From a virus (lineage: Duplodnaviria > Caudoviricetes): DNA of 29,734 bases. This document shows, in pieces, positions 1-29,734 of the stretch (the first letter of the stretch is position 1; each line of letters starts with the position of its first letter). Where the stretch lies: IMG/VR virus record IMGVR_UViG_3300049436_000011, positions 1 to 29,734 of that record; one strand, written 5' to 3'. A model generated the notes under the pieces. It worked only from the letters and a program-made list of their open reading frames with translations, had not been told where the DNA came from and made no database searches. The position numbers and the translations under genes are program-made.

Positions 1-53
1 CAACCGACATCAACGACCGGTACCGGAAGGGTAAATGTATATGCCCTATTACA

Positions 54-950
54 TTAATCGAAAACTGTGACTTCCACATTATCGTGATAGTTGAATATTG
101 AATCGTCGTAACTGAGCTCAAAGTATCCTGCAACGGCTTCCACCGACATATCGACCACCGAATAACTACCACCTGCCGGTTTATACCAGGCCTGGGTGAT
201 CTCCACGTCGATAACTCCTTCTGCCAGCTGGATTGCATCGGTAAGCTTCGACAGGCGAAGTATGCCATCAAACTCCAGGCTGTCACCAAAAGCTTTTATT
301 GCAAGTTCAACCGGGTTAATGGTGTTATTCCTGAGAAGATTGTTATTTGCGTCCAGAACCAACCGGTCGCGCACGATCGTGATGAATACCTTCAGCAGAT
401 CTGCCGGCTGAGAAACAACCTCGAGCTTTACTCCGGCATCCTTGTACTTTGACCAGAATTCCGTGAACGCTGATTTCTCGAGCGTGGACAGCGCCGTCTT
501 TGTTCCTCCAACATCCTTTGCTACCTTTAGAACTACTTTCCCGTTTTTCTCCGATGCGGCAGCGTACTTTACTATCCTTGAATTAGAGTCATCAGTGGCA
601 TACTGGAAACTATTATCGATCCAGCTCAGGGGATATCCGTACTGGAACTTCTTGGACTCTTCGGCATACCACCTCAGGGTATGAACACGCTTTGACTCCA
701 GCACCTCGGTCACATGAATCACATGGCGATCGAAAAGCACTTCAATAACCCATGAACCAACGGCAAAGATCCAGAGCCATAAGCGCCAAACGGCTACCTT
801 AGACTCCGACGTGATATCCATTGCCAAATCGATCGCATTATCCTGGACAGAACCAGGGACATCCTCATCTACCACATAGGTATTCAATTCCTCCATTGAG
901 GCCTTCGATGCATTGAGCGCGTCGTATATTTCAGAGATTTTCCGGGCCAT
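54..950 (-). CDS. Baseplate J-like (wedge) protein
   Basis: 298 aa; SKVAVWRLW, HTLRWY, KDAGV and LTDAIQLAEGVIDV motifs typical of Bacteroidota prophage baseplate-J-like proteins; position downstream of spike and wedge genes. Confidence 0.75.
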   Translation of the reverse strand: MARKISEIYDALNASKASMEELNTYVVDEDVPGSVQDNAIDLAMDITSESKVAVWRLWLWIFAVGSWVIEVLFDRHVIHVTEVLESKRVHTLRWYAEESKKFQYGYPLSWIDNSFQYATDDSNSRIVKYAAASEKNGKVVLKVAKDVGGTKTALSTLEKSAFTEFWSKYKDAGVKLEVVSQPADLLKVFITIVRDRLVLDANNNLLRNNTINPVELAIKAFGDSLEFDGILRLSKLTDAIQLAEGVIDVEITQAWYKPAGGSYSVVDMSVEAVAGYFELSYDDSIFNYHDNVEVTVFD

Positions 951-953
951 AGG

Positions 954-1532
954 TTACGTTTTCCAGGTTACTGACTTGAGTGTGCCCGTCGATGCGTCCG
1001 GCACTTCCACATGCAGCCTTACAAAGTCTGTGAGCAGGCCCACGATGTTAAATGTGTGGTTCGGTTTGTCCTTATCCAGCACCTGTGATGCGAACGGGAT
1101 CATGCTCCAGTTAACTCCATCCAGCGACTGATCAACCGAGACCACCACCGTATCGGTGTCGATATCCTCATACACGATCTGCACGCTGAGCATGTCATGC
1201 AAAAAGAACAATCTCACCGAGGCAAACATGTGGTCGCCCCCGGCGAGCGAATAATCAAGATCTTGTTTTTGTGTGTTCATGTCATTTTGTGTGACGATTG
1301 CTTCATAATCCAATCCGGATACCGGCTTTGTTTTGTTCTTTAAATAGTAATCAACCACTCTCGGACTGATCACGCTGGAGGGGATCCTCACCGGGTACGC
1401 GACGGGGATCGTCTGGTCCAGCTGCAGGTCCGGATTTACATCAAGAATATCAAACACGGCTTCCACCGATCCGATCTCCTGAAGGGCGATATCCCATATT
1501 GTCTGTCCGGATTCAGCCTTTACGATCTTCAT
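954..1532 (-). CDS. LysM/gpX-like baseplate protein with extra C-terminal beta-sandwich domain
   Basis: N-terminal GQTIWDIALQEIGSVEAVFDILDVNP is LysM/tail-X-like; C-terminal ~100 aa has SLDGVNW...FVRLHV. Confidence 0.7.
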   Translation of the reverse strand: MKIVKAESGQTIWDIALQEIGSVEAVFDILDVNPDLQLDQTIPVAYPVRIPSSVISPRVVDYYLKNKTKPVSGLDYEAIVTQNDMNTQKQDLDYSLAGGDHMFASVRLFFLHDMLSVQIVYEDIDTDTVVVSVDQSLDGVNWSMIPFASQVLDKDKPNHTFNIVGLLTDFVRLHVEVPDASTGTLKSVTWKT

Positions 1533-1816
1533 TTGTAGCTCGCGTTTATGTTGATACCACTGCCAATCGTAATCTTTGTCACGCTCATCTCGTCCAGGGT
1601 AAACTGCCTGCGGATCTTCCGGATCATCTCCGTGTTATCGGAGTCATTCAAAAATCCGTCAATACCAACTCCTGTGGTAGGAAATTGCTTGTACTCTCCC
1701 TCGTTGGCGTGCAGAAGATCGGTCTGGTGCTGCCTTGTGGATTCACCAATAACGAAATCTCCACCTTTGCAGGCGAGATCATTCGTTTCGGGGTCAAATA
1801 GGATATCTGTCGGCAT
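1529..1816 (-). CDS. Baseplate wedge subunit (gp25/GPW/gp46-like)
   Basis: 95 aa; GDFVIGES...GEYKQFPTTGVGI motif; baseplate synteny; overlaps neighbours. Confidence 0.7.
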   Translation of the reverse strand: MPTDILFDPETNDLACKGGDFVIGESTRQHQTDLLHANEGEYKQFPTTGVGIDGFLNDSDNTEMIRKIRRQFTLDEMSVTKITIGSGININASYK

Positions 1817-2034
1817 TAGCTGATCTCGTTTGTAAACACTCCGGCCACTGGACCACTTGGTGAGGTGAGCCCGGTTAAATATGTAATTGTCATTCCCTTG
1901 ACGTAAGTATCAACGGCATCTGATATACTACCGGCCAGTTCATCAAAGGCCGCATCTGGATCTCCAGTCTGCTCTTTTGCTTTCTGGAACGCCGCCTTTA
2001 TCGATTGTTTAAGTGTTACCTTATTCAGTGGCAT
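1816..2034 (-). CDS. Small baseplate-region hypothetical protein
   Basis: 72 aa, 1-nt overlaps with both neighbours (translational coupling); directly downstream of spike gene. Confidence 0.7.
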   Translation of the reverse strand: MPLNKVTLKQSIKAAFQKAKEQTGDPDAAFDELAGSISDAVDTYVKGMTITYLTGLTSPSGPVAGVFTNEIS

Positions 2035-2546
2035 TATATAAAGAGTTTAGGTAATCGTAAACCTATCTGTTGAAACTGTGGCAGGTTGATCGGCACCCCT
2101 GAGGGGCCTGTTCCTGTCGTTACGGTAATCTTCTGAATCTCCTTGATCAGATCCTCTATGAGCGTTTTCAAATCCTCCTGGCTATTCTTTAGCGTGTACT
2201 TTGCTCCCTCGAGGGAGATCTCTTTTGCTTTCCCGTCAATGGTCACCTTCACGTCACCGTGATTGTACAGGATCACCTCCGGATCATCCACCTTCACCAG
2301 GAACAGATCACGCAGGTCGCCATTGTTGCAGCCCACGATCACTTTTGAATTCTTGGTTGGCGTAATGGTCAACTTATCCGTTGATCCATCGTCTGTGGCC
2401 TTAATTCTTACATCCGTGAGCTCGAGCTCGGCGATCTTCACACTGCAGGTGTCACCGGTGATTTTTATCACTGTGGCATAAAAGAAGCAATCCCCCTTTT
2501 TGGAGATTGACCTAAGCATGTCGATGGCTCTTGCTTCCTTATCCAT
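2034..2546 (-). CDS. Baseplate spike / assembly protein (gpV/gp45-like)
   Basis: 170 aa; OB-fold-like N-terminus (ATVIKITGDTCSVK...PTKNSKVIV) and C-terminal VTTGTGPSGVPIN; follows hub gene. Confidence 0.7.
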   Translation of the reverse strand: MDKEARAIDMLRSISKKGDCFFYATVIKITGDTCSVKIAELELTDVRIKATDDGSTDKLTITPTKNSKVIVGCNNGDLRDLFLVKVDDPEVILYNHGDVKVTIDGKAKEISLEGAKYTLKNSQEDLKTLIEDLIKEIQKITVTTGTGPSGVPINLPQFQQIGLRLPKLFI

Positions 2547-3516
2547 TTGCGAGTTTTCTTCCTATCTGAACCTTCCGGGATCCTCCGGACTGTGAAAAAT
2601 TCGTCGTCACGGTAACCACGTAATAGGTCCCGGACTTGTATTCATAATCATCGTCGGTGATTTTAGCCGAGTATCCCGGATGCACCTCAGGAACGAGCCA
2701 GCTGGTGATGCTGCCCTCGTATCCGTCGAATACCAAGTACTTCAATTCTTCCTCTCCGCGTTTTTTTAAACTGGCAGCATCGGTCACTCCGGAGATCTTG
2801 ATCGTGCGTTTCTCTCCCCCGGTGGTTCCCAGGGTAACGACCGTGCGCTTACCGTCCGGACCGATCCCTTCAACTTCAACTTCATAACTGCGCTCATCGG
2901 CGCGACGGTACTGCAGGTCACTCTTTTCAATATTGATAGCGAAATCATACTTGACATCACCAAACTTTTCAATGTATGCCGGATGAAAGTGCAGCACCCG
3001 ATCTTTCATGTAGATGTTGCCTTTGGTTTCCTCCTGGAGCTTATTGAGCACGTCCCGGCCATTGGCCTTGCTTATCACAAACTTGTCATACTTGAGCTCG
3101 TAATCACATGAGAGGGACAACTTCTGATCTGCCGGCAATGACATGTTCACCTGGTCAATCACATATTGAGCAATATCTTTCGATGTACAGTTCTTCATTT
3201 CCTTATCCTTGACAGCTGCCCTGGTGAGGAAAATACCATCTTCACACTTGATTGTGATCGCTGCATCATCGGTTGCAATGCTCTCGATAAAACCTTTAAA
3301 TTCACTTTTAAGTGAATTGTCATACCCGAGCCAGATCTCCACGATGTCGCCGCGTTTGATCTTGGATTCAATCTCCAGCTGTTTATTAAGAGCAGATCCC
3401 GGGAGCTTGATTGTGGCCGTGTCCGACAACAGGTCAATTGACTCAATGATCTCTATCGAGTCAATGAGCTTTAACAGGTACTTTCCTAATTGGACCTTCC
3501 AGGACATGTCAAACAT
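2539..3516 (-). CDS. Baseplate hub / late control D (Mu gp44-like)
   Basis: 325 aa; DTATIKLP, IWLGY, EFKGFI, IKCEDG, GYEGSIT, GTYYV motifs; synteny. Confidence 0.8.
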   Translation of the reverse strand: MFDMSWKVQLGKYLLKLIDSIEIIESIDLLSDTATIKLPGSALNKQLEIESKIKRGDIVEIWLGYDNSLKSEFKGFIESIATDDAAITIKCEDGIFLTRAAVKDKEMKNCTSKDIAQYVIDQVNMSLPADQKLSLSCDYELKYDKFVISKANGRDVLNKLQEETKGNIYMKDRVLHFHPAYIEKFGDVKYDFAINIEKSDLQYRRADERSYEVEVEGIGPDGKRTVVTLGTTGGEKRTIKISGVTDAASLKKRGEEELKYLVFDGYEGSITSWLVPEVHPGYSAKITDDDYEYKSGTYYVVTVTTNFSQSGGSRKVQIGRKLANG

Positions 3517-4080
3517 TTAATTGGCAGTTAATGGTTTTACATCGTCAACGAGCAAATCAAAAAGATCATCGCTCAGTGCGGAGATGCTGAATCGTTGATT
3601 GGCCTCTCCCTTTGTGAAAGGGATATCCCAGGATACGATCGTGATGCGGGAAATGTCATGGATCAGGCACAGGTCGCACTCGATCTCCAGCGCTTCATGA
3701 GCCTCGCAAAACTCCCGGAGCTTCCTCACGTCCGCCTCCGGGTAAACATTCGCATTGTCCATGTTGATCATCACTCCCTCGATGTTCACCGTGTAATCAT
3801 CCTGCGACCATCTTTCCTTGATCGTGCCGCGACCTTTGCTTTTGGCAACCGTGCGCTTTGCAATGATATTACCGCCAGACAATGATACCAATGGCTCAAC
3901 CGGGAAGGTCCAGAAATCACCTCCAGGGACCCGGAGCTTCACCGGCATCACCATAGCATAACCGTTGGCGTTGGTTGGCTTATCATCCCAGGCATCTGCA
4001 GGACCTGATAGTTGAGTTACATCAGCATCCCTTGAGCTGTTAAGATTGATCCGTACCCGGTTGTTGTAATATCCTATCAT
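3517..4080 (-). CDS. DUF6046-like tail/baseplate protein (putative tube initiator)
   Basis: 187 aa; GRGTIKERWSQDDYTVNIEG and YPEADV motifs; directly after tape measure. Confidence 0.7.
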   Translation of the reverse strand: MIGYYNNRVRINLNSSRDADVTQLSGPADAWDDKPTNANGYAMVMPVKLRVPGGDFWTFPVEPLVSLSGGNIIAKRTVAKSKGRGTIKERWSQDDYTVNIEGVMINMDNANVYPEADVRKLREFCEAHEALEIECDLCLIHDISRITIVSWDIPFTKGEANQRFSISALSDDLFDLLVDDVKPLTAN

Positions 4081-6008
4081 GAGTTTGATTGTGCTAATGA
4101 TAGTACCCTGGTGAGCTGATCAAGGATCATCTCCTTCATCTGGTCAGCAGACTCTTTAAAGTTCCCGTTTCCGTTGATCGTGAGCGTTCCAACCAGATCC
4201 TTTAGCGTGATGGTGATATTGGTTGATTTGGATCCACCGGTGACAACCGACTCGGCAGTCTTTTTCCCTTCTTTGGTTGGTGCCGGAGCACTACCTCCTT
4301 TTGCACCCGGCAATCCCGGGGTATCAATAGCGGCCCCTGGCACATACGCCTGGGTACCGAATGCTCCATTGGGAGTTACATCGGCACCAGGTGCGCCGAC
4401 AAATGGAGACACGGCTCCACCAGACTTATCAGAAAATGCACCTTTGACAACATCCCTGGCGGCCATTGCCGCCTTTTGCACAGAACCGGCTCCGGAGAGA
4501 TCCATCGCGCCTTGTTTGGCATCTGCCCAGGCTCCCTTGAAATCACCAGAGAATAACTTTCCGATCGCAGAGCCCAGGGCACCGATCCCGGAGATAAGAC
4601 TATGCACCCGATCAATAACAAATTCTTTCAAAATGCTCCCGAATCCTTTGATTACCTCCCAGGTACCCTTCACTGCATTGCGGAAACCTTCAAACTTATT
4701 CCAGGCGAGTATAATCCCTCCAACCACAGCAACAATTGGCAAAGCATACATGGCTGCAGTCAAAGCCCAGGTTGCAGCGGTCCATAATCCAGTTGCTGCA
4801 GCTGCAAACCCCTCGGTTATTGTTGACCAGGATGCGGCAAGCGTAACCAGGCCAACAGCTAACTGAACTCCCATAAGAGCACCTTTGAATGCAGGCAGCG
4901 CTCCTTTTGTTAAATTGAAAATACTGATCCCCCAATCTTCCACTGCAGCTTTCATGCGTCCCATTTTCTCCTGGTAACTGCCCATGACGATATCAGCCTG
5001 TTCAGTCGCTGACTTGGTTCCGGATACAGCCCCGGTGAGTCTCTTGATCTCATCAGTACCACTCATGAGCGCAATGGCTGCATTCTGATTCTCCTTGCCA
5101 AAAAGCTTTGTCACCAGGGCAGCATCATTCATAATCGGTTTAAGGAGATTCAACCTTTCAGAAAATGAAAGGCTGGTATTGCCCAGACCCTGAAGATCCA
5201 CCCCGGCTTTTGTGAGTGCCTTCTGAGTTTCGGGAGGCAGGAACCGGCCTTCAGATAAAGTTGCCAGAACATTGCGGATGGCCACACCTCCTTCAGCACC
5301 TTTCTTGCCAGCCTTATCCATCACCTGGATCGATGCATTAAGTTCCTCGAATGAGATATTTGCCGCTTTTGCTGCCATCCCGGAGTTTTCCAAAGCGGCT
5401 TTAATTTGTGGCAATTCAGCGGATCCTTCTTTTGCAGCTGCAGCCATCACGTTCATCATGCTGGCCATCGTGCCTGCTGCTTTGGTCGGATCATCGAGGG
5501 CAACCTGGAACTGGTTCATGGCAGTGGTGAGTACTTCAGTGGCCCCGATGGTATCGCCGCCCATTGTCTTTGAAAGAACATTGACACTGTCCCCCATCGC
5601 CTTGAGCGCTGCAGGCGTGTTGGCAATTTCAGGACCAAGTTGGGAAAGGATAAGCTTGTACGATTCCACCCCCTTCGATGCGGATCCCCCGAAAGTCTTA
5701 GCAGACTCCCTGGCATATCCCTCAATCTGCTTGAGCTTATCTGCGGCAACTCCGGTTATGGCCTGCAGATCAGTTAAGGATGTATTGAGGTCAATACCGG
5801 GTTTGATAGCTGCATCCATCGCCGACGACATGTTGTCGATCGCACTTTTGATGTTGTTTGCAGCAAAGGCAGCTGCACCGATCTTCATAACAGCAGACTG
5901 CAGCGATGAAGTTGCCTTCGTCGCTGCAGCGGCTGATGTGTTAATGGAGTTGAAACCCTGGGCAGCATTTCCGGCAACGTTGATCGTATATGTCGTAGTG
6001 CTGTTCAT
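4077..6008 (-). CDS. Tail tape measure protein (TP901-family core)
   Basis: 643 aa Ala/Gly-rich helical protein; KGAEGGVAIRN and KLFGKEN motifs; hydrophobic central region; follows tail chaperone. Confidence 0.93.
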   Translation of the reverse strand: MNSTTTYTINVAGNAAQGFNSINTSAAAATKATSSLQSAVMKIGAAAFAANNIKSAIDNMSSAMDAAIKPGIDLNTSLTDLQAITGVAADKLKQIEGYARESAKTFGGSASKGVESYKLILSQLGPEIANTPAALKAMGDSVNVLSKTMGGDTIGATEVLTTAMNQFQVALDDPTKAAGTMASMMNVMAAAAKEGSAELPQIKAALENSGMAAKAANISFEELNASIQVMDKAGKKGAEGGVAIRNVLATLSEGRFLPPETQKALTKAGVDLQGLGNTSLSFSERLNLLKPIMNDAALVTKLFGKENQNAAIALMSGTDEIKRLTGAVSGTKSATEQADIVMGSYQEKMGRMKAAVEDWGISIFNLTKGALPAFKGALMGVQLAVGLVTLAASWSTITEGFAAAATGLWTAATWALTAAMYALPIVAVVGGIILAWNKFEGFRNAVKGTWEVIKGFGSILKEFVIDRVHSLISGIGALGSAIGKLFSGDFKGAWADAKQGAMDLSGAGSVQKAAMAARDVVKGAFSDKSGGAVSPFVGAPGADVTPNGAFGTQAYVPGAAIDTPGLPGAKGGSAPAPTKEGKKTAESVVTGGSKSTNITITLKDLVGTLTINGNGNFKESADQMKEMILDQLTRVLSLAQSNS

Positions 6009-6026
6009 TGTCGTCCCTGGAGTTTG

Positions 6027-6191
6027 CTATGAAGAATCTTTCTCTCTCTGCCTGATGTCTGCGAGTTGCTTGTATTTCTGCGCCCAGGCTTCGTCGGTTA
6101 AGGTGTCAGGATCTATTCTGAGATAGTATTCCATCATGGTGTTGATATATCCTATCGGGTTCGCTTCAAAAGATCCCTGGGCTTTTTCTAA
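6027..6191 (-). CDS. Tail assembly chaperone C-terminal extension (gpT-like), reached by -1 frameshift
   Basis: Not in ORF track. -1 frame after G_GAT_TTT is open for 54 codons (LEKAQGSFEANPIGYINTMMEYYLRIDPDTLTDEAWAQKYKQLADIRQREKDSS) to TAG at 6027-6029, filling the chaperone-TMP gap. Confidence 0.8.
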   Translation of the reverse strand, partial: LEKAQGSFEANPIGYINTMMEYYLRIDPDTLTDEAWAQKYKQLADIRQREKDSS

Positions 6192-6487
6192 AAATCCTCG
6201 ACTTCGCCGGTTTTCTCAGTGATCATCTTGGGGAGCTCTTTCGAGATCCAAAAGAAAAACCGATCGTTCTTTTGGAACTCCTCAGATCCTCCGAGCCAGA
6301 TTGTTTTGAGCAAATGCGCATTACTCTTTATGCCATCGGTGATGGTCTGCGCATACGAAACCTCTGTCCGGGTGGGAAATCGTAAATAGGCGGCGTGTCC
6401 GTCGCAAATAAACTTCTTACCCCCGTTAAACTTCTTTTTCCACTCGGCCAGTTGTTCAGGCGTGGCCTCGCCGATTAACGTCTTCAT
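6188..6487 (-). CDS. Tail assembly chaperone (gpG-like)
   Basis: 99 aa between tube and tape measure; EQLAEWKKK and WLGGSEE motifs; ends on a slippery heptamer. Confidence 0.8.
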   Translation of the reverse strand: MKTLIGEATPEQLAEWKKKFNGGKKFICDGHAAYLRFPTRTEVSYAQTITDGIKSNAHLLKTIWLGGSEEFQKNDRFFFWISKELPKMITEKTGEVEDF

Positions 6488-6489
6488 GA

Positions 6490-6903
6490 TTATGCGATTT
6501 GGTTAAGTTTACGAAGGGCTATAAACGGGAGAGATGTTTCCATAAATTTCTCACCCTGCTTCATTCCTTTGGTCGATTCAGTGAACTGCATGCCGATCAT
6601 TTTGTCAGTGATCAGCGTGTCACCATTACTGGCATTGCCGTAAGTGATCACTGCATCTGTTACAAGATTCAGCACGGATCCATTACCGGCTGCAGTGAGA
6701 ACTTCGAGCTCACTCTGGGTAAGGGTGATCTCACCCTCGTAGCTCACATTCCCACTCTGAATGGAGTGCGGATGTCGTCCCTTCGCGTACAAGGGCTCAC
6801 GTTCAATCTTTTCGGTGTATTTGATACCCCGGATACCGGTGACATCTTTATTTCCGAGAAAAATGGTAATGTCTGCGAATTCGTATTCTTTACTGTTGAA
6901 CAT
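6490..6903 (-). CDS. Tail tube protein
   Basis: 137 aa; MFNSKEYEFADIT, GIRGIKY, SIQSGNVSYEGEITL, KGMKQGEKFME; between sheath and chaperone. Confidence 0.85.
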   Translation of the reverse strand: MFNSKEYEFADITIFLGNKDVTGIRGIKYTEKIEREPLYAKGRHPHSIQSGNVSYEGEITLTQSELEVLTAAGNGSVLNLVTDAVITYGNASNGDTLITDKMIGMQFTESTKGMKQGEKFMETSLPFIALRKLNQIA

Positions 6904-6923
6904 GATGACAGGTTGTTAAGTGA

Positions 6924-7373
6924 CTACTTTTTCTTGTACAGGTATCCCAGGAAGCGCACGGTACCGGTTGCGTAATGTGTAACCGCGTACCTGTAATATG
7001 GCAATAGCAGTGGCGTGGAGATGTTCCAGGTCATGCCGGCATCGGTGGTCGTCATCCGGAACGTTTTAAAGTCAGTTGGCGCGGCTGCGGTACTGATGAT
7101 CGTATTGGCATACAGCGTAGAGCTCAGCGTGATCCACACCGAGTTATCCATAGATCCCTGAAGCATGACATAGGTGCTGTCTGTGGATCCGGTGATATGG
7201 TCAACCCAGCACTGGAACGCTCCATAAGTGAGCGCAGGCTGCACAGCTGCAGGATAATACTTGGTTTGCGCGTTGGTGATCGTATCCGTATAATTGGCCA
7301 TCACTACACGCTGCGCGAAGGATGATGCTGTCAGGAGCATCACAAAATAGGCTATTACGATGATTTTTTTCAT
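6924..7373 (-). CDS. Signal-peptide-bearing beta-rich hypothetical protein
   Basis: ORF track starts at 7466 inside the sheath gene; ATG at 7373 gives MKKIIVIAYFVMLLTASSFA-Q, a typical Sec/SPI signal; 149 aa. Confidence 0.75.
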   Translation of the reverse strand: MKKIIVIAYFVMLLTASSFAQRVVMANYTDTITNAQTKYYPAAVQPALTYGAFQCWVDHITGSTDSTYVMLQGSMDNSVWITLSSTLYANTIISTAAAPTDFKTFRMTTTDAGMTWNISTPLLLPYYRYAVTHYATGTVRFLGYLYKKK

Positions 7374-7398
7374 GATTGAAATGAGAGTTAAATGAATA

Positions 7399-8595
7399 TT
7401 AAACGTTGACTGTTTTGAAGCCCAGGTACACGTCGATGTAACGGCCATATCCGAACGGACGAACACGGACCTGAACTTTTACAAGGGAAGTACTCACGAC
7501 GTTCTGAGTCGGATCGATGTAACACTCTACACCGCGATCCTTCGGGTTGGTTACATCAGCTGACAGTTCACCATTGGCCGTCATCTGGTTTGCAATCGCA
7601 TTTTCAACCAGTCCCTGCCAGCTCTTGATCATGGTGAGCTGCATGGTCCCGTCTTCATTCACCGGGATCTCGTCGAGTAACTGCTCGAGCATGGTATCGT
7701 AGGCAATGCGGTAAGCTTTGTCGATCGTCCGGCGTGCGGTGATCGAGCGGTAATCGTCAGACACTTTCGTGGCCAGGCTATCATCAGTAAAGAAGTAACC
7801 GGCACGACCAACGAAGGTTCTCAGGGTGATATACCCTTTATCGTGAATACTTTCAACATCGGCCAGCTCTACGGCTTTGTTTCCGATGTATGCAACAAGG
7901 GTAGGCAATGCGCCATCCTTTACCCGTCCGATGTTTCTCTGGACCGGGTTCACTGCAATACGGGCGGCAAGAAGTCCCATGCAGGCGTTCTTTGAATCGC
8001 TCACTGTATCACCGATCAGCACACCTGCCCGGTTGTATTCGGTAAGCGTAAGGTCACTCAGATCTGCCGGGGTTCCACTGTAGGAACGTCCCTCGATCAG
8101 GACAAACACAGGAGCAAAGCGTGAAACTGCAGCCCATTCTCCCAGGGCCTGAGCCTTGATCAGGGCGGCTGCAACATCATCATCCAGTCCGTGGGTGATC
8201 GTTGGTACATATGCGCCGGCAGGGGTACGGGAAACGATGATTCCACGAACACGACCATTGCTTGCAATGATCAGTGTTTTTGCGTAAGCTTCATCCTTAT
8301 CGCACATGGTGGCCATGCTCACCGTGTTGGCACATCCCAGGAGCCAGAGCTCGGTACCTTCCGGAGCCATGTCGTAAAACTCGCCAACCTGCTTAACGAT
8401 GTTCGCATTGTTGACCGTGGTGATCCCCAGGGTGGTTTCCAGATCGGCGAACTTGCGGATCTGGTAGGCTGTGCCCAGGACAAACTTGCCAGCTACGGCA
8501 GCGCCGGTGAGCACCATGCCCAAAACGCCATCAGGACTCGGTACAACCGAACCCAAAGCGCCGTTTTCAAAAAAGATCTTAACGCGTGGTAACAT
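7399..8595 (-). CDS. Tail sheath protein (DUF2586-like)
   Basis: 398 aa; MLPRVKIFFENGALG start, RNIGRVKDG, HDKGYI, RRTIDKAYR, VRPFGYGRYIDVYLGF. Confidence 0.85.
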   Translation of the reverse strand: MLPRVKIFFENGALGSVVPSPDGVLGMVLTGAAVAGKFVLGTAYQIRKFADLETTLGITTVNNANIVKQVGEFYDMAPEGTELWLLGCANTVSMATMCDKDEAYAKTLIIASNGRVRGIIVSRTPAGAYVPTITHGLDDDVAAALIKAQALGEWAAVSRFAPVFVLIEGRSYSGTPADLSDLTLTEYNRAGVLIGDTVSDSKNACMGLLAARIAVNPVQRNIGRVKDGALPTLVAYIGNKAVELADVESIHDKGYITLRTFVGRAGYFFTDDSLATKVSDDYRSITARRTIDKAYRIAYDTMLEQLLDEIPVNEDGTMQLTMIKSWQGLVENAIANQMTANGELSADVTNPKDRGVECYIDPTQNVVSTSLVKVQVRVRPFGYGRYIDVYLGFKTVNV

Positions 8596-9074
8596 TACTG
8601 GATCTCCCTTCTTTCGATGGTGGTTACTTCCTGAGACTCTAAACTCCCAGCGTGAATATGGGCATACTGCGGTTCAAGGAATGCCGTGACGTCCTGAGTC
8701 ATATACAGCACATCAACTGAATGGTTTTTAAAGACCTCCTTTGCACGTTTTTTCATGGCCTCATCCAGTCGCTTCTTTTTGAGATCTGCAGCTACCTTGT
8801 CAACTGCAGTTGCGATACCCTTCATGGTTTTAACAACCTCTTTCAGGGTAACCTTCTCGGTTTGCACAGTACCAGCATCTCCAGCCGGTTCGATGGTTTC
8901 TCCAGCTGCAGCATCTGATTCCACAGGAGCGGTGATCTCATCTTCAACAGGAGCATCGGTCCCGGGTACCTGGGTTTCATCAGCTGCAGGAACGGTTGCT
9001 CCCACTTCCGGTGTATTAACCTTCTTTGCCTGTGGCTTTTTGGCCTCTTTTGCAGGCTCTTTTTTCGTTGACAT
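8595..9074 (-). CDS. Hypothetical protein with low-complexity acidic/Pro/Ala N-terminus
   Basis: 159 aa ORF coupled to the sheath start (1-nt overlap). Confidence 0.7.
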   Translation of the reverse strand: MSTKKEPAKEAKKPQAKKVNTPEVGATVPAADETQVPGTDAPVEDEITAPVESDAAAGETIEPAGDAGTVQTEKVTLKEVVKTMKGIATAVDKVAADLKKKRLDEAMKKRAKEVFKNHSVDVLYMTQDVTAFLEPQYAHIHAGSLESQEVTTIERREIQ

Positions 9075-9076
9075 GA

Positions 9077-9589
9077 TTATGATTTTGAGGTATCAATGAA
9101 TGAACTAATTACCTGGCTTTTCTCCTGGGAGGACTTGGTCGTCCCAAAAAGGAATCCATAAACGGAGGCCAGGACCATTCCAATTACCACGCCCAGGATA
9201 GTGTCAGCAAACCTTTGGTTTTCGGGCGGGATTGGCACAAAAGTGATAAGGAAGATATACGCAAAGCTCAGGAATGAGCTGACAGCTGCGAAGTAATACA
9301 CAAATCTTTTGGAAAAGTTATCCTGCTGGTTCAATGCGGTTTTCTGCATATCCCTGGCATCCTTCACGTCTGCCAGAAGTAAGGACAGTTCCCGCTCTTC
9401 ATAATCCTTCAGGAGCTTTTCGAATTCCACACGCTGTTCAGGTGGTACATCCGGAGTCTGATCAAACATACCCTTCAGGAGTTTTACCGGGGGCAGTACA
9501 TCACCGACCATGTCGATGATACTCGGGGCCACCTGGTTAAGGAATTTACCGATGGTAGTTTCCTTGAATTTCTTTTTTTCCTCTGCCAT
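9077..9589 (-). CDS. Putative holin (two C-terminal TM helices)
   Basis: Likely start MAEEKKK at 9589 (avoids overlap with upstream gene); DVKDARDMQ motif followed by two hydrophobic segments and YGFLFGTTKSS. Confidence 0.65.
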   Translation of the reverse strand: MAEEKKKFKETTIGKFLNQVAPSIIDMVGDVLPPVKLLKGMFDQTPDVPPEQRVEFEKLLKDYEERELSLLLADVKDARDMQKTALNQQDNFSKRFVYYFAAVSSFLSFAYIFLITFVPIPPENQRFADTILGVVIGMVLASVYGFLFGTTKSSQEKSQVISSFIDTSKS

Positions 9590-9603
9590 GACTGCGTTTC
9601 TTT

Positions 9604-9879
9604 TTAAGTTATTTTCGGACAAGTTGAACACCGGTTCTGAATATTCTCAATGTCCCTGATCCAGCCTGCGTGAGAATCGATGCGCTTTTCGTGATTGGCA
9701 CTTTTCTCCTCGATCGCAGTGATCCTTGCATCCTGCTTGATCTGCGACATATTCAATCCCTGGAGCGCGTTGCGTATCAGTCTCAATTCTTTCAGAACTC
9801 CTTTTGCCAGGTACCAGAGGATAGATAGCAGGATGAATATCGCTCCCCGGTAGATCCACATTTCAAATGATTGCTCCAT
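9604..9879 (-). CDS. Small membrane protein (one TM plus coiled coil), holin/antiholin-like
   Basis: 91 aa; N-terminal TM (GAIFILLSILWYL) followed by heptad region; adjacent to holin candidate. Confidence 0.6.
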   Translation of the reverse strand: MEQSFEMWIYRGAIFILLSILWYLAKGVLKELRLIRNALQGLNMSQIKQDARITAIEEKSANHEKRIDSHAGWIRDIENIQNRCSTCPKIT

Positions 9880-9890
9880 TTTCAGTTTTT

Positions 9891-9958
9891 AAAGAAGAAC
9901 CCCCCTAATCCCTGCGGTAAGGTTTCAGGGGGTTCACGCTTCACACGGGGGTTTCTTC
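9891..9958 (-). terminator. Structured intergenic element / probable partial terminator after capsid gene
   Basis: On the minus strand GAACCCCCT...AGGGGGGTTC followed by TTCTTT; a second arm GAAGAAACCCCC can pair with the same G-run. Confidence 0.5.
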
Positions 9959-10986
9959 TATTCTTTCGGTGAGTAAATCGCAGAGATATACTTTGCACGC
10001 ATTGGAAGGGCAACAAATCTCAACTGGAAATTGAAAATATCACCTTTATTCGCAGGATCCCTGAACGTATAGAACATCTCAATGGTTCCCATTGCCTTCA
10101 TCACTTCCTCTTTGTAGAAGGCGAATGATGAAATGGTATCAGTCTCTGCAGCAACCGCACCAAATGCACACTTGACACCTGTGGTTGCATTAAATTTCGG
10201 CGTAACACTTGTCTTACGCAACTTGAAGCTGAACAGGTTACCGTTCATCATCATCGCTTTATAAAGAGCCATATCCTGCAAGCTCAAATCAGCTTTATGT
10301 TTGGGATTCAATACCAGGATACGACCATCTTCCGGCACATCCATATCATCAAAAGCAGTTTCCAATGAAAGGACATCCTCAAATTTGAGTTTGCGGTATC
10401 CTGTTATGGCATTCATATCACCAGTCGCAGTTAATACAGGCGTATTGGCAGTACTTGAGGCAGGTGTCCAGTTCCATGCACCGAGCTCATAAGCCTTTCT
10501 AAGCAAGGCATTCTTATGACCACGCGTCACGGATGCCATCTTATCGTATGAAAGTTCCATCGCCTCGAGATTCCTGACCACCGTTGATTCGGTATCCAGG
10601 GTACTTAATTCAAGGGCTTTAGGAACGTCAGTCCTGGTGGACACATTAATCGGATAAGCAGTGTTGTTTACAAGCACGGCAGGATCCGCTCCGGCCTCTG
10701 CCAGGTTGATCTTGTTAAATTCCACCAAACTTGACATGTCCCTTCCTTCAGCCAGAAAGCTTCCGTCAGGATAAAACTTCTCAAGAATGATATCGGTCCA
10801 GATTTCCTTTTGCAGGCCGGCCATCATTACGGTGCCACTGGCGGGGCCAAAGGAAAGAACAGTACCACTTACAATCGAAGCACCAATTGCAATGGCGGGA
10901 CTGATGGCGAAGAATGCTGCGGCCATCAACATAACAACCACGTTAAAGAACAGGTTGCCAAAATTAAGTTTTTTCGCGGGTCTCAT
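9958..10986 (-). CDS. Major capsid protein with hydrophobic N-terminal leader
   Basis: 342 aa directly after protease/scaffold; QKEIWTD, DPAVLVNNTAYPI, ELSYDKMASV, VPEDGRILVL motifs. Confidence 0.85.
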   Translation of the reverse strand: MRPAKKLNFGNLFFNVVVMLMAAAFFAISPAIAIGASIVSGTVLSFGPASGTVMMAGLQKEIWTDIILEKFYPDGSFLAEGRDMSSLVEFNKINLAEAGADPAVLVNNTAYPINVSTRTDVPKALELSTLDTESTVVRNLEAMELSYDKMASVTRGHKNALLRKAYELGAWNWTPASSTANTPVLTATGDMNAITGYRKLKFEDVLSLETAFDDMDVPEDGRILVLNPKHKADLSLQDMALYKAMMMNGNLFSFKLRKTSVTPKFNATTGVKCAFGAVAAETDTISSFAFYKEEVMKAMGTIEMFYTFRDPANKGDIFNFQLRFVALPMRAKYISAIYSPKE

Positions 10987-11003
10987 TTTACTGTAGATAT
11001 TGG

Positions 11004-11981
11004 TTAATGTTTCGGTTTGTAAGCTTCTTTGAGGGCATTAAACTCCTCAGGCTTTTCAGCTGCGAGTTTGGTAAGACCTTTTGGATCTTCCTTTGCCCAT
11101 CTCATATAATCCCATCCGGAGCGGTCCTCGCCGGCAGATGAACCGGCTGGTTTCACCTGGGATGACAGGGTGGTTTTTGGGGGGATAGAGGAGATCAGTT
11201 CCTGTGCCTGTTTGAGATCACTCTCGGCCAGCTTCATAAAGGAGTCCTTTTTTTCAGCTGTGAGGCGACCTTCGGCGATGGCGCCATCAACCAGGGCTTT
11301 TGCCTGTGCTGAGAGATGAGCTTTCAGCGCATCCTCGGCAGTTTTCTTATCGGCTGCGAGCTGCACGTTGGCAGTTTCAGCAGTTGTTTTATCCGCTGCG
11401 AGCTTTACGATCGCTGCGCTCAGGGCCGCTCCATCCGGAGTGGCGGTAACGGCCAGTGCTGCTAAAGCTTCCGGCGTCAAGATTACTTTTTCCATTGTTT
11501 CAGGGGATTGTTTGTTGATTGTTATTGACTCGATAGCGAGTTTGATCTCATCATTGGACTCAAGTATCTTTCCGTCCCTGGATGAAAGGCGAAGTGAAAG
11601 CGCATTGGACGGGATCGAAACGATTGAACCTTCCATGAGTTCACTTTTGGTTACCACTGCCAAATAACCCAGAGTGGGTACCTCACGCAGTTCAGCCTCC
11701 AGAGGAACGATCCAGGGAGAGGCACCTTTGACAAATTCACGGTCAACCTGCCCCTTGAGTTTCTTTGCATCATCATCCTCTTCGTCGAAGACGGGATCTG
11801 CTAAAAGCTTTGTTCCCTCAATTCGGATGTTATCCCAGCGACCTACTACGTGCTCCGGATCATGCTGGCGCAACATCACCGGGTTCGCTTTGAACCTGGC
11901 CAGATCGATGCCGGCATTCAGAAGAATGAATCCCCGGTCGTTTACTATGCTTTCATCGTTGAAAACAAAGGGTCTTGCCAT
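11004..11981 (-). CDS. Prohead protease / scaffold protein
   Basis: 325 aa; FKANPVMLRQH, VGRW, ELMEGSIVSIPSN protease motifs; Ala-rich helical C-terminal half (LVDGAIAEGRL). Confidence 0.88.
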   Translation of the reverse strand: MARPFVFNDESIVNDRGFILLNAGIDLARFKANPVMLRQHDPEHVVGRWDNIRIEGTKLLADPVFDEEDDDAKKLKGQVDREFVKGASPWIVPLEAELREVPTLGYLAVVTKSELMEGSIVSIPSNALSLRLSSRDGKILESNDEIKLAIESITINKQSPETMEKVILTPEALAALAVTATPDGAALSAAIVKLAADKTTAETANVQLAADKKTAEDALKAHLSAQAKALVDGAIAEGRLTAEKKDSFMKLAESDLKQAQELISSIPPKTTLSSQVKPAGSSAGEDRSGWDYMRWAKEDPKGLTKLAAEKPEEFNALKEAYKPKH

Positions 11982-12015
11982 TACTCGTTCATGTTTGATA
12001 TCGTGTTAAGAGCGG

Positions 12016-12047
12016 CAAACATACATGCCATATTCGCATAAACCAAA
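12016..12047 (-). promoter_or_regulatory. Bacteroidota sigma70-type promoter for protease-capsid-tail operon
   Basis: Minus strand TTTG (12047-12044), 20-nt spacer, TATGTTTG (12023-12016): matches TTTG-N19-21-TAnnTTTG. Confidence 0.7.
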
Positions 12048-12097
12048 GAAGTATATAACCCTTGTAAGCATCTATACAAGTGTTATATACTATCTTT
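12045..12097. promoter_or_regulatory. Long inverted repeat between divergent late promoters (putative regulator site)
   Basis: AGTATATAACCCTTGTA (12050-12066), 8-nt spacer, TACAAGTGTTATATACT (12075-12091): 16/17 complementary, extendable by AAAGA/TCTTT. Confidence 0.7.
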
Positions 12098-12125
12098 CAT
12101 TTATACTCTTAAAATTGCATTTTTG
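12095..12125 (+). promoter_or_regulatory. Near-consensus promoter for terminase-portal operon
   Basis: TTTC (12095-12098), 19-nt spacer, CATTTTTG (12118-12125); one mismatch in each box. Confidence 0.5.
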
Positions 12126-12135
12126 CGAAAAAACG

Positions 12136-12597
12136 ATGGCCGGTAAAAAGGTTAAGTCGCGAAATCCAGAAAAAGAAGAGTACGCGTATCTGTTATTCAT
12201 GCAGGGAGTTAACCAGGCTGATATCTGCAGCCGGGTTGGTGTAACGAATCCAACACTCGCATCCTGGAAGAAATCTGGCGGCTGGGAACAGAAGCGTGCA
12301 GCACGCACAATCTCACTCGATGATCTTATGCAGAAGGCGCTCAAGAGGGTCGACGAGATCCTTACCAGCGAAGGATCATTCAACGCTGATGCCTTTGCAA
12401 AAGCCGTCAAACAACTCAAGGAGCTAAAGACTGCCAACACCATCGATGATGATATATATTGCTTCATGAGTTTTCAGGACTTCCTGATACAGAAGCGTGC
12501 TGAGCATGATATCACTGACTCTTTCATTAAGATGGTAACCAAGTATCAGGATATCTTCATCCAATTCCGTTTGGGCAATGGCAAACTTCAGAAGTAA
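12136..12597 (+). CDS. Putative terminase small subunit (HTH, DUF1804-like)
   Basis: Likely start MAGKKVK at 12136; AYLLFMQGVNQADICSRVGVTNPTLASWKKSGGW HTH; overlaps TerL start. Confidence 0.8.
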   Translation: MAGKKVKSRNPEKEEYAYLLFMQGVNQADICSRVGVTNPTLASWKKSGGWEQKRAARTISLDDLMQKALKRVDEILTSEGSFNADAFAKAVKQLKELKTANTIDDDIYCFMSFQDFLIQKRAEHDITDSFIKMVTKYQDIFIQFRLGNGKLQK

Positions 12598-14089
12598 TAA
12601 AGAGCTCAAGCTGCGTTGGCAGAACCGGGTCCAATGGATCCTGTCTCAAACATTCCGGATAACGGAATCCCATGAGGAGAAACAGAAGCGGATCACCAGG
12701 GCACGCAGAGACTACCAGTTCTTTGTCGACACCTATTTCCCGCACCTGGCAACCAAGAAGTGCGGCAAGTTCCAATTGGATGCTGCCGGGTACCTACTGA
12801 AGAATAATGACACCCGGGCTTTGTTTGAATGGGCTCGGGGCCATGCGAAGAGCTCGCACCTTTCATTGATGATCCCCCTTTGGCTAAAGATACAGGATCC
12901 CCGTCAAGTCAATGTGATGATCCTGGTATCGAAGTCAGAAGACATGGCCGTGCGCCTGCTTGCGGATCTGCAGGCTGAGCTCCAGTACAACCAGGCATTT
13001 ACTGAGGACTTCGGACATCAGGTATCAAAGGGATCATGGGCCGATGGAGAATTCCATACCACAGATGGTTGCTTATTTGTAGCCCTGGGACGTGGGCAGT
13101 CTCCGCGTGGTCTGAAAGATCGCGGCAAACGACCTGATTACATTGTAATCGACGATATCGACGATGATGAGATGATCCGCAATCCCCGCCGCGTTGGTGA
13201 AACACTCGATTGGTGCCTTACAGCCTTATCCGGAACGATGGCAATGGGACGCGGTCGGTTCGTCATGGTAGGTAACCGCATCGGGAAAGACAGTGTACTG
13301 GCCCGGTATGCTCAGCGCCCGGGTGTATATCATACAATCGTCAATACCCTGGATAAAAAGGGCCTTCCGTCATGGCCCGAAAACTACACTCCGGATGAGA
13401 TTCGAAAGATGCGTGAATTCGTCGGGGAACGCAGGTTTCAGAAAGAATACATGAACAATCCGATTACGGAAGGTACTGTATTTAAGCAGAAGGATATCAT
13501 CTATGGGCCCATGCTTGACCTGAAGCTTTACAAAACACTTATCTGCTACACTGACCCGTCATTCAAACACTCGCCAACCGCCGACTTCAAGGCAACAATG
13601 CTCGTCGGAAAAACACAGGAAGGTCACTATCATGTGCTCAAAGCTTATTCTGATCAGTGCACCGTCATGACAATGGTATCCTGGCATTACGATATCATGA
13701 AGTTCGTAAACGGCAAGGTACCTGTGCTCTATTACATGGAGAGCAACTTTTTGCAGGAGCTCCTGCTGGATGAATTCAAGAAGGCAGGTAACATTGCCGG
13801 CCAGCATATCCCGATCCGGGGAGATGCCCGTAAGAAGCCTGACAAGTTTGCCCGTATTGAAGCAATGCAGCCACTTTTTGAGCGCGGCCTGGTGATCATG
13901 AACAAACAAGAAAAGGACTCTCCAGGGATGATTGTCTTGGTTGATCAGCTGCTCATGTTTGAGAAGGGATCCCGGTCAAAGGACGATGCTCCGGATGCGC
14001 TCGAGGGAGGCGTATGGATGTTATCGCAACGCACCCGTGCCAGTAACGCAACCTATGTCTTCGCAAAGAGGGAAAACAGACACTTTTAA
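12578..14089 (+). CDS. Terminase large subunit
   Basis: 503 aa; Walker A-like WARGHAKS, GQSPRG, Walker B YIVIDDIDD, VGN motif, nuclease YTDPS and DDAPDALEG. Confidence 0.93.
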   Translation: MANFRSNKELKLRWQNRVQWILSQTFRITESHEEKQKRITRARRDYQFFVDTYFPHLATKKCGKFQLDAAGYLLKNNDTRALFEWARGHAKSSHLSLMIPLWLKIQDPRQVNVMILVSKSEDMAVRLLADLQAELQYNQAFTEDFGHQVSKGSWADGEFHTTDGCLFVALGRGQSPRGLKDRGKRPDYIVIDDIDDDEMIRNPRRVGETLDWCLTALSGTMAMGRGRFVMVGNRIGKDSVLARYAQRPGVYHTIVNTLDKKGLPSWPENYTPDEIRKMREFVGERRFQKEYMNNPITEGTVFKQKDIIYGPMLDLKLYKTLICYTDPSFKHSPTADFKATMLVGKTQEGHYHVLKAYSDQCTVMTMVSWHYDIMKFVNGKVPVLYYMESNFLQELLLDEFKKAGNIAGQHIPIRGDARKKPDKFARIEAMQPLFERGLVIMNKQEKDSPGMIVLVDQLLMFEKGSRSKDDAPDALEGGVWMLSQRTRASNATYVFAKRENRHF

Positions 14090-14103
14090 ACGCTACACAC
14101 TTT

Positions 14104-14358
14104 ATGATCATTAAAATTCTTTATTGGTACATCGATTTCCAAAAGTTCATTTTCGACACCCGGCTCTACTTTGCCATTAAAAAGGCAAACAGGCGTGCAA
14201 AGCTTCTTAACAAAAAGCACCTGGTGATTCCATTCAACGGACGGCCACGCGTGTTCATGAAGTCGCATTTGAAGGATCTGGTAAAGCGCCGGGTTCTGTA
14301 CAAAAAAGGAGTCACCATCGAGCAACTTGAAAAAATGTCACTCTATACAACCAGGTAG
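14104..14358 (+). CDS. Small basic hypothetical protein
   Basis: 84 aa Lys/Arg-rich ORF between TerL and gp36-like gene. Confidence 0.7.
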   Translation: MIIKILYWYIDFQKFIFDTRLYFAIKKANRRAKLLNKKHLVIPFNGRPRVFMKSHLKDLVKRRVLYKKGVTIEQLEKMSLYTTR

Positions 14359-14413
14359 TATGGCACAACTAATTGAAGATACAGAAAACGAGGACCCAAT
14401 TCAACCAAGCATC

Positions 14414-14899
14414 ATGTTTATAGAGATAGCAGAACTTAAATCGGCATTATATGCCTATCAACTCAATGAAATTGTAGAGATCACTGAGGATGATACTACG
14501 AATGAAGACATTGTGGTGATGGCCATCGATGCCGCCGTGGAAGAGATGAAGTCGTACCTGAAACCAAACAATCAGAGTCGATGGATCGACGGTCGCCGGC
14601 GCTTCGATATCGCGGCCATTTTTGGTGCCACCGGTGCCGCCCGGAATCCTCTCATTCTTGAACTGTGCAAAAGCATTGCTGTCTGGTATGTATGCCGACT
14701 AAGCAACGTCGATATCATCGAAGAGAAGGTAAAAGAGCGTTACGATCGCGCCATCACCTGGCTCGAGAAGGTAACCGGCGTTGGCAAGTATGCCGATGGC
14801 CCGGCGCTCAATCCGGATCTGCCGGTACTTCCCCTGGGTGACACACCTGAAGACGTGCCATTCCGCTTTGGATCCCGCGAAAAGTTTAACCACGAATAA
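14414..14899 (+). CDS. Mu gp36-like head-tail adaptor (DUF1320-like)
   Basis: AVEEMKSYL, RNPLILELCKSIAVWY, ERYDRAITWLEKV motifs; start 14414 (MFIEIAELK) preferred, 14360 possible. Confidence 0.8.
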   Translation: MFIEIAELKSALYAYQLNEIVEITEDDTTNEDIVVMAIDAAVEEMKSYLKPNNQSRWIDGRRRFDIAAIFGATGAARNPLILELCKSIAVWYVCRLSNVDIIEEKVKERYDRAITWLEKVTGVGKYADGPALNPDLPVLPLGDTPEDVPFRFGSREKFNHE

Positions 14900-14908
14900 A
14901 CAGTCAAC

Positions 14909-16078
14909 ATGGAAAAGAAAAAGGTCACGGGAAAGAAACGCGATACCGGCATGGCCGGAACTATAGCACCAAAGGCAATCAGCCAGGCACGCAATGATCT
15001 CGCGACTTGGAAGATGGCGCTCAAGCAGGCCGAAGCAATAGAAGCCCCCAAGAGGATCCGCCTGCAAAACCTGTATAAGGACATATCCATTGACGGCCTG
15101 TTAACCTCCCAGATGGAAAACCGGATCCTGCAGACAATGGCAGCATCATTCTCCCTGAAGGATCAAGGCGGCAAGGTTAATCCGGAAGCAACCGATATCC
15201 TGAAGAAATCCCGGTACTATTATGATATCGTTCGCAATATGCTGGACTCGATCTATTATGGCACTACGGTCATTGAGATCCTGAATTCCGATGCCGGCGT
15301 AAGGATTGAATTGATTCCCCGGAACAACATTGAGCCGCGAAAGGGCCTGTTTTTGACGGATGAGAACAACACTACAGGGATCCCGATTCGCGAAATGAAG
15401 GAGTACGGTACCTGGGTCCTCGAGTTCGGAGATCCTAAGAACTTCGGCTTGTTAAATAAGGCCATTCCGCATGTATTGTTCAAAAGGTTCGCTCAGTCGT
15501 GTTGGTCCGAGCTCTGCGAGATCTACGGGATACCCCCGCGCGTGATGAAGACCAATACTCAAGATGCAACGATGTTGTCGCGTGCTGAACAAATGATGAG
15601 AGATATGGGCGCAGCTGCCTGGTTCATCATTGACGAGACCGAGGAGTTTGAATTCGCAAAGGGAGCCGACAGCAACGGCGATGTGTATGCCAACCTGATC
15701 AAACTGTGCAACAATGAGAATTCGATGCTGATATCCGGTGCCATTATTGGCCAGGATACAAAGAACGGCAACGAGAGTAAGGAGAAAATATCCGTTAACG
15801 TCCTGTCCCGTTTGGTGGATGCTGACAAGAGGATGGTTGCAAGTTACTTCAATGACATGGTGCTCGGTGCCCTTGTGCGCATCGGCCTGATCCCGGATAA
15901 CCTGACCTTTGAATTCGATCCCCAGGAGAATATTGAACTTCTCTGGTCGATGGTAAAGGAGGTATTACCGCACATGGAGGTTGACCCCGCGTGGATCCAG
16001 GAGAAGTTTGGCATTAAGTTGACTGGGAAAAAGACAACCACGGATCCAAACGCAAAGCTTTCCAGTTTTTTCGACTAA
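14909..16078 (+). CDS. Portal protein (DUF935 / Mu gp29-like)
   Basis: 389 aa; LYKDISIDG, GLLNKA, WSELCEIYGIPPRV, NNENSMLISGA motifs; between gp36-like gene and MuF. Confidence 0.9.
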   Translation: MEKKKVTGKKRDTGMAGTIAPKAISQARNDLATWKMALKQAEAIEAPKRIRLQNLYKDISIDGLLTSQMENRILQTMAASFSLKDQGGKVNPEATDILKKSRYYYDIVRNMLDSIYYGTTVIEILNSDAGVRIELIPRNNIEPRKGLFLTDENNTTGIPIREMKEYGTWVLEFGDPKNFGLLNKAIPHVLFKRFAQSCWSELCEIYGIPPRVMKTNTQDATMLSRAEQMMRDMGAAAWFIIDETEEFEFAKGADSNGDVYANLIKLCNNENSMLISGAIIGQDTKNGNESKEKISVNVLSRLVDADKRMVASYFNDMVLGALVRIGLIPDNLTFEFDPQENIELLWSMVKEVLPHMEVDPAWIQEKFGIKLTGKKTTTDPNAKLSSFFD

Positions 16079-16097
16079 GCCCCTCCTTTGAGGGGCT
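16066..16097 (+). other. Predicted -1 programmed ribosomal frameshift cassette (portal to MuF)
   Basis: T_TTT_TTC at 16066-16072 in portal frame, spacer GACTA, hairpin AGCCCCTC-CTTT-GAGGGGCT; -1 frame is open into MuF. Confidence 0.75.
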
Positions 16098-16212
16098 GCA
16101 CGCGAGGCTTGGAGCAATATACCACCATGCGCATGATTGTTCCACTGGCGTCACCCTTGCCGCCTCCAGTGACAAGATTCCTGCCTATAATATCAAAATC
16201 TGGAAACAGGTC

Positions 16213-16947
16213 GTGAATCATATCCGGAAGATTGGATCCTACAGCGCAAAAATGCTGAAGGATAAACCGGTGATGGCAGCGCTGGAGGAAACCAACCGGA
16301 TCCTGTCTGCAGGATTCGAGTCAGGGATCTCCGACAGTAATCCTCCCCAGGAGATGATTGACAGCCTGAAAAATGATGTGTTCGTTTTCTCGGCCTGCAA
16401 AACGCACGTTGCCCTGAAGGAGCTCTCCACTATGCTGCTCAATGATCAGGGACAGATCACGCCATTGTCAGAATTCAAACAGAAGGCCACAGCGCTGCAC
16501 CAGCAGTACAATGAGAATTATCTCGAGGCTGAATACATTTTCGCGACAACGAGCGCACAAATGGCCGGAAAGTGGGCAGGTTTTGAAAAGGACGGCGACC
16601 GGTATAACCTGCAGTACAGAACTGCCCAGGATAGCAAAGTGAGAATATCACATGCAGCCCTGGCAAACATCACCCTGGGGGTGGATGATCCGTTCTGGGA
16701 TAAGTACACCCCTTCCAATGGATGGCGCTGCCGGTGCACGGTTCAACAGGTGCGTAAAGAAAAGTACGCGCTAAGTGATTCGGAAGCTTCAATCTCAAAG
16801 GGTGAAACGGCCACTACGGATATTGATGCTAAGGGTAATAACCGCGCTGAGATGTTCCGCTTCAATGCCGGCAAAGAGAAAGTTATCTTTCCACCGTCGC
16901 ATCCGTATTACAAAGTACGCTCACAGGTTGACAAAAACATAGGGTAA
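16213..16947 (+). CDS. MuF / SPP1 gp7-like minor head protein (no C-terminal toxin domain)
   Basis: YNENYLEAEY, LQYRTAQDSKVRISHAAL, DDPFWDKYTPSNGWRCRCTV, FRFNAGK, HPYY; frame is open upstream to the portal slippery site, so the GTG at 16213 may not be a true start. Confidence 0.9.
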   Translation: MNHIRKIGSYSAKMLKDKPVMAALEETNRILSAGFESGISDSNPPQEMIDSLKNDVFVFSACKTHVALKELSTMLLNDQGQITPLSEFKQKATALHQQYNENYLEAEYIFATTSAQMAGKWAGFEKDGDRYNLQYRTAQDSKVRISHAALANITLGVDDPFWDKYTPSNGWRCRCTVQQVRKEKYALSDSEASISKGETATTDIDAKGNNRAEMFRFNAGKEKVIFPPSHPYYKVRSQVDKNIG

Positions 16948-17450
16948 TGGACTTCCTGAAAACCTTTATCAGTGACCTGCGTGTTGAAGTGGCCGACGAG
17001 TTCGATCGCAATTTCGAGCGCAAAGGATTCTTTGACGAGAAGTGGCCGGATACCAGGATCCCCAATCGCCGGGGCACGCTCATGATGCGCACCGGAGCCC
17101 TCAGGCGCAGTATCGAGTCCGCCTCGAGCAGTAACAGCATCAAGTTCTTTTCATCCCTGCCATACGCCTCCATTCACAATGACGGTGGATACATCACTGT
17201 CACGGCAAAGATGAAAAAGTACTTCTGGGCCATGTACATGAAAGCCGGTGGAGCCCGTAAGGGTGCCAGGATGAATAAGGAGGCTGAGATATTCAAGGCG
17301 ATGGCCCTGAAAAAAGTGGGTTCCCGGATCAAGGTTGAGAAGCGCCAGTTCATTGGGCCTCATGTTCAGATTGACCAGGCTGTTGACCGGATCTTTCAAC
17401 AGCATTTAAACGACTTTACAACACGCATTCAAAAGCAATTAAAGCCATGA
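16947..17450 (+). CDS. Virion morphogenesis protein (Mu gpG-like neck/tail completion)
   Basis: 167 aa; FDRNFERKGFF, LMMRTGALRRSI, PYASIHNDGG, KRQFIG. Confidence 0.85.
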   Translation: MDFLKTFISDLRVEVADEFDRNFERKGFFDEKWPDTRIPNRRGTLMMRTGALRRSIESASSSNSIKFFSSLPYASIHNDGGYITVTAKMKKYFWAMYMKAGGARKGARMNKEAEIFKAMALKKVGSRIKVEKRQFIGPHVQIDQAVDRIFQQHLNDFTTRIQKQLKP

Positions 17451-17947
17451 AAGAACTCATAGACGATATCAAAACCCGCCTGCAGGGAGTGACCGAGCTG
17501 AAGTACATCGACGAAGACTGGGGCCAGTTGGATTATTACAGTGCTGCACCCCCGGTAAAGTTCCCATGTGCGTTGATCGACATCGACAACGTGCGCTGGA
17601 GCGATGAAGGCAACCAGACGCAGATCGGCATTGCAAACGTGGTTGTACGCCTGGCCAACATGCGCCTGTCAAACAGTAATGTGAAAGCTCCTGCAGGACA
17701 AAAAGCAAAGTCCCTGTCATTCTTTGATACCGTGATGCATATCCATCAGAAGCTTCATACCTGGAGCGGCGCAAAGAACAACGGCCCATTGACCAGGATC
17801 GGGTACCGGAAAGTTAAACGTGATGACGGGATCCGCGAGATTGAAATGATCTTCGCCGTGGAGATCACAGACGACTCAGCCAGGAAGGTTTATTCCAAGA
17901 AGATGATTCAGGCTGCAGGATTACAGATCACCGTTGAAGATATGTAA
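17447..17947 (+). CDS. Putative tail terminator / completion protein (Mu gp37-like)
   Basis: 166 aa; YIDEDWGQL, PVKFPCALID, IHQKLHTW; follows gpG-like gene with ATGA overlap. Confidence 0.7.
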   Translation: MKELIDDIKTRLQGVTELKYIDEDWGQLDYYSAAPPVKFPCALIDIDNVRWSDEGNQTQIGIANVVVRLANMRLSNSNVKAPAGQKAKSLSFFDTVMHIHQKLHTWSGAKNNGPLTRIGYRKVKRDDGIREIEMIFAVEITDDSARKVYSKKMIQAAGLQITVEDM

Positions 17948-17990
17948 TAATCCAAAAATCATTAACCCTAAAGGTTAACAATATTGCATT

Positions 17991-18017
17991 AAAAAACCCG
18001 CTCGATGGCGGGTTTTT
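17991..18017. terminator. Bidirectional intrinsic terminator
   Basis: AAAAAACCCGC-TCGATG-GCGGGTTTTT between convergent genes, with A- and T-tracts on either side. Confidence 0.85.
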
Positions 18018-18038
18018 CATTTTCAAGATACTAATGGA

Positions 18039-18419
18039 TCATTCAAACAATGCAACTTCAACCTGAACCTTGTAAGTTTTTACATTTTCAACCGACATTG
18101 TCATACAATCAATAATCTTTGTCGCGTGAGCTGCAATGTTTAATCCGGTTCCATTTCCGGCACCAACGACTTTTTGAGATTCATCAAAGTAAATGCTTTT
18201 CAAACAGCATGAGGACAAAAGCTTATCGGAATTATTTCGGATCTCTACATGAACTGTACGCACTCCAATTTCGTCAACAGTCTCATTGGAACTAACAATT
18301 TCAACGTCCGATGCTTCCCCTCCTGCAGCAACTGGAGTCTTACTTCCCCCCGAGAAAATTCCGATAATCATAAAAATGGCAAGAACGATGCCAACCCCGA
18401 TGAACAGTTTCTTTTTCAT
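18039..18419 (-). CDS. Membrane-anchored periplasmic protein, FxLYD-domain-like (moron)
   Basis: 126 aa; N-terminal TM anchor, linker, then VEIRNNSDK...SIYFDESQKVVG beta-sandwich pattern; AT-richer than flanks. Confidence 0.65.
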   Translation of the reverse strand: MKKKLFIGVGIVLAIFMIIGIFSGGSKTPVAAGGEASDVEIVSSNETVDEIGVRTVHVEIRNNSDKLLSSCCLKSIYFDESQKVVGAGNGTGLNIAAHATKIIDCMTMSVENVKTYKVQVEVALFE

Positions 18420-18470
18420 AATGTTTTTTGGTTTTTAAATTTGCGATAAATATAGATTAAATTGAATCAA

Positions 18471-18698
18471 CTACGCGTTGACATCAATACTTTTATTCTT
18501 TTTTGCCTCTTCCTCCTTCAAACACTTCGCGATCGGCGTTGACAGGTAGTTGTACAGTGTGGCCATGCTGATGTGAAACTGAGGTTCGATAAATGTCCTG
18601 TAAACATAGGCAGTGGATATCCCCGGCTTCTTTTCCCTAATGTAGACTTCAACTACGTCCCGCATGTATTTAAGGTGATTGAGTCGGTTATACGCCAT
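18471..18698 (-). CDS. Small HTH protein, candidate late-gene activator (Mor/C positional analogue)
   Basis: Likely start MAYNR at 18698; GISTAYVYRTFIEPQFHISMATLYNYL HTH; last core gene of the early/middle operon. Confidence 0.6.
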   Translation of the reverse strand: MAYNRLNHLKYMRDVVEVYIREKKPGISTAYVYRTFIEPQFHISMATLYNYLSTPIAKCLKEEEAKKNKSIDVNA

Positions 18699-18699
18699 G

Positions 18700-19077
18700 T
18701 TAAGCAGTTTGGTGATCGATTTCACTTACGATTGATTGTGCGAGTTGATATTCATATGGGCAGTTGTCCAAATTCACCTCCCGGAACATGACAGCCAAAG
18801 CCCATGCCTGAGGCATGTCAAATGATAACTTGATAGTAGGCTTAAGCGTGAGCATCTTTTTGCGGATCTTATCCTCGTAAACCTTGTACAACAGAAAGAA
18901 CAGAGCCTTATCATCCACATCATGAAGCTCGACACCGGCCAGATAGCTGCTCATGATCCTGCCCAGGGAAGCAAGCTGCTCTTTTGCCAGGTGAAGGTCC
19001 ACCTTTTTCATGATCATGGCCACTTCCATCATGCGGCCCCTGGTATATTCCTGTTCCCTTAATGTTAGTTGGCCCAT
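18700..19077 (-). CDS. Hypothetical protein
   Basis: 125 aa ORF tiling the operon. Confidence 0.7.
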   Translation of the reverse strand: MGQLTLREQEYTRGRMMEVAMIMKKVDLHLAKEQLASLGRIMSSYLAGVELHDVDDKALFFLLYKVYEDKIRKKMLTLKPTIKLSFDMPQAWALAVMFREVNLDNCPYEYQLAQSIVSEIDHQTA

Positions 19078-19475
19078 AGCTCAGCGTTTAAATAGGTTTC
19101 AGCATATTTCTTCCGCGTGCCCGGGGGAATGCTGTTAAAATACTTGGTGACGTAATTGTATGCACGCACCTGATCAGCGGCATGCATCTGGTTCCAGCGC
19201 TTGAGCGTTTTGCGCTTCGACGACGTAAGCTTATCGTCATAATGCTGCCAGAACATTTCGAAGTTAACCTCCTGCTTGATTTCCGTGATTGTAGTATTGG
19301 GGGTTTTCAATAGATTTAGTTCAGCAATTTCCCTGGGCATATGTTCCAACAGGAATCTTTGCTGTGACTCATTGAGCTCCGCATGATTTTCCATTGACTG
19401 AAGGAGATCCTGGTGATTGAATATAAATTCAATGTATCCGGACCAGACGCTGGAGGTTAATTGAAATATTTTCAT
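19065..19475 (-). CDS. Conserved phage hypothetical protein
   Basis: 136 aa; FEMFWQHYDDK...RWNQM...KKYAETYLN helical motif; overlapped starts/stops. Confidence 0.75.
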   Translation of the reverse strand: MKIFQLTSSVWSGYIEFIFNHQDLLQSMENHAELNESQQRFLLEHMPREIAELNLLKTPNTTITEIKQEVNFEMFWQHYDDKLTSSKRKTLKRWNQMHAADQVRAYNYVTKYFNSIPPGTRKKYAETYLNAELWAN

Positions 19476-19912
19476 CAGTTCTGAATTATTAATCGTTCAA
19501 TCTCCTCATTCTTTGCACACTGATCATGCAGGATCGCACGCACACGCACGCATGTGGCCTTCAGCTCCTCGATCGTCATCTGATAGATCAACTTGCCACA
19601 CACGCGTGGATCCAGCAGGAAACGGTTGATATGCGACCAATCATCCGAAGTGCCATAAACGCCGTACTTATTGAGCAGTGACAGCAGCGTGGATCTCCAG
19701 CGCCTAACTTCCGGATCTGAACTGCCGGCGAAGATCTTATCGTGCTGCATCTCGTCAAGCCGTTTCACCAGGTCCTTCAGGTCGGCCTCTGAAAGTTGGT
19801 TTGTGTGCTCCACACCGTAACCGGCAAGCAGCGCAGGCTTCGCACGCTCGAGGTGGAGTTCCTTTATGATGGCGTGCATCTTTGCATATAGAAAATTACG
19901 TTGACGGTCCAT
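19475..19912 (-). CDS. GemA-like (DUF1018-like) regulatory protein
   Basis: HTNQLSEADL and RWRSTLL...DWSHINRFLLDPRVCGK...MTIEEL pattern; start 19912 preferred (19936 in ORF track). Confidence 0.6.
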   Translation of the reverse strand: MDRQRNFLYAKMHAIIKELHLERAKPALLAGYGVEHTNQLSEADLKDLVKRLDEMQHDKIFAGSSDPEVRRWRSTLLSLLNKYGVYGTSDDWSHINRFLLDPRVCGKLIYQMTIEELKATCVRVRAILHDQCAKNEEIERLIIQN

Positions 19913-19925
19913 GATTAGTCCTCCT

Positions 19926-20141
19926 TTAAGCTTCAATAGTAGTTTTCAATTTATTGATAATATATACCAAAGCCTCAATCATTGGTCTCCTGGGGAGATT
20001 GAACGAGGTCATTGTCCCTCCAGGAGAATTATCTTTTACTGTTAACGTTACTCCAGCTGGATCTTCATCAGTAGTAATTAATACTTTTTGAGTATTTCCC
20101 GATTTATCTTCATGGACAGTATATTGAGATGACAATTTCAT
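19926..20141 (-). CDS. Hypothetical protein
   Basis: 71 aa, ATGA-coupled to upstream small ORF. Confidence 0.65.
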   Translation of the reverse strand: MKLSSQYTVHEDKSGNTQKVLITTDEDPAGVTLTVKDNSPGGTMTSFNLPRRPMIEALVYIINKLKTTIEA

Positions 20142-20290
20142 TTTGTTTCCTCCTTTTCTACCTGTTGCAAAACTTTAATGGCGTGAATTAATGCTACAGT
20201 TACCTCCTTGGGAGTTAACATTTGAGACTTACTACCCATACGCCACTTTTGATATAACTTTAGCGTTTTAATTGCCTCCTTGTTGGTCAT
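20138..20290 (-). CDS. Small hypothetical protein (50 aa)
   Basis: Not in ORF track; MTNKEAIKTLKLYQKWRMGSKSQMLTPKEVTVALIHAIKVLQQVEKEETK; its TGA overlaps the next ATG. Confidence 0.7.
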   Translation of the reverse strand: MTNKEAIKTLKLYQKWRMGSKSQMLTPKEVTVALIHAIKVLQQVEKEETK

Positions 20291-20369
20291 TGGTTTTCCC
20301 CCTGTTGTTTGTACCATTGTTCAAATTCATCTAATTCAACTTGCCTTGTTACCGTCGGAGCGTCATAGG

Positions 20370-20756
20370 CTATATTGCAATAACTCCATGCTGCCTGGGC
20401 CGCCTCCTTCTTTTCTTGTCAGCGTATTGATGCATTGCTTTTAAAACGTCATCATGCTGATAATAGAAGTTCTTAGGAACATCAATGTCTGCATCATCAT
20501 CAATGGTGCATCTCATTGTATTGAGTAAAATTTCTTCTGCTGTTATGGGATTTTCGACATCGGACTTCACAACCACTTCCACATCTACCCATTCACAGGG
20601 GTAACCAACTTCAGCACACGCAGAATGAAGTATGATATCAAGGTCGGATTGACGCCACCTGTCTGTATATAAGTATGGCATTACTTCAATATAAAATACA
20701 TTCTCAGGGCTTACATTTACCCATTCCTTTGTGTGTACTGTTCTGAGTGCCTTCAT
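20370..20756 (-). CDS. Hypothetical protein, probably frameshifted near 20410-20420 (true end 20287)
   Basis: 128 aa ORF ends in KKRRRRPRQHGVIAI, whereas the -1 frame continues KKEAAQAAWSYCN...FEQWYKQQGENQ to a TGA coupled to the next ATG. Confidence 0.6.
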   Translation of the reverse strand: MKALRTVHTKEWVNVSPENVFYIEVMPYLYTDRWRQSDLDIILHSACAEVGYPCEWVDVEVVVKSDVENPITAEEILLNTMRCTIDDDADIDVPKNFYYQHDDVLKAMHQYADKKRRRRPRQHGVIAI

Positions 20757-20766
20757 GTTGTTTCCT

Positions 20767-21051
20767 TTATTTAACCGTTATTTCAGCAACCAAACGATCC
20801 ATATTACCATGTACATCCGTATGCCAAACAAAAGCTTTAGCGAAAGTGGAAGTTGTACATTTATATGACAATTCAGGAATCAAATGGTTACCACTTTTAA
20901 TGGTTTTAATATTCTGCGCAAAAGCGTGTTGAAAGCTATAGGCATCTTCCACGCATGCAGCAATATCTTTGATCATGGCGCGAACCTTAAGCTCCATTGT
21001 GTTGCTGCTATTTGATTTAATTTCGACTTTCATAAATTCATTATTAGTCAA
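20767..21051 (-). CDS. Hypothetical protein
   Basis: 94 aa ORF tiling the operon. Confidence 0.65.
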   Translation of the reverse strand: MTNNEFMKVEIKSNSSNTMELKVRAMIKDIAACVEDAYSFQHAFAQNIKTIKSGNHLIPELSYKCTTSTFAKAFVWHTDVHGNMDRLVAEITVK

Positions 21052-21274
21052 CGTACCCGATTAATTTTGAAGCTTGCATCTCATTGCAGTAATCCATTTC
21101 TGACTTGATCAGGATCTTCGGAGTCTTATCCTCACGAAGTATAAGATTATGGTTCTCATCCACCAGGTGAAGTATGATCTTTCCTTTGGGTACCCGAAGT
21201 GGCTGTTCGTTATAAACGATCACCAGGAGGCCGTCAGATAGCTTTACGATGAGTCCGGGCTTTCTCATGGCCAC
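21044..21274 (-). CDS. Hypothetical protein
   Basis: 76 aa ORF overlapping both neighbours. Confidence 0.65.
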   Translation of the reverse strand: MAMRKPGLIVKLSDGLLVIVYNEQPLRVPKGKIILHLVDENHNLILREDKTPKILIKSEMDYCNEMQASKLIGYVD

Positions 21275-21543
21275 ACCCTCCCGTCTTCATCCTGATCAAC
21301 CGCGAAAACATCAGAAAGGCCTGAGAGATTCTCACCACATTCCGGGCACCAAACTTCGACACCGGTTCCACGACATTCAGCACATTGAGTATAGAGCTCA
21401 CCAGGCATGAAGTTGATAGGATCATCCTCACTCTCGTCGAACATTCCCTCTTCACACCAATTCGTGCAGCTGCGGGAATGAACCGGAGAGTGTCCGCATT
21501 TCGGACAGCTACTATCGTAGATGATGTCGTAATCTTCGCTCAT
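21265..21543 (-). CDS. Small acidic zinc-finger protein
   Basis: 92 aa; CPKC, CTNWC, CAEC(RGTG), CPEC. Confidence 0.7.
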   Translation of the reverse strand: MSEDYDIIYDSSCPKCGHSPVHSRSCTNWCEEGMFDESEDDPINFMPGELYTQCAECRGTGVEVWCPECGENLSGLSDVFAVDQDEDGRVWP

Positions 21544-21959
21544 ATCCGTGCAAGTTGAAAGTGCATACCATCAGGGCGCTTCCAGGTACCACCCCATTCA
21601 AATCCGGCATCGGTGAAACACTGCACGAAACCAGGAGACAACACCGGGATCTGACCGAGCCGGTTCTCTGAAGCATTGATATCGATCGCAACACCCCAGG
21701 AGTGAAGACTCATGGTTGATGCTCCCCGCATGGAGCGGATATTAAAGCATCCGTCCCATGTCTTCAGCTCTGGCATCATTCCCCTGGTCACCAGGTTGAT
21801 CAGCGCCTGTCTCAGTGGCTTCACCATATCGACATTGCAGTAAATCCGGCGAGGTACCGGTCCCTTCCGGATGATGTCGTTTGGCTCCCACAGCTGCAGG
21901 CATTTGTTCGCTGCAGAAGGCTGGCCGTATTTCTTTAAACAATCGTTTGAGGTTACCAT
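21540..21959 (-). CDS. M15-family metallopeptidase (putative endolysin)
   Basis: 139 aa; R...SLHSWGVAIDIN and WGGTWKRPDGMHFQ zinc-binding motifs. Confidence 0.9.
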   Translation of the reverse strand: MVTSNDCLKKYGQPSAANKCLQLWEPNDIIRKGPVPRRIYCNVDMVKPLRQALINLVTRGMMPELKTWDGCFNIRSMRGASTMSLHSWGVAIDINASENRLGQIPVLSPGFVQCFTDAGFEWGGTWKRPDGMHFQLARI

Positions 21960-21960
21960 T

Positions 21961-22176
21961 TCAGTCTTTTACGTATTTATTCGGGTTGTTCTCAATGATA
22001 AAGTCTATTTTGCTATTGGCATCTCCCTGGGTAGTGTACCATCCGGTACCGAAGTGTGACCAACCACCGCTTAAGGTTGCCTTTGCGATCTTCCAACAGC
22101 TCTTACGCGGTTCGTATTGCGAGCGGAGTACGGTGATCCCTTTCCTCACCAGAGGCATGCGCTGAGTCTTATCCAT
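21961..22176 (-). CDS. Hypothetical protein
   Basis: 71 aa ORF tiling the operon. Confidence 0.65.
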   Translation of the reverse strand: MDKTQRMPLVRKGITVLRSQYEPRKSCWKIAKATLSGGWSHFGTGWYTTQGDANSKIDFIIENNPNKYVKD

Positions 22177-22576
22177 TGCAGTTACTCATTAAGTGTAACT
22201 GGCAGCCACATCCACCTTCCTCCGTTTCATGATATCCACCTTCGGACACCTCAGGCCCATGTACGAACCGCTTACACGCCCAGCAAAAGAATTCCGGTTT
22301 GTTTACCATAAACCTCAGGGCCATTGCCCCGGTTTGAATAGCCTCGGTGTACATATTGGATACAGGTCCCTTTTCATACCGATGCTGAAGGGCAGCCTGT
22401 ACAAGTTCTCCGGCTTCCTCTGCAACAACTGCAGCGGAGTGGACATAGTCCTCCGGCCATCGTGAATGCTTCACACACGCAGTGAGGTATTCATTGTAGA
22501 TATTGACCATCTCCTGCTTAATCGCATTAGGCATTGAGATAAGTACCGCGTCGAATACATTTAAATCATTGTTCAT
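22169..22576 (-). CDS. MazG-like all-alpha NTP pyrophosphohydrolase-fold protein
   Basis: VVAEEAGELVQAAL...EAIQTGAMALRF (EExxE motif) plus C-terminal Cys cluster. Confidence 0.6.
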   Translation of the reverse strand: MNNDLNVFDAVLISMPNAIKQEMVNIYNEYLTACVKHSRWPEDYVHSAAVVAEEAGELVQAALQHRYEKGPVSNMYTEAIQTGAMALRFMVNKPEFFCWACKRFVHGPEVSEGGYHETEEGGCGCQLHLMSNCNG

Positions 22577-23081
22577 CTTCGTAAATTAAGGTGTGGGTGA
22601 GTATTTCCATTTGACGTATAAATTCACGCTTAGCTTGAATAGGTGACATCGTTTCGATGTTATTCGATAGAACGATGTTATTCCATTCCCACTCCAAGGC
22701 GGCGTTATCGGCAGCTTTAACTTCAGCTGATAGTGGATATTGGAAACCAAACTTCCGCGATATTACCATCATCAGTTCATACTCAACTTCGAAGTAATTC
22801 TTCAGGCGATGTTTCACCGGACGGGACACATCAGCGATGTATGCCTCACTTGCATCATGGAGCATGGCTGCAAGTTTATCCTCAGGGCTTTGAACCAGGT
22901 TGCAAACAAAAATGCAATGCTCGGCAACTGAATAAAACTTCATTGTATGTCCGTTCCATCTGCAGATATTGCTCAAAGCATGAGCGATATCGACCAGGGT
23001 TATCAGGTCCGGATCCGGGGCCAGTGGATCTATCATCTTGCCCATGAATGTGCGAATTTGATTTTGTGTATAAAGTCCCAT
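22566..23081 (-). CDS. HD-domain phosphohydrolase (YfbR/YfdR-like 5'-deoxynucleotidase)
   Basis: DIAHALSNICRWNGH, YSVAEHC, LHDASEAYIADV, KAAD motifs. Confidence 0.88.
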   Translation of the reverse strand: MGLYTQNQIRTFMGKMIDPLAPDPDLITLVDIAHALSNICRWNGHTMKFYSVAEHCIFVCNLVQSPEDKLAAMLHDASEAYIADVSRPVKHRLKNYFEVEYELMMVISRKFGFQYPLSAEVKAADNAALEWEWNNIVLSNNIETMSPIQAKREFIRQMEILTHTLIYEDEQ

Positions 23082-23106
23082 AGTGCTATTGTTGTATGAT
23101 AATTAG

Positions 23107-23595
23107 TTAATAAAGTCCTCCGTAGTTATCGTTGACTGTTGGTTTTCGGTCTTTTTTAAATTTGCTTTTAAAATCAGATCCTTTATGAACCTTGCTGGGG
23201 GGGGCAGACTTCTCGGCTACTACATTCGATGTAGGACCAGTTTCTGTGACAGGTTCAGCAGGATCAACTGACTGTTCAACCTTCTTTTTCCGAACTTCAA
23301 AGTACTCCTGCATGTAGCACTTTTTGCTGCAATGCTTCGTGTGCATGAATTTGGGATGAAAAAGGTGTCCGCATGTGTGGCAATGTACCTGCAGATCCTC
23401 CGGAGCTTTCTCACGCTTGCCAATAGTCTGCTTAGTTTTGCGTTGCTTCGGCTGTTTGACTTTCGGGATGATTGTGTTATCCGGATCATATGCCTTCGTG
23501 ACCACGCGAAGAACCTCACCGGGCACATTGTTTAACATGCTGGTCACCTGCTGTATTTCAGCTAATGATCCTGTAATTATTAATTGGAATTCCAT
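23107..23595 (-). CDS. Hypothetical protein with zinc-finger (CxxC...CSxxC)
   Basis: 162 aa; CHTCGHLF...HCSKKC; basic low-complexity flanks. Confidence 0.7.
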   Translation of the reverse strand: MEFQLIITGSLAEIQQVTSMLNNVPGEVLRVVTKAYDPDNTIIPKVKQPKQRKTKQTIGKREKAPEDLQVHCHTCGHLFHPKFMHTKHCSKKCYMQEYFEVRKKKVEQSVDPAEPVTETGPTSNVVAEKSAPPSKVHKGSDFKSKFKKDRKPTVNDNYGGLY

Positions 23596-23617
23596 GTGTT
23601 GCGTTTTAAAATGTTCT

Positions 23618-23690
23618 TGGTCCGCGCTGACAGGATTCGAACCTGCATACAGGATGCTAACCTGTGACCTGCCATTAATCGACAGCGGGA
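23618..23690 (-). tRNA. Non-canonical tRNA-like element, apparent anticodon AGC (Ala), encoded CCA
   Basis: T-arm GCAGG-TTCGAAT-CCTGT, anticodon arm ACAGG-TTAGCAT-CCTGT, D-loop AATGG, acceptor TCCCGCTG/CAGCGCGGA and CCA; atypical linkers. Confidence 0.6.
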
Positions 23691-23701
23691 GGCATTGAGC
23701 T

Positions 23702-24322
23702 TTATAATGCTGAGAAGTTGAGCTCTATCAACTTGTAACTTCCGTCTGCGATGCGTTCAAAAATTCGGAAGTAAGTTTTTGATCCGGGTCTGCGGATCCC
23801 GTCTGACAAAATCTGAATCGCTTCCTGGAATAACTGATCCGTGATCTTGGTTTGATACCTCATCAGGGAAATAACCTTTTTAGAGTCAATCTTTCCCCTG
23901 GAGGTGCTGAAAGCGTCAATAACCATATCCTTCAAAAACTCGGTTTTTGCATCCAGGTTGGCATTGAGGAAAAGATCAAGCTTTTCCTTTGCGGCTTTAA
24001 TGGCAAGGTCGTCAAAGTCAATGCGCTCGGCAATGCTTACTTCAATCTTGATGGACCTGTCAAAATTGAAATAGGTATAGCTGCCTTTGGTGTCGCCTTT
24101 GGCCTTATAATCTTCCATTGCCTTCTGATGAACAGCCAGGCTGCGATCTGCAATTTCCTTTTTGAACTTTTTCAGTGACAAATTGAGAACCTTTGCACGC
24201 CTTACCAAGATTGCTGCGGTTGATTCCTTTAATTTCAGGCTTCCTGAGAGATACTCGCATGGGATCTCCTTACCCTGTTCGTCGTACCACACTTTCGTGT
24301 CCTTGTTAATTTTTTGGATCAT
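23702..24322 (-). CDS. DUF3164-like protein of transposable phages
   Basis: 206 aa; KGSYTYFNFDRSIKIEV, IDFDD, AKEKLD, AF...GKID, SKTYFRIFER motifs. Confidence 0.8.
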   Translation of the reverse strand: MIQKINKDTKVWYDEQGKEIPCEYLSGSLKLKESTAAILVRRAKVLNLSLKKFKKEIADRSLAVHQKAMEDYKAKGDTKGSYTYFNFDRSIKIEVSIAERIDFDDLAIKAAKEKLDLFLNANLDAKTEFLKDMVIDAFSTSRGKIDSKKVISLMRYQTKITDQLFQEAIQILSDGIRRPGSKTYFRIFERIADGSYKLIELNFSAL

Positions 24323-24552
24323 GATTTTTGTTTTAAAGAGTGTTGATTTTTTTTGATTTGCAAAATGTTTCTGATGATTGCATCGCGCTGATCAAGAAGC
24401 TTCTCAATTTCGCGCTTAGCGTGTTCCGATTTGATAGGATTGCGCCGTACAGTGGCCAGATGTTTGCGCTGGTTGCCGATCTCATCCTCGATGGCATCGA
24501 TCTTCGTCTGTAGCCTGAAAATGGCTTCATGAGGGGTTTCTTCCGTGCACAT
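24319..24552 (-). CDS. Small coiled-coil hypothetical protein
   Basis: 77 aa; TGA overlaps next ATG. Confidence 0.65.
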   Translation of the reverse strand: MCTEETPHEAIFRLQTKIDAIEDEIGNQRKHLATVRRNPIKSEHAKREIEKLLDQRDAIIRNILQIKKNQHSLKQKS

Positions 24553-24553
24553 G

Positions 24554-24748
24554 CTATGTCGTTTTTGAGTTTTTCGCCTCGCGTTCCCGTTTTGACATGA
24601 TCTCTCCCAGGTGGATCACTGCGTCAGTCATCAGCAGGGTCTCGAAGATCTTGTCAGCAATGCGGCCAAAATACCCTCCCAGGGATTTGCCGTCTTCTTG
24701 AGCGACCAGGATGGATCGCACCGGATCATAGATGTAGGTTCTTGTCAT
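24554..24748 (-). CDS. Hypothetical protein
   Basis: 64 aa; ATGA overlap with ATPase gene. Confidence 0.65.
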   Translation of the reverse strand: MTRTYIYDPVRSILVAQEDGKSLGGYFGRIADKIFETLLMTDAVIHLGEIMSKREREAKNSKTT

Positions 24749-25380
24749 TGTACCGCGTTTTTAGGTTGAGTGTAATTGTATGCGCCTTCCGGCCAGATTG
24801 TATAGGGCTCCCCGCCTCCGTAGCGCCCGGCTGGATAGGCAGTGTAACCTTCCACCCAAATAGCGACATTGGCATCGTAGCGAATAGATGAAGCAACACG
24901 TCCGGCAGGCTTAGTGCCCTCAGCGTGCGAGACCAGGATGAACAGTTTCCTGCGAAACTTATCCTTCATTGATTTGTAAGCTGCATAGGAAAGTCCGCTG
25001 TACTGGATGGAGTCAATAATAACCACGTCAGGGCTCTTCTTCCTGGTCAGGCGGTCCATCAAGTCAGTTACCGGCTCTTTATCCAGCAGCGTGAACCTGC
25101 GCGACACTTCCTGCAGGTTGCAATCCATGATAGCATCACGCATTGACTTGGATACACCTTCCTCGAGGGAGTCATAGGCGACTCTTAGTCCTAAGGTGCA
25201 TAAGTATTTTGCCAGCTGGAGAGCAAACCGGGTCTTTCCGTTCTTGGGGTTTCCCCAAATGATCCATGATCCGGATGGCTCCGGAGAACCGATCGCATCC
25301 AGCCAGGATCCGGAGAACTCGAGACTCCGGATCTTGGTGGTGTACAGCTGATGCATCGATATGGCTCTGGATGTCTTCAT
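24745..25380 (-). CDS. RecA/KaiC/RadA-like P-loop ATPase
   Basis: 211 aa; Walker A GNPKNGKT, YDSLEEG, Walker B VVIIDSIQY, ILVSH. Confidence 0.85.
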   Translation of the reverse strand: MKTSRAISMHQLYTTKIRSLEFSGSWLDAIGSPEPSGSWIIWGNPKNGKTRFALQLAKYLCTLGLRVAYDSLEEGVSKSMRDAIMDCNLQEVSRRFTLLDKEPVTDLMDRLTRKKSPDVVIIDSIQYSGLSYAAYKSMKDKFRRKLFILVSHAEGTKPAGRVASSIRYDANVAIWVEGYTAYPAGRYGGGEPYTIWPEGAYNYTQPKNAVQ

Positions 25381-25383
25381 GGA

Positions 25384-26253
25384 TTATGCGAGTTTGCGTA
25401 ATTCGTCAGCAATACGGCGCAGGCTGTAGTCCGTTTTCACAATGAGTTTCTGAATATTGACATCCTCTTTACAGTTTGCCTTGATGATCAGGGCGGCATT
25501 GACCGACTTGAAGTTCACCAATGCCTCACGGCCTTCCGGGGATGCTTTCTGGTACCTGGATCCATATCGACTGAAAATCTCGGTGAATCCTACCTTTTTC
25601 CCATCGATGGCCCTGCGGATCTTCTCCTTGAGACCATCTGCGCCCATCATATACCATCCGCACGCGCGTTCCGTTGCGTTCCAGAGGGCTTTGAGTTCCA
25701 AAAATGCAGGATACTCCAGATCCCCGGCTTCGTCCAGGATGATGAGAGGAGTCTCAATAACGCGCAGATAATAGACCAGGTCAGCATACACATCGCTGTA
25801 CTTCCCTGCATATCCAACACCAAATTCCTTAGCGATGGACCTGATCAGCCTCTGCTTGTTTTTCACCTGGCTGCAGTCGATGTACACGGCATTCTTGTTT
25901 GACTTGACGTATGCCTTTGCGGTGAACGTTTTCCCGATGTCGGCGATATCACACAAAAGGCGTGAGGAACCATGCTGTTGACAAAAACGAAGCTGATCGC
26001 TAATGAATTCGAACACCGGGGTGCGTGCAATGTTCCATGCCGGGGCATCATTGATGGATACATCCATCACCCGTGCCAGGGTTAGCCACTGCTGATCCGA
26101 TATCACCTTTACAAAATCTCCATGCTTTACGCGTGAGTATTGGGCAGGGTTCATTCCGATGCTTACTGCAAACTTCTGGTCTGTGCCAGTGAAGTTCATC
26201 CGTCGCATTTGGAGCTCGTTGATGATGCGCTTCTTTTTGTCTTCTGAAATCAT
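25384..26253 (-). CDS. MuB/TniB-like AAA+ ATPase (transposition protein B)
   Basis: 289 aa; N-terminal HTH-like region, Walker A CDIADIGKT, Walker B LIILDEAG, FSR arginine finger; follows transposase. Confidence 0.88.
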   Translation of the reverse strand: MISEDKKKRIINELQMRRMNFTGTDQKFAVSIGMNPAQYSRVKHGDFVKVISDQQWLTLARVMDVSINDAPAWNIARTPVFEFISDQLRFCQQHGSSRLLCDIADIGKTFTAKAYVKSNKNAVYIDCSQVKNKQRLIRSIAKEFGVGYAGKYSDVYADLVYYLRVIETPLIILDEAGDLEYPAFLELKALWNATERACGWYMMGADGLKEKIRRAIDGKKVGFTEIFSRYGSRYQKASPEGREALVNFKSVNAALIIKANCKEDVNIQKLIVKTDYSLRRIADELRKLA

Positions 26254-26285
26254 GTGCGTGAGTTGTTTAGTTTATGAATAGTGGA

Positions 26286-28352
26286 TTAAATGTCGTTTTT
26301 AGCCTTGTTTTTCGCCCATTCTGAGGAGTATGTCTGAATCAGCTGATCAGTGATCTCGTCATTGGAAAGTTCGCGCTCTACGGGAACCTCTTCAACTATC
26401 TCGACCAGGATCTCTGAGTAATCATCCGGCTGCATAATCTCCAGTTTGCGGGTAACCTTCTCGGCCAGTCCATCCTTCTCGGTTTTAAAGAAGTGGGCTT
26501 TGCGCTTTGCCTGGTTGGTCCGGATCTGTTCGTCATGCTCCGTGCGTTCCATCTTCGACTCGTTATAGCGCTCGATCTTGGTCGCCTTTGTGATAAAAGT
26601 GTCGCCCTGGTAAATGAACACTTCAGAAATATTGCCATTGCGCTCGGGCACGTAGTAAGCTTCAACTGAATAGTTATTTGGACGGAGCCGGGCGATGGAT
26701 CCCTGGTTGTCGATCGCGTAATTTTCGTACATCACCTGGGCAAAGTCATTCTTCTGGATGGAGGTCTCGGTGCGCACTCCCATAACTTTGAAAAGCTTAT
26801 GCTTTTGTGGCCGGGACAGATCCGGGTTCATGTTTTCCACCAGAACCTGCCAGCGGGTTTTCCCTGGGAACATCTTTTGGTTTGGATGCGGGGCATTGTT
26901 GAACCGGTGGATACTTTCTTTGTCCTCGGCAATGATCTGGTCATACGGCAAGCGAGGTTCCTTGTACTCGATGTCCTTATTCTCACTTTTACCCTTGTAA
27001 TTTCCCTTTCCGTACCAGCGGGAGATCCCTACCTGGTTTCTTTTTTCGTCACCGATCTTTTTGGCCCTGATTTTATGCTCGGCACGCTTTTCTTTTGAGT
27101 TTTGCGGTTCGCAGAAGGTTACGTATGCAAACATCGCCTCCAGTTGCTCCCGGATATCGCTCATCAAATGGTTTTCAACTTCAACTTCCCCAGGCCACAT
27201 GAGGTTATTGGTATTGATCGTCCGGTACATCTCCCGGAAACATTCCCAAATCATGCCGACAGTTGGTGAGTTGATATCCCAAACGCAGCTGAGGATCGCA
27301 TCACTCATTACATCGAATGCCATGTACACATGAACCCGTTTTCCGTCAATGGTTTTACGCGGGAGATCCCGGTCGTCCATTGATATTTTGCTGAGGGAGT
27401 ATTGCGGCGGTTTCCGATGATTGTGCGGAGTGTGCTGTGTGATGTGATCGATGCGATTGTTACGCATACGGTCAATGATGATGGCATTGGCCGGGTTGTT
27501 GATGATATTCCAGACTGTGGAACGGCTGATGTTGATATAGGTGCCGCGATCGTGATCAAAGAAGTCTTCCCGGTCATACATAACTCCGCTGCCTGCGCTC
27601 GCGTCAACAATCTGAAGTGATCCGGATATGAATTTCAAGTAGTCATCATGAACCCAGGCACCGAATGGAAGATTTGCCTGGCAGAAAAGAGAGATAATAA
27701 GATTCTCAACAGCGGCATTGACCTTTGCGGCATTATTATTCTTGTTTCCCTTATGAATGAGATGCAAATAGCCGTGATCCCTATAGTTTTTGTACTTTTC
27801 CTTAAGCCGAAGAGCGTTGGATGGAAGGGTATGTTGGTATTTTTCTCTATCCAGAGTGTTCAATGCATCACTGGCGGCTTCCCAAATTCCCGATGTTTTT
27901 CCGCTTAAACGTTTGTTTTTTCCTGTCTTTTCGCTTACAAAAAAACCAACAGCGTTTAAAATCGTGGCATTCATGATATATTCAGACTTCCTGTTTACTT
28001 TTTGTTCGTCGAGACTGGTATCATCATCGAATTTGAAGTCTGTAAAGAACTTTGCCGCCGCCAGATCCGGCTCAATAAGTTCCTGCAGCCGGTTTCTCCT
28101 GGCATACTGTTTTACATCACCATACTTCTCCTGGATGCGCTGTTTGATGTCCGCCCGGAGCATGTCGTAGTTGAGAAGAGCAGGACAACCTATGCCGCCG
28201 CCTTTGCGTACACGGATATGCGGGAACCTTGTCATGTATTTGTGTAACGCCTCTTCGCTGATCACTGGCCTGGCCTTTATGCTATCGCTCAGGGGATCCC
28301 CTGAGGTAAGGTCTGGCTTACTGATGCAGAATATGTTATCGTAGATCTCCAA
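26286..28352 (-). CDS. MuA-like DDE transposase (TTG start)
   Basis: 688 aa; RNase H-like core ISMDDRD...YMAFDVMS...PGEVEVENH...NSKEKRAEH; between Ner-like gene and MuB-like ATPase. Confidence 0.88.
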   Translation of the reverse strand: MEIYDNIFCISKPDLTSGDPLSDSIKARPVISEEALHKYMTRFPHIRVRKGGGIGCPALLNYDMLRADIKQRIQEKYGDVKQYARRNRLQELIEPDLAAAKFFTDFKFDDDTSLDEQKVNRKSEYIMNATILNAVGFFVSEKTGKNKRLSGKTSGIWEAASDALNTLDREKYQHTLPSNALRLKEKYKNYRDHGYLHLIHKGNKNNNAAKVNAAVENLIISLFCQANLPFGAWVHDDYLKFISGSLQIVDASAGSGVMYDREDFFDHDRGTYINISRSTVWNIINNPANAIIIDRMRNNRIDHITQHTPHNHRKPPQYSLSKISMDDRDLPRKTIDGKRVHVYMAFDVMSDAILSCVWDINSPTVGMIWECFREMYRTINTNNLMWPGEVEVENHLMSDIREQLEAMFAYVTFCEPQNSKEKRAEHKIRAKKIGDEKRNQVGISRWYGKGNYKGKSENKDIEYKEPRLPYDQIIAEDKESIHRFNNAPHPNQKMFPGKTRWQVLVENMNPDLSRPQKHKLFKVMGVRTETSIQKNDFAQVMYENYAIDNQGSIARLRPNNYSVEAYYVPERNGNISEVFIYQGDTFITKATKIERYNESKMERTEHDEQIRTNQAKRKAHFFKTEKDGLAEKVTRKLEIMQPDDYSEILVEIVEEVPVERELSNDEITDQLIQTYSSEWAKNKAKNDI

Positions 28353-28357
28353 GAAGC

Positions 28358-28588
28358 CTATGATTGAGATATGTTATTCAATTTTCTCTGTTTGGCAATA
28401 TTCAGCTTCATAACTTTGCGAGCCAATTCGTCAATCGGACGAGACTTACGTCTACCGATGCACCATAACCGGACATATTCTTTTGAAAATCCTGTTCTTT
28501 CTGAAATGAATTGTTTGTCGGTCGGTGTGAGATGTTTTGAAACATCACGGTTGATAGGGTAATCGTAAAAATATTTGACTTTGGTCAT
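28358..28588 (-). CDS. Ner/Cro-like small HTH regulator
   Basis: Likely start MTKVK at 28588; DKQFISERTGFSKEYVRLWCIGRR HTH; first gene of early operon, divergent from repressor. Confidence 0.7.
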   Translation of the reverse strand: MTKVKYFYDYPINRDVSKHLTPTDKQFISERTGFSKEYVRLWCIGRRKSRPIDELARKVMKLNIAKQRKLNNISQS

Positions 28589-28605
28589 TTGTCTATGTAC
28601 ATTTG
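28574..28605 (+). promoter_or_regulatory. Repressor promoter
   Basis: TTTG (28574-28577), 20-nt spacer, TACATTTG (28598-28605): full Bacteroidota consensus. Confidence 0.7.
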
Positions 28606-28619
28606 TTGAATGATGGCAA

Positions 28620-28652
28620 CAAATATACTGCATTTAATTTGAGTAATGCAAG
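28620..28652 (-). promoter_or_regulatory. Early (lytic) promoter
   Basis: Minus strand CTTG (28652-28649), 21-nt spacer, TATATTTG (28627-28620). Confidence 0.65.
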
Positions 28653-29110
28653 AAAATACTGAAAATATTTTAAGTATCAACCAAAGAATTTTTAAATTCA
28701 TTGATTATCTTAAACTTACGCGCTACAAATTCTCTAAAAATACAGGGATTTCGGAGTCAGTATTACTCAATATTCATAAAGCAAAAAACAAACCAAGCGT
28801 CGATTTACTTGAAAAAATACTGAACACATATCCAGTATTGAATTCAAATTGGTTATTGACAGGTGAAGGATCCATGATCCTGGCCGAAAAGAAAACATAT
28901 AGTGATGTTGAAGATCAGGATCCCTCAAATTCGGAAGTAAGGAATCTCGAGTTTGTATACTGCATACATTGCAAAGAGAAGGAAAGGACGATATCCGCCC
29001 TGGAGAAAACAGTTAGCTCTTTGGAGAAAGTTATCCGGGAAATGGAGAAGGATCACGGAGAGCAACGTGCCTCAGCCGCCAAAAAGACCCCCTACAAGAA
29101 AACGGCATAA
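28646..29110 (+). CDS. CI-like phage repressor (XRE HTH, C-terminal CxxC plus coiled coil)
   Basis: 154 aa; INQRIFKFI...FSKNTGIS...WLLTGEGSM; no S24 peptidase domain. Confidence 0.88.
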   Translation: MQENTENILSINQRIFKFIDYLKLTRYKFSKNTGISESVLLNIHKAKNKPSVDLLEKILNTYPVLNSNWLLTGEGSMILAEKKTYSDVEDQDPSNSEVRNLEFVYCIHCKEKERTISALEKTVSSLEKVIREMEKDHGEQRASAAKKTPYKKTA

Positions 29111-29358
29111 TAAAAATGTGGGCATATCCCTACCAGGTGGACAAATAACCCTTTTGTTCATCCACACACACACTTTACCGGTAAATTTTATGGAATTATC
29201 TCATTATATAGTGGGTTTCAACCTGTTATACGTCTTATAGCTTTATTAGTGGTTGATTGTATAGGGTATTATCCCCCTTGTTATTTTCGTTTTTGTATGG
29301 TTCTCGACATTGTTTTTATGCGTTGCCTATATTTTATATGCCGTTTATTTTCGTTTTA

Positions 29359-29394
29359 TGTCCCTCCTCTTGTCCCTCCTCTCGTCCCTCCTTT
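29359..29394 (+). repeat. Three tandem 12-bp repeats
   Basis: TGTCCCTCCTCT, TGTCCCTCCTCT, CGTCCCTCCTTT. Confidence 0.9.
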
Positions 29395-29608
29395 GCTATT
29401 TTTACCCAAAAATATCACCTCACTACGCCAATTCATGACCTTAAAAAGGCCCCATGTAATGGAGCCAGAACCGGGTGTGTTATATTTGCCTGAAAGGTGC
29501 TTTAAATGTGATTAAACGCCGTATATTTGTCATTTAAACGAGTATATTGGTAGTTCGATGAAAGTAGATACTGGTAGTTCCCTGGTATGTGCAAGTAAAA
29601 TGAAAGCT

Positions 29609-29716
29609 TTTATACAATTCGAATTAAAAGGCCGTTTTGGAGATATCGCTGGAAAGCCGCATTTATGTAAGAAAAATCGGCCAAAATATATTGCTATCCT
29701 TTATACATTTCTATTT
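29609..29716 (+). repeat. Imperfect direct repeats, candidate transposase-binding sites at the phage end
   Basis: TTTATACAATTCGAATT (29609-29625) and TTTATACATTTCTATTT (29700-29716), 14/17 identical, in non-coding DNA beyond the repressor. Confidence 0.5.
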
Positions 29717-29734
29717 GTGCCCTATATATTTGCC

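Follow-up and report, generated by a model that had tools for sequence, protein, structure and literature searches.

The window (the whole 29,734-nt stretch of DNA analysed here, from virus record IMGVR_UViG_3300049436_000011) carries a portal gene followed directly by an open reading frame for a MuF protein, which lies in the -1 frame relative to the portal and offers its earliest candidate start codons only well inside the region that is conserved in relatives. How, then, is MuF translated? The initial annotation proposed that some ribosomes slip back by one base at the end of the portal gene and make a portal-MuF fusion protein. We report that the signal is real and strongly conserved across Bacteroidota Mu-like phages. 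Judging from its sequence and its distribution, the portal-end heptamer and hairpin would very probably direct a programmed -1 ribosomal frameshift, giving free portal and portal-MuF from one mRNA.

The phage itself is a Mu-like (transposable) Bacteroidota phage, as its genes include a Mu-type transposase and ATPase, a Mu-type portal, a gp36 adaptor, terminase, sheath and tape measure. Its host phylum is suggested by its nearest relatives, those portal relatives of named origin that come closest being encoded in Bacteroidales MAGs (74% identity). Identity to the portals of Winoviridae isolates is just 25-30%.

The portal-MuF junction in the window

The Mu-type portal gene (14909..16078, + strand; 389 aa, 43.9 kDa; PF06074, E = 3.9e-71) ends in TCC AGT TTT TTC GAC TAA. 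Within this end, the slippery heptamer T_TTT_TTC (16066..16072, + strand) is in portal phase and covers two Phe codons. It is followed by a 5-nt spacer, GACTA (16073..16077, + strand), which runs into the portal stop TAA (16076-16078), and by an 8-bp GC-rich hairpin, AGCCCCTC-CTTT-GAGGGGCT (16078..16097, + strand; -14.6 kcal/mol), the predicted 3' stimulator. The 78-nt segment downstream of the heptamer folds with a z of -2.96. Among the 189 X_XXY_YYZ heptamers present on both strands of the window, T_TTT_TTC at 16066-16072 alone is followed, at +5 to +30, by a stem that reaches -12 kcal/mol or lower, which argues for a signal beyond chance. The window signal therefore has both the in-phase heptamer and the 3' stem at 5-9 nt by which programmed -1 frameshift sites are recognized. 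The initial annotation's description of heptamer, spacer, hairpin and open -1 frame was accurate on each point. A reading of the hairpin as a terminator was rejected, the T-run preceding the hairpin on the + strand and A's following it on the - strand. At the gathering threshold, Rfam gave no family at the portal-MuF junction and a single tRNA-like match elsewhere in the window. Contigs from two DNA runs, one of them possibly the source sample, span the junction with no differences or gaps (the contig of the second run covers 15710-16325), and the fact that they bridge it unchanged rules out an assembly slip. Contigs from two RNA runs do not extend across this site.

Starting at 16018, the -1 frame runs without a stop until MuF ends at 16947; the preceding -1 stop lies 61 nt before the portal stop. 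From the heptamer onwards (16072..16947, + strand), it encodes 291 aa with a MuF domain (Phage_Mu_F, SPP1 gp7-like; PF04233, E = 2.8e-12; phrog_220, minor head protein), predicted to be the C-terminal part of a 679-aa portal-MuF protein. Recomputing the proposed product returned the same 388 + 291 residues and a mass of 76.3 kDa, against the 43.9 kDa of the portal. With PF04233 encoded directly downstream of a portal, the protein belongs to the MuF (SPP1 gp7-like) superfamily; since its 291 aa hold PF04233 only and lack a C-terminal toxin domain, it is not itself a MuF polymorphic toxin. The frame overlaps the portal gene in -1 and is open and conserved from the shift site, as in the second open reading frame of a frameshift pair that needs no start of its own. 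Its stop shares one base with the next gene, a neck or tail-completion gene (16947..17450, + strand; phrog_26).

The earliest candidate starts in the MuF frame are GTG at 16213 (residue 48) and ATG at 16252 (residue 61). The stretch ahead of that first ATG (16072..16251, + strand) comprises a conserved helix (residues 6-17), a flexible linker containing Cys and, at residues 41-54, the helix with which the MuF fold begins. An AlphaFold model of MuF, built on a 71-row alignment, has a mean pLDDT of 91.9, rising to about 98 from residue 41, and predicts helix 41-54 with confidence. In this model, the helix would be lost with a start at ATG 16252 and halved with a start at GTG 16213. A Foldseek search of the model against the PDB gave no match at E <= 0.001.

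The proposed sequence of events would be as follows. A ribosome with tRNA-Phe on both UUU and UUC would pause at the stem located 5 nt downstream, and both tRNAs would re-pair one base back, the step from UUC to UUU being a weaker wobble. Translation would then bypass the portal stop and enter MuF.

Phase, heptamer and stem in related phages

If this reading holds, homologues should share a fixed -1 phase between portal and MuF, a slippery site, compensatory changes in the hairpin and a linker free of stops, and some might be naturally fused in frame. All of these checks, put forward in the initial annotation, came out in its favour, and no refuting outcome that sequence comparison could have revealed turned up. 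We pooled 444 loci, including the window, from scans of viral, genome and metagenome sequences; as they are the best-scoring 80 per scan, the loci are related and not independent. Once 188 duplicates (178 + 10), 16 loci without a MuF match and 5 without a portal match were left out, there remained 215 distinct non-fused junctions and 20 fusions, which were counted apart.

In these sampled Bacteroidota Mu-like phages, MuF is in the -1 frame at 212 of the 215 distinct non-fused junctions (type A), a phase that is fixed and not random. The script had called 209 junctions as -1 and 6 as +1; three of the latter (L070, L370 and L371) were reassigned on inspection, as their junctions are in -1 and the frame is interrupted further inside MuF, by a break or an N-run, and the true +1 exceptions are L297, L302 and L431. 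The neighboring junctions of these loci, taken as controls, vary in phase, with 0/+1/-1 counts of 44/48/103 for gp36-portal and 37/43/59 for MuF-neck. An in-phase T_TTT_TTY or A_AAT_TTT is present at 208 of the 212 type-A junctions, so the slippery site is conserved as well. The script found 205 of these strict heptamers (160 T_TTT_TTC, 29 A_AAT_TTT and 16 T_TTT_TTT), three more were assigned by eye (L370, L371 and L381), and the four remaining loci carry G_GAT_TTT or N_CTT_TTT. The background is low, as such a heptamer occurs in 22 of 4,209 windows of twelve codons within portal bodies, at 2 of 195 gp36 ends and at none of 139 MuF ends. The 29 loci with A_AAT_TTT fall in separate clades, and in them three bases have changed together with re-pairing kept. 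A further sample of 86 loci comprised 40 duplicates, 6 incomplete loci, 37 fusions and 3 separate pairs, all three in -1; L531 is in -1 phase and has no strict heptamer among the last 12 codons shown.

The 60 nt downstream of the heptamer fold with z < -2 in 78 of 138 loci, compared with 4 of 137 control segments (mononucleotide shuffles), and in 113 of 150 non-redundant loci the stem begins 5-6 nt past the heptamer. At +8 and +9, C-G pairs (103 of 132 loci) are exchanged for G-C pairs (22 and 21), the compensatory change that was sought, although stems were selected as best-pairing, which biases these counts toward paired cells. Stem length is weak as evidence, as stems of at least 6 bp also occur in 254 of 591 control segments. 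An upstream stimulator resembling a Shine-Dalgarno sequence, which the dnaX frameshift has, was considered and rejected, as it is present at 31 of 150 loci and is not conserved. In the A_AAT_TTT clade (e.g., L028-L030, L037, L063 and L066), the portal stop lies within a long hairpin loop. There, the loop sequence CGCAC and a GTGCG located 10-13 nt downstream could possibly form an H-type pseudoknot; in 7 of 27 loci the script preferred this pairing to all others, and both halves are also conserved coding sequence.

The same T-runs might suggest that the slip is made by RNA polymerase, which would add one U in T6 so that some mRNAs encode the fusion directly. Such transcriptional slippage would agree with T6 runs at 100 of 138 sites, with the T7 of L080 and L354, which would be its pre-shifted form, and with L297 and L302, where T6 stands in another phase and +1/-2 is required. 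We nevertheless regard it as very unlikely. T6 is short for polymerase slippage, the 29 A_AAT_TTT loci mostly have just four T's (28 runs of 4), and the four type-A loci without a strict heptamer have runs of T4-T5. Moreover, the T6 of type-A loci starts at codon position 3, the phase of a tandem slip, to which polymerase slippage is indifferent, and a 3' stem 5-6 nt away suits a ribosomal pause. The four T's of A_AAT_TTT, the fixed codon phase of T6 and the 5-6 nt spacer thus favor slippage by the ribosome.

The linker bears on where MuF begins. Over the 45 codons past the portal stop, a stop is present in the 0 frame in 171 of 205 type-A loci and in the +1 frame in 202, whereas the -1 frame has none (0/205), a result due in part to the selection of the loci. 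Residues of this linker are conserved: P4 (90%), Y17 (94%) and L29 (95%) over the 205 loci, all upstream of the window's first candidate start. By contrast, start codons are not conserved, no alignment column before residue 95 having one in more than 33% of the 205 loci. The -1 frame opens no more than 6 nt before the heptamer in 65 of the 205; a start codon in the MuF frame lies upstream of the heptamer in 29, and in 56 an ATG, GTG or TTG follows it by no more than about ten codons.

These data weigh against MuF being a separate gene that is translationally coupled to the portal and starts at 16213, at 16252 or at a non-AUG codon, with a hairpin that serves coupling or RNA processing. GTG 16213 and ATG 16252 do exist, MuF is read from its own ATG in Mu, lotta8, FPSV-S1 and L431, and since Bacteroidota starts, to our knowledge, lack Shine-Dalgarno signals, the sequence by itself leaves room for a MuF start. 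However, start codons share no conserved column, both 16213 and 16252 lie downstream of conserved residues, and truncation at either would cut into the MuF fold. A separate gene also leaves unexplained the fixed -1 phase, the heptamer and the presence of the signal within in-frame fusions, and we consider it even less likely than slippage by the polymerase. In some phages, independent initiation may add MuF to the product of a ribosomal frameshift, a possibility raised by Hankyphage p00, where an ATG overlaps the portal stop.

Among the +1 exceptions, L431 (~2667) has lost the slippery site, and its MuF has an own ATG that overlaps the portal end; its close relative L396 keeps the signal.

In-frame fusions as a mirror arrangement

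Natural in-frame portal-MuF fusions exist, and most retain heptamer and stem. Of 92 longer portal homologues, 91 of which have PF04233 on record, 68 have an FF..AP-type motif where portal and MuF meet; this motif is what heptamer plus stem encode in the 0 frame. At the DNA level, 16 of the 20 fusions keep T_TTT_TTY and a stem of the GCC-C...GGGGC type, and their -1 frame stops after 17-41 codons; of the other four, L304 is degenerate, L080 and L354 are pre-shifted type-A loci with T7, and L203 has no stem. In the second sample, 36 of 37 fusions carry the signal and have a -1 stop after 15-30 codons, a set that overlaps the first and includes many near-identical members; L203/L527 is the fusion without stem. 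At these fused genes, a ribosome slipping into -1 would terminate after 15-41 codons and release a short free portal, in a mirror image of the type-A arrangement.

Codon choice at these sites is fixed. At 13 distinct fusion junctions, NNT, TTT and GCC are each used in 13 of 13, where the codon use of each gene predicts 4.4, 5.8 and 4.6, and GGG is used in 12 of 13 against 2.5 expected. Such fixed synonymous choices imply that selection acts on the nucleotides. That the motif owes its conservation to the protein (FF..AP..GA), or that the junction is a relic or an assembly artefact of a once-fused gene, is strongly disfavored and the least probable of the alternatives: in-frame fusions are common, and homopolymers are prone to errors, but one stretch of DNA serves different frames in type-A and mirror loci, the choice among synonymous codons is fixed, the junction is unchanged in a second DNA run, and the break falls at one shared place in more than 200 distinct loci.

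The two arrangements are found among close relatives. The portal of L454, a type-A locus, is 73% identical to a mirror-type protein, type-A and fused forms interleave on a portal-domain tree of 210 rows, and a 51-row IQ-TREE quick tree requires 8 changes of the fused label, of which 5 or more are forced by branches with support of 95 or higher. Module recombination could account for some of these swaps. L080 (Flavobacterium covae, ~4155-4165), L354 and the proteins P0001, P0004, P0006 and P0035 resemble a pre-shifted type-A product; these fusions are scattered singletons on the tree, and are either homopolymer errors or locked alleles. Nested among mirror-type phages are two distinct loci, L297 (~1874-1905) and L302 (~2809-2840), in which T6 is read as CTT TTT TCG, the stem lies 8 nt after the run and MuF is in +1 (= -2). 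They may represent a +1 or -2 variant, or slippage; a pure -1 model does not explain them.

Among eight records of cultured phages, Hankyphage p00 and Elizabethkingia phage TCUEAP3 combine a T-type heptamer and stem with a MuF in -1 phase. In fF4 (L446) and Peternella_1 (L447), MuF is also in -1, in an overlap with A-runs (A_AAA_AAA) in place of T-runs, and the fF4 MuF has an annotated GTG start as well. A P. gingivalis phage is of the mirror type, and its -1 frame runs into a stop after 19 codons. Finally, lotta8, FPSV-S1 and Mu have MuF in +1 phase with an own ATG and no such site. The signal thus extends to portals that are only about 25% identical, yet it is not universal.

Known frameshifts, MuF and the portal ring

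The phage frameshifts known so far mostly concern tail chaperones or extend capsid or tail-tube proteins. The lambda G/GT and SPP1 17.5/17.5* pairs are likewise phage late genes in which a -1 slip near the end of the first open reading frame gives a fusion with the second, and the putative slip site of SPP1 17.5/17.5*, UUUUUUC, is the one found in the window (excerpts of PMC6316719). The portal-MuF pair would work alike and is not a member of the G/GT family, as its site lies in genes for a portal and a minor head protein, in the head module, and the window has a G/GT-type pair elsewhere. The lambda G/GT ratio is 30:1 and neither product is part of the virion, according to the accessible part of PMC5009743. 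A second parallel is dnaX, where one signal likewise gives a long and a short product (tau and gamma) and lineages exist in both arrangements; the same source, in the part available, notes with reference to dnaX that, when efficiency is close to 50%, a slight change can swap the product that depends on the shift (PMC5009743). The dnaX site is A_AAA_AAG, whereas T_TTT_TTY or A_AAT_TTT is used here and the products are virion parts.

In SPP1, as here, muf is located directly downstream of the portal gene, and 1-2 copies of gp7, which binds the portal, enter the head (excerpts of PMC5576092 and PMC6316719). The SPP1 genes are separate and the link is non-covalent, in contrast to the covalent fusion predicted here, which would replace the gp6-gp7 targeting of SPP1 (PMC6316719, in part). 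Fused portal-MuF proteins are a viable architecture, as in-frame fusions are also found in Microbacterium phages EA3, EA5, EA8 and EB; these are described as plain fused genes, and the available passages of PMC7302621 mention no recoding signal at their junction. In the full-text literature searched, which comprised main texts and few subscription papers, we found no description of a frameshift at the portal-MuF junction or in a portal gene. The word "frameshift" is absent from PMC5576092, PMC11699363, PMC7761591, PMC8776804, PMC11445458 and the available part of PMC3482391, as is "portal" from the first 300,000 of the 449,034 characters of PMC5009743 and from the available part of PMC10885494. 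The mechanism is therefore a known one, in a gene class for which we found no report, with a mirror form within the same phage group.

After a ribosomal frameshift, the fusion would co-assemble with free portal in the ring. The C-terminus of portal proteins follows the crown. As the crown faces inward (PMC11445458, in the portion available), the C-terminal MuF of the fusion is predicted to sit within the head. Selection would keep two products rather than one reading order, and presumably both are needed. The repeated swaps of arrangement among relatives, together with the dnaX precedent, suggest that efficiency is probably high, by analogy tens of percent rather than a few percent. The initial annotation held that recoding tethers MuF to a minority of portal subunits; this low stoichiometry is weakened by the interchange of mirror forms among close relatives, which agrees better with a high shift efficiency.

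Toxin C-termini occur in the relatives of this MuF, as they do in MuF toxins. The 150 non-redundant type-A loci hold 142 complete -1 open reading frames, 105 of them long, and Pfam assigns 33 of these 105 long MuF tails to toxin types (18 CdiA-C, 7 PBECR2, 5 ADP-ribosyltransferase and 3 glutamine deamidase) and 9 to LPD3, with no match for the other 63. We tentatively suggest, short of an even expectation, that Bacteroidota transposable phages use a flippable frameshift of high efficiency to make mixed portal rings, with MuF covalently attached to a large share of the subunits and, in many gut and environmental members, with its toxin domain as well, that the portal thereby acts as a loader setting the toxin dose, and that the annotated N-termini of MuF toxins are wrong. 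If so, portal rings would be mixed in a large group of phages, the common gut Hankyphage among them, loading of MuF and its toxin cargo would be covalent, hundreds of MuF starts would be mis-annotated, and "fused" portal-MuF genes would conceal a second, short product. The paired natural arrangements offer a direct handle on the role of MuF in the head and on the copies needed, and the cultured phages make the proposed frameshift testable now.

Two other features of the window may be recorded. The candidate G/GT-type tail chaperone frameshift (6197-6191, - strand), of a known kind, lies in an open reading frame (6487-6188) directly before the tape measure gene; its site reads GAG GAT TTT TAG (G_GAT_TTT), and the -1 frame continues for about 55 codons. 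A tRNA-like element (23622-23689, - strand) is called tRNA-Ala(AGC) by ARAGORN and has a weak Rfam score of 31.2 bits; the AGC anticodon is unusual for bacteria.
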